NCBI GenBank assembly: GCA_963815195.1
Contig: CAWFGE010000020.1
Span: forward strand, 192,001 to 256,000
Origin: an uncultured Planctomycetaceae bacterium
Lineage (GTDB): Bacteria > Planctomycetota > Planctomycetia > Planctomycetales > Planctomycetaceae
Reading direction: 5' to 3'
DNA length: 64,000 nt
Below the pieces are notes generated by a model that saw only the letters and a program-made list of their open reading frames with translations, was not told the origin of the DNA and searched no databases. This document shows, piece after piece, positions 1 through 64,000 of the stretch; position 1 is the stretch's first letter, and each line of letters opens with the position of its first letter. Both the position numbers and the translations under genes were made by a program.

Positions 1-68
1 CAGAGTTGTCCCCGAAACGAGGACGATTTCCAAGGGAACAGGGGGAAAGTCCGCGAATTATTTTGTGG

Positions 69-184
69 GCAAAGGCCACAAAGGAGCAAAGGCCACAAAG
101 GGGCAACGGCCACAAAGGAGCAACGGCCACAAAGGGGCAAAGGCCACAAAGGAGCAACGGCCACAAAGCAGCAACGGCCACAAA
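69..184. repeat. Tandem repeat, ~7 copies of a 17-bp unit GCAA(A/C)GGCCACAAAG(G/C)(A/G)
   Basis: Units start at 69, 86, 103, 120, 137, 154 and 171; no spacers. Confidence 0.9.
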
Positions 185-507
185 TCTTTCACCCGATAAG
201 GAACGTGAAGAAAATCGGTTCTTCCGGATCATCAGGGGGAACGACGATGGTGTGAAAGAATTTCGTGTCCGCGCTCTTTCACCTCCCCTGGGGGAGGTAA
301 AATCCGTGGTTGATCATCATACAAACGATCGCAGCGTCCGCCCCCCGATTCGCCGGAAGAGCCAGAAAATCACTTCAACATGGGGACAAAAAGGCGAGCA
401 GACCAACCTGCGGTCGGTGCCCGCGTAAGCCCCGTGGTTATGTCGAGTCGTTCAAAATCTTAAATGATTTCTGGCGATTCCAAACGCGCAGAATTGCGCA
501 CGCTGAC

Positions 508-1422
508 TTACCGGTCGTTATGGCTGATGAGCAGCGTTCGCTGGTATTCCTGGAACGTGACCTGCCGGGTCGTGTCGCTTTTCAACAGCGATTCCCATTC
601 GTGGATCAAACTGCGGTCCGTGGAATCGAGCTTCCAATGGATTTGATGCTCGGCCCGCAAATGGATCGGCATTCCAATGCTGGATTCCAGGTCCACCTGC
701 ACCGGCATCTGCTGATGTGCGCGGAGATGCTCGTTCAATGCCAGCCGGGATTCCGGAGACAGGGCTTGCGGATGAAGCACATAGTTCAACCGGGCGATCC
801 AGTCGGCGTAGCTCAAATAAAACTCGGCCGTCTTCGGTTCGTCCACCTTCACGCAGTTCACTTTGTATGTCAGATGCGGGCTGGAGCAGACGAGCTTCTG
901 CTTGGCCGGGTCGAACGATTCGTGGAACTTGGGATCGATCGGGAATTGGAGCTTGGCAATGACGGCGTCGGAGACCGGCGGCTGCCGCTGGAGCAAGCCC
1001 GCGATGTGCTCGGTGGTGACGTTCCGGGCCAGTTTGAGCTTCCGCTTGATTTCATCGAAATGCACCGTCGTGGCCAATCCGCGGGAGGTGCTCAGAATCG
1101 TGAACCGCAGATGAGCCGGCTCGAAAATAATGACTTCGCTTTCCTGCTCGTTCTCCACGTGGTCGTAAACTTTTCCCGCGTGGAACAGCGACAAGCTGCT
1201 TCCGATCATCGCGGGCCGGCCGTTCTGCGCCGTCCCGGCATCGTAAACCCGGGTATAAATCCGAAACTCCTGGGCCGTCAGCGGGCGGCAGGCGAACAAC
1301 AGCAAGGCGAGAGACAGCATCGGAGACAGTCGGCGAAACATCATGGCGACCTCCTTGTCGCGATTGCGTTTGAGAGAAGAGAGTGCTTGGTGATGTGAGA
1401 GATGACGTGCGTCGTGAGTCAT
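508..1422 (-). CDS. Hypothetical secreted protein
   Basis: 304-aa ORF; signal-peptide-like MMFRRLSPMLSLALLLFAC suggests a start near 1344; overlaps the stop of the upstream gene. Confidence 0.65.
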   Translation of the reverse strand: MTHDARHLSHHQALSSLKRNRDKEVAMMFRRLSPMLSLALLLFACRPLTAQEFRIYTRVYDAGTAQNGRPAMIGSSLSLFHAGKVYDHVENEQESEVIIFEPAHLRFTILSTSRGLATTVHFDEIKRKLKLARNVTTEHIAGLLQRQPPVSDAVIAKLQFPIDPKFHESFDPAKQKLVCSSPHLTYKVNCVKVDEPKTAEFYLSYADWIARLNYVLHPQALSPESRLALNEHLRAHQQMPVQVDLESSIGMPIHLRAEHQIHWKLDSTDRSLIHEWESLLKSDTTRQVTFQEYQRTLLISHNDR

Positions 1423-2315
1423 GACTTCAGAGGAATAAACCTGCCGCCGGCTTGTTCGCTTTCGCGGGCGGCTAGCAAGAAACGAATGAGGCGGAGCGTG
1501 GTTTCGATCGGCACCGCGGGCCGGCCGGTTTCAAACGCCTCCACGATCGTCCGGCAGAGATTTCGATAGGCGAACCGCGTGGAAACGAGTTCGTGCACGA
1601 CGCCCTGCTCGCAAAAGGCCGTGAATCCATAAGCCCGGCTTCCCGACCGCGATCCCCGCAGGCTTGCCAGCCGGCCGTGGGGGAAAACGGCCGTCACCAG
1701 ATCCACCTCGGGCCGGTGCAGGCACGAGACCTGTTCGCAGTCCGGTCCCATCAAGGCGAACAGCACCTCGGCCGCGTGGATTCCATAATGTAAGAGGCCC
1801 GGATTTTCCTCGGCCCGAATCGCCGGCCCGAAGGTCATCACCCCTTCGACCGCTCCGTATCGCGTCGGCCCGGCGGACAGCATTTGCACCTCTTCGGCAA
1901 ACCGCAGCGCGGAACTGCTCCACACGAGCGTGCCCGTTTTCCTGGCGAGTTCCGCCATTTCCACCGCATCGGCCCACGAAGACGCGAACGGCTTATCGAC
2001 GAACGCCGGCACGCCGGCTTCCAAAAACGGCCGGGCTCCCGCGAGGTGGGCTTCTCCGCAAACGGAAAGGACGAGCACGCCGTCCACCTGGCCCAGCATC
2101 TGCTCCGGGGATTCCACGAGTTCCACGCCGCATTCCGAGAGCGATTTCGCATGCGGGGCGATCCGCTCGGGCGACATCCGCGAGACGCCGGGCGAACCCA
2201 TCACCACCCGCGCACCGGGGACGCATTGATCGCGGCTCACGCCGATCTGGTTCAATCGGCGGGTGAACTCGACGGAGTGCGAGGAATCGAAATCGACCAG
2301 GCCTAAGCGCAACAT
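1419..2315 (-). CDS. Gfo/Idh/MocA family oxidoreductase
   Basis: N-terminal LRLGLVDFDSSH, FVDKP motif, LHYGIH. Confidence 0.85.
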   Translation of the reverse strand: MLRLGLVDFDSSHSVEFTRRLNQIGVSRDQCVPGARVVMGSPGVSRMSPERIAPHAKSLSECGVELVESPEQMLGQVDGVLVLSVCGEAHLAGARPFLEAGVPAFVDKPFASSWADAVEMAELARKTGTLVWSSSALRFAEEVQMLSAGPTRYGAVEGVMTFGPAIRAEENPGLLHYGIHAAEVLFALMGPDCEQVSCLHRPEVDLVTAVFPHGRLASLRGSRSGSRAYGFTAFCEQGVVHELVSTRFAYRNLCRTIVEAFETGRPAVPIETTLRLIRFLLAARESEQAGGRFIPLKS

Positions 2316-2634
2316 GGAGCTTTCGCCCGTCCCTCAATGCTAAGCCGCCGCGCAAACAGCGGACCGGCCCCATTCGAGGAGGCTTCACCGAAAGGAATGG
2401 TTTGATCGGAATAAAGTGGAGAGAGGCCGGAAAGATAACCGGGAATCCCAAACGCTGCAACCTGTTTTCCTGACGACTCATCAACTGGACATGCGCTGCC
2501 TGCTCCTGGTAGGGATCGATTTGGCGTGGTTCTCTGCGTAACCGGATGGGCTCTCGGGTCAATTGAGAGGAGGAGGATTGTCAGCGTGTGCTGTGGCAAT
2601 CCATGACGTGTTCCCACATGAATTGGAATTCTCA

Positions 2635-3975
2635 ATGGATGCGTGCAAAGGATTTTGCCTGGGTTTGGTTCTGTGCTGGATGATTTCTCCGTTTCCGGTC
2701 CAGGGCGATTCCGGATGGCGGGGCGATGGGACCGGGCGTTTCCCCGATGCCCAGCCGCCCAAGACCTGGTCGAAGGAGGCGAACGTCGTCTGGAAGACCG
2801 AATTGCCTGGCCGGTCTTATGCTTCGCCGGCGATTTCTCATGAGCGGTTATTTGTGTTGTCGGAACCCTCCACGGTGATTTGCGTGGATCAGCAAACGGG
2901 GGAGATTCTGTGGCAGAAAAAAGCCGGTTATGCCGAGGCTTTGGGCGAACAAAAAACCCGCGAAATCGAGGCCACCCAGAAAAAACTCGACGAGGAGCGG
3001 CGGGAGATCCAGAGCCAGATTCGCGACGTTCAAAAAGCCGACCCGGAGGCGAAGGAACTCTCATCGCTCAAGGAAAAGCAGAAGGCGATCGAAACCCGCT
3101 GGCGGGAGTATGAGCAGCAGTTTCCGAAGGAGCGCCAGGGCGGAGCGGGAAACGCCGCGGCCACGCCGGTGTGCGACGGCAAACGGGTGTATGTCTGCTT
3201 TGGCACGGGCGTCGTCGCCGCGTTTACGGAACAGGGCGAGCGGGTTTGGATCAAGCGTCTGGAGGCCGCGCCCCTGGGCTTCGGCCACAGTGCCTCGCCG
3301 GTGTTGGCGGACGGCAAGTTGATCGTGCATTTCCAGGACTTAACCGCCTTGGATCCCGCCACTGGAAATGAAATCTGGCGAACGAAACTTCCCAACAAGT
3401 ACGGAACGCCCGCGGTGACGCAAATCGCGGGCGAGGATGTCCTCGTCACGCCGTCGGGTGCTCTCGTGGGGGCTTCGAACGGTGCCGTCCTCAAAGACAA
3501 GCTCTTCGACCTTTCGGACAACTCCCCGCTGGTCGAAGATGGCGTGATCTACGCGCACGAGTCGGGCAAAATCAAAGCCTACCGGCTGCCGGGCTCGTTG
3601 GAAAAACCGGTCGACGTGGAACAGATCTGGGAAACCCCCGCAACGCGGGACCAACGGATGACCTCCGCCGCACTCCATAAAGGCCTGCTTTACGGCGGAA
3701 CCCGCAAGGGACTGTTGGATGTCGTCGATGCCAAGACGGGCAAGCTGCTTTACCGCAAGCGGCTCGATCTGGGCGAGTTGTTTTCGAGCGTGAGCGTCGC
3801 CGGGGATCTGGTGTTCGTCAGCGGGCGGAACGGCAAGACGTTGGTACTCGAGCCGGGCGAAGACTATCACGAAATTGGCATCAACCAAACCGACGGCTTC
3901 AGCAGCAATCTTTTGTTTGACGGGCCGCGGATTTATGTCCGCACCGAAAAGTTTTTGTACTGCCTCGGCGAATGA
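2635..3975 (+). CDS. PQQ-binding-like beta-propeller repeat protein
   Basis: WRGDGTG, WKTELPG-SYASP and repeated D..TG..W motifs; start uncertain. Confidence 0.85.
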   Translation: MDACKGFCLGLVLCWMISPFPVQGDSGWRGDGTGRFPDAQPPKTWSKEANVVWKTELPGRSYASPAISHERLFVLSEPSTVICVDQQTGEILWQKKAGYAEALGEQKTREIEATQKKLDEERREIQSQIRDVQKADPEAKELSSLKEKQKAIETRWREYEQQFPKERQGGAGNAAATPVCDGKRVYVCFGTGVVAAFTEQGERVWIKRLEAAPLGFGHSASPVLADGKLIVHFQDLTALDPATGNEIWRTKLPNKYGTPAVTQIAGEDVLVTPSGALVGASNGAVLKDKLFDLSDNSPLVEDGVIYAHESGKIKAYRLPGSLEKPVDVEQIWETPATRDQRMTSAALHKGLLYGGTRKGLLDVVDAKTGKLLYRKRLDLGELFSSVSVAGDLVFVSGRNGKTLVLEPGEDYHEIGINQTDGFSSNLLFDGPRIYVRTEKFLYCLGE

Positions 3976-4078
3976 CCGCGTCGGCCGTTCTTGCATCTCC
4001 GCCCCCGAACAGCCAACATGAGGAAAGTTCCTGTGTTGGCTGGTTTTCTTTTCGTCCCCCTGGATTAGTTCATCCTGC

Positions 4079-5890
4079 ATGATGAGGCTTTTAAAAGAGC
4101 GGGTCCGCTCCTCTGGCGTCGCGGCCTGGAAATTTCTCGGCGAATGGCTGCTGTTCGGGGTCCTGGCCGTGGCCGCGACCTGGCCGCTCGCGCCGTCGTG
4201 GACCACGCATCTTCCCTTGGGGGCCGACCCGGTGGAGACGGTGACGCTGTTCAACCTGTGGACGCTGTGGTGGAACGTCGACCGGGCGGAAGCCGGGTTT
4301 GAGCATTACTGGGACGCGCCGATTTTTTATCCGACCCCGAAGACGTTTGCCTTCTCCGAACCGCAGCCCACGATGGCGCTGATGACACCCGTGGTTTCGG
4401 CCGGCGGGAGCGAGGCGGCCGCGTACAACCTGTATTTGTGGCTGGGCCTCTCGCTCACCGGCGTGGCGACCGCGCGGCTTCTGCGGCGGTCCACCGGCTC
4501 GCTGTTGGTCAGTTGGACGGGCGGGGCGATGATGGTCCTGCTGCCTTACGTGCATTGGCAGTTGGGCGTGATCCAACTCGTGCCGCTGTTCGGCATCATC
4601 TGGACGATCCACGCCTTGGCCGCGTTCGGGGATTCGCCAAGCGTCCTTCGCAGCCTGGCGCTCGGGACGGCGTTTGCGGTCACGTATTTCCTCTGCAACT
4701 ATTACGGCTTGTTCTTGAGCCTGGTGTTGATTCTGACCGGAGGTTTCCTCTTGGGGCGAAACCTCTGGAACTGGCGAACCTGGCCGCGGCTCCTGCCCGG
4801 GGCGGCGTGGTGTTTGCTGTTGATCGGTCCGATGATCTCCGTGCAGCGGGACGTCTCGAAGCAGCACGATTGGGAACGCCCGCCGGAGTTGATCGAACGC
4901 CTGTCCGCCGAGTGGGGCGACTTCACCGCGACGCCCTGGCAGCAGCTCTTGCCGATCCGCGAATTCGTCGATCCCCGCCGATCCGGTTGGACGCTTTCGC
5001 CGGGCTATCTCAAAATCGGCCTGGCCGTGTTCGGCATCGTCGGCGGACTCTATTATGCCAAGCTCCGGCGGCTGACGTTGTTTTTGACGCTGTTCACCGC
5101 GGTGAGCGTCCTCCTCGCGATGGGGCCGAAGTTCCATTTCGGAGAGGTCACGCCTTACGAGTGGATTCGCCTGTACTATCCCGGCATGGCGATGGCCCGG
5201 AATGTGTATCGGTTCGTCGTGTTCGCCCAAATCGGCGTTGTGTTGCTCGCGGGGATCAGCCTGGATGTTTTCCGCCGGCTGCTCCTGGAACACCGCGGCG
5301 CGGAGGGGATGTCGAAAGGGGAGATGTTCAAGACCGCCGCATGGTGGCGGCAAGGGCTCTCGATTGGCCTGTTGGCCGTGGGCATCCTGGCGGTCCTGGA
5401 AGTTCGGCCCGCACCGCAAGAACTGCTTGAATTGCCCAGCGACGCGGAAAACCAAGGCTGGATCACCTGGGTGAAAACAAACACTTCGCCCGACGCGGTG
5501 CTCGCCTGCGTTCCTTTCCCCAAAGGCGGCAACGCCAAGGCCTATTTCGGCACGGCGGTATGGATGTATTACGGCACCCGGCATCACCGCCCGCTCGTCA
5601 ACGGCTACTCGGGATTTTTTCCCGAGCGGTTTCTTAAGCTCAAGCCGGCGATGGCCGCTTTCCCCTATGCCGACAGCCTGAACCTCCTGGAAGACAGCGG
5701 TGCCCGGTATTGCGTTGTATTCCGCGGCACCATCGGCCGCGCGGAAATCGAACACGATCCCAAAATCGCGAGCCGGCTCAAATGGCGATTCAGCGACGAC
5801 CGCGCAGAAATCGACATCTACGAACTGTTGCCGTCCAGCGGGAAGAAGGAAAAGGTGCATGCGCCGAAGAATTTGAAAATCAAAGCGTAG
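4079..5890 (+). CDS. Polytopic membrane protein, GT-C/YfhO-like glycosyltransferase
   Basis: Many TM segments; DAPIFYP..TFAFSE and H.RPLVNGYSGFFP motifs. Confidence 0.6.
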   Translation: MMRLLKERVRSSGVAAWKFLGEWLLFGVLAVAATWPLAPSWTTHLPLGADPVETVTLFNLWTLWWNVDRAEAGFEHYWDAPIFYPTPKTFAFSEPQPTMALMTPVVSAGGSEAAAYNLYLWLGLSLTGVATARLLRRSTGSLLVSWTGGAMMVLLPYVHWQLGVIQLVPLFGIIWTIHALAAFGDSPSVLRSLALGTAFAVTYFLCNYYGLFLSLVLILTGGFLLGRNLWNWRTWPRLLPGAAWCLLLIGPMISVQRDVSKQHDWERPPELIERLSAEWGDFTATPWQQLLPIREFVDPRRSGWTLSPGYLKIGLAVFGIVGGLYYAKLRRLTLFLTLFTAVSVLLAMGPKFHFGEVTPYEWIRLYYPGMAMARNVYRFVVFAQIGVVLLAGISLDVFRRLLLEHRGAEGMSKGEMFKTAAWWRQGLSIGLLAVGILAVLEVRPAPQELLELPSDAENQGWITWVKTNTSPDAVLACVPFPKGGNAKAYFGTAVWMYYGTRHHRPLVNGYSGFFPERFLKLKPAMAAFPYADSLNLLEDSGARYCVVFRGTIGRAEIEHDPKIASRLKWRFSDDRAEIDIYELLPSSGKKEKVHAPKNLKIKA

Positions 5891-6875
5891 ACGAGTCGCG
5901 GCTGCCTTTCTCCCGATCTCCCGTTTTCCCCCTCTCGTCCGAATGCCGCAACCGGACGCCGAGGATCAACAGCAGCCCCAGCATCACGGGCTGAAGGTCG
6001 GATTGCTCGATCATCCGCAAGCCTTCATCAAGCACGGTGACCAGGAGCACGCCGACGATGGAGCCCCATACCGAACCGAAGCCGCCGTCCACGCGGGTCC
6101 CGCCCAGGACGACGGCCACGATGACTTGCAGCTCCAACCCCATTTGCCAACTGGCCGACACCGAACCTTCGCGGGCCGTGCCCAGAATCGCGGCCACGAA
6201 CGCGCACATTCCCATGAGCCCATACACCTGGAACAGCCGCAAGTCCACGCGGATTCCCGCGTAGCGCGCTGCGATGCGGTTTCCGCCGATCATCAAGATC
6301 TCTCGCCGCCAGCGGGACCAATAAAACCACGCCCCCGCCGCGAGCAGCAATCCGCAGGCGGTAACGATCGCGCCGGGAAACTCGCCGAACCAGGTGTATT
6401 CGGGCAGCCCGGCCCAGGCTGGGACATTGTTGAACACGTCGGACTCCTGGCTTTCGCGGACGACGTAGCACAGTCCGCGATAGAAAAACAGCGTGCCCAA
6501 AGTGGCGATGATCGGGGGAATGTCCATCCGGGCAATGAGCGTCCCGTTGAACGCACCGAGCACGATCGCGATCAACAATCCGAAGGGCACCGCGGTGAGC
6601 CAGAAACTCGGGCCGCCGTCGAACGTGGACATCACGCAGGCGATCAGCGCGGTCATCGAGCCGACGGACAGGTCGATCCCCGCCGTCATCAACACCGCGG
6701 TCATGCCGAAGGCCAACACCAACAGCGGCGCGGCTTGCGTGAGCACATCCTCCCAATAAAGCCTTAGGCCGAACGCGAAATCGGCCGGCGAATCGAAGCG
6801 GATCCCGCTCCAGGGCAGAAACCCGGCGAACACGGCCACCAAGAGCAGGGGCAACACGGCCTGGCGAAACTTCAT
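5880..6875 (-). CDS. Sugar ABC transporter permease (RbsC-like)
   Basis: GIDLSVGS and ELQVIVAVVLGGT motifs; ATGA overlap with the upstream permease. Confidence 0.9.
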   Translation of the reverse strand: MKFRQAVLPLLLVAVFAGFLPWSGIRFDSPADFAFGLRLYWEDVLTQAAPLLVLAFGMTAVLMTAGIDLSVGSMTALIACVMSTFDGGPSFWLTAVPFGLLIAIVLGAFNGTLIARMDIPPIIATLGTLFFYRGLCYVVRESQESDVFNNVPAWAGLPEYTWFGEFPGAIVTACGLLLAAGAWFYWSRWRREILMIGGNRIAARYAGIRVDLRLFQVYGLMGMCAFVAAILGTAREGSVSASWQMGLELQVIVAVVLGGTRVDGGFGSVWGSIVGVLLVTVLDEGLRMIEQSDLQPVMLGLLLILGVRLRHSDERGKTGDREKGSRDSSTL

Positions 6876-7878
6876 CGCAGCTCTTCCATCAACTTTCGCT
6901 TCCGGTGCAGCGCGCAGTCCAGCCCGATGACCGCGAGAATCAACGCCCCCTGCACCGCGATTTGCCAATACTCGCTAATCCCCGCGTAGAGAATCGCCTT
7001 GACGATAAAGTACAGCAGGCAACCGCCCAACAGCGTGCCCAGGTAGCTGCCTTCGCCGCCGAAGATATTCGTCCCGCCCAGCACCACGGCCCCGATCACT
7101 TGCAGCTCGAAATTCTGAGCGATGCGGTTGGGTTCGATCGTCAGCCCTTTGGTGACGAAAATCAACGCCCCGAGGCCCAAAAACAATCCGCTCGTCAGAA
7201 AGGCGGATTGCTTGATGCCGCGGGGATCGAGCCCTTTCAATCGGCACGCCTCTTCGGAATTTCCCGCCGCGAGCCACAGCCGAGGATGCTTGCCGGCACA
7301 TTCCAAAAGAATCGCGGCCGCGACGCCGGCGAGCAAAATCCACCCCGCCCAGCCGATGCCCGGCGTGCGGAAGCCTTCATGAGGAATCGAGAATTGCCCG
7401 GAGAATTCCGCATCGTGCCAGTGCGCGAGCACCAGCGCGAACCCCCGGTAGAATTTGAACATGCCCAGCGTCACGATGATCGCGGGGATCGAGAGCCAGC
7501 GGATCAACCAGCCGTTGAACGAAGACAACACGACCGCCGTGAGCCAGCAGCCCGCGAAGCATACCGCGGGTGGGAAGCCCCGTTCAAACAGGATCCCGAA
7601 CACGGTCCCGCACATCACCACGATGGACCCGATGGAAAGATCGATGCCGCCGGTATAAACGATTCCCGTCAATCCCAAGCCCGCCAGCAACAACGGAGCG
7701 GCCCCCGCGGGGAACTGCGACATCTCGGCGGCGAAGCTCGTGTTCGGCGTAAACCAGGTGTAGCCGAAGATGTAACCCACGAGCAGCAAGTTCCCCACCG
7801 CCAAACACACCAGCCGCAACCGGAGCCCGGGGCAATCCGAAAAAATGGCGAGGCAGTCGATCGGGCGGCGGCGGACAT
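6872..7878 (-). CDS. Sugar ABC transporter permease (RbsC-like); 5' end probably frameshifted
   Basis: GGIDLSIGS and FELQVIGAVVLGGT motifs in ORF 6872-7819. Confidence 0.85.
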
Positions 7879-7921
7879 GATAAAAGAGAGGGGCTCAAAA
7901 AAATCCAGATGGAAGCCGCCG

Positions 7922-8767
7922 CTACGACGCGGCTTCAATGTTTGCACCGGCGAACTCTCGGATGATTTTGGCGACCCGATGCGGGTGCGTCCAGTGTGGG
8001 ACGAGGCCGGAGTCTTGCAGCCATTCCACGCGGCAGTTCGCGAGCGACTGCTGGAGTTCCTGTTGCCGTTGTTGCAAAAGCTTGCCTTGGCCCTCGGTTT
8101 CCAGGCACAGGACTGGCGCGGCGATCTTCGCCAGCCGATGTTCGAGCCGGACCTTCCGCAGCGGCGCGATTCGCTGGGCGACGGTCCGCACCGGCACACG
8201 GCCCGCGATCTGTTGAAAGAGAATCCAGCGGTTCAAATCGAAGGGCGGAAACCAGTGCCGATGATTCGCCGCGAACACCGCCCGCCAACCGGGAATCTGT
8301 TGCATCGTCCGCTTCGATCGCTTCGCCGCCGAGAGCAGAATGCGCTCGAGAAGTTTGAAACTCCGCCGGGCGTAGGCGCCTTGCAGGACCGCTCCGCGGA
8401 AGCGTTTCGTCTCGGCATCGGCCGACATCGCCGCCAGCGCCACCCAGCCGCCGAACCCCGTGCCGTAAAGCATGACCGGCTCGTGCTCAAGTTGATCGGC
8501 GACCGCGAAAAGCTGCTGCACCTCCGGCACGGTTTGCGGGTCGTCCCGGTTCGCCGCGGCGGGGTTTTTCTCAGGCAGTGGATCATAAAGCACACAGCGA
8601 AACTCCTCCCGCAACAGCCACGCGAGCAGGCGAAACAATTCGCTCGTGCCTTCCAGTCCGCCCAGAAAATACAACGCCGGCCCCGCGCCGATGGATTGGC
8701 CGGTGATCGAACCCGCCGGCCCCGCGACTTCCCAAGGCGCCGCGTCCTGCTCGAAGGATTCAAACAC
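7922..8767 (-). CDS. Alpha/beta hydrolase fold protein
   Basis: G-T-G-F-G-G elbow lacking the canonical Ser, LAKIAAPVL, C-terminal H..HP. Confidence 0.7.
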   Translation of the reverse strand: MFESFEQDAAPWEVAGPAGSITGQSIGAGPALYFLGGLEGTSELFRLLAWLLREEFRCVLYDPLPEKNPAAANRDDPQTVPEVQQLFAVADQLEHEPVMLYGTGFGGWVALAAMSADAETKRFRGAVLQGAYARRSFKLLERILLSAAKRSKRTMQQIPGWRAVFAANHRHWFPPFDLNRWILFQQIAGRVPVRTVAQRIAPLRKVRLEHRLAKIAAPVLCLETEGQGKLLQQRQQELQQSLANCRVEWLQDSGLVPHWTHPHRVAKIIREFAGANIEAAS

Positions 8768-8955
8768 CTCGGCCGTGGACAGGGGCGTCGGGCACGGCTC
8801 CCCCGATTCGGCGCAAGCGTCTCCGGCGAGTCATGTGGGGGATTGGTTGGAAAATCCACGAATCGAACCACCTCGATGACAACCGGATGAAACAGAGGAT
8901 TGCCGCGGCAAGTTTCATCCTAGTCGCCGCGCCGCGAACATGCCAGCGGTTCCGA

Positions 8956-9675
8956 TTAGCGGGAACTCAGATCCCGGCCCACGTTTTCGTCGGCTTCGCG
9001 GATCACTTCGTACGCCGACAGGCTGTCGGGAGCGGCTCGCAGTTCCTCCAGAAAGTCTGGCAGCCGCAGAATCCGGCCGATGCGGGCCAAGACGTGCAAA
9101 TGCGTCCGCGAATCCCGGCAGGCGACCAGCAGGAACAGGTCCGTCAAACCGCCCGTGTTGCTGCCGAAGGGAATCCCGCCCAGCGTCCGCCCGAAGGCAA
9201 TCAGCGATTGGCCGAGCACGTCCGGCAGCGGGTTTCGCGGGTGGGGAATGGCGATGCCCCGCTCGTCCGCGGTGCTCATCACGTCTTCCCGCTCCTGCAC
9301 GGCTTTAAGCACCGTCGCCGGCTCCCAGATTTGCCAGGTCCGGCCCGCAACTTCAATCAGGTTCTCCAGCACCGACCGCTTGGTCCGCCCCGCGAGCGGG
9401 ACTTGCACCAGGTCCGGCTGAAGCAAACTCGTGACGGGAACCTCGGCATCGAGTTCCGTCGACTGTTGGAACTCCTCCACCGCTTCGAGTTGTTGATCGG
9501 TGAAGGCCCGCATCTCCTGCTCGAGCCAATGCGTGATCTCCGTCGGGTGAAACTGCCATTCTCCGCCGACCTTGCGGCCGGGAATCCGGCCCCGATTGAC
9601 GAGTTTTTCAATCTCGCGGCGATCCCGGCCGAGTTGACGGGCGAGTTCATCGAGGGTGTAAGATTCATGCGACAT
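8956..9675 (-). CDS. PTS EIIA (PtsN-like) protein with N-terminal HTH
   Basis: YTLDELARQLG...IPGRKVGGEWQF HTH; REDVMST..GIAIPH phospho-His motif. Confidence 0.88.
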   Translation of the reverse strand: MSHESYTLDELARQLGRDRREIEKLVNRGRIPGRKVGGEWQFHPTEITHWLEQEMRAFTDQQLEAVEEFQQSTELDAEVPVTSLLQPDLVQVPLAGRTKRSVLENLIEVAGRTWQIWEPATVLKAVQEREDVMSTADERGIAIPHPRNPLPDVLGQSLIAFGRTLGGIPFGSNTGGLTDLFLLVACRDSRTHLHVLARIGRILRLPDFLEELRAAPDSLSAYEVIREADENVGRDLSSR

Positions 9676-9892
9676 GACGTGTTCCGTGTCAGGCGGACGC
9701 GCAGGCAGGTGCGGCTGAGGGAGGAAGTCGGTGAGCTATTTGGGGGTTGGGGTCGGGCGGGTCTCTCGTCCCTTCAGTGTAACACCTGGAACGAAAAATC
9801 AACAGTCACCCAAAAACAAAAGGCCAGGACACGATCGGTGTCCCGGCCGGAATTCATCCCGGGCCATTTTGTTGAATATCGAGCGTCCGCCA

Positions 9893-10067
9893 AAATCCGA
9901 AATCCGAATCTCGAAATCCGAAACAAATCTCAATGACCGAAAGTCTCAAATTCAAAACTTCGTAAGGCGAACTTTCCAGCAACGCAGAGCGTTTTTGGGA
10001 GGTTTGGAGCGTTGGAACTTCGGGTTTTGAATTTGGTTCGAATTTCGGATTTCGTGCTTTGGATTTC
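9893..10067. repeat. Intergenic imperfect inverted repeat built from AAATCCG heptamers
   Basis: aaatccgaaatccgaatctcgaaatccgaaacaaat mirrored by atttggttcgaatttcggatttcgtgctttggattt. Confidence 0.7.
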
Positions 10068-11007
10068 AGCGCGAAGCGGGGCAAGGCGGCAGCAGGTTTT
10101 CGAACCGCGACCGGCATTGGGCGAGGAGTTGATCGTAGTCCGATTTCCAAAGCTCTTCGGACCAGATCGCGATTTCGAAGGGGCCGCGGTATCCGTTGTC
10201 GAGGAAGGCGTGCGTGATGTCGGCCAGCGGGATCTCGCCGTCGCCGATCAAGCTCCTGTCGTATTCGGAGGTGGGCGGGCGGTGCCAATCGTTAAGCTGC
10301 ACGGTGGCGACCAGCGGCGCGATCTCGGCGATTCGCTCGAGCAACCGGGGCTCCCGCCAGAGGTGGTACACGTCGAAGGCCATGCCCACCATGTCGTGAT
10401 CGCAGGCGTCGATCACGTCGAGCGTGTCGTCGATCGAGGTGAGGAAGGTCCAGTCATTTGAGAACATCCGCTGCATGGGCTGCACGGCGAGCTTGACGCC
10501 CAACTCGCCGGCGAGATCGCCCAGTTCGTTCAAGGCGCTCACAAACAGTCGGCGGGCGTGGGTCAGAATGTGCCCCGACAATCCGCCGCTGAGCATCACG
10601 ACGCAATCCGCGTTCAAGGCCCCGGCGATTTCCAACGTCTCGCGGGCGTCGCGCACGGCTTCCGTGTAAGCATAGCCGTTTTGCCCGGTGAAACATCCCG
10701 CCCAGGACACGCTCGACACGGACATCCGCATGTCGCGGACCAAGTCCACGGCCCGCTCGGCACCGAACTCGTCGAGCTTCGGCCGCCAGATGCCCATCGT
10801 ACGGACGCCCGCGTCCAAGTAGCCCAGCACATCCTCCAAAAACGACCAGCGGTAAGTCGTCACCTCGTTCACCGCCAAGAGCGAATGCAGGGGAGGATTC
10901 TCGGGGCGGGAACCGCGCGGGTAGGGGCTCCCGAGCGATTGCCGCAACAGCGGACTGGAACCAAATAGCCAGGGAGACTCGTGAGGCGAAGGATAAGCTT
11001 CGGGCAC
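10066..11007 (-). CDS. Sugar phosphate isomerase/epimerase (xylose-isomerase-like TIM barrel)
   Basis: FDVYH, VQLND, GDGEIP and GYRGPFEI motifs. Confidence 0.85.
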   Translation of the reverse strand: MPEAYPSPHESPWLFGSSPLLRQSLGSPYPRGSRPENPPLHSLLAVNEVTTYRWSFLEDVLGYLDAGVRTMGIWRPKLDEFGAERAVDLVRDMRMSVSSVSWAGCFTGQNGYAYTEAVRDARETLEIAGALNADCVVMLSGGLSGHILTHARRLFVSALNELGDLAGELGVKLAVQPMQRMFSNDWTFLTSIDDTLDVIDACDHDMVGMAFDVYHLWREPRLLERIAEIAPLVATVQLNDWHRPPTSEYDRSLIGDGEIPLADITHAFLDNGYRGPFEIAIWSEELWKSDYDQLLAQCRSRFENLLPPCPASR

Positions 11008-11225
11008 GTGGATCGCTTTCTGTTATATGGAATCATCCCGGACGGGATGGGGTCATTGGAAATCCGACGGCAAATTGCGAACTCGGAACTGTAACGAACG
11101 CCGTCAGGGAAGCAAGAGAGAAATGAGAAAAAATGAACTCTGTTCATCTCGCCCGGCGGAGTTCGGGGAAGGGAAACCCCTCGAAACTCCGCGGGTGGAT
11201 GAATGACAGGCCGCGAGAAACGCGT

Positions 11226-12275
11226 TTAACCCTTCGTCGAGATTTCGACCGCAGGATCGTCCGAAATGTTGACCCACACGTGCACGTGGGGATTGCCGCG
11301 GAAGTGCCAGACGAACGCCGGGCCTTCGAGCCGCCAGGTGTCCCAGACCTTGTCGTCGCCGACGTCGTCGGATTCGTAGAAGGCGATGTGGCATTTGTCC
11401 AAGCCGCCCTGCGATTTGAGGCAGGCGAGCACTTCGTCCCGGTCGTTGGTGCGATAGGGTTCGATCAGCGTTTTTAGCACGCCTTGGACATGGGCCTGCT
11501 GATCTTTCGACAGCTCCGACACGGGGATGCCGTCGAATTGTTTGCCGCTTTTGCGGAATTGGACGGCGGCTTCGTCGGGCGCATTCAAGATCAGGGCCTC
11601 TTTGCGCTGTTTGCCGTCGAGCATCTCGTAGAGCTTGTTCGCGGCGAGCGCCTGATGCCAATACACGTTGCCCGGATGATCGGGCGCTTCGTTGAAGCCC
11701 CGGGCGGCGTGTCCGTAGAAGATCGGACCGCCGAAGGCCGTGTGCTCGACGCTATTGCCGTCGCAGCGAATCGTCAAGTGCCGGCCGGTCATCACGAACT
11801 CGAACTGATCGGTGCCCGGTTCGCCGAAGAGGGCGATCGCTTGTCGTTTGCCGTAGCCGCCGGCATCGTCGCGGAGCTGCTGTTTGAGGCGGTCGTGCCA
11901 TTCCGGATTGTAAAGCGCCCAGAAGAGGGCTTCGATAATGTCCTGCTGTTCGCCGGTGAAAAAACCGGACATCAGCGTGGGTTTGGTGATCGTCCAGTTG
12001 TTGCTGACGTGGAGGCGGAGGATGTGGCCGTCCTGCTTGTGGTCCCAGGGGAAATGGATTTGCTGTTTTTGCTCGGGGGTCAGCGTGTCGTAAAGTTTTT
12101 TGACGAGGGTTTCCGACTTGGGAGATTTTGGCTTGTCTTCTTTGGCTCGGACGATGGAAGGAAGAGACGCGGCCGACACCGCGGCCGCCGTGGCGCCGAC
12201 GGCCTGCACGAAATGCCGCCGAGTCAACGCCGGGGATTCGCAATCGGGACAACGAACGTCGCGTTCCATCTCCAT
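11226..12275 (-). CDS. DUF3500-like protein with Tat signal
   Basis: TRRHFV twin-Arg motif; GRHLT, P.FYG and WRLEGP..VW...GNPHVH. Confidence 0.75.
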   Translation of the reverse strand: MEMERDVRCPDCESPALTRRHFVQAVGATAAAVSAASLPSIVRAKEDKPKSPKSETLVKKLYDTLTPEQKQQIHFPWDHKQDGHILRLHVSNNWTITKPTLMSGFFTGEQQDIIEALFWALYNPEWHDRLKQQLRDDAGGYGKRQAIALFGEPGTDQFEFVMTGRHLTIRCDGNSVEHTAFGGPIFYGHAARGFNEAPDHPGNVYWHQALAANKLYEMLDGKQRKEALILNAPDEAAVQFRKSGKQFDGIPVSELSKDQQAHVQGVLKTLIEPYRTNDRDEVLACLKSQGGLDKCHIAFYESDDVGDDKVWDTWRLEGPAFVWHFRGNPHVHVWVNISDDPAVEISTKG

Positions 12276-12429
12276 CTCCTTTGTGCCAAAACAAACGGAG
12301 AGAAAACGGAGCCAATACCAACTGGCTCCCCTCCCCCCAGGAACAACGGCTACAGTATGCGCACAGTCAATTCAAAAACGCAACGCATGATTTCGAAGAT
12401 TCCAAGATCTCGCCATTTGCCGGGCAAGC

Positions 12430-13897
12430 TTAACCGGATTTCCTCGATCGGGATTTGAGGAAATCCTCCAATAAACGCAACGTCAAATAGACGAACGCAC
12501 AAAAACCCGTCACGCCCAACGAGCGGGGAATGGCCACGTCGGACTGGGCGAACTTCGGTCCGAAAAGCTCTTCCCATCCCCATTGCAAATGCACCAGCCA
12601 TAACCCGCTGCCCGCGGCCATGCAGGCGACGACTGCCCGCGGCGAATATGACTTCGCGTAAAGGCCGATCATCAAGGGCACGAACAATCCCACGAGCACC
12701 AGTTCGTATGCGGATTCGAGCAAGGAATAGGCGCTTTGTCCTTGGTAGGCGGTGATTAAACTCGCCACCGCCACGAACAGCACGCAGCCGCGGTTGAGCG
12801 CGAGCGAACCCGCCTCGGTACGGGCCAGCGGTTTCAGAAGATTTTGAGCCATCACGCTCGCGGGCGAGAGGATCGCGCTGTCGATCGTCGAAAGCACGGC
12901 CGACAACAGCGCGACCAGAAACACGATCGCCAAGGCCGGGCTGAGAAACGACTGTGCCAAAGCCGGCAGGATCGCCTCTTCAACATCCGCCGGGAATTTG
13001 ACGTGGGCCAAAAGTCCCAAGGCGACGGGAATCATGCCGAAAATCAAATACACCACGCCGGCGATGTAGCAGGCGTAACGGGCGACGTTGGCGGATTTGG
13101 CCGCGAAGATCCGCTGCATCAAATCCTGCCCCGGCAGATTGCCCAAGGCTCCGACGGCGAACACGCCCAACCAGCCCACGAACGATCTCAGATCGTCCAG
13201 CGGGATCGGCTGCAAATGCCCCGGCGAGGCTTCCTCAAACACCCGCGCGACTCCGCTCACCGCGCTTCCATCGCCCCATTCGGAGAAAGCGCTCACGCCC
13301 AAAACGATTAAACCCACGAGCACGAGCGAAATCTGAATTCCATCCGTGAGCGCCACCGACCACATCCCGCCCAAGAACGTATACATCGTCCCCACCACCG
13401 CGACGATCAACAGGCCCCACTGCGGATCGAGGCCAAAGCACAATTCGAGCATCCCCGCCAAGGCGACGAATTGGGCGGCGATCCAGCCGAAGTAGCTGGG
13501 CACCAAAATGATCGCCGAGAGAATCTCCGCCGTCCGGCCGAATTTCAGGCGAAAGAAATCGCAGATCGTCAAGAGCCCCAACGACCACAGCGGCCGGGCG
13601 ACAAAGGCCCCGGCCAGAATCAAACACACCCCCGCGCCCCACGGATCGAGCGCCGCCATCTGCAGGCCCTTTCGTGCGCACGGCATCGGTCGCCGCGAGC
13701 ATCGTGCCCGCCCCGAACCACGTCGCCAGAAGCGTCATCCAGGACAACGACAAAGGCAGCCGCCGGCCCGCGACCAGAAAGTCCTCCGTCGAATGCACTT
13801 TCCGCTGGGCGGCCCAACCGACGGCGTACATCACCACGACATAAAGCACGCACGTCAGGCCCAGCCAGAACTGCATCTCAGGCGAAAATCTCGGCAT
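12430..13897 (-). CDS. Sodium:solute symporter (frameshift near 13680)
   Basis: [17 protein letters not shown] in one frame; [13 protein letters not shown] and QRIFAAKS in the next. Confidence 0.88.
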
Positions 13898-13908
13898 GGT
13901 CCTGGGAC

Positions 13909-14238
13909 CTACAGATAATCTTCGCGGACGGGATGGAAGATGTCGAAGGCTTTGACGAGGCCCTCGAGCGCGACGACGCGGTGCGCCACGCCGCCGGGGA
14001 TGCGATACATATCGCCGGGCCCCAGCACGCGGTCCTCATCGCCCACGAAAAAATGGGCCCGGCCTTCGATCAAGATCCCCACCTGCTCGTGCGGGTGCGA
14101 ATGCTTTTCCACAACGGCCCCGGGCTGAAATTCGACGAGGCTCATCATCATCTCTTGGCAGGCCGCCGTTTCAATCTGCACGCCGGGAAAAATGGCATGC
14201 CGGCTGCAATCGGACGGCTCCACGAAATATTCGGACAT
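13909..14238 (-). CDS. Cupin domain protein
   Basis: HSHPHEQ...GDMYRIPGGVAH motifs; SD AAGGA upstream. Confidence 0.88.
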   Translation of the reverse strand: MSEYFVEPSDCSRHAIFPGVQIETAACQEMMMSLVEFQPGAVVEKHSHPHEQVGILIEGRAHFFVGDEDRVLGPGDMYRIPGGVAHRVVALEGLVKAFDIFHPVREDYL

Positions 14239-14249
14239 ATTCGATTCCT

Positions 14250-15617
14250 TTACCTTTTTTCCCGGCGGCGGAAAATCTCTCCGCCGAAATAGCCGGCCTC
14301 GCCCGCGAGGGCTTCTTCCAAACGCAGCAAATGATTGTACTTCGCCAGCCGTTCGCTGCGAGCCACCGAGCCGACTTTGATCTGCCCCGCTCCGGTGGCC
14401 ACGACGAGGTCGGCAATCGTCGCGTCTTCCGTTTCGCCACTGCGGGCGGAGACGACAGGCCAGAACCCGGCATCGAAGGCGAGCCGCATTGTCTCCAGCG
14501 TTTCCCAAAGCGTGCCGATTTGATTGGGTTTGATCAATACGCTGTTCCCGGCCCCTTCCGCAATCCCGCGGCGGAGCCTTGCCGAATTGGTGGCGAACAA
14601 ATCGTCCCCGATCAACTGCACCCGGTCGCCCAGCCGCTCGGTGAGCAGCTTCCAACCGTTCCAATCGTCCTCTGCGAGGCCGTCTTCGATGCTGACGAGG
14701 GTCTTCCCATACGTCTTCACCAGATATTCCAAGTACGCGACCATCTCTTCGGAATCCAACCGCCGCTGGCTCGCCGCGAGATGGTAGTTGCCATCCCGAT
14801 AGAAATGCGTGCTGGCGACATCCAACCCCAAGGCGACATCGCTTCCGCCAACGAGTCCGCATTCCTGGATCGCCTGCAGCACGAAATCGATCGCCGATTC
14901 GTTATCCGGGAGCCGCGGGCCGTAGCCGCCTTCATCGCCGACGAGCCGGCCTTCGTAGCCTTCTGACTGCAGCCGCTCGCCGAGCTTCCAATAGATGCTG
15001 ATGATCCAGTCCATCGCCTCGCGGAAGCTCTTGGCACCGCGTGGAATAATCAGATAATCTTGAATGTCCAACTGCCCGCCCGCGTGCAGGCCGCCGGAGA
15101 TCATATTGACCATCGGCAACGGCAAAACGGGCCGGGTCGCTTCCCTCAGCAAGCGAACGCCCGGCGGTGCGGGCCGGGGTTCGATGACGAAAGGCACCCG
15201 CTGCCAGATGTCGCGAAAGTAGCGCACGGGCAATTCATTCTTGGCTTCCGCGGCCGCATACGCCGCCGCCAGCGAGACGCCCAGGATCGCATTCGCTCCC
15301 AGGCGGGATTTGTTCTCGGTGCCGTCGATTTCGCACAGTCGGCGGTCGAGTTCCTGCTGATCTTCCGCATCGAATCCTGAAAGATGTTCCGCAATTTCCC
15401 CGCGGACGTGCGCGACGGCTTTCTGCACGCCCAGGCCCTCGAGGCGGGCCGGGTCGCCGTCGCGAAGCTCCCAGGCCTCGAACCGCCCGGTGCTGGCTCC
15501 GCTGGGCACGATCGCCCGCCCGCACCGCGCACCGCGGCACTCGACTTCCACTTCCAACGTTGGCCGCCCGCGGCTGTCGAACACCTCGCGGGCATGAATC
15601 CGCTCAATTCTCGGCAC
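14250..15617 (-). CDS. eno: Enolase-family protein (variant active site)
   Basis: DSRGRPT, VPSGASTG, GDEGG, IGDDLF, LIKPNQIG and RSERLAKYN motifs. Confidence 0.85.
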   Translation of the reverse strand: MPRIERIHAREVFDSRGRPTLEVEVECRGARCGRAIVPSGASTGRFEAWELRDGDPARLEGLGVQKAVAHVRGEIAEHLSGFDAEDQQELDRRLCEIDGTENKSRLGANAILGVSLAAAYAAAEAKNELPVRYFRDIWQRVPFVIEPRPAPPGVRLLREATRPVLPLPMVNMISGGLHAGGQLDIQDYLIIPRGAKSFREAMDWIISIYWKLGERLQSEGYEGRLVGDEGGYGPRLPDNESAIDFVLQAIQECGLVGGSDVALGLDVASTHFYRDGNYHLAASQRRLDSEEMVAYLEYLVKTYGKTLVSIEDGLAEDDWNGWKLLTERLGDRVQLIGDDLFATNSARLRRGIAEGAGNSVLIKPNQIGTLWETLETMRLAFDAGFWPVVSARSGETEDATIADLVVATGAGQIKVGSVARSERLAKYNHLLRLEEALAGEAGYFGGEIFRRREKR

Positions 15618-15839
15618 GGAAATTTGTCCTCGCGCATCGAATAATCAAACCTGAAAACCGGCCCGACATTATGGCCGCTCGGATCGCGGCGAATCAAGCC
15701 CATGCCGCGCCGCGGGATGTCATCGTAAATCTTGAATCGATCGGATATTCTCGTAAGTCAAGCGGGGCGATTCCAGCATGAGTCATCACCGTTAGGAAAG
15801 CATCGCGTCCGGTCCTCGTTCGTTAGCGAAAGCACTTCG

Positions 15840-16826
15840 ATGAAACGCGTGTTGATTGTGGGCGGCGGGTCGATTGGCGAACGGCATCTCAGGTGCTTTC
15901 AGCGGACCGGCCGCGCGGAGGTTTCGCTCTGCGAAATCCGCGAAGAGCTGCGCGGACAACTTGCCGAACGCTATCATCTTCATCAGACCTTTGCGAATCT
16001 CGAAGACGCCTGGGGGCACTCGCTCGATGCGGGCGTGATTTGCACGCCGGCCCATCTGCACGTTTCGATGGCGATGAAGTTCGCGAACCGCGGCATCAAT
16101 GTCTTAATCGAGAAACCGCTCAGCACGACGGAAGATGGCGTTGCGGATCTTATCAAGTCGGCCGCGTCGCAAAACATCGCGGCGGCGGTGGCGTATGTGT
16201 CTCGGCAGCATCCCGGTTTGATCGCCATGAAAGCTGCGATGGACCAATCGCGGTTCGGCCGGCCCGTGCAGGTCGTCATGACCGCGGGGCAGCATTTTCC
16301 GTTCTATCGGCCCGCTTACCGCGAGACGTATTACACCCGGTGGGAAACCGGCGGCGGGGCGATTCAAGATGCCCTCACGCATATGCTCAACGCCGCGGAA
16401 TGGCTCGTGGGGCCGGTGACGAAATTGATCGCCGATGCCGAGCATTGCCTGCTCGCAGGCGTCGACGTGGAAGACACCGTGCACGTGCTCGCCCGGCACG
16501 ACCGCGTGTTGGGTTCGTTCAGTTTGAACCAGCACCAGCCTGCCAATGAAACCACATTGACCGTGATTTGCGAACGGGGCATGCTGCGGCTGGAAAGCCA
16601 TAAAAGCCGCTGGCTCAGTTGCACAGTGCCGAACGAGCCTTGGACGGTCGAAGAAGAGTTTTCCCTCGAACGCGACGATCTCTTTATCGCCCAGGCGAAT
16701 GCGTTTTTGGATCAAATCGAATGCCGCCGCGGACCGGCGTGCTCTTTGGCGGACGGCCTGCAAACGCTGCGGGTGAACCTGGCCGCGCTCGAGTCCTTAA
16801 AAATCGGAACATGGGTGGAATTATGA
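15840..16826 (+). CDS. Gfo/Idh/MocA family oxidoreductase
   Basis: [13 protein letters not shown] and GGGA..D..H motifs. Confidence 0.9.
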
Positions 16827-17615
16827 GCGAACCGACCGTTGCCGAGTTGTTTGACCTCACCGGCCGGGTGGCGTTGATCACGGGCGGTTCCGGTCATTTG
16901 GGGCGATCGATGGCGCGGGCGCTGGCGGAAGCCGGGGCGAGCGTGGTCGTCGCCAGCCGCGCAGGAACGGGCGGAGCAGGTCGTCGCCGATTTGCCTTCG
17001 CCGGGCGGGGCCGAGCATCATGCCGTGGTGATCGACCAATTGGACGAGCATTCGATCCAAACCGGCTTCGACGCCGCTGTCTCGGCCGCGGGAAAGGTGG
17101 ATTTGCTCATCAACAACGGCCAACAAGGGCATGGGCTCGATCTGACGAACGTCACCGCCGAGGCCTTCAATCGCGATTTGCAAAACGCGACCGGGTACTT
17201 TTTGCTGTCCCGCTTGCTGCACGATCATCTGGCGGGCCGCACCGCGCCGGGCGCGATTGTGATGATCGGCTCGATGTACGGCGTCGTGGGGTCCTATCCC
17301 GACGCCTATGCCGGCGTCTGCACCGCCAGCCCCGTCCAGTACCACGCTTTGAAGGGCGGCATCATTCACATGACCCGGCATCTCGCCGTGTATTGGGCCA
17401 AGGACAACGTCCGCGTGAACTGCCTGAGCCCCGGGCCGTTTCCGTCCGAAAAAGCCCCCGGCGAAATGGTCGAGCGCCTCAAAACCAAAAGCCCCACGGG
17501 ACGCATGGGACGGCCGTTTGAACTCAAAGGGGCCTTGATTTTGCTGCTCAGCGACGCGGGGAGTTACATCACCGGCCAAAACCTGCTCGTCGACGGCGGA
17601 TGGACCGCGTGGTAG
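16823..17615 (+). CDS. SDR family oxidoreductase (frameshift near 16965)
   Basis: [22 protein letters not shown] and [12 protein letters not shown] across two frames. Confidence 0.9.
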
Positions 17616-17638
17616 CGGTTCATCGAGAAACAGCATCT

Positions 17639-17706
17639 GTAGGGCAGGCTCCTGCCTGCCGATTTGCTGTGGTTCTCTCCCAAGGGCAGGCAGGAGCCTG
17701 CCCTAC
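17639..17706. repeat. REP doublet (GTAG-type palindromes in inverted orientation)
   Basis: gtagggcaggctcctgcctgcc ... ggcaggcaggagcctgccctac. Confidence 0.85.
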
Positions 17707-17749
17707 TCTTCTGAATCTCGCGGCAGAGTTTTCCGTCGGCCCAGCGGAC

Positions 17750-18855
17750 CTATTGACTTGGATGCGCCGGAATGACCAGGACGCGGAGGCGGGAGGTTTT
17801 GCCATGCCCTTCCTCCCAGGCCAAAACGACGGGGCCTTTTCCCGCGGGCGCCGCGGCGATCACGGGATCGTTGGCGTGATGGGCGATGACTTCCGCCATT
17901 TGATGCTGGGGCCGCCTGAGCAGCAAATCGCCTCCGTCGCGCGGTGATCCACGTCAGCCAGACTCCGCGGTACGTCGGCCGCGACCCACGGTTGCTCGCC
18001 GGCACCGAGCTTGACTTCCGGATGCCCCGGCAAAGTCGCGAAAACTTCTTTTTGCCGCCGCCAGACCGTGGCGACTTCGCCGGGCTTCACCGCGGCGACG
18101 GCTCCGCCGTCCATCGGGCAATGGTCGAGCCGCCAATGCCCCCGGCCCAAGCGGGACGCTTCGGAGAACGTCCGGCCGCCGTCTTTGGAGGTGCTCAAAT
18201 AAAGATCGCGATTCCCGCCCAGCGAGTTCCGCCACATCACGTAGAGATTTCCTTGGGAATCGAACGTCACACTGGGATGGCAGCACGGGCAGATCGGCCC
18301 TTCAGGGGAACGGTAAACCCTGCGGTTTTCACTCCACGTCTTCCCGCCGTCCGTGGAGCCGGCCCCGTAGACTTCGATTTTCCCGTTCCGCAGATCGTTC
18401 CAGACGCAGTAAAACTTGCCGCCCGGTCCCGCCGCCAGCGCGTGCAGGCCTTCCCGTGCCGATGCGGGAACATCGTTGATCGTCACCGGCCCCTGCCAGC
18501 TTCGGCCGCCTTTAGACCTCCAAGAAAGGAGTTCTCCGTCTTTTCCAATGGCCGATATGACCACATCCTCTTTCCCGGCCGCGATTCGAGGCCCCCGGCG
18601 GTGCCCGAGCATCAACTGCGGAACCGCCGCCACCTGAACGGGTTCGCCAAACCCATGCCCGTGATCCTGTAGCGCAGCGCAATACACCGTTTGCCCGGCC
18701 CCAAACGCCACATAAACGTCCCCGTCCTCCGCGACCGCCGCTTGCGGTTGCCGGGCTTCGCCCGCGTCCTTCGGCACAGCCAACGACACCGGCTCCGCGG
18801 CCCAGGCAATCGAGCAGATGAGCAGACACGGCAGGAAAAGAGCAACTGGTTTCAT
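17750..18855 (-). CDS. Secreted sialidase-like/BNR-repeat protein (3' frameshifts)
   Basis: Asp-boxes STDGGKTW and SKDGGRTF; CPCCHP and CPMDGG. Confidence 0.75.
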
Positions 18856-18869
18856 TGTTTAATTCTCCC

Positions 18870-19120
18870 AGTATCAGTAGGGCAGCCTCCTGCCTGCCGA
18901 TTTGCTGTGATTCTCTCCCTGGGCTACCCCGGGATGGCTTCACGTTCCAGTATCTGAGGGCAGGCTCCTGCCTGCCGATTTGCTGTGATTCTCTCCCAAT
19001 GGCAGGCTGGAGCCTCCCCTACTCTTCTACTCTTCAATTGTCAGTATCTGTAGGGCAGGCTCCTGCCTGCCGATTTGCTGTGATTCTCTCCCAATGGCAG
19101 GCTGGAGCCTGCCCTACTCT
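18870..19120. repeat. Cluster of REP copies/doublets, same family as 17639
   Basis: Units at ~18877, ~18957 and 19050 share the spacer gatttgctgtgattctctccc. Confidence 0.85.
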
Positions 19121-19127
19121 TCAATTG

Positions 19128-22100
19128 TCAGTCCGCCGCCGTACGAAGCACCTCGATCGCATTTAATAGCGGCAGTTTTTCCGACGTCGGTTTTCCTTCT
19201 GCAGGGACCAGTTCGATCGTCAGGTCTTTTTCGACCGGGATGTTCTCGAACTCTTGGACCGTGGCCTGGTTCGTGATCGTCAACCCCTCGGCGACGGTTT
19301 TGTCTTGGAGTTTGATGGCGAACTTTCGGCCGGTGTTTTTGGGGTCGGCGAAGTACAGGCGGACTTTATAAATCGCGGGTTTGTCTTTTTCGCTTAAGAG
19401 CGGCAGCGTGCATTTTTTGAGGCCGTTGGCGTAGGAGGTAAACAGCCAAGGCGTTTCGGTGCCTTGCGACTTGGGCGGATTTTTCGCCGAGGTTTTGAAA
19501 GCCGCCGCCGGGGTAGAACTCGGGCCGGATGTCGATATCGACTTCGAGGCCCGTGGCTTTATAGGGTTTGGGCCTGGGGTAGGTGATCCACAACTGGTCG
19601 CGGGCGTCTTTGCGGTCGCCGGGGGCGGCGAGGTTTAACGCCATATGCTCGACCGGGGTGTTGGCTCCGATCGTGCTATAGATCGTCCAAGGCCGGCGGG
19701 CTTCGCGGGGTTCGAGCGTGATCGTGGAAGCGATCGAGAACTGGCACACGCAGCCGGCGCTGGCTTCGGGAATCATCACGAGGCCGTTCGCGGGGATCAT
19801 GTTGATCCAGCAACCCAAGCGATGCCCGGCGAAGTGGCGGGTGCCATCGTCGGCGTCGAGATTATAAAACCCGGTGAAGCCGGAGCGGAACATGAGCATG
19901 CTCGGGCAGCCGGTGAGCATGCCGCAGTGATGGCCGGTCCGCATGATGCTCCAGGGGACTTCCTTGCCGGTGAGCGGGTGCGGGCGGGTCTTGATCGTGC
20001 CGGTGTAAAGGTCGAAGCTCCAAGGCTCGGCGATGATCTGGTCTTCGATGATGATTGGCCGGTGCCGATAGTTCGCATCCTTGGCCCAGAGCTTGTGCCC
20101 GTCTTCCGCCGAGAGGCACACCAGCCGCCGGCGTGAGAAATCGCCGTTCAAGAACTGCTGCCAATAATGCCCGTTGGCGTTGGCTCCGCAGAGGACGAGG
20201 GTGTTGTTGTGATACAGCATGGTGAGTTGCCCGCCGCCGATGCCGATCTCGCTGCAATCGGTCACATCCACCGGCGTCTCCCACAGCTTCTGCCCGGTCC
20301 CGGCATCGAGGGCGACGACGAGGCGGGCGTCGATCCGCTTCATGCGGGCCTCGGCGAGCTTGGCTTCCTCGCCGGTGAGTTGGGCGAGCTCGGATTTGTC
20401 TTCTTCCAAAAGGGCCTGACGTTGTTCGGGGGTCAGCGTGCTGTCGATAAAGCACACCCTCTTCGGTCCCAACGCGATCGTGTGATGCACGATGCTCTTG
20501 CCCTGATAGTTCCACAAGTGTTTGCCGGTTTTGACGTCAATCGCAAACAGCACATCGGTCGCATCTTCAAACCGCCGACCCCGGCGGCGGAGGCGGACTT
20601 CCAATTCCTTGCGGACCGTCGCGGTGCCGAACAGTTTGCCGTCCTGATAGGCCACGTAACCCCATTCGCGGTTTTCCTGGTGGCCCGGCGGCAGTTTGTG
20701 CGAGGCGACGAGCTTTCCGGTCGCGGCGTCGATTTGCTCGACCACATCGCGAACCAGAACGAAGACAAAGTCGTCCGTGCCCACGAGGTTGCCGGGGTTC
20801 TGGTTCTGAAACACGCCGGTGCGGAAGGCTTTCGAGTTGTCACGTTCCCAGAGGAACTGGCCGTTGTAGGCGTCATACGCCATGATCGTGTTATCGCCTT
20901 GCACGATCAGCCGCCCGTTGACAGCGAGAGGGCCGACGGCTCCATCGTGGCGGTTGACCATTTTCCCCGGACCGGGATCGCCGTACCACAAGACGCCAAG
21001 GCCGCCTTTGATGCGGTGGTCTTCGGTGGTGGCGATGTTCCCCGCGTTCGCGTAAAGATGCGTCCATTCGCCCGCGCCGGGAAGTTTTTGACGGGTCAGA
21101 ATGACAAAAGGCCCCGCGGTGCTGATCGTGGAATGATCCATCACCTCGGTCTTGCCCAACCAATCCTTGAGTTGTTGGGCAGTGACTTTTGAGGCAGCGT
21201 TGGCGCCCGCCGCTTTGAGAACGATCTTCCCGCCGCAGGGTTTGAGATGCCGGGCGATCGCGGCGGGCGAACCGGGCGGAGTGCCGGTCATCATTTGTTT
21301 GCCGGCGACGATCAGATTGGCGAAGAAATTGGAATAGGGAATTGCCGAGTAGTCGGCTTGATGGATCGTGACCCGCGAACCATAAAGCCCGGCCGCCATC
21401 AACGCTTTGCGGGCGGCTTCGACTTTCTTGGCGTCGGGTTCGATGCCGTAGATCGTGAGGCTGCTGTTCTGAGCCAAGGCCCGAGCGAGCTCTCCGGTTT
21501 CCGCCCCGACGATCAGACAGAATCCCTGCCGAGTTTTCGCGGCCTCCAACACGCCTTTGGCGACCGCGTCGTAAGCGGCCGGCTGCGGATCGGCTTTGGA
21601 TTCGGCGGGTTTCGTTTGCGTCTTGTTCGCCACGGTCTTCGCGGCATCGGCGAACACCTGGATTTCGCCCTTCGTCGTGCTGACGATCAGGTAGCCATTC
21701 GCCACCGCGAGGCCGCTCGCCGTGCCATCGACTTTCGTGGTCCACACGCGATTGCCGGTGGCGACGTCGAAGGCATCCACGCGATCGGGGCCGCCGGCGA
21801 ACACGAGGTTTCCCGCGAGGATCAACTCCGAATCGCAGGTCGACGGCGACTTCCACGCCACGCCGGTTTCCGCGAGGGCCGCGAGGCTTTTGAGCATCTC
21901 GGCATATTGCTCGCGGATTTTGCCGAGTTCCTTGCTCGGCGTGCGGATCTTGCGGGCCAGATCCTGAACCTGGCCGTCGAGCTTCATCCGCTCCCGGCTG
22001 GCGGCGAGATAGGTTTTGCGGTCGAGCTTCATCACCTGCGTGCCGGTGGCGACGTAGCAGTCGTTGCCGGCGATCGCGATTTGATGGGCATCGATCCAGC

Positions 22101-23029
22101 CGAAGCCCGACTTGCCGGTGTTCTCGTCCAACGCGACATACACGTGCTCGCCGCCGGAATAGAGCTGCCCGTCCGCCAGCACCGCCCGCGTGCCGCCGAC
22201 CACGCCTTCCCGCCGCCAACTGATGGAGGGTTTATGCTTGAGTTCGCCGGTTTTGCGGTCGATCATCGCCGGCAGCGATCGGCCCGAAGGCACGAACAGG
22301 CCGTCTTTGCTGGTCAGCAGATAGCCCTGCGGGGACAGGTCGTCCCGCCCGGCGTCGGCTTCGCTGATGTTGTCCCGCTTCCACACGACTTTCCCGGTCT
22401 TGGCATCGACGGCGTAAACGTAAACGTCCTCGTGCGGGAAAATCCCCGCGCCGAAATAGGCGATGCCATCGGTAATCGTAATCCCCGTCCGCACCGGCCA
22501 GCGGGAGATCATGCTGCCCCGCGCGAGCAGCCATTCCTCGGCGGGACCGGCCCGCAGCTTCCAGGTCAACCGCCCGGTGAGGGCATCCACCGCGTAGGCG
22601 AAGCCGTCGTCCGAACCGAAATACACCTGCCCTTCCCAGACCGTGGGAGCCAGGCGAATCGGCCCGCCGGTGGCAAACGACCAGTGGGCTTTCCCCGTCT
22701 TCAAATCGTAGCAGTGCAGATGATGATCCACCGAAGACCCAAAATACAGCCGGTCCCCCACCACGGCGACTTGGAACGTGTCATCATAGTTCACACGGTG
22801 GCGAAGATGGTGCCCCTCGAACGTCCGCTCGTCCGGCCCGGCCCACGCGGTCTTGGGCGGCGCCGGGGCTTTATAAACCCAGGCCGATTTCAACGGCACC
22901 GCAATCTTCTCCGGCGTAAACCCCTGGCGGGTGCTGTCGTGCCGATACGTCGGCCAATCCTCCGCGCTCGATGCGATTTGTGAAAACAACGGAAACCGCG
23001 ACCAACAACATCAGGGGCACAAATCGCAT
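19128..23029 (-). CDS. Large PQQ-like beta-propeller protein with an internal SAM-methyltransferase-like domain (frameshifts near both ends)
   Basis: DWPTYRHD, many W-ended propeller repeats, central CLIVGAETG...LKPCGG. Confidence 0.85.
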
Positions 23030-23106
23030 GCGGGGGTTCCTCGATAAAAAATGGCGGGCAAGGGCCGTCGGGCCCATGATTTCGTCCGTTGACTCCAAGC
23101 AGGCTT

Positions 23107-23753
23107 TCAAGGGATCTTCAAGTGCTGGACCCAGGCGGGCGGGCAGGTTGACGAACACCCAACTTCGGCGGACGCGGTGCTGGCTGAGGTAGGGGGTGAT
23201 GATTTCATCGAGCGATCGCATCCGCTGTTTTTCGTCCCGGCGGCCGATGCGCTTGCGGAGCGACCGCACATACATGTATTCAAAATAACTCAAGGTGCCG
23301 CCGGGGGCCAGCAGCTTGAAATAACTCTCGAAAACTTCACGAACCATATTGGGCGAAAAATTGTTCAAGGGCAATCCGGAAATGATGAAATCATAAGGGG
23401 CGTCTGCCGCGAACTCCTGGAGGGGCAGGACGTGCACCTGGGATTGCTCGCGGACCCGTTGGTAATGCGCGGTGCGACCCGAACCGCTCGTTCAACAGCT
23501 CCGCGAAGCTTTCGTTGAGTTCCACCAGATCGAAGCGGTCTTCGGGGCGGAGCAGCTTCACGATGGATCGCGTGACGGCCCCGGTGCCCGGACCGATCTC
23601 CAGAATCCGCTGGGGCGGCGCATCGGGCCGGCGGAGGGTTTTTTTCATGGGCCCCGTCATCGCCGACGCCAAAAACCGGCTGCTCGGCGCAATCGCCCCG
23701 GTCGTCTTAAACCGCTGCCGGAACTCGCGAAAAAACGTCAAATGATCCCGCAC
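23107..23753 (-). CDS. Class I SAM methyltransferase, phospholipid/ornithine-lipid N-methyltransferase-like (frameshifted)
   Basis: TGAIAPSS, LEIGPGTG, IISGLP and VNLPPA motifs. Confidence 0.8.
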
Positions 23754-23764
23754 GCGATACCTCG

Positions 23765-24754
23765 CTAATCATGGGGCTGACGCCCCACGCTCGCCATTCT
23801 TTCTTCCGCACCCCTTTGGATCTGCTCGATAATATCGAGTCCCACGAGGTCGTTCCATGCCGCGATCAATTTCTGATACACGGGGCCGGGGACCTGTTCG
23901 CCGAGGGCTTCTTCGTTCACGGCGGCCACGGGCATCAGGCAATAGGGCGTCGAGGACGTAAAAGCTTCCGTGGCGGTTCGCAGATCTTCGGGAACCAAAT
24001 CCCTTGTGCGGTAGGGGATTTTCAATTTCGCCGCCAGCTCCCGGACCACGGCCTGGCTGATGCCGCCCAGGCACCGCACCGGCGGCGGGGTGACGATTTC
24101 CCCGCCCAACACCGCGAAGAAATTCCCGGAACTGGTCTCGGTGATTCGGCCGTCTAAATCCAACACGAGTGCGGAAGCTCCGGGTTCAATGGACCGGACT
24201 TCCTGGTCGGCGAGAATCCAATGCAACCGGCTGCGATGCTTGATTCGCGGATCGATGCACTCAGACGGGATTGCCCGCACCGTTGGAATAATGAGATGCT
24301 GCCCCGCGGCGATCTTCTCGGCCCAAAGCTCAAACGGCAGCGGAAACGTATGCACGCAAACCGTGCACGGTTCGCGGTGTTCCATCCTGCCCACATAGGT
24401 CAAATTCGTGCCCGCGGTTGCGAACACAATGATCCCCAAGTCGTGCGAGGCGGGAATCAAAGCCGCGTTGTGCTCCACGACCTTGGCGAGAATCTCCTCA
24501 AGCTCATCCCGCCCCGCAGAGACTGAAAACCCCACCGCAGCGATCGAAGCAAACAACCGCTCCAAATGCTCCGCCACCCGAAACGGTTTTCCGCGAAACG
24601 TGCGAAGCATCTCCGTCACGGAAGCCCCATGCACCACGCCCCTGTCGAAGACATGGAGCGAGGTGTCGGCAATGGGTTTGTATTCGCCATTGATCCAGGC
24701 GATGGGTTCCGGCGTCGAGAGAGACATGGAATGCGAAATCAGTTCCGTCATCAA
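23765..24754 (-). CDS. Aminotransferase class IV (PabC/BCAT-like)
   Basis: DRGVVHG, HLERL, IKHRSRL, ETSSGN and LGGIS motifs. Confidence 0.88.
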   Translation of the reverse strand: MMTELISHSMSLSTPEPIAWINGEYKPIADTSLHVFDRGVVHGASVTEMLRTFRGKPFRVAEHLERLFASIAAVGFSVSAGRDELEEILAKVVEHNAALIPASHDLGIIVFATAGTNLTYVGRMEHREPCTVCVHTFPLPFELWAEKIAAGQHLIIPTVRAIPSECIDPRIKHRSRLHWILADQEVRSIEPGASALVLDLDGRITETSSGNFFAVLGGEIVTPPPVRCLGGISQAVVRELAAKLKIPYRTRDLVPEDLRTATEAFTSSTPYCLMPVAAVNEEALGEQVPGPVYQKLIAAWNDLVGLDIIEQIQRGAEERMASVGRQPHD

Positions 24755-24760
24755 GAAGAA

Positions 24761-25360
24761 TCAATTTTCCGGGAGCGGGATGATGTTCGCCAGCGGGATT
24801 TCCAAACCGGGAAGGCGCGCGGTCGTGTAGGAGTCGTCCGGCCCGAGTTCTGTTTCTGTAAAGCGGCCCTCTTCCAATCGCAACACGAGCAAGCGGTGTT
24901 CGAAGCGGTCCACGATCACGTATTCCCGCACGCCGATCCGCTCGTATTCCGCCCGCTTGTCTTCGTAATCCCGCCTGCGGTCGGCTGCGCCAGGGCTGAC
25001 GGTCTCGAAAACCAAATCCGGGATGCGATGGGGAAAAGCGGGGTGCTCCTCGTCCGTCTGTAAATAAACGGCGAGGTCGGGGAATCGTTCCGTGTTCTCA
25101 TCAATCACCACCCACGACTCTTCATAGACTTTTTCCACGATTCCCGGATGATTCACCTTGTAAATGACGAGCGGATCTCGGAAGAGATTCGTCGTGTCAC
25201 GGTGGCCTTCTCCCGCGGGTGTCATCAGAACCAATCTCCCATCGATGCGTTCAAACTTCCAGGGCTCTTGGAAATCCGCATCGGCAAACTCCTCGTGCGT
25301 GAGCGCCAAGCCTTCATCGTCTTTGGTGAGTGTCAGTTTGGAAGGGTTTGTTTGACGCAT
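24761..25360 (-). CDS. Uma2 family endonuclease, copy 1
   Basis: PD..PDLVFETVSP..D...K..EY..GV.EY.IVD pattern. Confidence 0.88.
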   Translation of the reverse strand: MRQTNPSKLTLTKDDEGLALTHEEFADADFQEPWKFERIDGRLVLMTPAGEGHRDTTNLFRDPLVIYKVNHPGIVEKVYEESWVVIDENTERFPDLAVYLQTDEEHPAFPHRIPDLVFETVSPGAADRRRDYEDKRAEYERIGVREYVIVDRFEHRLLVLRLEEGRFTETELGPDDSYTTARLPGLEIPLANIIPLPEN

Positions 25361-25476
25361 GGGTCTCGTTAGCCTCCGGTTTCGATGCAGGGAGAATCGC
25401 AAAATGTGGAATACGAAACCTAATCCCGCAGGGTGACGTTTCAGTAGTTTTCCGCGCCGATCATCATCCTAAGGAG

Positions 25477-26076
25477 TCAATCTTCCGGGAGGCAGATGAT
25501 GTTCGCCAGCGGGATTTCCAAACCGGGAAGGAGCGCGGTCGTGTAGGAGTCGTCCGGTCCGAGCTGCGTTTCTGTAAACCGGCCCTCTTCCAATCGCAAC
25601 ACGAGCAAGCGGTGTTCGAAGCGGTCCACGATCACGTATTCCCGCACGCCGATCCGCTCGTATTCCGCCCGCTTGTCTTCGTAATCCCGCCGGCGGTCAG
25701 CTTCCGACTGGCTGACGATCTCGAAAATCAAGTCCGGCACGCGCTCGGGAAATGGCGGATGGTCTCTGTCCGTATACAGGTACACGGTGAGATCGGGAAT
25801 GCGTTCGGTGCCATCGTCAATGATCACCCACGACTCCTGGAACACATGCTCGATGATATTGGGGTGGCTATGTTTGTAGACGGCGAGTTGGTCTCGAAAA
25901 GGTTCCGCGGCGGCGTGATGTTCGAATCCCGAGGGCGTCATAACCACCAGCCTCCCCTTAACACGTTCATACCGCGATGGTCCCTGGAAATCCGCATCGG
26001 CAAACTCCTCGTGCGTGAGCGCCAAGCCTTCATCGTCTTTGGTGAGTGTCAGTTTGGAAGGGTCTGTTTGACGCAT
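25477..26076 (-). CDS. Uma2 family endonuclease, copy 2 (tandem paralog)
   Basis: Same motifs; ends nearly identical to copy 1. Confidence 0.88.
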   Translation of the reverse strand: MRQTDPSKLTLTKDDEGLALTHEEFADADFQGPSRYERVKGRLVVMTPSGFEHHAAAEPFRDQLAVYKHSHPNIIEHVFQESWVIIDDGTERIPDLTVYLYTDRDHPPFPERVPDLIFEIVSQSEADRRRDYEDKRAEYERIGVREYVIVDRFEHRLLVLRLEEGRFTETQLGPDDSYTTALLPGLEIPLANIICLPED

Positions 26077-26223
26077 GGGTCTCTTTAGCCTCCGGTGTCG
26101 ATGAAAGGGAACGCGGCCGAAGGGTGATCCGGGATTCGCGAGGGCACTCCAACCAGTGTACCAGAGACGCCCGTCCGCCGCTCTCGTTTTTTTGTCCGCG
26201 CCGATCCGCGGTTCCATCTCGCA

Positions 26224-28308
26224 TCAGGCTTGATCGAGAGCCGCTTTGAGGGCGTCTGTGCCGGCGATCGGGGCCTGGCAGGTGCCGTGCTCGCAGAGGT
26301 AGATCGCGGGCTTCCCGTCATCGGCCGTTTTGCCGGCGAGAAGTTCTTTCACCGCGGGCGAGAGATCTTCATCCGAGATATTCCGCGGCCGGCGGAGGAC
26401 GACTTTGTTCGGCAAGAAGCGACGATAAATTTCCCCGAGCATCGCCTGCGATTCGCCCGCATTCTCGCCGTCGGCCACGACTGCTTCGAGTGGATCGCCC
26501 AGGAGGAATTCCAAGGCGACGAGCGCCTGCCCCGAAGCCGAGGGAATGTTTTTCATTTGGCCGGCGAGCATTTCCAGCGTGCCCACGGCCCGATCTTCCA
26601 GGTCCCGCCGGCCGGTCAATCGGCCGAGTCTTAAGAAGGCCGTCGCCGCCATCGCGTTGCCCGAAGGCGTGGCGTTGTCCTGGCTGTCTTTCTGGCGGAC
26701 GATGAGTTTTTCGTGGTCACTCGCGGTGTAATAAAACCCGCCGGCCTCGGCATCGGCGAAGCGGTCGATCATCTGCTCGGCGAGTTCCAGGGCCGACTCC
26801 AAGTAGCGAGTTTCAAACGTGGCCTGATAGACTTCCGCGAGGCCGTCGAGCAGACAGGCATAATCATCAAGATACGCCGTGAACCGAGCCTGGCCGTCTT
26901 TGAAGCTATGCAAGAGACCGCCGTTCGCGGACCGCATGGAGTTCAGCACGAAATCCGCCGCCCGCGCGGCCGCGTCGGCATAGCGGTCTTCGCCCAAGAC
27001 CTGAGCCGCCATCGCCATCGCGGTGATCATCAGCCCGTTCCAGGAAGTGAGGACTTTCTCGTCCCGGCCCGGATGAACGCGGTTCTCGCGGACCTCGAAC
27101 AGCTTCGCCCGGCACTCCGCGAGCATCGGTTCGAGTTGGTTCTCGTCCATCTCCAACGTCTTCGCGGATTCGGCGAGCGAACGCGGCCGATTGAGAATCG
27201 TCTTTCCTTCCCAATTGCCGCCGGGCGCGACATCGTAACATGTCCCGAAAATCCGAGCCCGGTCCGCCCCCAGGTGCTCTTCAATCTCGGCCGCGGTCCA
27301 TACAAAGAATTTGCCTTCCTCGCCTTCGCTGTCCGCGTCCTGCGTGCTGTAGAAACCGCCGTCCGGCTGCGTCATTTCTCGGAGCACATAATCCAGCGTG
27401 TCGCGGACGACATTTGCATAAGACTCGTCATGCGTGGCTTGATAGGCTTCCAGATACGCGGGCACCAACAGGGCGTTGTCGTAGAGCATTTTTTCGAAGT
27501 GAGGCACCAGCCAGCGGGCATCGGTGGAATACCGATGAAAGCCGCCGCCCAGATGATCGTAAATCCCGCCCCCGGCCATTTTGTCCAGCGTGAAGATCAC
27601 GTGCGCAAGCGCGGGCTCGCTCCCGAACCGCTTCCAGGATCTCAACAGCACCCGCAAGTCGAACGGATGCGGAAACTTCGGCGCCCGGCCGAATCCGCCC
27701 TCGGCCGTGTCGGCGTGCCGTAATAAATGCAGCGCCGCCTGCTCCAAATACTCTTCCGAAAGCGCTTGCCGCCCGCCAGCGCGCTCGGCCTCTTCGACCA
27801 AAGCATTGGTGAGTTGCAGGGCCTGGCCGTCGAGTTGATCGCGTTTATTTTCCCACGCATCCGCGACGGCTTCCAACACCTGCGGAAACCCGGGCCGGCC
27901 GTAAAGCGGCGTCGGCGGCCAATAGGTCCCGCCGAAAAACGGCCAGGCGGCTGGCGTCAAAAACACCGACATCGGCCAACCGCCCTGCCCGGTCAGCGCG
28001 AGCACCGCCTGCATGTAAATCTGATCGAGGTCCGGCCGCTCTTCCCGATCCACTTTGATATTGATGAAGTGCCGATTCATCAGGGCGGCGGTCTCGGCGT
28101 TCTCAAAACTTTCCCGCTCCATCACGTGGCACCAATGGCAGGCGCTGTAGCCGATCGAGAGAAAGATCGGTTTGTCCTGGTCGCGGGCCGCGGCCAGGGC
28201 TTCTTCGCCCCAAGCATACCAGTCCACCGGGTTCAGGGCGTGCTGCAAGAGGTAGGGACTGGTTTCGCGGGTCAACCGATTCGCGGGATGTGGGGAAGAT
28301 TCCGACAT
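26224..28308 (-). CDS. Thioredoxin-domain protein (YyaL/DUF255 family)
   Basis: [36 protein letters not shown]. Confidence 0.92.
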
Positions 28309-28481
28309 GAGGGCCACCGCCGGGCAAAAGGAGAAAAGGCTGCGTCCACCGAATCCTAGAACCCCGCGGTGCGCGAAACAAGGGGGGACCCCCGATCGCT
28401 GCGAGCGAGAAGACCGCTTAGACAAAGCCATGCCGTTTTCCTTGGATTCTCTCGCACAGGCGCCCCGACCGGGGATAAGAC

Positions 28482-28612
28482 GAGAGGGGAATTGGGGACC
28501 GGGTTTGGTCCACGATTTTTGGCTGGATGCTTTACTGCTTCTTGCCGATTCATTAACATCCGTGGGGCGATGCTCACCTCCCAACTCGCAACTCGGGTGG
28601 GTGTCAATAACG
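28482..28612 (-). pseudogene. Decayed copy of the leader and first codons of the 38389-39660 integrase family
   Basis: Aligns with 39575-39705; [21 protein letters not shown] vs SASGSKVSSPSWEKPYPEFP. Confidence 0.7.
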
Positions 28613-28634
28613 CGCCAGAGAGTATTGAAAACAC

Positions 28635-28709
28635 TGGCGGTGGCTGGGGTCGAACCAGCGTCCATCCGGATAGCGAGCCGGACGCTCTACCGCGCTGAGT
28701 TACGCCGCC
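28635..28709 (-). tRNA. tRNA-like gene or pseudo-tRNA with apparent 8-nt anticodon loop (CUCGCUAU)
   Basis: GGCGGCG-TA-ACTC..GGTA-GAGC-G-TCCGG-CTCGCTAT-CCGGA-TGGAC-GCTGG-TTCGACC-CCAGC-CACCGCC-A; mismatches in acceptor and D stems. Confidence 0.65.
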
Positions 28710-28944
28710 CAAGTGTCGTCTTTCTTCTTGATAATCTCTTGTCTCCGCTGTTCCTGTTCAAGCCAGTAGCGACTGAGAAATCGAATCAATGACCCAATTG
28801 GGAGTCCGACCAGAATTCCGTCGTGGCGGCACCAACCAAAAGAATTAAGCCGCCGAGTTCAGCTTGATTACGAGCCATGCCCCTTGGCCAATACCCAACC
28901 GAGGGGCAACTTGTTGGAAAGCAGTTTCGCCGCAAACGTTATTA

Positions 28945-29105
28945 TTCCGTCTCTCAGCTTTCACGTTGACTTCATTGGGCGCTTCATCGAAGTATGGAAA
29001 CAGCGCTGGGCAAAGCCAGCCTTCTGCTTTTGGCTCCTCACGGGAATACCACCACCCGCCGAACTCTTCCCGCAGCCGAGTCAGTTTGCGCTTAGCCCGT
29101 AACGG
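28945..29105 (-). pseudogene. C-terminal remnant of a DUF6717-like protein
   Basis: Reads LREEFGGWWY...EGWLCPALFPYFDEAP with no start codon. Confidence 0.45.
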
Positions 29106-29129
29106 TCGGCCGTAAAGTGTCTTTTTTGC

Positions 29130-31493
29130 TCATTTGGCCACGGCATCGCGCCCAAAGAATTGCAGACGCATTGGATTATCCAGCATGGCCTGTTCCACTT
29201 GATCTGGAGACCAAGCACCTTGATGTTGGGAAAACAGGACTCGGCTCCGTAAGGTTTCGCCTTCCAACTCCGGCGGCATGTCGGGCCAGCGGGCAACAAA
29301 GGTGCCCTTCTCCGCGCCTTTGCGGTCCCCCAGCCAGCTTGGGGCCGCGCCCGTCTTGGAGAACCACTCTTTCACCCGGTCCACATCCTGGTGCTTTCCA
29401 GGCGACCAATGATTTTTGTGGAGCTGTTGCCAAAGATTTCTTTGTCCACACTTCGCGGGCTTTGCGTGCAAATCAAGCACGAAACTCCAAACTTTCGCGC
29501 TTGGGAAAACAACCGAATCAGGGGTTCCTTGGCCGGTGGCTTTGAAGTCCCCGCGGGAACATAATCTCTGGCTTCATCCAAATAGAACAACAACTTCGGT
29601 CGCCCCTCGGTCGTTCCGGTGGCGATCATCCAACGATATACCTCGGCGGCGACCGATGCCACCAGAAACTGTTTCTCTTCATCGCTGACCATCGCATTCA
29701 GATAAATCACATTCAACGGCACCTTTCCCGGTTGAACTGGCGCATTAAGAACATCCATATCCAAAGGCACTCCCCCCTCGAAAAGGCTGGCTGAGGGACC
29801 AGAGCCGAATGTGTTCAAGGTGTGCGCGAGTTTTTCCCGCTCTGCTTTCTTGATGAAGAAATTGGCGTCCTCGATCCCGACCGACTCCGGGGAGAGCAAG
29901 GCGGAGAGAATGTCGTTGAGCTTCAGTTCATTCGAGTGTTCGCGGGGCAGCCGTTTCAAGATTTGGAACAGAAAGTTCTGTTGAGATGGCTCTTCTCCCC
30001 CGATGGAAGCCAGGCTCACGAGATTGTTGGCGACGTTGGTCAGCATGCTCTGCTCTTCCTCTTCACGCCGTGCCTCCGATGGCAAGTGTTCCAGGTCCTG
30101 ACTGCCGGGCAGTCGAATCGGATTCAGGCTTAATCGAATCGCGTGCGATGTTCCGGGCGTAAAGATGCGGGTTTCGACCTTTTCGCAAAACTCGCGCGCC
30201 AAACTTCGCCATTGGGCATCCACCGATTCCGGGGCGTGCTGGTTCAAAAATTGAACCAAGTCCCCCTGAGGATCGATCACCAGTGCCGGGATTCCGTTGC
30301 GAACCGCTTCCTCCGCGATGCATTTCGCCATCCAGGTCTTGCCGCTGCCCGCCGCTCCCACGACCGCCACATGAGTTTTGAGAACATCGGGATTCAGCCT
30401 GACAATCTGCCCGCGCTTCCCCAATACAAAGCTGGCCATCGGTTCTAGCGGGTTCAGCTTCCTCGGGTTGGGTGTTGTCCTCACGAGAATCCGGAGCGGT
30501 TTTCGTCGTCTCCTCGCTCTCCGGAATCGGCGTGACGTCCACGGTGGGTTCTTCGGCGGAGAGCGGGGTTTCCGTCCAACCGTGAAGCCGGTCTCCCGCG
30601 TCCTTGGCCCCCAAGCGGCGCTCGCATTCGTTGGCGTTGTTCCATCGGCAGGTGCCGCAAAACTCGGTATTGCCGATCGGCTTTAAGCCTTCCCCGGATT
30701 TCTCATTGTAGCGGACCCATTCCGCCATCGATGCCAATAAATCGTAGACCTCGTGTCGCTTCGCATAGACTTCCTCCCAGCGCATTTCGTGCATCACACG
30801 CTGAGGATGCAAATAAAGCACGGCCACGTCGGGCTTTGTCTGATGCTGATGATGGTGCATCAAGGCATAGGTCGAGACCTGAAACAGGTCGTTCGTCGGT
30901 TGATGAGAGGGCGTCAATTTGTAGTCGAGGATGCGATGGCTCTCCGTTCGCCAATCGAAAAAGACATAATCCAATGCCCCCGTCACATGAACCGGCTCGC
31001 GATTCGGACCGACGTGAAACGTCACATCCACGCGCTTGCGGATGTCTCCGAACAGATTTCGCACGATCTCCGTCGGGGAGAGTTCCAGCGATTTTGCGTA
31101 ATGGATAATTCCCGCCAATTCGCGAACATAAATTGCCAGAGCACGGATGAAAGCCTGCCGAAGAGGAATCGGCTTGGACGCGAGCTTCTCCAGATTTACG
31201 CAGTTGCGGTTGATGAAGATTCTCAGCTTCTCTTCGATTTTGACTTCGCTGTCGCCCTGCCGGACAATGGCGTCCACATCGGACGAGGTGCGGGCGATGT
31301 GATTGAACTTTTCGACCGCTTGATGAAACAGCACCCCGCCCGCCGTGGTTTCCGCATCACCGTCCTTCCAGATTCTGGTGACCCTGGGCGTCGTCAGCTT
31401 CTTTCTTTGGGTCCATTCCGAATCGAAGTAAAGAATTCGGGGACACGAGGCGGCAACGCGAACCTGCGTCACCGTAAAATGCACGGGCAACAT
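29130..31493 (-). CDS. PD-(D/E)XK nuclease fused to a HerA/DUF87-type ATPase (frameshifts near 30420 and 29390)
   Basis: CPR, G.LFH, GALD..ILDYK, Q..TYA, CxxC..C; then HVAVVGAAGSGKT, IDPQGD, LDEA, ARKFG..LICTQ. Confidence 0.8.
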
Positions 31494-31513
31494 AGCGACC
31501 CCAATTTATCCGC

Positions 31514-33853
31514 TTATTTTTTGAGTTGGAGAAACAGTCCGTCTTCGTATGTGTCGGCGTACAACTTGCCCTTTTCGTGCATCTGAATGGCGACGGTTTT
31601 GATCTGCCGGTGGGCTTCTTCGTGGTCCAGCGTCTGGTTCACGAGATTCCTGAGCACGACCGTGGCGATCGCGCTGGTTGTCAACCCCAGCCGCAAGCCC
31701 AGTTCCCCACGAATGATGGTCTCAATCTTCCCGGAGTCGAGTTGAACCGTGGGGACTTCCGGGGGAGCGTCCCCATCAGTAGGATCGGTTTCCGTGAGCA
31801 GTTCCCGCAAAATGGGTTGCTTTCGGAAGAGATCCTGGCGATGCAGGGATTCAATCACTTCTTCCGCGGTGACTTGCCGAGTCTTTCCCGGCGCAAATTC
31901 GATTTCAAAATCGTTGCTCCGGGCCTGGCCGATGACCATTTCCAAAGCGTCCAGCTTGGCATGGTCCTCGAAATTCATTTTCAAGTGGCGAAACGCATCC
32001 GTACCAAGGCTGACAAGGCTGTCGTAATGTTCCTGACCTTTGGCTCCCAGGGAAAAGTTGCAGCGCGAGTCGGTGACCAGCAGGCGGTGATCCAGCTTCT
32101 TTTTCACATCTTTGAGTTTACGAAGCGATGCCGCCAGGGACGTGGCGTTGTCGGTCGTCAACACCGCCAGGGCATTGAGGATGTCTTTTGAGCCCCGGCC
32201 GTTGTCCACCCGTTCCAGAACTTCGAGATCGTAAGACGGACGAGCGTTGTTTTTTCCTACGATTCGCTTGTGCGAAACCAGAGTGTAAAGATCCGTTCGC
32301 GGCTCGCAGTAAGACAATAAATTCTCCAATAGGGTGGAAATGTTGTCGCTATCCGGCGGCAAGCTGCCCTTGTTCAGATGCCGTTTCTGGATGCTTTCTT
32401 CGATCTTCGCGCGCACGGCCTTATCAAGGAGGGATTGTTCGTGCTCTTTAGACGCGGGTTCTTCGGGCAACTCCGAATCCCCGGGAACATCGGGAGGAAA
32501 GCCGATCCCCCATGTCTCGAACCACTTCTCCACGCCCAATTCCCTCAACCGGCGTTGCTCGACACGCCAGGCATTGTGCGCCCAGTTGATCACATCCCGC
32601 GGTCGGGCTTCCAGGATATTCCCCTGTTCGATTTTTTCCCTGTACCATTTCTCGCCGATCGGAAAGAAAGGATCGGCTTCGATGGCCGCATCCACTTCGG
32701 GAATCGGCCCGCGGAAACCTTGCTGAAATTCTTCCAATCGCTGCCTGATGATCTCGGCTCCGTCCGGTTCCACCGGAATCCGCGCCAGTTGGAGGTGATC
32801 GCTGCCTGTGTCCTTCGATTCCCCGAATTTCGCGATCCGGTCCCAGGCGGCTTCGGGAATAATCCCGTCCGTCTTGAAGCGAAGCAGCGTCTCTTGCACG
32901 CCGGACGTGATCAAGAGCAGATTGGGAGCATGATCGATCAAAGCATGCAGGAACCGAGAGAATGCCTTCACCTGCTCTTGTTTCAAATTGTCGAACTGGT
33001 CGATGCAGATAATCAGCGGAGTATCCGCCAAAGCCAACAACCCGGAGAGGGTGAGCAGAACTCGCTCGCAGTGAGACTCATCCGCCAGGCCGTAATACGA
33101 TGCGCCCTCGTCTTGGAGACGAATTTCCCGCAGGCCGACGATGGGCAAATCAAAACGTTCCGCCGCTTCGGGTTCGATGAGTTCTCCCGATAAGAAGTTC
33201 TCGATCATTTGAATCTTTGCCCGGCGCTCATCAGGCGATTTTTCCTTGCCGTAAATCAGCTTGTTGATGCTGCAAAAGTACTCGATCAGCAAGTCCCGGA
33301 CATGCAAATTGTCGGAAATCTCATTTGTAAAACTCCGAAGCGCTTCCCGGCATTTGGATTCTGTTGTCGGCAGGGAATATCCCCGTTCCTTCAAGGCGGA
33401 CAGAGCCACCTTCTTGAGGGCTTTGTACAACCGGCTGGACGTATAATCGGCATTTTTTTCCCGGCGGGAAAGAATGCTCATCACCACGCGCAGGAAATAA
33501 TACGGCAATCGTTCCGGCGAGGCTTGCACGTTGTGGAGGAAAACATAAACGGCTTCGTGCTTCACCGCCCAGCGGTATAGGCGGGACAGCAAATGGCTTT
33601 TCCCGACGCCCGCACCGCCCAAAATCATGGCTCCGACCCCTTGTCGACCCGCAAGGGTTTCCGTGGCCAATTCGACAAGCAGGTCGAATTGCCGCCCGTG
33701 AATCGATTCCACATCCACATCATAGTCGGAGGGTTCATTCACGCGGTTTGAGGAAAACGGCTTGCGATCCAAAAGGGCCGCCGCAAAGTCCTCCAACGTC
33801 AGAGGCCCTGCCGAGTGAAAGCTGCCTTGGGGTTTTGGATTCATGGTGTGCAT
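31514..33853 (-). CDS. P-loop AAA-type ATPase with a long C-terminal extension
   Basis: Walker A GGAGVGKS, Walker B IICIDQFD, PRDVI. Confidence 0.8.
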   Translation of the reverse strand: MHTMNPKPQGSFHSAGPLTLEDFAAALLDRKPFSSNRVNEPSDYDVDVESIHGRQFDLLVELATETLAGRQGVGAMILGGAGVGKSHLLSRLYRWAVKHEAVYVFLHNVQASPERLPYYFLRVVMSILSRREKNADYTSSRLYKALKKVALSALKERGYSLPTTESKCREALRSFTNEISDNLHVRDLLIEYFCSINKLIYGKEKSPDERRAKIQMIENFLSGELIEPEAAERFDLPIVGLREIRLQDEGASYYGLADESHCERVLLTLSGLLALADTPLIICIDQFDNLKQEQVKAFSRFLHALIDHAPNLLLITSGVQETLLRFKTDGIIPEAAWDRIAKFGESKDTGSDHLQLARIPVEPDGAEIIRQRLEEFQQGFRGPIPEVDAAIEADPFFPIGEKWYREKIEQGNILEARPRDVINWAHNAWRVEQRRLRELGVEKWFETWGIGFPPDVPGDSELPEEPASKEHEQSLLDKAVRAKIEESIQKRHLNKGSLPPDSDNISTLLENLLSYCEPRTDLYTLVSHKRIVGKNNARPSYDLEVLERVDNGRGSKDILNALAVLTTDNATSLAASLRKLKDVKKKLDHRLLVTDSRCNFSLGAKGQEHYDSLVSLGTDAFRHLKMNFEDHAKLDALEMVIGQARSNDFEIEFAPGKTRQVTAEEVIESLHRQDLFRKQPILRELLTETDPTDGDAPPEVPTVQLDSGKIETIIRGELGLRLGLTTSAIATVVLRNLVNQTLDHEEAHRQIKTVAIQMHEKGKLYADTYEDGLFLQLKK

Positions 33854-33896
33854 CCCGGTCCAATGTTGCCTGGAAGCGAAAGGGAGTCGGTGCGGA

Positions 33897-34872
33897 CTAC
33901 AACCTCGAAATATAGATCAGGAGGGAATCGCCTTCACGAATCCCCGCTGAGCGGTCTTCGGGGGAGAGTTGTTCGTAGTTGCCGTCGGAACTGTTCGCCG
34001 TGAATCTCCGCTCTTTGCGGAGCAGCCAAACCCCGCGATCGAACGTCGGCCGATCGAACTCCGGCAAGGCTGTGCGGAGATCGGAAAGCTTCACGAAATT
34101 ATGCGATCCCCTTTCCCGATCCAATAGGGAGAAGACGCTCTCAAACCTCGTGGCGAAATCTTCCTCAAGAACCGGCGACGGGGATTCTGTAACGGAAGCA
34201 ACACTCGTAGAGGCCGGTTGTAACTCCGTCGCTGGAAGGGATTCGACCGAGGAATCACGAGCGTCGGAAATAACAGGTTCATTCGCCGCGCGCATGGGGC
34301 GAATATCCACAATGCGGAAAACATAGTTCGTCCGAGCATCTTTGGGCAGATAACCCACGCCTTCAGGAAGCGATTCGTCCTTCAGACGAGCATTCAGGGT
34401 TTGTTGGAATATCTTATTGAAATCGGCGGTGCCCGTTAAATGGTCCTTTCAGTTCGGCAACTGTAAACAACCGGCAATTCCCGCTTGTGGCCAACTCGAA
34501 GGCAAATCGCAACAACTCGTCGCTTGCCGCCAATTGAGCAATGTCTTCTTTGAGGCAGACATAAGCATCCAACCGGCGTGGAGCGTGCTTTTTCGATCGG
34601 CTGGAAATCGCAACCACCGCATGAGCATCAAAGCTCTTTTTCCCAATACTCTTCTTGATCACCGCTGTATCGGAAACACCGCATCGCAGAGCTAACTCCC
34701 GGACCGTGAGGGGAAAGGGACCGTTTCCGGTCTCCTTCATCGCCCGCAACTCCGCAAGCATCCGTTTCGCAAGTTCTTCGACCTGTTTGGCCTGTGAGGT
34801 TTGTTTCTTTTTTGGGGGCGGTTCAGAAGAGGGAGATACGATGGAAGAAGGGGAATCGGAGAGCGTTGTCAT
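33897..34872 (-). CDS. Hypothetical protein with predicted winged-helix-like domains (frameshift near 34432)
   Basis: Two ORFs join on removing one G; LTVRELALRCG and VKLSDLRTALPEFDRPTFD segments. Confidence 0.6.
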
Positions 34873-35339
34873 TCTTCGGTCCTTTGGCAAATGCAATGAA
34901 GGGAAATTGCAGCTATACGTTATGCCAGACCTGCTTTAATTTCAAATAAACTCCAAAGGTTTGTCAGAACGGCAGAATTCTCGGATCGCTTTGAATGGAT
35001 TACGGAGTTCCGGCCACGTGTGCCGATTGGAAAAGTGCAACTTCGCGCGCAAGGCGATCGCAGCCACAAAGTTTCACCAGAACGCAACCCTGGGCTTCAA
35101 GCCGATTTCGCAAAAGCGTCATCGAAACCGCCCGTTTCCCAATGGGCTTCCGATTTTGGGACGGCCGTGGTCTACTCCACGCGGACCATCAACTCCCGTT
35201 TGTCCGGGCCATCCGTATGTGCTCTCCAAGGTCATTTGCGCCGTTCCAGCCGATGAAATTGCCCATCCGGGCAAACGGTTCTTGGCTGTTGATCATCCCG
35301 CGTGGCCAATTCACAACCGATTCGGAATAAGCTGACGCA

Positions 35340-35565
35340 TTAGACATCCTCCTTCAAGGCCCGGATATACCTTTCCGCCGACCGCTTCACCGCTGCCTTT
35401 CCATCTTCCCGGACGACCTTTCCCCACCAGGCCCCGTAAATCCGATCGAAGTCGAACGGTTCGACCGCCTCGACGATTCGCCGAACTGTCACAGCCGGGA
35501 TCGGAATGAGGTTTGGGTACGAGTACATGAAGCTAACCCAGCGGCGGTCTTGGACGACCTCCCAT
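35340..35565 (-). pseudogene. C-terminal fragment of an MBL-fold metallohydrolase
   Basis: VSFMYSYPNLIP...FDRIYGAWW...AVKRSAERY with no N-terminal part. Confidence 0.65.
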
Positions 35566-35984
35566 CTGGCGGTTGAGATTGACTTTTCTCAATTCAATGC
35601 TGATGGAAGCCCGCGGATTCATCCCACACGGAACAATCCTATTTGTTTTCCGATCCGGAAATTAAATCCAGATCGCATGGTTGTCTGCACTCTCTGGGCA
35701 CCGAGGGGGCATCTGGCTGAACGCTTCATGGGACGTTCGGAGGGACATCCAAAACACCAGGAAGTCCAGGAACTCTATAAAAGTTCGTCTCGATTTTGTG
35801 CGTTCTACGAGGCGTGGTTGGAATGCGTGGATGCAGTTCCTCATGCGGCGCATTGGATTCTTCATTCAGTTCAAGAGGGATACGCCCCTCACCCCCCGTC
35901 ATGGCTGAAAAAACAAATCGACGATTGCCGGACACAACCATGACCGAAAGCGGCAGGTGGTCCCCGCCCGCGGACCGTGGAAGT

Positions 35985-37397
35985 TCATCCCATCAATTCC
36001 GGCAGAGGCCGGTGTTCGCCGACGAGGTACTGCGGGCGACCTGCTAAATCGACAAATTGCGTCGTCGTCACGTCGATCCCCAGCCGCTCATACAGCGTGG
36101 CGAAGACCTCCCGGAAATGGACCGGGCGAGACTTGGGTTCCTCTCCCCAGCGCGTGGTCGAACCGATCACTTGTCCGCACTTCAGGCCGCCGCCCGCCAC
36201 GAGTGCACCGGCCACGTTCGGCCAATGGTCCCGGCCCGCGTTCTTGTTGATCTTCGGCGTGCGTCCGAACTCACCCCAGACGACGACTGCGACTTCTTCC
36301 AGGAGGCCGCGCTGGTCGAGGTCTTCGATCATGGCGGAAAGCCCCAGGTCGAACAGTGGCAGCGTGGCGCGGGCTTCCTGGAAACAGCCCTTGTGCCAGT
36401 CCCAGTTGTAATCGCCCTGGAGCATCCGACCGAAGGGCCAGCGGCTGAAGGAAATCGTCACGCACCGCGCCCCGGCTTCGATCACCCGCCGGGCCAGAAG
36501 GAACTGATCCACGTAGGTTTTCCCCTGCCGCTCGCCGGGATATTCGCGGTCGAGACCATACCGGCTGCGGATGAGTCCGTCTTCGCGGCTCAGATCGAGG
36601 GCGTCGGCCAGCCGCTGAGAGGTCAGCACCTCGAAGGCTTGCCGCTGGAACTCGTCCATGCCGTCCGTGAGGTTCTCCCGGTCCACGCGGCGGCGGAAGC
36701 GGTCAAAGCTGTCCAACAGACTGCGGCGGTCGGACAGCCTCCGCAAGCTGACACCGGTCAGCCGGAAGTTTCGCCGGTCCACGTTCCCGACTTCAAAGCC
36801 CGCGTGAGCGGGGCCGAGATACCCCGGTTGCGTGGGGGCGGTCCGCATGATGAACCGCGCATCGGGATCGACGGGGACGAGATCGGCCGCCGCCGGTACG
36901 CCCGGAATCCGCGTCCCGAACTGCTTGGACAACACGGCTCCGAGCGACGGCCAGCCTCCGGGCGGAAATCCGGGAATCAGCGGCGACGCGGGCATGGCGG
37001 CGTGCGATTCCCAGCCGGTCGTGCACCAATGCGTGTTGTGATCGTTCTTGAACCCCACCAGGGACCGAATCACGGCGAATTTGTCGGCCAGTCCCGCCAA
37101 GCGCGGCAACAATTCGCAAACCTCCAGCCCCGGCACCTTCGTGGCGATCGGCTGAAATTCCCCGCGAATCTCCCCTGGGACTTCGGGCTTGAGGTCGTAC
37201 ATATCGAGGTGCGAGGGTCCGCCGGGCAGGATCACCATGATGATGCCCTTGATCCCGGCTGGCCGCTGGTGCTGGGCTTCGGCTCGAAGCACGTCCGGGA
37301 GCGCCAACCCGCCCATTGCCAGGCCGCCGATCTTCAGCCAGCTTCGCCGCGAGAGGCCGTCACAAAATCGCGACCGGGGTCCGGGGATCGTGAGCAT
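35985..37397 (-). CDS. DUF1501 domain protein
   Basis: SRRSWL Tat-like motif, GGPSHLDMYDLKP, WD.H, GEFGRTP.IN..GRDHWP. Confidence 0.92.
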   Translation of the reverse strand: MLTIPGPRSRFCDGLSRRSWLKIGGLAMGGLALPDVLRAEAQHQRPAGIKGIIMVILPGGPSHLDMYDLKPEVPGEIRGEFQPIATKVPGLEVCELLPRLAGLADKFAVIRSLVGFKNDHNTHWCTTGWESHAAMPASPLIPGFPPGGWPSLGAVLSKQFGTRIPGVPAAADLVPVDPDARFIMRTAPTQPGYLGPAHAGFEVGNVDRRNFRLTGVSLRRLSDRRSLLDSFDRFRRRVDRENLTDGMDEFQRQAFEVLTSQRLADALDLSREDGLIRSRYGLDREYPGERQGKTYVDQFLLARRVIEAGARCVTISFSRWPFGRMLQGDYNWDWHKGCFQEARATLPLFDLGLSAMIEDLDQRGLLEEVAVVVWGEFGRTPKINKNAGRDHWPNVAGALVAGGGLKCGQVIGSTTRWGEEPKSRPVHFREVFATLYERLGIDVTTTQFVDLAGRPQYLVGEHRPLPELMG

Positions 37398-37644
37398 GAG
37401 GGACTCCTTCTAAAGCCGGGGAACGCATCAATCAGCACCAATGTATCGGGCTGTGGCCGTGCCCGCAATCTTCATCCCCAAAACCGAGAATAGCTCCCGT
37501 TTTTCAACCGCTTGTCTTGCCTGCCTGGAAGGACCAGACGGGATCGCGTTTCTTTGGGAAGAATCATCAAAATGGGTACCACGGTCGGTGCTTCACGCGC
37601 ACCACGCGACCCTTCCAAGCAGTGATCCGCAATCATTGATTTTA

Positions 37645-38010
37645 CGTTTCAGACATAAGGGCGACGCTGGAGATCAGGTTCTGCTGAATGCGGGTTTTGG
37701 GGACCTCCAACACCGGCGTGTGCCCGATCGGCGCATAGCTCGCGCCGATCTGGTCTTGAACTCGCGCCCCTGTCTCGTCCGCGAAATGCAGCTGACCATC
37801 TTCTCTTTCCGCCTTTTTTTCCGCCTCAGGCAGAGTCTGCTCTTCAAATTCCCGCACTTCGTCCGGGTCCTGTTCACGGGCGTGACGGGCCGGTTTTTGG
37901 GGCGTCATCTTCCAGCGATGAAGATAATTCCCGACGCCTTGCTCCGACAGATCAATCTCGTAGCGTTTCCAAATCAATGTCTGGACCACGTGTCGCGTCC
38001 AAGTCGGGAT
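37645..38010 (-). mobile_element. IS630-family transposase remnant
   Basis: WT...LHRWKMTPQKP...EQD and FADE motifs; truncated at both ends. Confidence 0.75.
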
Positions 38011-38388
38011 GGGAATCGCATACACGTCGGGAGTCGCGTCTTGCAGGAACAGATGCGGACTGTCGAGGCCACATGTACTTGAGGAGTCGCCAGGGAATCT
38101 GGGGAACATTAAATGATCCTCCGCCGTAGCGAAACGTTCCGTCTGAGGCGGGTCCGTCATTCACTACCCGAACATCGGACTGGTCGATTTTCGTGAAGGT
38201 AACGAGGTTGCCGCTTGAGGTTACCATCATTGATGATTGACAGTGTTCCTCGAAATAATCCAACTGCTCTCGTTCCCGCTGCTTTAGACGCTGGAATTCC
38301 TGCCCGGTTGCGCCAGACACGTCATCGAGTGTTGGCGGACTTGCCTCGCCAAAATCGTCGCCCAATAAGTCGTCACGATCTGGACGCG

Positions 38389-39660
38389 TCATTGGTGTGG
38401 CTCCCCTTCCTGCTCGTTGACTTCAGTTTGACCGTCGTTGGTTTTTTCAAACGGGAACAACCAGTCCCGTACAACATCGACAACAGCTTGCAGGCGTCCA
38501 TTATCGAACCCTTCACGGTACACTCCACTCATACTATCGTCAACGTGCCCCATAACGGCTTTGACTGCCGGCAGGTCGCCCGACCGTTCCCCGATCGTCT
38601 GGAACGTGTGACGCAGTGCGTAGAAGTTCAGCCGACCGCGTTTGAGTCCCAACTGCTCCAACAACTTCCTGCACTCTTGGGCGACGCTATCAATCGACAT
38701 GCCCCGTTTCGCCTTGTCTTCGCTCGCGACCGTCCGCACCCAGCGATTGCCGTACTTCGTCAGAAAGCACAGATCGGCGTCGACTTCGTCCTTCGGTTCC
38801 GGGCGTTCTGCAATCGCAGAACGCAGTGCGGAGACCGTTTCGGGCCACAACGCGCAGCGACGTTCCACGCCCGTTTTCGGCCTTGGAAAGTTAATGCAAG
38901 CGGATTCCAGATCGACTGCGGATAGAGGCAAATTGGCGATGTCGGATTGACCGAATCCGCAGTTGATGCCCAATAGAATCATGGCCTTCAGAGGAACGCC
39001 TGCGGCGTCGATCATCGCCCGGAGTTCGTGGGCCTCAAACGTTCTCTTCCCATTAGCGGCCCTTGCTTGACGCAACGTTTTCTTGCTGGGCTTGTTCAGA
39101 CTCTGCCCGTAGCGAACGGGCCGATCAATCAGGCTTTGATCGTAGGCATACTTGAAGACCATCCGGCATCGGCCAATCTCGTTGCCCAGTGCGACCGGAC
39201 CGCGTTTCTCCGCCAAGGCTTCGCGGAGGTTTTCAAAGTGATCGGGGATCAGATCATCAACCAGATGGTTTTGCCCGAAGACCTCAACGAGGTTTTGGCA
39301 GGTGCAATAGTAATCGCGGAACGATCTTTCCGAGAGTTCCCCCGTCTTCATCTTTTTGCTTTTGCTGGTCAGAAACCGATTGCAGAGATCGGCGATGGTA
39401 ATTCCGCTCTCATCTTCCGGGGGCAGGCCTTTGGGGGGGTTGCAACCGTTCCTAAGGATATAATCCTTTTGGAGTGTGTAGGCGTCCAGTGCGGCCTGCC
39501 AGTCGGACGCATAGCCGAAGTAAAAGCGTTTGCCTTTGATCTTCTTGTAAAGGCGTCCCGAGGGGGGATGATGTGAGAGGGGAAATTCGGGGTAGGGTTT
39601 TTCCCAGCTTGGGCTGGATACTTTACTGCCGGATGCCGATTGGCTAGACTTGGTAGGTAT
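38389..39660 (-). CDS. Tyrosine recombinase/integrase
   Basis: KKIKGKRFYFG arm domain, RPKTG, FYALRHTF, MGH..MSGVY; start uncertain. Confidence 0.9.
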   Translation of the reverse strand: MPTKSSQSASGSKVSSPSWEKPYPEFPLSHHPPSGRLYKKIKGKRFYFGYASDWQAALDAYTLQKDYILRNGCNPPKGLPPEDESGITIADLCNRFLTSKSKKMKTGELSERSFRDYYCTCQNLVEVFGQNHLVDDLIPDHFENLREALAEKRGPVALGNEIGRCRMVFKYAYDQSLIDRPVRYGQSLNKPSKKTLRQARAANGKRTFEAHELRAMIDAAGVPLKAMILLGINCGFGQSDIANLPLSAVDLESACINFPRPKTGVERRCALWPETVSALRSAIAERPEPKDEVDADLCFLTKYGNRWVRTVASEDKAKRGMSIDSVAQECRKLLEQLGLKRGRLNFYALRHTFQTIGERSGDLPAVKAVMGHVDDSMSGVYREGFDNGRLQAVVDVVRDWLFPFEKTNDGQTEVNEQEGEPHQ

Positions 39661-39690
39661 GATGCTCACCTCGCAACATCGACCATAGGT

Positions 39691-39793
39691 GGGTGTCATT
39701 GACACCCGGCAGGTGCTTTCTGCTGGGTGTCTCACGTCACCTGCAATCGTATCAAATGGGCTTGCGGGTGTCGAATCAGCAAAAACGGGTGTC
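39691..39793. promoter_or_regulatory. Five GGGTGTC motifs including the palindrome GGGTGTCA-T-TGACACCC; candidate integrase binding sites
   Basis: Copies at 39691, 39701 (inverted), 39725, 39766 and 39787. Confidence 0.5.
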
Positions 39794-39870
39794 ACTGACT
39801 GGCCGTTTAGGTGCTGAAAAGAAGAGCAAACAAGAAGAAAACCCTTAAAACCAAGGGTAAAACAGTTCCA

Positions 39871-39944
39871 GGCGGTGTAGCTCAGTTGGTTAGAGCAGCG
39901 GAATCATAATCCGCGTGTCGGGGGTTCGAGTCCCTCCACCGCTA
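39871..39944 (+). tRNA. tRNA-Met(CAT), elongator-like; CCA not encoded
   Basis: Full cloverleaf with GCGGA-AT-CAT-AA-TCCGC anticodon arm and TTCGA T-loop. Confidence 0.95.
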
Positions 39945-41166
39945 CTTTTGTACACTGCAATAGATCGTGATACTTCGCAAACGCTTGATATGTCACGACT
40001 TGCGAGTTTCCGGAATTCGACGGTTTCGACCGATTTCGAGGAGTTTCGGTCGACTGCTGCATCGGATTTTGCAGCGCTTTCGCGAAGTGGGCATCGGTCA
40101 CCTGCAGGTAATGCTTGGAAGCGATCGCCTGGGAATTGCCGATCCAGGCACAGACCACATGCGAGGGAAATTCTTCCTCCAATTCCGTTTGGCGGGTGCT
40201 TCGCAGGTTCTGAAACAGCTTCGGCCATTTCTTCACGCCGGCCCGTTTTATAATGCGCTCCAATTGGGTTCGCAAGTTCGTATTCGAATCACGATAACGG
40301 GTAATGACAAACTCCGCCCCTGGTTTCGCGAGTTGCTTGCACTCTTCCAAAAACGGTCGAAGCTCTGGAAAAATTGGAACCATCCGAGAATCGCCACCAG
40401 CGTGGTGCTCCGTCTTCGGGCTGCTCACCCGAAATCGTCCGGTTTCCCAGTCAAGGTCTTCCCATCGCAAGCCCAAATGCTCCGACGGGCACCGCAGACC
40501 CCCGTACCGGCTCAGGGCGAAGATCAGCCGCCATTCTGCATCCGGACAAGCCGCGATCACTTTTTCGGCCTCTTCCTGTGAAATAAAGTAAAATCGGCTG
40601 GGGTTCGGCTGAACTGTGGATTTCAGATCGGCGAAGGGGTTTGTGGGGATCATCTTCTTGCGGAGAGCCTTGGCGAAAAACTGCTTAGCGATGGCGATAT
40701 GCTTTCGGACGGTGTTTTCGGAAAGTCCCTTCGTTACCATCGACAGCCGCCAATCGTCGGCATCGCCTTCGTTCATATCGCGAAGACTACGTTCGCCACC
40801 GAAGAATTCGACCATTCGGTCGCGAGTAGTTTTCAACTTTTTGATCGTTCGTGGCTTCAGATCCGCTCGGGATTCGAGATACGATTCCAAAAACTCTTCG
40901 AGGCGAGCGGATTCCGGTTTTGGAATCAGCCCCACGCGGGCAAGGCGTTCCGCCAAGCCAAGTTCCAGTTCGGATACCCACCGAGCGGTTTCGGCATCAA
41001 GGGCGTGTCCGGAAAACTTTGCAGATACCAAATGCTCCACTCGAAGCTTGACAGCCTCTGCTTGCTTCTGCGGCATTTTCCCCAAGCGGATTGTGCGGCG
41101 TTTGCCATCGGGGGCAACAAATTGAATCTCGCGACGCCCGTTCGGATGACGAGTGATACTGGCCAT
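39904..41166 (-). CDS. Tyrosine recombinase/integrase; 3' end overlaps tRNA-Met antisense
   Basis: GGLRCPSE, SPKT, FQNLRST, WIGNS..IASKHY. Confidence 0.92.
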   Translation of the reverse strand: MASITRHPNGRREIQFVAPDGKRRTIRLGKMPQKQAEAVKLRVEHLVSAKFSGHALDAETARWVSELELGLAERLARVGLIPKPESARLEEFLESYLESRADLKPRTIKKLKTTRDRMVEFFGGERSLRDMNEGDADDWRLSMVTKGLSENTVRKHIAIAKQFFAKALRKKMIPTNPFADLKSTVQPNPSRFYFISQEEAEKVIAACPDAEWRLIFALSRYGGLRCPSEHLGLRWEDLDWETGRFRVSSPKTEHHAGGDSRMVPIFPELRPFLEECKQLAKPGAEFVITRYRDSNTNLRTQLERIIKRAGVKKWPKLFQNLRSTRQTELEEEFPSHVVCAWIGNSQAIASKHYLQVTDAHFAKALQNPMQQSTETPRNRSKPSNSGNSQVVTYQAFAKYHDLLQCTKVAVEGLEPPTRGL

Positions 41167-41255
41167 TGGGATTCCTTTTCTGCAACACACCCATCACGAC
41201 TGACTGAGGATTTTAACCGAAACCGCAGCGTGACGGAGCAACTAAGGTGGATAAG

Positions 41256-41489
41256 CTATGAAGTGGGGTCGAAATCTGCATTGCGTTTGGTTCGATTAAT
41301 CCAGGCCCGCAGGTCTTCTGGGTCATACAACACGCGATGGCCAATCGGCACGTGTGGGATAGTGCCGGCCTTGGTCATCGTCCAGAGAGTGCGTTCGGAA
41401 ATACCCAACGCTTTGGCGGCAGTGCGGCAATTCCAGAGGAGTGGCGTTGAGAACCCAAAGGAATCGTGCGAAGAGGATTGAGTTGTCAT
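41256..41489 (-). CDS. Excisionase-like HTH protein
   Basis: AAKALGISERTLW..G.IPHV.IG.RVLY..EDL..W. Confidence 0.85.
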   Translation of the reverse strand: MTTQSSSHDSFGFSTPLLWNCRTAAKALGISERTLWTMTKAGTIPHVPIGHRVLYDPEDLRAWINRTKRNADFDPTS

Positions 41490-41631
41490 GGGACAAGAAT
41501 TCAAAAAAGCCACGAAACGGTTTCCACGCGGGAAACGTTTGTGGCTTTGTTGCTTCAACGACCAGTATAACCGGGGAAAGCTCTCCGACAAGTCCCTAAT
41601 TTGAAAAAATCGGCCGTTGGAGTTTGCCGGG

Positions 41632-42106
41632 CTATGTCGCCGTGCCGGGATACCTCGAATTGGTTTCCAATTCCAAGACCCGCTGATCACCGAGAAAGGT
41701 GGCGTTCATGAATTGAAGGAAGCCGTAATACCCCAGTAAGACATAAGGCAAGGGAGCAGTGGAAAGGCCCACAAGCGCCGGCCAGCGCCAAACCGACGAG
41801 CCGCTTGCCAATTGAAGCTCCACGTCGGCAAATCGGAGCGGATAGGCGGTGCCCCGCCAGCGGAGAACATGGCCCGCGTCCGGGCGGAGTTGGGCTCCGA
41901 TGAGGAAAGAGGCATCTAAAGGAAAGATCGAATCTTGGGCTCCCGTATCGACCAGCGCCTTGGAAAAGGGGAGAGATGAGGCCGGACCAATGATCCGAAC
42001 ATCAATAAATGGCCGCCAGATTTGAGTGACGCCCGTGGGATGCGAGGCGATCGTCCTCCGGCGGCCCGGTGATTTGGACAGGCTGGTAGGGATAGCGCAG
42101 GCTCAT
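41632..42106 (-). CDS. Retropepsin-like aspartyl protease (one frameshift near 42050)
   Basis: RPFIDV.I, ALVDTGA and LLGY.GFL motifs; ATGA overlap with the upstream gene. Confidence 0.75.
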
Positions 42107-42336
42107 TCCAATTCCGGTCCTCCTTGCCAATCGTCCTCCAAGACAATCCGCTCGTACCACACCGTTTCCGGGTTTTCGCCCGATTGCTTCACGAGTTGGT
42201 GCAACGTTTGCAGATCGGCCGACGCTGCCACAAGGCGCATGCCGTCATCGCTAAATGCGGCCCATTGCCCACCATATCGCCGCAATTCTTCCTCTGAAAA
42301 CCGATCCCGGTTTTCTCGATAGACTTGAAGATCCAC
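42103..42336 (-). CDS. Small DUF5678-like protein
   Basis: ELRRYGGQWAAFS.DG.RLVAAS.D; SD AAGGAG before a GTG start. Confidence 0.65.
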   Translation of the reverse strand: MDLQVYRENRDRFSEEELRRYGGQWAAFSDDGMRLVAASADLQTLHQLVKQSGENPETVWYERIVLEDDWQGGPELE

Positions 42337-42781
42337 AGTTTTCTCCTTCAACAAACGCGATTGCGAAAAGAACAACCTCCTCTTTCAAGCTAGGGCCAGC
42401 GCCGCATCGGGTCAAGGTTTTTCCCCAGGAAGTCGTTTTGGGAACCGGGAAATAAAAAAGGCCGCGGGCGTTTGCCCGCGACCAAGCTGCATGTTCCCGC
42501 CGATTCATTCACCCGTTCTCATGCTTGATCGAGCCGGAACTTGGCGAAGAAGCAACGGCCACAAACGTCCCGCACAAAGGGAAAACGTCCGTGGCCAAAG
42601 GGAATGGCCGGAACATGCAACGATTTTCATTATGGCTTTCGGCCAGCGTGATTTCTAGACAATTCTTGTGAATTTCATTGATTCCGCCCACGCAAGGCCC
42701 CCAAGTACCCATTCCAACAGGCTTTGGCTTGGGGGATTCGTGAATGGGTCAAGCGCTCTCGCAAAAAATCCAAAAAAACGC

Positions 42782-42828
42782 TTGCGGCGGGAAAGGACCA
42801 ATGGTCTAATTAACTGAACGTACGTTCA
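42782..42828 (+). promoter_or_regulatory. Candidate sigma70 promoter followed by the palindrome TGAACGTACGTTCA
   Basis: TTGCGG-17 nt-TCTAAT with extended TG; perfect 14-bp palindrome at 42815-42828; SD GGAGG downstream. Confidence 0.45.
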
Positions 42829-42853
42829 ATATCCAGTAGGGGAGGTTAATCAC

Positions 42854-43441
42854 GTGTCGCTAGCACCCACATCCCACAACCTATACCGAGAATTCATGCA
42901 GGCCCTCTCTCAGTCACCAAATGACTCTCGAACAATTTGGCAAACGATCGTTGGACATCCGTGGTATCAACTCGAACTCGAAAAAGCCGCACAGCATTTG
43001 GTTCGTTGTCAAAACCTTCAAATCTTTCCGGAAGACATTCAGCACGAAGCCATCCTGTTCTTGGCACGCACTCTGGAGCGACATCCGGATCTTCAGTTCG
43101 ACTCGCTAAATCCATCCCAAGAGCACTTTAGGCACTTGATGCGAAAAATCATTTTTCGGGATTGCCAGCAGGCTCTTCGCCGACTCAGGCGAGGACTACG
43201 AGAGATGCCCTTGACAGACGCATGTTTGGCAACAGATTTCGATTCCCAGTCAGCGACACCAACGAATTGGGACTGGAATCTGAAAATGCTGCGTCCTCAG
43301 GAACGGTTCGTCGTCGATCAGTATTTACAGGGACGAACGTTTTGCGAAACTGCGGCGTTGCTTGAGGTGAGCCTTCCGACGGTCTAACGGCGATTTCAAC
43401 GGGCGATCACAATCCTTCGGCAGTCTGTCCAAGAATCGTAG
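42854..43441 (+). CDS. ECF-type sigma-70 factor-like protein (in-frame TAA at 43385)
   Basis: EDIQHEA region-2-like segment; LRPQER...ETAALLEVSLPTV*RRFQRA region-4 HTH. Confidence 0.65.
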
Positions 43442-43624
43442 TTCATCGCTTCTCGACCGACGACCTGCAGGCTGCTGCAGTTGCGGCTCACGGCTACCAA
43501 TCGAACGTTTTCCAACATTCTTCTCTGATTTCAAACAAAAAACCGAGCGGAATTTCTGAAAATAACTCCCATCTCAAAGCATATATATAGAGGGAGGACT
43601 TTAGTGTTCTCAAGAACACTTTAA

Positions 43625-44273
43625 GCGAAAGGCTTATTCATGCTCGGCGTCATTTTTCGGTTTCACACTACCTTCGAATCACTTGTGAAATTCTCGCTCA
43701 ACTGCCGGCGTCACAGATTGAAGGACTGGCAGATGCCATTTATGCCGCCTGGAGCAAGGAACGCACCGTATTCTTATGCGGCAATGGAGGAAGTGCCGCC
43801 AACGCTTCGCATGTCGGAGAGGATTTGGCGAAGAGCACCCTAGATCAAAACGATCTTGCTAGTGATCGCGCGTAAACGGCTCAAAGTGTTGAGCTTGGCG
43901 GATCAAACGTCCGCCATCCTCGCCTGGGCAAACGACCAAGGCTTCGAGCACGTTTTCGTTCGAGCAACTGAAAGGATTCGCCCGAAAGGGAGATCTCTTG
44001 ATCGGGTTCAGCGGCAGCGGGCGAAGTCCCAACGTCATCAAGGCCGTCGAATGGGCCAACTCGGCGGGACTCGTGACGTGGGCACTCACGGGGCACGATG
44101 GAGGAGCCCTCCGCACATCGGCCCAGCACCTTCTCCGCATTCCTCTAAATGACATGGGCGTCATCGAGTCGATTCATCTGTTGCTGATGCATTGGATCGT
44201 TGACGACGTCTATGCCCGCATCCATCAGCAAGGGCGTTATGCCAGCCCGGAGACAACGGTGCTCTCAGACTAG
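43625..44273 (+). CDS. gmhA: Phosphoheptose isomerase, SIS domain (frameshifted)
   Basis: CGNGGSAANASH, AWANDQG, SGSGRSPNV, ESIH across three frames; start uncertain. Confidence 0.85.
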
Positions 44274-44364
44274 CGTCCGATTGGAATAAAGCAATGTTTT
44301 TTCGTGTTGTCGTTCCGACGGGAATGACTGATCCCCTGAGGCGATTTGCGGACTGAGATTTTAT

Positions 44365-47300
44365 ATGCGCCGGCTCATACTACGATCGTTTCAAAGTCCG
44401 GGCGACATTGTGATGCTCACTGCGGCGGTGCGCGATCTGCATCGAGCCTATCCCGGCCGGTTTGAAACCGATGTTCGCACCTCCGCACAGGATCTTTGGG
44501 AAGGGAATCCGCTTATCACCTCTCTGCGGGAAGTGGACCGCGGGGTGGAATGCTTCGACATGCAATATCCGCTGATCCACCAAAGCAATCAACGTCCTCA
44601 TCACTTTCTGCACGGTTTTATTCAATACCTAGAACGGCGGCTAAGTCTCACAATCCCCGTGACGGATTTTCGCGGGGACATATATCTCACCGACGCGGAA
44701 AAACGATGGGGCGATTTGCAAGAACAATTCAATCTTCCCGAGCGCTATTGGATTGTTGTGGCCGGGGGAAAATACGATTTCACGGCCAAATGGTGGAACC
44801 CGGCCTCTTATCAAAGAGTCGTTGACCATTTTCGATGTGCTCTCAATTTCGTGCAGTGCGGAGAAGCGGGACATTGGCATCCCCCGCTAGACGGCGTGCA
44901 AAATCTCGTCGGTCAAACCCGCCTGCGGGATTTACTGCGGCTGGTGTATTTCGCAGAGGGCGTTTTGTGCCCGGTCACGTTGGCCATGCATCTCGCCGCC
45001 GCCGTGGAGCGTCCCCCAAACTGGCCTGCCCTCCGTCCCTGTGTTGTGGTGGCCGGCGGGCGAGAACCGGCTCACTGGGAAGCCTATCCTGGCCATCAAT
45101 TTCTTCACACAGTCGGGACGTTGGACTGCTGCGCCACGGGAGCCTGTTGGCGTTCGCGTTGTCAAACGGTGGGGGACGGCGATGCCAAAGATCGGTGCAA
45201 CACCTGCGAAAAGCCAGTTCGGGTTTCCGAAGACCTCTCGATTCCCCAGTGCATGGAAATGATTTCCTCAACAGACGTGATTGCAGCCATTGAGCGATAC
45301 CAGATCGAGTCACCAACCTCCGCGCCATCTCGGAACCGTGGCATTGCTGTGACGCCTCGAATCCCGATTCCGCCAATGCCATCGCTCTGCAATGCCAATC
45401 ATGCGGAACAGGCTCGCTTCCTCATTGATTGCCGTCAGGCTGAACTGGACCGGCGTGCTCTCGAAGTCGTGTTGCGCCATTTGCACCACTATTACCCCAG
45501 TCACGACGTTGACGTTCTGGTCAACCAAAACGATTCATCAGCAGTGGACTGCCAGGGAGGGCGATTGCTTGTCGCGGGTTCGGACGCGGTGACACATCAA
45601 GGATACCGTCAGGTTTTCCAAATGGATTGGCGTCCCTGTGAATACGAGCCTCCTCAATTTCTGAATACACCCGCGACACGCTGTTTGCTGGAAGATTTTC
45701 ATCTCACACCGATCCCGGATTTGTTGCTTACCTCTTCTGTGCCTTTTAAGGACGCTCCGCCCATGCCATACACGACAATTCAGCCAAGCGACAACAATCC
45801 TTCGGCTGTGGTTACAAAGAAAGCTGGGAGAAACCGCAAAACGACGCCGCTTAGCGTGCGGTTTTATCATGGACTCGGAGATTGTGCATTTTTTTCGCAC
45901 TTGATTCCGCTCTATCTCCGCCGTGGTTACGAAATCCAAGTCGAATGCACGGCCGACAAACGGCTATTATTTGAAGCCGCCGGGGCCAAGGTGATCGGAA
46001 CAGGAGGTCGAGACGACCATCCGTGGGCCTATCCAGGGGAAGACCTGCGTCCCGTGCATGGCCGGTTCTGGCAGGGGAGCAAGCCCGCCCACAATCTCTC
46101 GCAATCTCCGCTTCCATCCATCGGCAGCCAGGGGGAATTGTGGAAAGAGTATTGTGAAGAACGGATCGATATTCGGACCCATCTTGCCGCGAAAGCTTTG
46201 AAAACCGCAGAGCGCTGGCTGTCCGGGCTTCCTCGCCCGGTAGTGCTGCTTCATACGAAAGCCAACACGTCCCAAGCCAGAAAAAGTCTTCCTGACCGGA
46301 CCACGCTGGATTTCTACCGGGCGCTTTTGGACCGAATGGAGGGATCAATCATCCTCTTGGATTGGGACAACCGCGTTCCCCGGGTCAATTCCTGGCGAGT
46401 CCGCCATCTTGACGATCTGGGCGATTGCCCCACCGAAGTTCTGATGGCCCTGATGACACAAGCCGACCTTCTCATTGGCGTCGATAGCGGCCCCTTGCAC
46501 GTGGCACGATTTACCGGGATTCCGACCGTCGGCGTGTGGATGCCCGGGCACTACCCGGCCCGCTACAGCCTTCCCCGCCATGAACAACTCAATGTTGTTT
46601 TGGCAGAACCGACGGCCCAATGGAATCGCTTTAAGCGCATTCCTTGGAACATTGTCGAGCATTCCGGAAATACCTTTGAAGCCAGTCAATTGGCGACTAT
46701 CTGCGCCCGCATGCTCGGAACTGCTTATTACCTCGATTGGAACGACATCGCAGCCGACATTCAACTGCAGCAGTTTGTCGGGCAGTATTGCCGAGGCCGG
46801 ACCGGCCAAGGCCTTTCGGATGATGTTGACCGGCATCGCAGCTTTGATCGGCTGCTCAAGGAAACCACGCGACGCTTTCCCGATCCGACCATTGTGGAAA
46901 CAGGGACAATTCGGGCTGCCGAGGATTGGAACGGGGCTGGTTTTTTCACCTACTTGGCGGGGACCTATCTCTTCCGCCGGGGGGCGGGGCGACTGCACTC
47001 GGTGGACACCAATCCGCAATCCTGTCGGTTCGCAAGAGAGGAAACGGCGGTGTTCGGATCAGTCGTGCAAACCCACCAAAGCGATTCTGTCCGGTTCTTA
47101 AAACAATTCACCGAGCCAATCGACGTGCTGGTTTTGGATTCCTTGGATACCACGGAAGCAGGTCATGCCGAACATGCCCTCCGCGAGATTCAAGCCGCGG
47201 CGAACCGGCTCCACGAACAAAGCCTGGTTGTATTCGACGACACCCCCTGGAGTCGTGGCCGCTGGGTCGGCAAAGGAGCCCTGGCCGTGCCCTGGCTGTT

Positions 47301-47376
47301 GGAACGGGGCTGGAAGCTTCTCTACGCCGGGTATCAGGTGATCCTGGAAATGAACCCCGCGAGCACCGGTTCCTGA
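44365..47376 (+). CDS. Multidomain protein: GT9 heptosyltransferase + GT9 + class I SAM methyltransferase
   Basis: SPGDIVM, NLVGQT.LRDL, MHLAAA; HGLGD, IGVDSGPLHVA; IVETGT, LHSVD, IDVLVLDS. Confidence 0.85.
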   Translation: MRRLILRSFQSPGDIVMLTAAVRDLHRAYPGRFETDVRTSAQDLWEGNPLITSLREVDRGVECFDMQYPLIHQSNQRPHHFLHGFIQYLERRLSLTIPVTDFRGDIYLTDAEKRWGDLQEQFNLPERYWIVVAGGKYDFTAKWWNPASYQRVVDHFRCALNFVQCGEAGHWHPPLDGVQNLVGQTRLRDLLRLVYFAEGVLCPVTLAMHLAAAVERPPNWPALRPCVVVAGGREPAHWEAYPGHQFLHTVGTLDCCATGACWRSRCQTVGDGDAKDRCNTCEKPVRVSEDLSIPQCMEMISSTDVIAAIERYQIESPTSAPSRNRGIAVTPRIPIPPMPSLCNANHAEQARFLIDCRQAELDRRALEVVLRHLHHYYPSHDVDVLVNQNDSSAVDCQGGRLLVAGSDAVTHQGYRQVFQMDWRPCEYEPPQFLNTPATRCLLEDFHLTPIPDLLLTSSVPFKDAPPMPYTTIQPSDNNPSAVVTKKAGRNRKTTPLSVRFYHGLGDCAFFSHLIPLYLRRGYEIQVECTADKRLLFEAAGAKVIGTGGRDDHPWAYPGEDLRPVHGRFWQGSKPAHNLSQSPLPSIGSQGELWKEYCEERIDIRTHLAAKALKTAERWLSGLPRPVVLLHTKANTSQARKSLPDRTTLDFYRALLDRMEGSIILLDWDNRVPRVNSWRVRHLDDLGDCPTEVLMALMTQADLLIGVDSGPLHVARFTGIPTVGVWMPGHYPARYSLPRHEQLNVVLAEPTAQWNRFKRIPWNIVEHSGNTFEASQLATICARMLGTAYYLDWNDIAADIQLQQFVGQYCRGRTGQGLSDDVDRHRSFDRLLKETTRRFPDPTIVETGTIRAAEDWNGAGFFTYLAGTYLFRRGAGRLHSVDTNPQSCRFAREETAVFGSVVQTHQSDSVRFLKQFTEPIDVLVLDSLDTTEAGHAEHALREIQAAANRLHEQSLVVFDDTPWSRGRWVGKGALAVPWLLERGWKLLYAGYQVILEMNPASTGS

Positions 47377-47443
47377 TTGCCCGCGTCTCCAACACGTAAC
47401 GTTTTTTTACCGTTTCCGTCCTTTTTGCGCTGAGAGTCCGCGC

Positions 47444-48217
47444 ATGGATACGTCATCACCGATTTTTGTCACGGGGATGCCCCGCTCCGGCACGACCTTG
47501 ATGCAGCATTTGCTGTCGCATCACCCCCGCATCGTGATTCACGGCCAAGAGCCCAAGTCGGTCGCTTGGGGAGAATGGTTGAGAATACTGAACCAGGGGA
47601 TCCTGTTCGCGAAAGAATCCAATGCCCGCCTCACCTATGAATGCCCGCACTACGCAGCGGAAGCGGCACGACCTCAGCACACATCGAACCAGTTTCTGTC
47701 CTTAATGCGCGACTATTTGACCGGAGGATTGGCATCTCCCCGTTGGGGTCTGAAATCTCTCACCCAATGCCGAATTTCCGCTGCACTCCTTCTCAAAGCC
47801 TGGCCGGAAACGCGTTGGATTGTGTGTGTCAGGCATCCCATTCGTTCGTTTGAATCGCTGCGAAACACATTTGATCGAAGCGCGGCGTTTACTCTCCAAG
47901 AACTTGCATACGGTTGGTGCAAGGCGGTGTTGTTTGGAATGTTTCACCCACAAGCCACGCTGTTGCAGTGCGACCAATTGCTGACTGCCCGGGAACGGCA
48001 CCACCGTATGGCTGAACTCTTTCGATTCCTCAATGAAAGTTATCCGCCCGAGGTGCGGCAGTTCGTGGATCAATGGCCCATCATCCACAAAGTCGTCGCT
48101 GACGAAGATCGGCAATTTCGGTTCGGTGACGGGGAACTCGAAGGCCTAGGAACCGATTGCCCTTTGCTCTCCAACCTGGCGGAGAAACTCAACTATCGCT
48201 TGGAGATGATTTCATGA
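47444..48217 (+). CDS. Sulfotransferase
   Basis: 5'-PSB motif FVTGMPRSGTT and 3'-PB motif VRHP....S. Confidence 0.85.
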   Translation: MDTSSPIFVTGMPRSGTTLMQHLLSHHPRIVIHGQEPKSVAWGEWLRILNQGILFAKESNARLTYECPHYAAEAARPQHTSNQFLSLMRDYLTGGLASPRWGLKSLTQCRISAALLLKAWPETRWIVCVRHPIRSFESLRNTFDRSAAFTLQELAYGWCKAVLFGMFHPQATLLQCDQLLTARERHHRMAELFRFLNESYPPEVRQFVDQWPIIHKVVADEDRQFRFGDGELEGLGTDCPLLSNLAEKLNYRLEMIS

Positions 48218-49722
48218 TCACCTCATCGATTTGGGACCAAATCGGCCATCCGACGCTGTTGGTCTTGGGAGATTTGATCCTGGACCGGTACGTCACCGGC
48301 TCATGCAACCGAATCAGTCAAGAAGCTGCCGTTCCGGTACTTCACACCGTGGAGCAGGAGGTTCGGCTGGGAGGAGCGGTTGCCGTGGCTAATCTCGCTC
48401 GGGGACTTGGCGCCAATGTTCTTCTCGCGGGGATTGTCGGGGAGGATGCCGAAGCGAACCAGATTCGCAAAATCTGGGGGGCGTTCGATCTCCAACCATC
48501 TCTACTGCTCGTCGATCCGACTCGTCCCACAACGGTCAAGCAGCGATTCTTGACGCGAACACCCGATGGCACATTTCAACATCATTTGCGAGTTGATACG
48601 GAGCAAACTCATCAAATCTCGCCCTCTTTGGAAAAGGAATTCCTCGGCCAAGTCAAATCTCAACTCGACCGAATCGGTGCCATCCTGCTGTCCGACTATG
48701 ACAAAGGCGTTCTGACGCCCCATTTGGTCCAGGGAATCATCGAGGCGGCTCAGAATCGAGAGGTTCCAGTCCTGATCGATCCCGCCAGGATGAACTCGTT
48801 TTCCAAGTACCGGGGAGCGACTCTGATCACGCCCAACCGCGTCGAAACCGAGCGAGCAGTCGGCTTTTCGTTATGCGACAGACGGAACATCCTCTCCGCG
48901 GGGCATCTCTTAAGAAAACAGTACCAGCTTGAATCCGTGTTGATCACGCTCGACCGCGATGGATTGGCTCTCGTCACCTCTGATGTGGAAAAAACCATCG
49001 TTCCCACGCGGCCTCGGAAAGTCTGCGACGTGGCCGGGGCGGGGGATATGGTTCTCGCCGTGGCCGGGCTGGGCCTGGCCGCTAAACTGTCGTGGCCGGA
49101 GATTCTGGAGCTAGCAAACACGGCGGCGGGCCTGGAAGTCGAACGCCAAGGCGTAACGCCGATCACCCGCGAAGAGATTTCGATAGCACAGCCATTGCCA
49201 CATTCTGACACTTCCAAACTGGCGTCCCTGGAGCAACTTGAAAAGCTGGTCTGCGAACGCCGCCGGGACGGCCGAACCATCGTACTGACGAACGGCTGCT
49301 TCGATCTCTTTCACATCGGTCATCTTAGAACACTGGAAGAGGCTGCCGCTCAGGGAGACATCCTGATCGTCGCCATCAACAGCAATGAGTCTGTGAAAAA
49401 GCTCAAAGGCCCGATGCGCCCCGTGATCGAAGAGAACCAGCGGGCACAAATCATCGCGGCCCTGGAATGTGTCGATCACGTCCTGGTTTTTGACGAGGAC
49501 ACGCCTCATCGATTACTAGAAGCCATCCGGCCGGATGTGTTGGTGAAGGGCGGTTCGACAAAGGACGTCGTCGGACGTGAGATCGTGGACGCGTATAGGG
49601 GGCGGATGCACATTACATCAGAAGTGCCCAATCTTTGTACGTCACAGTTAATCGCCTTAATTCGCGGTAGCGAATGCGATTCCTCTGCACGAAGCCTCAT
49701 CGCATGCGAGCAACAACTTTAA
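48214..49722 (+). CDS. hldE: Bifunctional heptose-7-phosphate kinase / heptose-1-phosphate adenylyltransferase
   Basis: GDLILD, SDYDKG, TPNR.E, DVAGAGD; TNGCFDLFHIGH. Confidence 0.93.
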   Translation: MITSSIWDQIGHPTLLVLGDLILDRYVTGSCNRISQEAAVPVLHTVEQEVRLGGAVAVANLARGLGANVLLAGIVGEDAEANQIRKIWGAFDLQPSLLLVDPTRPTTVKQRFLTRTPDGTFQHHLRVDTEQTHQISPSLEKEFLGQVKSQLDRIGAILLSDYDKGVLTPHLVQGIIEAAQNREVPVLIDPARMNSFSKYRGATLITPNRVETERAVGFSLCDRRNILSAGHLLRKQYQLESVLITLDRDGLALVTSDVEKTIVPTRPRKVCDVAGAGDMVLAVAGLGLAAKLSWPEILELANTAAGLEVERQGVTPITREEISIAQPLPHSDTSKLASLEQLEKLVCERRRDGRTIVLTNGCFDLFHIGHLRTLEEAAAQGDILIVAINSNESVKKLKGPMRPVIEENQRAQIIAALECVDHVLVFDEDTPHRLLEAIRPDVLVKGGSTKDVVGREIVDAYRGRMHITSEVPNLCTSQLIALIRGSECDSSARSLIACEQQL

Positions 49723-49731
49723 GAGAAAACC

Positions 49732-50076
49732 ATGCGCTATACGAATTGCGAATGTGAAGCCCCAGGATGGTGTCCACGGCACCAGTGTCATAAATCCCAG
49801 TTTTTCTTCGACATGTGTCGCTTTAATCAAAACATGTTTGAGCTTTTTGAAACAAATATATTACAGGAGCACGTTTCCACGCCGATCCGTCAAGCCGATA
49901 TTTGTCGACATCGTTGCGATTACCTACGAGATGTCGAATGCCCCACCTGCTTGGGACATGTACTTTTGAAAGTCTTCGAGTGTGCGATCCATAGTGAATG
50001 CACGATTTCAAAACAGATCGATGGAATCGCGCAATGTACGACTTGTACTGACTTTGAAATCGAGACGCCAAACTAG
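49732..50076 (+). CDS. Small Cys-rich protein (13 Cys in 114 aa)
   Basis: CEC...WCPRHQC, CPTC, CAIHSEC, CTTC; tightly spaced within the operon. Confidence 0.7.
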   Translation: MRYTNCECEAPGWCPRHQCHKSQFFFDMCRFNQNMFELFETNILQEHVSTPIRQADICRHRCDYLRDVECPTCLGHVLLKVFECAIHSECTISKQIDGIAQCTTCTDFEIETPN

Positions 50077-50099
50077 GCCCTTTTTTTAGGAGAAACCCA

Positions 50100-51086
50100 A
50101 TGCCGACTCTCGACTGGTGCCCTTATTCACCTTTCAGCCTTCCTTCTAAACTAAATGTCTATTGCTACGTTCAATTGGATGATTTGCTGTGTATCGGTCA
50201 CACCTACTTCTCAATTGACTGGGACGGGGAAAAATATACACTTCCAGAGGGTCCATACGGTCCCATCCCATACGGTCCGCTCGATGCTTCCGTTAAAAAA
50301 ACAGGCGTCGATAGCTCAGGAATCGCCGAACTCTTGTTCTCGGCGTCCATTAGTAAAGAAGGCCAATGTAATTCCAGCTTTTCCTTGGTTTCGGGGCCGA
50401 GTTGCTTTACACCTCCAGCTATTCTCGAACAACTTGGCGGAGAAGTCGATCCGGGTTGTTGCGGCACCGTCTTTCCCAATGTACCCTTTACCGAAATCCG
50501 TTTCTATAGCGATGGGTGCGCCCTTTCCAAATGGCAATCCTCCAGAACTTCCAGAACCATGTTCCAACGTGCCCCCGGGGCAATGTTGTGACAAACATGG
50601 AGGTGGAAAAGGGGGAGGAAACCACTGTGGTCAGCAAATGTGTGAATTCAGCGGTAACCCGGTTCGTTACGCGAGCGGAGAATTGCTCTATTCCGAAACG
50701 GATCTGATCTCAAGTGGTTACGGAGTTCCTTGGGGACATACGCGCCGTTTTTTGAATCGTCTCTCGGTTCCGGAAACGCTCGGGAACGGTTACAACTGGC
50801 AGATAGAGCAGTGGCCCTACCTGATCATTGACTTCGAGGGGAACGTCACGATCATGGGGCAACATCCCGTGTTCTTCGACAAAATCGGGACCGCTTTTAC
50901 ACCTCGCTTCGCCATTACTCACGACACATTGACCTATGATTCGGCTGCGGAGACCTACACGCACACAGCCAAAGATGGCACGGTCACGGAATTCAATGCC
51001 GTCACGCGAATGTTCACGCGGCGGACCGCACCGGGCGGCTCGGTCATTGAGGTGAAAGCCGTGGCAGCCAATGGATTCAATATCAC
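50100..51086 (+). pseudogene. N-terminal part of an RHS/YD-repeat protein, truncated by IS1380
   Basis: Cys-rich leader, SGNPVRYASGE...ETDL..G.PW.HTR, LGNGYNW, KDGTVTEF; frameshift near 50515. Confidence 0.8.
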
Positions 51087-52865
51087 CCCGGATTATTCAT
51101 CAGGTCCGTGCGTGGTGAGTATTTCCGTGGCGGAAAGTGCACCGGGTGGTTGGGGAGCGGAGGATGGGCGGACCGCCCCCTTTCCCCCTGGGGCCTGGCG
51201 ATCGTTGGGTGAGTGAAGGAAAGAAACAGAAAGGCGGATGCCACGATGGCGAACTGCTCAGTCCCGAAGAACCAGTTGCTCATGGGCGTGACGTGGGAGA
51301 GGTGTGTAGGGCCGCGGGCGAGCTCCACGCGGACGTGGCCAGAGGTTGGCCAGACGCAGCGATCGGATGCGGGAAGACATCGCGGCCCAAAACGCGCGTC
51401 ACGCTTTCCTCAATGTAAATCACGAGGCGGCGGGAGTGCTTCACGACCCGCGCTCCTGTCCGCAGCACCGACTGCTGGAAACGATGCAAGTCCCAGCAAC
51501 CGCCCAACTCGTCCTCGAACTCGATCCGCAGCATCGACGCCAGGTTGAACGCCAGCAGGCCCAACAGCAACGTCACTTCGTTCTCCGCAAACACCGATGA
51601 CGAAAGACGGCAGCCAATCACCGCGTTGAATTCGCCCAGCCGGTCCTCGAACGTGCCGCGCTTGCGGTAGTGCGACAACACCTCATCCGCCGAGCGTTGC
51701 TCCTCGGTCCAGTTTGTGATCAGGAAGAAGTAACGCGGAAACAGAGCCAGTTGGCCCGTCTTCACATCCGGCTTATCGACGATCACCAGAATCACCCGCT
51801 GCGGATGACGCCAGCCCTCGGCTTGGTACTTTCCGAGTTCGATCACGTCCTCATATCCGCCTTTGGGCGGCCGGCCTACGGGACGTGTCAGATAGGGCGC
51901 GGCCATCTCTTCCAGCACGTTGTTCTTCTTGATTCTCCCGCAAAAACGGATGTTTTCGTCGGTCAACTCATCCAACACCGGGCCGGCGATGAAACCCGCA
52001 TCGATCCGGAGGTCGAAGCTCCACGCCAGTTGCCGGGCCTTGCCGACCACGTTGCGAATAAACCGCCGGATGCCATTGGCCGTATGCACGCTGCCTTGCC
52101 GCAGGATGGCATGAATGAAGCCGTTGCCCAGCCGCTGGCCTTCCCGCGCGCCATCGTAGTCGCCGCCGACCGAGAAACTCGCGACCAGCGGATGATAGAC
52201 CGTCTCTTTATAGTAACCGTTATAGCGGGCCCCCGGCTGCTGGCCATAAACCTGCATCGGGAAACTGTCGATGTCGATGGTGGCGTAGCGGACGCGGCGG
52301 TCGCTGTCGCCGGTGCTTTTGATGTGCCGATGGATCCAGTCGAACAAGGCGCTCCGCACGGCCTCGAGATTCGTCTTGCAGTCGGCCAGCCAATCGATGA
52401 GCCGGGACTGAGTGGGTTGGCTGGCCAGGCGTTGGTTGAGCACTTCTTCGCCGGGCCGGTCCCAGGCGGCCATCTTCATGGCGGGATCATGGGCGAGCCG
52501 GTCGAGATCATCCTGATCGGACTCTCCCAGGGCCATGGCGTAGATTCTTTCCCGCAGCAGTTCGACGCCTTGATAGCGGACGCGGTCTTGCTGGCGAGGA
52601 TCGATCAGTCGATCGGCAAGCGATTCGGTGAGTCCGAGCCGATGATCGAAGTCCCGCAGCAGAACGGCACCGGAGTGTGACGTGAGCCGCCCATCGACGG
52701 CCTTGACCTTGATGGAACGATTGAAATCGGGCTCGAAAATGTTAGGCTGAACTTCACCCATCGCGTGATTCCTCCGTATGGTGTTGGGATTGCATATAAC
52801 ACTTAAACGCAGGGGGTCACGCGATGGTTCCTTCTTTTTTCATCTTTTTTGGTGAATAATCCGGG
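51087..52865 (-). mobile_element. IS1380-family insertion sequence
   Basis: Terminal inverted repeats CCCGGATTATTCA at 51087 and 52853-52865. Confidence 0.9.
51280..52761 (-). CDS. IS1380-family DDE transposase
   Basis: TS.SG..LL, LASQPT.SRL, IDIDS, YNGYY, R.DAGF, Y..RG..E. Confidence 0.92.
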   Translation of the reverse strand: MGEVQPNIFEPDFNRSIKVKAVDGRLTSHSGAVLLRDFDHRLGLTESLADRLIDPRQQDRVRYQGVELLRERIYAMALGESDQDDLDRLAHDPAMKMAAWDRPGEEVLNQRLASQPTQSRLIDWLADCKTNLEAVRSALFDWIHRHIKSTGDSDRRVRYATIDIDSFPMQVYGQQPGARYNGYYKETVYHPLVASFSVGGDYDGAREGQRLGNGFIHAILRQGSVHTANGIRRFIRNVVGKARQLAWSFDLRIDAGFIAGPVLDELTDENIRFCGRIKKNNVLEEMAAPYLTRPVGRPPKGGYEDVIELGKYQAEGWRHPQRVILVIVDKPDVKTGQLALFPRYFFLITNWTEEQRSADEVLSHYRKRGTFEDRLGEFNAVIGCRLSSSVFAENEVTLLLGLLAFNLASMLRIEFEDELGGCWDLHRFQQSVLRTGARVVKHSRRLVIYIEESVTRVLGRDVFPHPIAASGQPLATSAWSSPAALHTSPTSRP

Positions 52866-53411
52866 TTCATTGAGCAGGTCATTGAGAAAGTGAAGCGACT
52901 CGACTTGAAGGATCCCGTTAAACAAAATAGTGAAATCACCAAAACCATCATGGACATTACGGTAAAAAGCCTGCAATTTATCGGGTAACAAATCGAATTT
53001 CCTACGCCCTGTGCGAGTCAACTGAGTGAGTCTTACCGGCGAATTGCCTAACGAAAAAACGAATTTGGTTTCGCCACCGATTTCATAGGCATAAAGATAT
53101 ATCAGTGAAGGGCGTTCTTCGGAACATTCCAAGACTCGAATTCCGAGACACATTGTTTTAAGAAAGTTGGAAATCGACGGAACGAGGTCGAGGAAATCTC
53201 CCCAGATCCGACTCCATTCCGGTTCCAACCCCTTCTCCTGAAATTCTAGGGCTTGCTTCCAAGTGCGAGGGACTTTGCGAGGATTCTTGAGGGTTGTCAC
53301 GGATGACGACAATACGCAATCTGATTCAAGTTTCCTGGCACTAACCCGTCGGGACTCTTTCAAGAGTTGTTTGTCAGTTGGGATTTTCATGAGTGCTTTT
53401 TTCCTCAACAC
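52866..53411 (-). pseudogene. Immunity-like protein (SMI1/KNR4-like), 3' end cut by the IS
   Basis: LPDKLQAFY..VHDGF motif; AT-rich; overlaps the stop of the upstream fragment. Confidence 0.5.
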
Positions 53412-53598
53412 GATTCGTCCGGATCCTTCGATTCATTCAACAAAGACCGGATCTTTTTTGAGATGGCTTTTCTCGCATTGCCTTCCTCTATAATCATTCG
53501 TTTTTTGAAGGACTTGCTAACTGGAAATTCAGGGTCAAGCCGAGTTCCTGTTCCTTGAAACCCCGTCCATGTTACAAATGATTCGTCTTGTATCGAAG
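53405..53598 (-). pseudogene. Orphan C-terminal gene fragment (toxin-tip-like)
   Basis: Open frame begins at the REP boundary without a start and ends overlapping the immunity-like gene. Confidence 0.35.
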
Positions 53599-53696
53599 TT
53601 TTTGTAGGGCAGGCTCCCGCCTGCCTTTTTCCGTTATTTGGCAATCGTCAATCAATAGAAAATAGAAGGCAGGCAGGAGCCTGCCCTACTCGACTC
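53596..53696. repeat. REP doublet, ~100 bp
   Basis: gtagggcaggctcccgcctgcc...ggcaggcaggagcctgccctac; identical to 54919-55018. Confidence 0.9.
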
Positions 53697-53839
53697 AAAT
53701 CCTCGGCTTTGAGTGCTTGTTGGAATATGGGTGATAGTTGTTCGGTTGTGTTCGCACGAGTTATAACTTGTTGTTGCATTGACTTTAACCCTCAGGTGAT
53801 CGAATAGATCGGATAAATACGCGACGATGTTGTCACGAT

Positions 53840-53939
53840 CATTAATCAACAACGGCATTTGGCAATAGCAGGAAAACGTCAACTCGTGACAATCCGCTGG
53901 CTCATGGTAGTGCTTAACAGCCTTTCGATGTCCCACCAT
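53840..53939 (-). pseudogene. 5' remnant of a REP-associated (HUH/Y1) transposase
   Basis: RK..KHYHEPADCHELTFSCY...PLL. Confidence 0.6.
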
Positions 53940-53954
53940 CCTCGATTCAGCCTC

Positions 53955-54053
53955 TTAGATTGCGCAATTTGCCTCCCATAGCCTCCGGCCACCAAACACT
54001 GGCGTGAAAAAGGACGTCCCATCAGCCACATAGTATCGATGATAATTCGGCAT
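53955..54053 (-). pseudogene. 5' remnant of a RAYT
   Basis: MPNYHRYYVADGTSFFT resembles the RAYT N-terminus at 55369; GTAGGGCTGTGC half-REP upstream. Confidence 0.55.
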
Positions 54054-54135
54054 ACTTGAGGTGTCCCCTAAATCGATGGTCTGCACAGCCCTACTTGGCT
54101 CCTAGAAAACAAGGGTAACTGCATTGAGTGCGTTC

Positions 54136-54621
54136 CTATGCCTTTTCCTGAGGCCGTTCAGAATCTGGAAGATACTCAGTAAGCGCGTCTTCTACATCGA
54201 CTACGTATTCGTAAATTTGAAAAGCATCGCACGTGGGGCGAAATTTGACAGTAGCAGATGTTTGAGTTGGTTCGATAACAATCTGCACCATAAAGTGAAC
54301 TTCCGTGACGCCAGACACTGTGTCTTTGCGTTGTATTAATACACATCATTTGCCGTGATTCCAATAGCAACGTTGTTCAAATCGTTGGCTGTTTTCAGCC
54401 GGATCGTCGATCTGAACTTCTATCGTGCTGATTTCAGCACATGGAACGTCTATGTACTTTCGAAAGTCTAAATACTTTTCGACAAAATAGATATCTATCC
54501 TCTCGGCTGGTTTCCGATCTCGAAGGTCAAAAAATTCTTCCGCAGTAAAAACAATGTTATGCCATTCGGCTTCTTTGTGTTTCTTATACCTAAACGAAAT
54601 CATTACATTATCGGCTCTCAT
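54136..54621 (-). CDS. Hypothetical immunity-like protein(s), frameshifted or chimeric
   Basis: AT-rich acidic ORFs 54346-54621 and 54136-54318. Confidence 0.35.
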
Positions 54622-54732
54622 TCTATTTGATCCATTTCGTATGATCTTGGGGCAAAGACTTGCCCACTTGGCGCGATGTGAGATTCACCGTAAATGAAAT
54701 ACAAAAACGGTCCAGAATAAATCCTGCTGATC

Positions 54733-54920
54733 TCAGTTAAGTTTTCTACCTTCGTAATACCTTCCTAACAGGCGACGTAATTTGGTGGCTTGTCCCGGTG
54801 TTAAATTGCCAGAAACCTCGCGATTATTTATTTCTTCTAGCAGTTGGCGGCGTGTCAGTTTACGTCGCCTTATGTCGTCGCCGCTAAACGGACTCCAATT
54901 AGCTGAATTGAACTCATCAA
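54733..54920 (-). pseudogene. Orphan C-terminal gene fragment (toxin-tip-like)
   Basis: Basic open frame from the REP boundary to a stop, upstream of an acidic ORF. Confidence 0.35.
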
Positions 54921-55092
54921 GTTTTTGTAGGGCAGGCTCCCGCCTGCCTTTTTCCGTTATTTGGCAATCGTCAATCAATAGAAAATAGAAGGCAGGCAGG
55001 AGCCTGCCCTACTCGACTGCCTTTTTCCGTTATTTGGCAATCGTCAATCAATAGAAAATAGAAGGCAGGCAGGAGCCTGCCCTACTCGACTC
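54919..55092. repeat. REP doublet plus a tandem partial duplicate
   Basis: Same ~100-bp unit as 53596; its last ~75 bp are repeated immediately. Confidence 0.9.
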
Positions 55093-55369
55093 CGAGCGCC
55101 AGCCAGTTTTTTGTAAATTCCTTCTTGATCCAACCCCACCGTGTGGAGTAGGCCTTATCGCCGGGCGGCAGCGACCAGATGGCGTGCAGATGGTCGTGAA
55201 ACAGCACAAGTGCGTTGATCGTGAACGGCCATTTCATCCGGCAGCGGCGAATGATGCTGCCGAGCATGGGCCGCGCCGGGATGCCCGTCAAAAAGCGTGC
55301 CCGACGGTCGGAGACGATCGTGAAAAAGAATGAGCCTCCGGGAACATGGGCGCGTCGCCAGTTGGGCAT
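55092..55369 (-). pseudogene. rayT: REP-associated tyrosine transposase (RAYT), truncated before the catalytic Tyr region
   Basis: MPNWRRAHVPGGSFFFT, PF.I.A.V...DHLH.IW.LP.GD..YSTRW..IK. Confidence 0.85.
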
Positions 55370-55392
55370 GATCGTCGTTCTCCTCATCGAAA

Positions 55393-55413
55393 GGCCGGCA
55401 CAGCCGGCCCTAC
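55393..55413 (-). repeat. Second REP type upstream of rayT
   Basis: GTAG-GGCCGGC-TGT-GCCGGCC on the minus strand. Confidence 0.6.
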
Positions 55414-55534
55414 GTTACTGGTGTTTTTGAACAAAGGCGGCATAATCATGCCTTGCCGATAATTCTTATCTTAAAAACCATCGTAACGGCCATCGCTCGC
55501 GCATGGCAATCGGACGGAAAGAAAGGCACGATCG

Positions 55535-57029
55535 GTGCTCTGGCGTTTGCTGCAACTTCAGGTTTTGACGCCCTGGTTTTTGGGCATGGTGCTGGGGACG
55601 TTCGTGGGAGCCACGCCCGGCTTGACGGCGACGATGGCCGTCGCGCTCATCGTGCCCATCAGTTACCACCTCGATCCCACGGCGGGGTTGGCGATGATTA
55701 TCGGCGTGAGCTTCACCGCGATCTTCGCCGGCGACATCCCGGCCACCTATTTGCGGATCCCCGGCACCCCCGCGTCCGCCGCCGCGACCTTGGACGGCCA
55801 CGAACTCGCCAAGAAAGGCAAAGGCCAACTGGCCCTGTTGCTCGATTTGTTCTGCAGCGGCCTGGGCGGGCTCATCGGCGTGACGATGCTGATTTTCATC
55901 GCCCCGCAACTCGCGAGGTTTGCCCTCCAGTTCGGCGACTACGAATACTTCTGGCTCGCCGTCTTGGGGCTGGCGATGAGCGCGCTCGTCAGTATGGGCC
56001 AGACCAGCAAAGGCCTATTGTCCGCCGCCTTGGGCATGTTCGTGGCGACGGTGGGGCAGGATCAGGTCACTTACGTTTCGCGGTACACCTTCGGCAACGT
56101 GGATGCTCGGGCCGGGCTGCATTTCATTCCGGTGATGATCGGCATGTTTGGGCTTTCGGAAGTTTTGCGGAACGTGCGGCATCCCGAGCGGCTCGCGATG
56201 TCGGCTGCTTCCGAAGCGAAAAACAACTCGATCGGTGAAACCTTCGCGGAGATTCTGGATCAAACGCTGGACCGTTTTGAAATCTGCGATTGTGGGGACG
56301 ATCATCGGCGCACTCCCCGGCGCGGGGGCCGACATCGCGGCGTGGGGCGCCTACGGCATCGCCAAGCGGACGTCCCGAAACGGCGAGGAATTCGGCCACG
56401 GTTCGACCGAAGGCGTGATCGCCCCCACCAGCGCGAACAACGCGGCCGTCGCCGGGGCCTGGATCCCCGCGCTCGTGTTCGGCATCCCGGGCGACGCGGT
56501 GACGGCGATCGTGCTCGGCGTGCTCGTGACGCAGGGGATTCGGCCGGGGCCGATGTTGTTCAAGGAATCCGGCGGACTTTTGGATGCCATCTTCGCCATC
56601 GCCCTCATCACGCAGTTCCTGTTGATCCCCTGCGGCTATGCGGGCATCAAGTTCTTCGCGTGGATCCTCAAGCTGCCCCGGCACATTGTGTTGGTCTCGG
56701 TCCTGGTGTTTTCCATCGTCGGCGCGTTCGCCCTCCACAACAGCCTGTTCGATGTGTATGTGATGATTGCCTTTGGCATCGTGGGCTTCTTTTTGGAAGC
56801 CTGCCGAGTCCCGTTGGCTCCGATGATCCTCGGCTTGATCTTGGGTCCTTTGGTCGAAGAAAAACTCCGCGCCGCCCTCATCGCCAGCCAAGGCAGCCTG
56901 GAACCCTTCTTCACCCGCCCGATCTGCGTGAGCTTGATTGCGATCCTCGCGGCGACGTTATTAGCAAGGCCGATCGGCTATTTGATCGCCCGCGCATTGG
57001 GCCGTCAGAACACGGGCCCAGACGTCTAG
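55535..57029 (+). CDS. tctA: Tripartite tricarboxylate transporter permease (frameshift near 56260; 5' end uncertain)
   Basis: GATPGL, IPGTP.S..T.LDG, GALPGAGA, GIPGDAV. Confidence 0.88.
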
Positions 57030-57193
57030 ACGCAAGTCCATATGGCTGGGCCAACGAATATCGCCCAACGTGGCATCCGTTTTTTTTCAAAAAATCTCGG
57101 CGACGCTGTCGATTCGGCCGCAGCTTATTCGACCAATGAGTGAAAGCCGGAGTTTTTGGCGTTTACAACCGGATTCTTACGAAAGGTTCACCC

Positions 57194-57550
57194 ATGAAAT
57201 ATCTCATTCTGCTCTACGCGGAAGAAGGCGCTTGGCCGCCTGATGAGCACCGCGTGGCCCTCCAGGAATCGATCGACATCTGCCACCAACTCCACGCGGA
57301 GGGGCAGTACCGGGACGCCTCCCCCTTGCAGCCCCCGTCCACGGCGACCTGCGTTCGCGTCCGCGACGGCAAGCCCCTCCTCCACGATGGCCCCTATGCG
57401 GAAACGAAGGAGCTGTTGGGCGGATATTTCCTGATCGATGTCGAAAACCTGGATGAGGCGATTGCGATCGCGGCGCGGATTCCGGGCGCCCGGCGAGGAA
57501 CCGCAGAGATCCGCCCCCTCATGGAAGTCCAAGGACTGCCCCAACTTTAG
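57194..57550 (+). CDS. YciI/DGPF family protein
   Basis: DGPYAETKELLGGY..EIRP. Confidence 0.9.
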   Translation: MKYLILLYAEEGAWPPDEHRVALQESIDICHQLHAEGQYRDASPLQPPSTATCVRVRDGKPLLHDGPYAETKELLGGYFLIDVENLDEAIAIAARIPGARRGTAEIRPLMEVQGLPQL

Positions 57551-57573
57551 ATTTTGATCGGAGACTGGAATCA

Positions 57574-58008
57574 ATGAAACCGCGAACCAAACGAACCATC
57601 GGCTGGGTGATGAGCGGGCTTTTGTCCGCGTTCCTGATCTTCGGCAGCGCGTCGGGGAAATTTCTCGACTGGGAGGGAAAAGCCGCCATGTTCGAACACC
57701 TCGGGTATTCGATCCCGCTCATGCAAAAGATCGGCATCGTGGAAGTCGCCTTGGCCATCTTGTTTCTGATTCCGAGAGCCGGTTTTCTCGCGGCGATTTT
57801 GTTGACCGCTTACCTGGGCGGCGCGACGGCCACGCACGTCCGTGTCGCCGATCCGTTCTTTATGCCAATTCTGATGGGGATCTTTCTTTGGGTCAGTTAC
57901 GGACTCAGGCGGCCGGAGGTATTCTCCCTGGCCGTCGGTTCGCATCCGCCGATGGGCGACTCGACTTCAACGTCCACGTCCACTCTTCCACAAAAGGAAA
58001 CCGCATGA
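57574..58008 (+). CDS. DoxX family membrane protein
   Basis: LIPR...ILLTAYLGGA.ATH. Confidence 0.85.
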   Translation: MKPRTKRTIGWVMSGLLSAFLIFGSASGKFLDWEGKAAMFEHLGYSIPLMQKIGIVEVALAILFLIPRAGFLAAILLTAYLGGATATHVRVADPFFMPILMGIFLWVSYGLRRPEVFSLAVGSHPPMGDSTSTSTSTLPQKETA

Positions 58009-58430
58009 CGACTGCATCCATTACGCCGTACCTTTTCTTCTCCGGCCGCTGCGAGGAGGCGCTCGATTTTTACAAAAAGGCCCTGGGGGCCGAGGTCGAG
58101 ATGCTGATGCACCACAAGGACAGCCCGGACGCCCCGCCGCCCGGCATGTTGCAAGCCGGCTTTGAAGACAAAGTGATGCACGCCACGTTTCGCATCGGCG
58201 GTGCCACGCTGATGGCCTCGGACGGCTCGGGCGACAAATCCCGATTCGAAGGCTTTCGGCTCTCGCTGGCATTTGCGACGGAAGACGAAGCCAAAAAAGC
58301 CTTCGCCTCGCTCTCGGACGGCGGCGAAGTCGCGCTGCCGCTCACGAAGACATTCTGGTCCCCGTGTTTCGGCATGGTGACCGACCGCTTCGGGGTGGGC
58401 TGGATGATCACAATCGCGGCGGCAAGCTGA
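58005..58430 (+). CDS. VOC/PhnB family protein
   Basis: PYLFF.G.CEEA..FY, MHA, TFWS..FG.V.D.FGV.W. Confidence 0.9.
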   Translation: MTTASITPYLFFSGRCEEALDFYKKALGAEVEMLMHHKDSPDAPPPGMLQAGFEDKVMHATFRIGGATLMASDGSGDKSRFEGFRLSLAFATEDEAKKAFASLSDGGEVALPLTKTFWSPCFGMVTDRFGVGWMITIAAAS

Positions 58431-58447
58431 CTGACAACGCGTTTGAA

Positions 58448-58601
58448 AACCTGAGCGGTAGGCGCTAGCCTCCGGCTTGTGAGCGGTAGGCTAGCGTGCG
58501 TAGCCTCCGGCTTGTGAGCGGTACGGCTGTGACGTAGCCTCCGGTTTCGGTGGACGGATATTAAAAATCGGCCGGCGGCTAGCGCCGTTCCGCTCAGGTT
58601 T
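58448..58601. repeat. Intergenic repeat: three GAGCGGTA...TAGCCTCCGG units plus an inverted copy
   Basis: aaacctgagcgg...tagcctccgg pairs with ccggcggctagcgccgttccgctcaggttt. Confidence 0.65.
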
Positions 58602-58766
58602 GCAGAGGACTCCATTTTCCCACACGTTCCAAATCTCGGGCAGACATTTTCCGCTCGGTGCGTTGCGCAGCTTGCCTGGAACCGGTAGACTGTTATTTAC
58701 CCGAGGGCGACTTCCATTTCTCCAAGCCGAGATTCCATCGGCGAAACGATCAACGGGAGCGATTCC

Positions 58767-59666
58767 ATGAAAGCAGCTTGCCTGGCCTTCGTTTTGATTT
58801 TCGCCGCCAGCGCCGTTGCGCAAGACGCCAGACCGCCGCAGGAAGGACGCCGGCAACGGCCGCGCGGATTCGGCCGGCCGATCGTCCTCAATCCGGATGA
58901 TGTCCCGGCGTTTTCCGAGCCGCCGAAGGGGTTCGACCGGAAGCGAGAGGACATTCCGCACGGGCAACTCGAGATGATCGAGTACGACTCGAAGACCGTC
59001 GGCACACGCCGGAAGATGCAAGTTTACACTCCGCCGGGCTATACGAAGGAGAAGAAATACCCGGTGCTTTACCTGCTCCACGGAATCGGCGGCGACGAAA
59101 CCGAATGGGAGCGGTTTGCCCATCCCGGCACCCTGCTCGACAACCTGATTGCCGACGGGAAAGCCGTGCCCATGATTGTCGTCATGCCCAACGGCCGGGC
59201 CCAGAAAAACGACCGAGCCGAGGGAAACGTCTTCGCATCGGCGCCGGCCTTTGAAAAATTCGAGCGGGATCTGCTGGACGATGTGATTCCCACGATCGAG
59301 TCGCGGTACAGCACGTTGCCCAACCGCGAGAACCGCGCCTTGGCGGGACTTTCAATGGGCGGGGGCCAATCGCTCAACTTCGGACTCGCGCACCTGGATA
59401 CGTTTGCGTGGATCGGCGGCTTTTCCTCGGCACCGAACACCAAAAAGCCTGCGGAACTCGTGCCGGATCCGGACGCGGCCAAGAAACTCAAACTGCTGTG
59501 GCTCTCGTGCGGCAGCGAGGATCGGCTCATCGGCATCAGCCAGGGCGCTCACGCCTACCTCAAGGAAAAAGAAGTCCCCCACGTCTGGCACGTGGCCAAG
59601 CACGGACACGATCCCGCGGAATGGAAGCAGGCGTTGTATTACTTCGTGCAAAAAGTCTTTCAGTAA
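58767..59666 (+). CDS. Secreted CE1-like esterase
   Basis: VYTPPGY, YPVLYLLHG, GLSMGG motifs. Confidence 0.9.
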   Translation: MKAACLAFVLIFAASAVAQDARPPQEGRRQRPRGFGRPIVLNPDDVPAFSEPPKGFDRKREDIPHGQLEMIEYDSKTVGTRRKMQVYTPPGYTKEKKYPVLYLLHGIGGDETEWERFAHPGTLLDNLIADGKAVPMIVVMPNGRAQKNDRAEGNVFASAPAFEKFERDLLDDVIPTIESRYSTLPNRENRALAGLSMGGGQSLNFGLAHLDTFAWIGGFSSAPNTKKPAELVPDPDAAKKLKLLWLSCGSEDRLIGISQGAHAYLKEKEVPHVWHVAKHGHDPAEWKQALYYFVQKVFQ

Positions 59667-60025
59667 AAGAAATCTGGGCCTGTTCGCTCCGCGAGTTTCC
59701 CGAGGGAATTCCGATGACGAGATTATATTTCCCCGTCGTGGCGGCTTTGCTTGTGCCGTTTCTCGTTGCCCCAGTGCCGGCCGAAGAGCCGCCGATTGCC
59801 AACGGGGAATTCCAATGGTATCGCCTTGAGGATTGTTCGCCGCCTCGCTCACTTGAGGCGCCGCAAAACACAAGGCGAAACACCAGATTGACCGCCAACA
59901 CCTTCGCATGGGGACCTCCAGAATGATGGAATAGGAAGCGTCGATTTTCCATCAGACACGGACGATCCCCGCCTGGAAACCTAACTCAGATTGGCGTTTT
60001 TTTCGAGTCGAGCACTGGCCCGCGC

Positions 60026-60060
60026 AAAAAGAAACCGGCCCTTCGGGGAGAGCCGGTTTC
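60026..60060 (-). terminator. Rho-independent terminator downstream of the Do protease gene
   Basis: GAAACCGGC/GCCGGTTTC stem followed by a T5 tract on the minus strand. Confidence 0.7.
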
Positions 60061-60086
60061 GCGATTGGAGAGTGAGGCAGCGGAGC

Positions 60087-61610
60087 TTATTGGATGACCA
60101 GGAAGCGGGAGCCGCCGCCGGAGTGCACGAGCACCAGGATGCCATCTTCCAGTTTGGAGTTTTCGATGGCTTTGCGGAACTCGTCGGGGGTGGCGACTTT
60201 TTCGTTTCCGACCTTTTCGATCACGTCGCCGGATTTCAGGCCGGCTTTGTCGGCGGGCGAGCCTTCTTCGACGTTCGCCACCACGACGCCTTGGACATCC
60301 TTGAGGTTCAGCTTGTTGCGAAGAGCCGGGGTCAACTCTTGGACGCCCAAGCCCAGTTCTTCATAGCGGTTTTGGGAACGGCCGCGCTCGGACGCCTTGG
60401 CGACCACATCGTCGGTCGGCATCTTTTCGATGGTCACGCTCAGGACTTCTTTTTCACCGTTCCTGAGAATTTCCAACTCGTAGGCTTTGCCGATGTCGAG
60501 TTTCTCGACCGCATCCTGGAGGGATTTGGGGCTGTGGACGTTGTGGCCGTCGAGCCTGAGGACCACGTCGCCGGGTTTCAGGCCGGCTTTCGCGGCGGGG
60601 GAATCCGCCAGGATTTGGGCCACCAAGGCCCCGTCATCGGCTTTGACGTTGAGCTTCTTCGCCAAGGGGCCGGCTAAGTCTTGGATCATCACGCCCAAGT
60701 AGCCGCGCTGGACTTCGCCTTTTTCGATGAGCTGGTGGGCGACCCATTTGGCCATGTTGATCGGGATCGCAAACCCGACGCCGTCGTTCCCGCCGCCCCG
60801 CGAGGAGATGGCGGTGTTGATGCCGATCACTTCGCCCCGCAGGTTCAAAAGCGGTCCGCCGCTGTTGCCGGGATTGATCGCGGCATCGGTCTGCAGGTAG
60901 TCTTCCCGCTGATTGATTCCGGGCACGCGGCCTTTGGCGCTGATGATGCCGGAGGTCACGGTCGTTTCCAGACCGAAGGGGCTGCCGATGGCGAGCACCC
61001 AATCGCCGACTTCCATCTTGCCGCTGTCGCCGAGGGGAATGGCTTTCAAGTCTTTGGGGGGAGTGATGCGGACAATTGCGACGTCCGCCCGCGGATCGGT
61101 TTTGACGTCGGTGGCGACAAATTCCCGCCCGTCGGTCAGGCGGACTTTGATTTCGTCGGCCCCATTGACGACGTGGCTGTTGGTCAAAATGATGCCGGAA
61201 TCGTCAATCACAAACCCCGACCCCATGCCGCGCTGCTTGGGAGCCTGCCTGGGAGCCTGCCCGGGAGCTTGGGGCGTGCTGAATTCGCGCTGATCGAAGA
61301 ACCGCTTGAGCTGCGGATCGTTTTCGAAGAACTTCTTGAAAGGGGAATCGTCGCCATAGGGCAAGTTGGCTTGCTCGATGACTTTTCCGTTGGTAACGGT
61401 CTCGATGGACACAATGCTCGGACTGGCGATTTTCGCGACGGCGCGGAACGACATCGACAGAGCCTGCGCTTCTTTGATGCCGGGAGTGTCGGCGGGAATC
61501 GGGGCGGAATCGTGTTGATGATTCTGAGCGAGGCCCGCGGCGACGCCCACCAATGTCACCGAGGCCACCATAGCAAACAACCAGCTGCGATGGGCAGATA
61601 AAGCTTTCAT
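60087..61610 (-). CDS. degP: Do/DegP family serine endoprotease with two PDZ domains
   Basis: GSGFVI, TNSHVV, QTDAAINPGNSGGPL. Confidence 0.9.
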   Translation of the reverse strand: MKALSAHRSWLFAMVASVTLVGVAAGLAQNHQHDSAPIPADTPGIKEAQALSMSFRAVAKIASPSIVSIETVTNGKVIEQANLPYGDDSPFKKFFENDPQLKRFFDQREFSTPQAPGQAPRQAPKQRGMGSGFVIDDSGIILTNSHVVNGADEIKVRLTDGREFVATDVKTDPRADVAIVRITPPKDLKAIPLGDSGKMEVGDWVLAIGSPFGLETTVTSGIISAKGRVPGINQREDYLQTDAAINPGNSGGPLLNLRGEVIGINTAISSRGGGNDGVGFAIPINMAKWVAHQLIEKGEVQRGYLGVMIQDLAGPLAKKLNVKADDGALVAQILADSPAAKAGLKPGDVVLRLDGHNVHSPKSLQDAVEKLDIGKAYELEILRNGEKEVLSVTIEKMPTDDVVAKASERGRSQNRYEELGLGVQELTPALRNKLNLKDVQGVVVANVEEGSPADKAGLKSGDVIEKVGNEKVATPDEFRKAIENSKLEDGILVLVHSGGGSRFLVIQ

Positions 61611-61771
61611 AAGCGGATCTCCATTAATTCAAAAATTTTCAAATGTCCGCATGGTGGGGGATGACAATCGTCCGAAAGTGCCCCTCATGCAGCAGTGCAA
61701 ACGTGGGTGACCATGCTGTTTTCCGGAAAAAACCGATCCCGCCTGAAGGTCGCAGCCGGGGCGGAGTTTTC

Positions 61772-62625
61772 TCAAAATTCGGAAGACGTCTTACCCCTTA
61801 CTACGCAGTCGCCGCGGGGCGCGTTGGAATCGGCCGGAATTTTTTCGGGAATGTGGCAAAAACCGGGACGCGCGGCCGGTTTCCCGACCGGTCCTATGGC
61901 TTGCGCCAGCAGTTCGACGGCTTCGGCGACCCAGCCGCTGTGCCAATCGTGTTTGCGCTGGGGCCCGTCGCGGTATTCGTGCGGAATTTGGAGTTCCTCA
62001 AGCAGAGCATGGGCCTCTTGGTGATCCGCGCGGAAGCCGCCGTAGCCGGCGAGGATCAATCGTGTTTTCTGACCGATTTTTGAAGCCTTGAGCAATTCCG
62101 CCACGCGGTATGTTTCGAACTGGGCCTGGGTGCCGAAGATGGGTTCCGTGCCGTATTTGCCGAGCCGGTCCATCATCATGGGGGCGTCCCACGCCGCCGC
62201 CCCGCCAAAGGTTTCGGGATGCCGAAGCAGCAAACTCCACGCCCCCCAACCGGACTTGCTGAACCCCAACAACCACCGGGCTTCCGGCGTCGGCTCGGCG
62301 GGATAGGTTCTCTCCACCCAAGGCACGACCACATTCACAAAGTAAGTTTCCTGGCGGATCGCGGCGTTCGCGGGATGATCCGCATACCAGGGCAGATCGG
62401 CGAACGTGGGAGCCACGAAGATCACATCGTGTGTGTTCGCCAAATCCTGCTTCTGCACTTCCAACAGCCCATCCCCATAACGATCGCCCCGCCCCGCTTC
62501 GACCGGCAGCACATACACCACCGGATACCGCTTCGCCTCGGCGATTTCCGTCGGCAGGAGCACGCGGATTTCCGTCGGGCCACTTTGATAGGGCGATTGG
62601 ATTTGTGGACCAGAACCCCATCCGA
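61772..62625 (-). CDS. Esterase-like alpha/beta hydrolase domain, possibly fused to the upstream methyltransferase
   Basis: YPVVYVLP, GFSKSG, HDWHSGW; no obvious start of its own. Confidence 0.7.
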
Positions 62626-62629
62626 CCGC

Positions 62630-63329
62630 GGACTGCTTGGGAAACTTTCGCGTCTTCGACTTTCTCAAACCGCACGAAGTAGGATTCGTCGAGCAGGTCT
62701 TTCTTCTCTTCGATTTGCCGAAAACCAGCCGCGATGATTTCCTTCGTAAACACCTCCTGCCCGGCGCGGACGTGCTTCATCATGCGTTCGGAGGTCTTTC
62801 CCGGGATCCGCTGGTAATCGACCAGCACGACCTGGCCGCCGGGCTTTAAGGCCCGATGAATCGACCGCATGGTTTTTTCGGGATACTCAAAGTGATGGTA
62901 CGTGTCGCAGATGTAGGCGAGATCGATGGACTGGGGCGGGAGCTTGGCGGAATCCTGACTGCACACGACGCCCTGGATGTTCTTGATCCCGTCCGCTTGG
63001 GCCTCCTGCTCGATGTGCTTGACGAACTTTTCGGAAATATCGACGGCGTAAACCTGCCCCTTGGGGCCCACGGCTTTGGCAAACACCCGCGTGAAGAGGC
63101 CGGTGCCCGCGCCGATGTCCGCCACGCTCATCCCCGGCCGGATTTTGCAGGCCTTGAGGATCTCCTCGCGGTGGTCGTAAGCATCCCGGCCCTCCCGCTC
63201 AAACCGGCCGACGAAGTCGCTGACGTTCGGGTTCTGGAAGGATTCGTTGATCCCCGGGTTCACGCTCTTTTGCTGAGCCGACACAGGCCCCGCGACCAAA
63301 AGGAGGGCGAGAACAATCCAATTCTTCAT
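62630..63329 (-). CDS. Secreted class I SAM methyltransferase
   Basis: Signal peptide, VADIGAGTG, VYAVDI, DTYHHF, LKPGG. Confidence 0.85.
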
Positions 63330-63523
63330 GGTGAAACTCCGTGAAAACACAAACCGAAAACCTCACACCAAGGCGCGAAAGCGCAAACGATGGCCAGCAA
63401 CATTTTATCCTTCCGTGCGCGGCGCAACACGGTTCCCGCATTTTCCTCGCTCGGTTTGAAGGAAATCACCGGTCGCTGATTCGTCTTCGCGCCTTGGCGT
63501 GAGGTTTATCGAAGGAGGCTTCT

Positions 63524-63632
63524 TTGAATGAGGCAAAGGCTCCGAGCACTGTGGAATCCTTGTACCGGGAGGCCACGCGGGCGGCTTTGTTGGGGCTGGT
63601 CGTCAATTTGGCCTTGGGCATCATCAAACTCG
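63524..63632 (+). pseudogene. N-terminal stub of a cation diffusion facilitator
   Basis: SD AAGGAGG, then ATRAALLGLVVNLALGIIKL; similarity ends abruptly. Confidence 0.5.
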
Positions 63633-64000
63633 CGTGGCGAGCCAGCGGCCGCGGCGATAGCGAACGGTCACCAGCGTCGCCCGGAGGAGAATATCCACGC
63701 CCATGCCGACCCAGGCTCCGATCAAGCCGCCGTCGAGGACGATGCCGCACAGATAGGCCAAAGGGACGCGGACGAAAATCACGCCGATGATCGAAAACAG
63801 CAAGGGATACCGGGTATCCCCGCGCCGCGCAGGGCGAAGACATACACAATGGAAATCACCAAAGGCACTTCAAAAAACGCCAGGAACCGGAGGGCCGGGA
63901 TGCCGACTTCGCAGACCATCGGGTCTTCGTGCATGAACGTGTAAATGCCGCCCGCTCCGAAAAAGAACACGAGCGCAATCACCCCGCCCAACAGGCCGCA
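63624..64000 (-). CDS. MATE family efflux transporter, C-terminal part (frameshift near 63812)
   Basis: ALRGAGDT..P, RVPLAY, GL.GAW. Confidence 0.85.

Follow-up and report, generated by a model that had tools for sequence, protein, structure and literature searches.

The three-gene locus described here, encoding a tandem winged-helix (wHTH) protein (gene 1), an AAA+ ATPase (gene 2) and a nuclease–HerA protein (gene 3), matches the Orc/CDC6-coupled HerA/FtsK capture class in its sequence features and predicted folds, as that class is set out in the main text of PMC10853773 (Rakesh, Aravind, Krishnan 2024), where such systems were predicted computationally to destroy invading DNA. It is considered about as likely as not that the trio works on its own, without a methylase, to capture invading DNA as a module of the Orc/CDC6-HerA/FtsK class. 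Three features are new here: the nuclease–HerA protein tends to occur with ATPases that carry a C-terminal wHTH; the C-terminal wHTH of gene 1 is predicted by complex modelling to dock on the nucleotide face of the ATPase, a contact not found described in the text of PMC10853773; and the flanks scanned lack the defence-island surroundings usual for such systems.

Locus Organization and Genomic Context

The features of the locus are listed in Table 1, with positions in the window, that is, the whole stretch of 64,000 nucleotides that was analysed. The three minus-strand genes are closely spaced, as previously described, with intergenic gaps of 43 and 20 bp; gene 3 extends from 31493 to 29130. 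Their placement in a tRNA-adjacent island holds only loosely: a tRNA-like gene is found nearby, but the trio lies 5' of it and not at its 3' end, and about 1.5 kb of host-like GC (DUF1501 gene, GC 0.63–0.68) separates the trio from the integrase/tRNA-Met region at 38.4–41.2 kb. The tRNA-like gene is a neighbour outside the system and is present as a single copy in the genome.

The GC content of the trio is 0.53–0.56, against about 0.60 for the contig. The DUF6717 fragment directly past the HerA stop codon lies outside the system and was probably left behind at the edge of the insertion. Neither terminal repeats nor a target duplication were detected around the window copy, and promoter or terminator signals at the trio showed no excess over shuffled sequences. 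No DNA methylase or PglZ was found among the 13 window neighbours scanned (24.7–47.4 kb), in agreement with the preliminary description.

Table 1. Position of the trio, its domains and the adjacent features in the window.
Feature	Position	Strand	Characteristics
Gene 1, tandem winged-helix protein	33897..34872	-	About 324 aa in frame; one frameshift near 34445 in the assembly
Gene 1, conserved C-terminal wHTH	33900..34157	-	Predicted docking on the ATPase
Gene 2, ATPase folding like the Orc/Cdc6 clade of AAA+ proteins	31514..33853	-	779 aa, intact
Gene 2, putative inactive REase-fold domain	31919..32350	-	aa 499–642 of the 776-aa form
Gene 2, C-terminal wHTH	31523..31735	-	aa 704–774 in the model
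Gene 3, N-terminal part, Cas4/AddB-like PD-(D/E)XK nuclease with four Cys	30594..31493	-	PF12705
Gene 3, variable acidic/Pro-rich linker	30413..30593	-	From the alignment; frameshift at about 30411 at the HerA end
Gene 3, C-terminal part, HerA-type ATPase without FtsK-alpha	29130..30412	-	PF01935, PF05872; frameshift at about 29389
DUF6717 gene, 3' fragment	28959..29087	-	PF20475 profile positions 65–113 of 115, E 2.2e-4, below the gathering cut-off
tRNA-like gene, 8-nt anticodon loop	28635..28709	-	ARAGORN tRNA-???; Rfam RF00005, 46.5 bits

Integrity of the Reading Frames

The trio carries three frameshifts in the assembly. Both sites in gene 3 had been noticed before, and the one in gene 1 had been overlooked. 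Each site was compared with contigs from run X1, a public run that is possibly the source sample (depth <5, one contig per indel); the trio is outside the coverage of runs X2 and X3. At the gene 1 site, two run-X1 contigs are one base shorter, at 34444 and at 34447. A 395-base contig spanning 30325–30717 carries two extra bases at the linker site, with 0 substitutions, and one contig is longer by a single base at 29389, in the HerA part. Since these contigs carry frame-restoring indels at each site, all three frameshifts are probably assembly errors.

A decaying pseudo-operon in the window, or separate genes for nuclease and HerA, is very unlikely. The three frameshifts in 5.7 kb, compared with a rate near 0.1 per kb over 73 further genes of the assembly (7 frameshifted, by a method that undercounts), point in that direction, as does a broken frame in 5 of 50 related nuclease loci, in the linker in three of them. 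However, besides the indels in run X1, every catalytic motif is intact, and the nuclease and HerA form one ORF in 41 of the 50 loci. The fusion postulated from the corrected frames is genuine.

Domain Architecture of the Three Proteins

The domains recognized in the preliminary description were recovered in all three proteins. In the window, gene 1 has the order W1-W2-C, with two N-terminal wHTH-like domains followed by the C-terminal wHTH, and its pieces match single ORFs in relatives. The tandem winged-helix assignment derives from the AF2 model of an orthologue (locus L034, pLDDT 86.9), which matches wHTH folds; a specific DndG/SspB/FokI link was not seen among the matches listed, and gene 1 matched no Pfam, NCBIfam or PADLOC family. 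The N-terminal domains diverge fast (median pairwise identity 0.22–0.24 vs 0.43 for the C-terminal wHTH) and are variable in number, the wHTH count reaching about eight.

Gene 2 contains the motifs GGAGVGKS (Walker A) and ICIDQFD (Walker B). Its AF2 model (pLDDT 88.8, pTM 0.88) folds like an Orc/Cdc6-clade AAA+ ATPase: the top fold match (VIA) was Cdc6/Orc1 2qby_B (Z 15.8, rmsd 3.5, 238 aligned), with which the other ORC/Cdc6 chains of the top ranks and ShCAST TnsC were tied within 1 Z; MuB was also among the ties. Walker A, R336 and R416 are invariant (numbering of the 776-aa form, P0001). The AAA+ core is followed by a REase-like domain without catalytic motif and by the C-terminal wHTH. The former, an alpha/beta domain and putatively an inactive REase, has in the full-length model the order helix-strand-strand-strand-helix-strand-helix-strand, which is REase-like; D539 is retained in 63% of the rows, and (D/E)xK is absent from strand 3. 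Atlas look-ups of this domain returned only unnamed clusters, and no full-length fold search named a REase apart from Nt.BspD6I Foldseek matches, which were discounted as long, poor alignments (rmsd >20). The C-terminal wHTH, three helices and a hairpin in the model, was assigned from secondary structure. The nuclease is encoded downstream in 49 of 54 loci whose ATPase has this wHTH, vs 1 of 18 without it.

Gene 3 (about 790 aa) consists of nuclease, linker and HerA only. It matched PF12705 (PD-(D/E)XK nuclease, 5.7e-13, above the cut-off), Cas4 profiles (1.5e-06, in the nuclease), PF01935 (HerA, 6.5e-14) and PF05872. Among 29 aligned nuclease domains, D175, K192 and Q205 are conserved in all 29 and D190 in 27, and the nuclease is predicted from these intact catalytic residues to be an active REase. 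C17, C279, C282 and C290 are invariant in the 29 domains and likely bind an Fe-S cluster. The best PDB sequence matches of the HerA part were solved HerA chains, and no FtsK_alpha match was obtained in the window or in locus L002. Between its Walker A and B motifs this part carries about 160 inserted residues, and its C-terminal tail is conserved; the Walker A–B spacing is 258 in the window and 255–261 across 28 proteins, against 100 for three sisters of the FtsK type.

Prediction of the complex between the C-terminal wHTH of gene 1 and the ATPase gave a score of 0.75, compared with 0.01 for the best control. The runs agreed in at least 89% of the contacts, and the partners had pLDDT of at least 84. 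Of 157 solved complexes, 116 attained this mark, as did 2 of 215 mismatched pairs; the counts are only roughly valid for alignments such as those used here. The predicted wHTH interface residues are not more conserved than the remainder (0.62 vs 0.59).

Conservation and Distribution

The trio is conserved, as had been anticipated: among 79 loci with a related ATPase, the nuclease is downstream in 50, all of them with gene 1 upstream. It was found in Planctomycetota, Myxococcota and one Chromatiales bin. The nuclease was absent from view in the other 29 loci, seven of which are too short downstream to tell; 16 of the 29 have gene 1, so the wHTH protein and the ATPase can persist without an adjacent effector. 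When unlinked nuclease–HerA genes were sought in 10 genomes having the ATPase without an adjacent nuclease, G664 alone yielded one, which belongs to a second trio that is complete; eight genomes encode HerA domains that are more distant and, in the stretch examined, unaccompanied by this nuclease, and one genome has none. Close relatives of the ATPase are present in 7 of 151 genomes of its own family, this one included, and in 5 of 121 of the family of G534, and a search of 400 further genomes from the phylum did not recover the nuclease.

The flanks turn over and, large paralogous families excepted, the trio has no further gene family as a recurrent companion in unrelated taxa. Fourteen Sorangium genomes keep the trio at 86–95% DNA identity, with locus homology mostly stopping at the trio. 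The ATPase tree, obtained with FastTree only, broadly follows host taxonomy, with an Isosphaeraceae-rich clade, a Myxococcota clade and Sorangium. No empty site could be delimited in two same-genus genomes: synteny ends just upstream of the DUF255/YyaL gene, and neither the trio nor the 8-nt-loop tRNA was found in the 17–18 kb beyond. One of these genomes, G462, has an FtsK-type trio elsewhere.

Sister trios with an FtsK-alpha+FtsK motor instead of HerA were observed (e.g., L091 and L118), among them in 10 of 14 distant loci retrieved; one sister trio is on a conjugative plasmid. Natural fusions were also observed, joining ATPase, nuclease and HerA (P0165/P0295, 1581 aa) or ATPase and HerA (P0148, P0200), and one ATPase (P0159) carries HTH+EAD1.

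Relationship with Known Systems

The trio had been regarded as a distinct, uncharacterised architecture, which did not stand: the main text of PMC10853773 describes the same domain set and arrangement. There, the ATPase has an inactive REase that follows the AAA+ core and precedes the C-terminal wHTH, the active REase comes from two families (the second without a name in the text), the motor is either fused to FtsK-alpha or a HerA version without it, with an inserted 4-helical bundle, and the neighbourhood is mobile. The trio shares the Orc/CDC6-type ATPase with its C-terminal wHTH, the active-type REase, HerA without FtsK-alpha and the multi-wHTH partner, and FtsK sister trios (L091, L118: FtsK_alpha + FtsK) were found here too. 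Because this architecture and the sister trios match the published account, the trio is assigned to the computationally described class. It is patchy and its flanks are variable, yet its tree is largely vertical and no ends were found. Cas4/RecB, planctomycetes and myxobacteria have 0 mentions in that main text, and no experimental test of the class was found in the literature covered, where the search gave only two papers of the Krishnan laboratory (subscription papers and the 2024 supplement being outside its scope).

No PADLOC v2 system gave a specific match to the trio. The best PADLOC profile, mad8 of MADS, was rejected as a generic P-loop model that matches 14 of 14 control genomes. MADS resembles the trio in that MAD7-MAD8 is described as an ATPase-nuclease module and mad8 is the top match of the HerA part, but MAD6, MAD7 and MAD8 are all mandatory, the trio has no mad6 or mad7 match, and no mad6 kinase, MTase or HsdS neighbour is conserved (kinases occur in some flanks, not fixed). 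DndFGH/SspFGH likewise have a HerA/FtsK motor fused to a REase and a triple-wHTH partner, and the FtsK-type sister trios match SspH profiles through the motor. However, DndF is a P-loop kinase, the trio ATPase being of the Orc/Cdc6 type; DndH, at about 1700 aa, also contains inactive SF2, MTase and TRD domains, which gene 3 lacks, and the window gave only a weak DndH match at the Walker A level (1e-05). Sir2-HerA (Nezha) and DUF4297-HerA also combine a HerA motor with an effector, and anti-phage HerA NCBIfam profiles were matched weakly (about 26–28 bits vs cut-offs of 800–850); in contrast, the trio effector is fused to HerA, with no separate Sir2/DUF4297 gene, and an Orc/Cdc6 ATPase and a wHTH gene are added. 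BREX/BRC share an ORC/Cdc6-type ATPase (BrxC, Z 14.6) and a multi-wHTH protein, and BRC adds HerA/FtsK, but PglZ, STAND partner, MTase, GNAT and TGT are not conserved with the trio. PglZ was absent from the 13 window neighbours, the 141 flanking proteins and the recurring clusters, which upholds the earlier exclusion of BREX. By analogy, the TniQ target-selector of Tn7/CAST caps the filament of TnsC, an ORC-like AAA+ protein that is among the top folds of gene 2; the trio differs in having neither transposase nor ends.

Proposed Function and Alternatives

In the capture reading, the variable N-terminal wHTHs of gene 1 would recognise either the target DNA itself or a DNA structure specific to invaders, and its C-terminal wHTH, according to the complex model, would bind the ATPase on its nucleotide face, at the Walker A loop, sensor-1 and pre-sensor-2. 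In AAA+ proteins this face normally takes the neighbouring protomer, so the wHTH may either hold the ATPase off or both nucleate and cap its oligomer on DNA, like TniQ on TnsC. The ATPase would then recruit nuclease–HerA via its C-terminal wHTH, as the co-occurrence and the natural fusions suggest. From what is known of these families, the HerA ring would pump dsDNA past the Fe-S PD-(D/E)XK nuclease and plasmid or phage DNA would be destroyed or, should this fail, the host chromosome (abortive outcome).

The architecture match, conserved trio, patchy presence, flank turnover, motor swap, fast-diverging sensors, fusions and complex prediction argue for this module. Against a defence role, the expected enrichment in defence islands was not seen: 11 of 86 flanking proteins matched PADLOC at 1e-10, one of them full-length (PDC-M56A) and 10 with generic domains, and Pfam annotation of the 141 proteins flanking 28 loci returned mostly housekeeping and metabolic genes (raw counts, uncorrected for background, in both cases). 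A self/non-self mechanism is not evident, and the retention in 14 Sorangium genomes together with the host-following tree makes the trio, in our judgement, more stable than many defence systems. The loci that have the ATPase but no nuclease, and the unexceptional conservation of the wHTH residues at the predicted interface, also weigh against this reading.

The broadly vertical tree, the retention in Sorangium and the lack of defence neighbours would suit an accessory DNA end-processing or repair machine, akin to NurA-HerA or AddAB, in which HerA and the AddB/Cas4-like Fe-S exonuclease fused to it resect breaks or stalled forks after loading by the ORC/Cdc6-like ATPase, itself guided by the wHTH protein. 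Nucleases of the Cas4/AddB type have a role in resection, and the four Cys of the present one are invariant. This reading is nevertheless rather unlikely: the trio is missing from most relatives sampled, the motor is exchanged between HerA and FtsK, and, unusually for a repair system, both the sequence and the number of the sensor domains change fast. Lower probability is given to a non-autonomous mobile or DNA-transfer cassette, with a TnsC-like ATPase, a TniQ-like wHTH selector, a donor-cutting nuclease and a HerA/FtsK pump acting between cells or sites. Among the top folds, TnsC and MuB are level with Cdc6, chromosomal flanks differ among close relatives, a sister trio is plasmid-borne (one case), and the low GC and the truncated DUF6717 gene at the edge would fit; but genes for a transposase, integrase, relaxase or membrane channel are not recurrent neighbours of the trio, and the window copy has neither terminal repeats nor a target duplication. 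Similarly improbable is a bacterial equivalent of the ring loading done by ORC/Cdc6 proteins, in which the last wHTH of the selector would sit in the open ATP face of the ATPase, where one of its conserved Arg or Glu residues (R56, E84, R94) might act in trans; an interchangeable HerA or FtsK ring with the Fe-S nuclease would then be loaded by the ATPase. Since the trio lies outside defence islands and is vertically kept in myxobacteria and planctomycetes, its role would then be standing, modification-independent DNA surveillance or chromosome processing, not classical phage defence.

The capture hypothesis is directly testable through the intact public examples and the specific, mutable sensor–ATPase contact. 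Protection would reveal how restriction that lacks a methylase partner can discriminate between invader and self; with a repair or transfer phenotype instead, the published interpretation would need revision. Intact examples in cultured organisms, all with public accessions, are those of Sorangium cellulosum So ce56 (sce5406–sce5407) and Tundrisphaera TA3 and the natural ATPase–nuclease–HerA fusion of Roseimaritima multifibrata.

Gene organization and reading frames

The three-gene locus is real and constitutes a new member of the Orc/CDC6-coupled HerA/FtsK capture class, predicted computationally by Rakesh, Aravind and Krishnan in 2024 (PMC10853773). The genes are closely spaced on one strand, as first described, with intergenic gaps of 43 bp and then 20 bp, single-copy in the window's genome and with a GC content of 0.53-0.56. 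Relatives and gene content point to a planctomycete as the host. Pfam assigned gene 2 to AAA_16, the nuclease part of gene 3 to PDDEXK_1 and its motor part to DUF87/HerA_C, and gave no match for gene 1. Weak Cas4 and HerA matches, and nothing stronger, were obtained for the trio with PADLOC and NCBIfam. The top PADLOC profile, mad8, was dismissed as non-specific, matching all 14 control genomes as well as 88 places in the window's genome.

Features of the window and of related loci (L, loci of relatives)
Feature	Position	Strand
Gene 1, tandem winged helix-turn-helix (wHTH) protein	34872-33897	-
Gene 2, ATPase, 779 aa, open frame	33853-31514	-
Gene 3, nuclease-HerA	31493-29130	-
DUF6717, 3' half, directly behind HerA stop	28959-29087	-	
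tRNA-like gene, 8-nt anticodon loop, single copy	28635-28709	-	
Uma2 (PF05685) endonuclease-family genes, a tandem pair of near-duplicates	24761-26217	-	
IS630-like fragment (HTH_33), excisionase-like HTH_17 gene, two tyrosine integrases	37642-41690		
tRNA-Met, flanked by these integrases	39871-39945		
1003-aa protein, GT9 glycosyltransferase and Methyltransf_24 domains, low-GC region	44365-47376	+	
Gene 1 orthologues with expanded repeats	L110:2073-4304; L109:10489-12360		
FtsK-type trio, genome G462 (same genus)	L118:6293-11292		
Two-gene variant, Methylobacterium	L092:9263-13191		
Two-gene variant, Nonomuraea	L093:9230-13257		

Three-frame translation located frame breaks near 34445, 30411 and 29389; the two frameshifts of the preliminary description (30411, 29389) were thus recovered, while its count of two has to be raised by the break near 34445. 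About half of the sampled words were present in one public DNA run (X1), whose contigs carry one extra base at 29389 and two extra bases at 30411; two contigs over the gene 1 break lack a single base, at 34444 or at 34447. Every indel gives back the frame expected from relatives. The 30411 contig spans the nuclease-HerA junction over 395 bases with zero substitutions. This support for intact frames is good but not final; depth was below 5, with one contig per indel, and X1 possibly represents the source sample itself. Of 74 genes of the assembly examined for comparison, gene 3 included, the 73 others contain 7 with apparent frameshifts. By a counting method that underestimates, this amounts to about 0.1 per kb, a rate exceeded by the three in 5.7 kb of the trio. 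The trio in the window is probably intact.

Conservation and distribution

Scanning GTDB genomes yielded 132 confirmed ATPase relatives, and the 79 loci retained for counts come from Planctomycetota, from Myxococcota, 14 of them in Sorangium, and from two bins each of delta-proteobacteria and Pseudomonadota. Gene 1 was found upstream of the ATPase in 66/79 loci and the nuclease downstream in 50/79, all 50 with gene 1, confirming conservation of the trio. The proposed nuclease-HerA fusion holds in relatives as well: nuclease, HerA and tail form a single ORF in 41 of these 50 loci, four end at a contig edge and five are split, three of them in the linker. Clustering of all ORFs, large paralogous families such as kinases aside, revealed no further gene family recurring over unrelated taxa.

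A profile search retrieved 464 representatives at E <=1e-30 and 1958 at 0.001. Nine representatives chosen for unusual length included a natural ATPase-nuclease-HerA fusion (P0165, 1581 aa, with a cluster member in Roseimaritima multifibrata), two ATPase-HerA fusions (P0148, P0200) and an HTH-EAD1-ATPase protein (P0159). Presence across genomes is patchy, with ATPase-profile matches in 22/151 genomes of the window's own family (7 close, its own genome included) and in 15/121 of the family to which the So ce56 genome belongs (5 close); the nuclease alone was detected in none of 400 other genomes of the phylum. In the 14 Sorangium loci (86-95% identity) homology mostly ends at the trio.

A Pseudanabaena plasmid carries the same three genes with FtsK-alpha and FtsK replacing HerA (probability against the trio profiles: ATPase 98.6, nuclease 99.1, gene 1 81.4). 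An FtsK gene lies downstream in 10 of 14 distant own-family loci (14 retrieved of 15), among them a complete FtsK-type trio in a same-genus genome. In the ATPase tree (FastTree, 96 rows) a well-supported branch separates the FtsK types from the remaining sequences, which broadly track host groups. The nuclease of the same-genus trio (L118) lacks the four Cys, likewise missing from L116 and L124 and kept in the cyanobacterial FtsK type L091. The two-gene variant consists of a short wHTH gene and a single ATPase-HerA protein of ~1100 aa, in which no nuclease of the trio's family was detected. A stand-alone ATPase clade, mostly from Gemmataceae bins (L063, L065, L073, L074, L076, L078, L079), is without C-terminal wHTH, gene 1 and nuclease. 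Other HerA-domain proteins of 570-980+ aa, kin of the trio's HerA branch (L136-L145), occur in genomes with orphan ATPases, and L137 also weakly matches the ATPase profile.

Protein anatomy and predicted contacts

The model of a gene 1 orthologue comprises three domains, the first resembling a La-motif wHTH (fold search, Z 7.5) and the last a wHTH, best matched by that of RPA2 (Z 8.5, rmsd 1.5, 62 aligned) among many wHTH ties; the sole Foldseek match below 0.001 was an RNA polymerase III chain. The N-terminal domains vary in number, with median identity 0.22-0.24, and the C-terminal domain reaches 0.43. Gene 2 was modelled confidently (top folds Cdc6/Orc1, ORC, TnsC, MuB and BrxC); after its ATPase core come an alpha/beta domain, REase-like in element order and without the (D/E)xK motif, and a terminal wHTH. 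In the gene 3 nuclease, D175, D190, K192, Q205 and four Cys are conserved in 27-29 of 29 rows. Walker A-B spacing is 258 in its HerA versus 100 in FtsK types. Background knowledge on the general roles of HerA rings, of Fe-S nucleases of the AddB/Cas4 type and of AAA+ subunit interfaces was used in reading these parts.

Complex prediction with the window's gene 1 C-terminal wHTH and ATPase, each with its own alignment, scored 0.75 (best of three controls, 0.01), with at least 89% of contacts agreeing between runs and partner pLDDT of at least 84. In a benchmark whose counts apply here only roughly, the score mark was reached by 116/157 solved complexes and 2/215 mismatched pairs. The prediction supports binding of this wHTH to the ATPase, a pairing that may resemble a solved ORC- or BREX-type complex. 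On the ATPase, the predicted contacts fall at residues 76-78 of the Walker A loop, at 285-286 behind Walker B, in sensor-1 (316-324) and at 408-417 ahead of sensor-2, and E412 (77% conserved) is placed opposite wHTH R56 (95%); interface residues of the wHTH are no better conserved than the remainder (0.62 vs 0.59). A downstream nuclease accompanies 49 of 54 ATPases with the terminal wHTH and 1 of 18 without, seven more of the latter having no room; since the loci include kin and are not independent, plain counts are given without a p-value. By analogy, the gene 1 wHTH docked on the ATPase would recall TniQ, which, in the accessible text, caps the TnsC filament of Tn7/CAST (10.1101/2021.05.25.445634).

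Comparison with known systems

As described in the accessible text of PMC10853773, the neighbourhoods of the class encode an Orc/CDC6 ATPase, whose C-terminal wHTH is separated from it by an inactive REase, together with an active REase and a HerA/FtsK motor that comes either with FtsK-alpha or with a 4-helix insert; a subset also has a rapidly evolving protein of 2-4 wHTH domains. The role proposed there is the interception of invader DNA. The trio fits this list, the inactive REase fold, helical insert and REase family being putative; the architecture, initially taken as distinct, was thus already in print as a computational prediction. The expanded gene 1 orthologues, with about 6-8 wHTH-like domains, exceed the described number. 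BREX-related capture systems, as described in the accessible text of the follow-up study (10.1101/2025.10.09.681413), add PglZ and other genes that the trio lacks. MADS was rejected, the MAD6-8 required according to the accessible texts (10.1101/2023.03.30.534895, PMC13662399) being absent, and DndFGH, BREX, Sir2-HerA and DUF4297-HerA were rejected on the defining features of each. No experimental test of the class was found in the literature searched, which excluded most subscription journals.

Genomic context and function

The trio is best read as a module for anti-invader DNA capture, at about even confidence, and the predicted sensor-ATPase contact together with cultured hosts makes this testable. 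Enrichment in defence islands, a check suggested in the preliminary description, was not visible. Up to three neighbours per side, called by a crude composition score at 36 loci of relatives, gave 171 proteins (cut to 500 aa). Those scanned (141 from 28 loci with Pfam, 86 with PADLOC) are mostly metabolic or housekeeping; PADLOC matched 11 of 86, one at full length, with no background set compared, and neither DNA-methylase nor PglZ families occurred among them. Because this context does not resemble defence, two other functions are kept: repair machinery, which we consider improbable, and a mobility or DNA-transfer module, slightly less probable still. In the window, integrases and tRNA-Met start ~3.5 kb beyond the side of the trio with host-like genes, and the trio shows no terminal repeats.

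The other side of the trio holds the DUF6717 fragment, which suggests an old insertion or rearrangement edge and near which one X1 contig is without one base (28950), and the odd tRNA gene. The latter could reflect either a further assembly indel or a tRNA that has degenerated, because the genome has two further tRNAs with undetermined anticodons (C16, C21); read contigs reported no indel in this tRNA gene. The low-GC DNA of the integrase region extends to about 55 kb.
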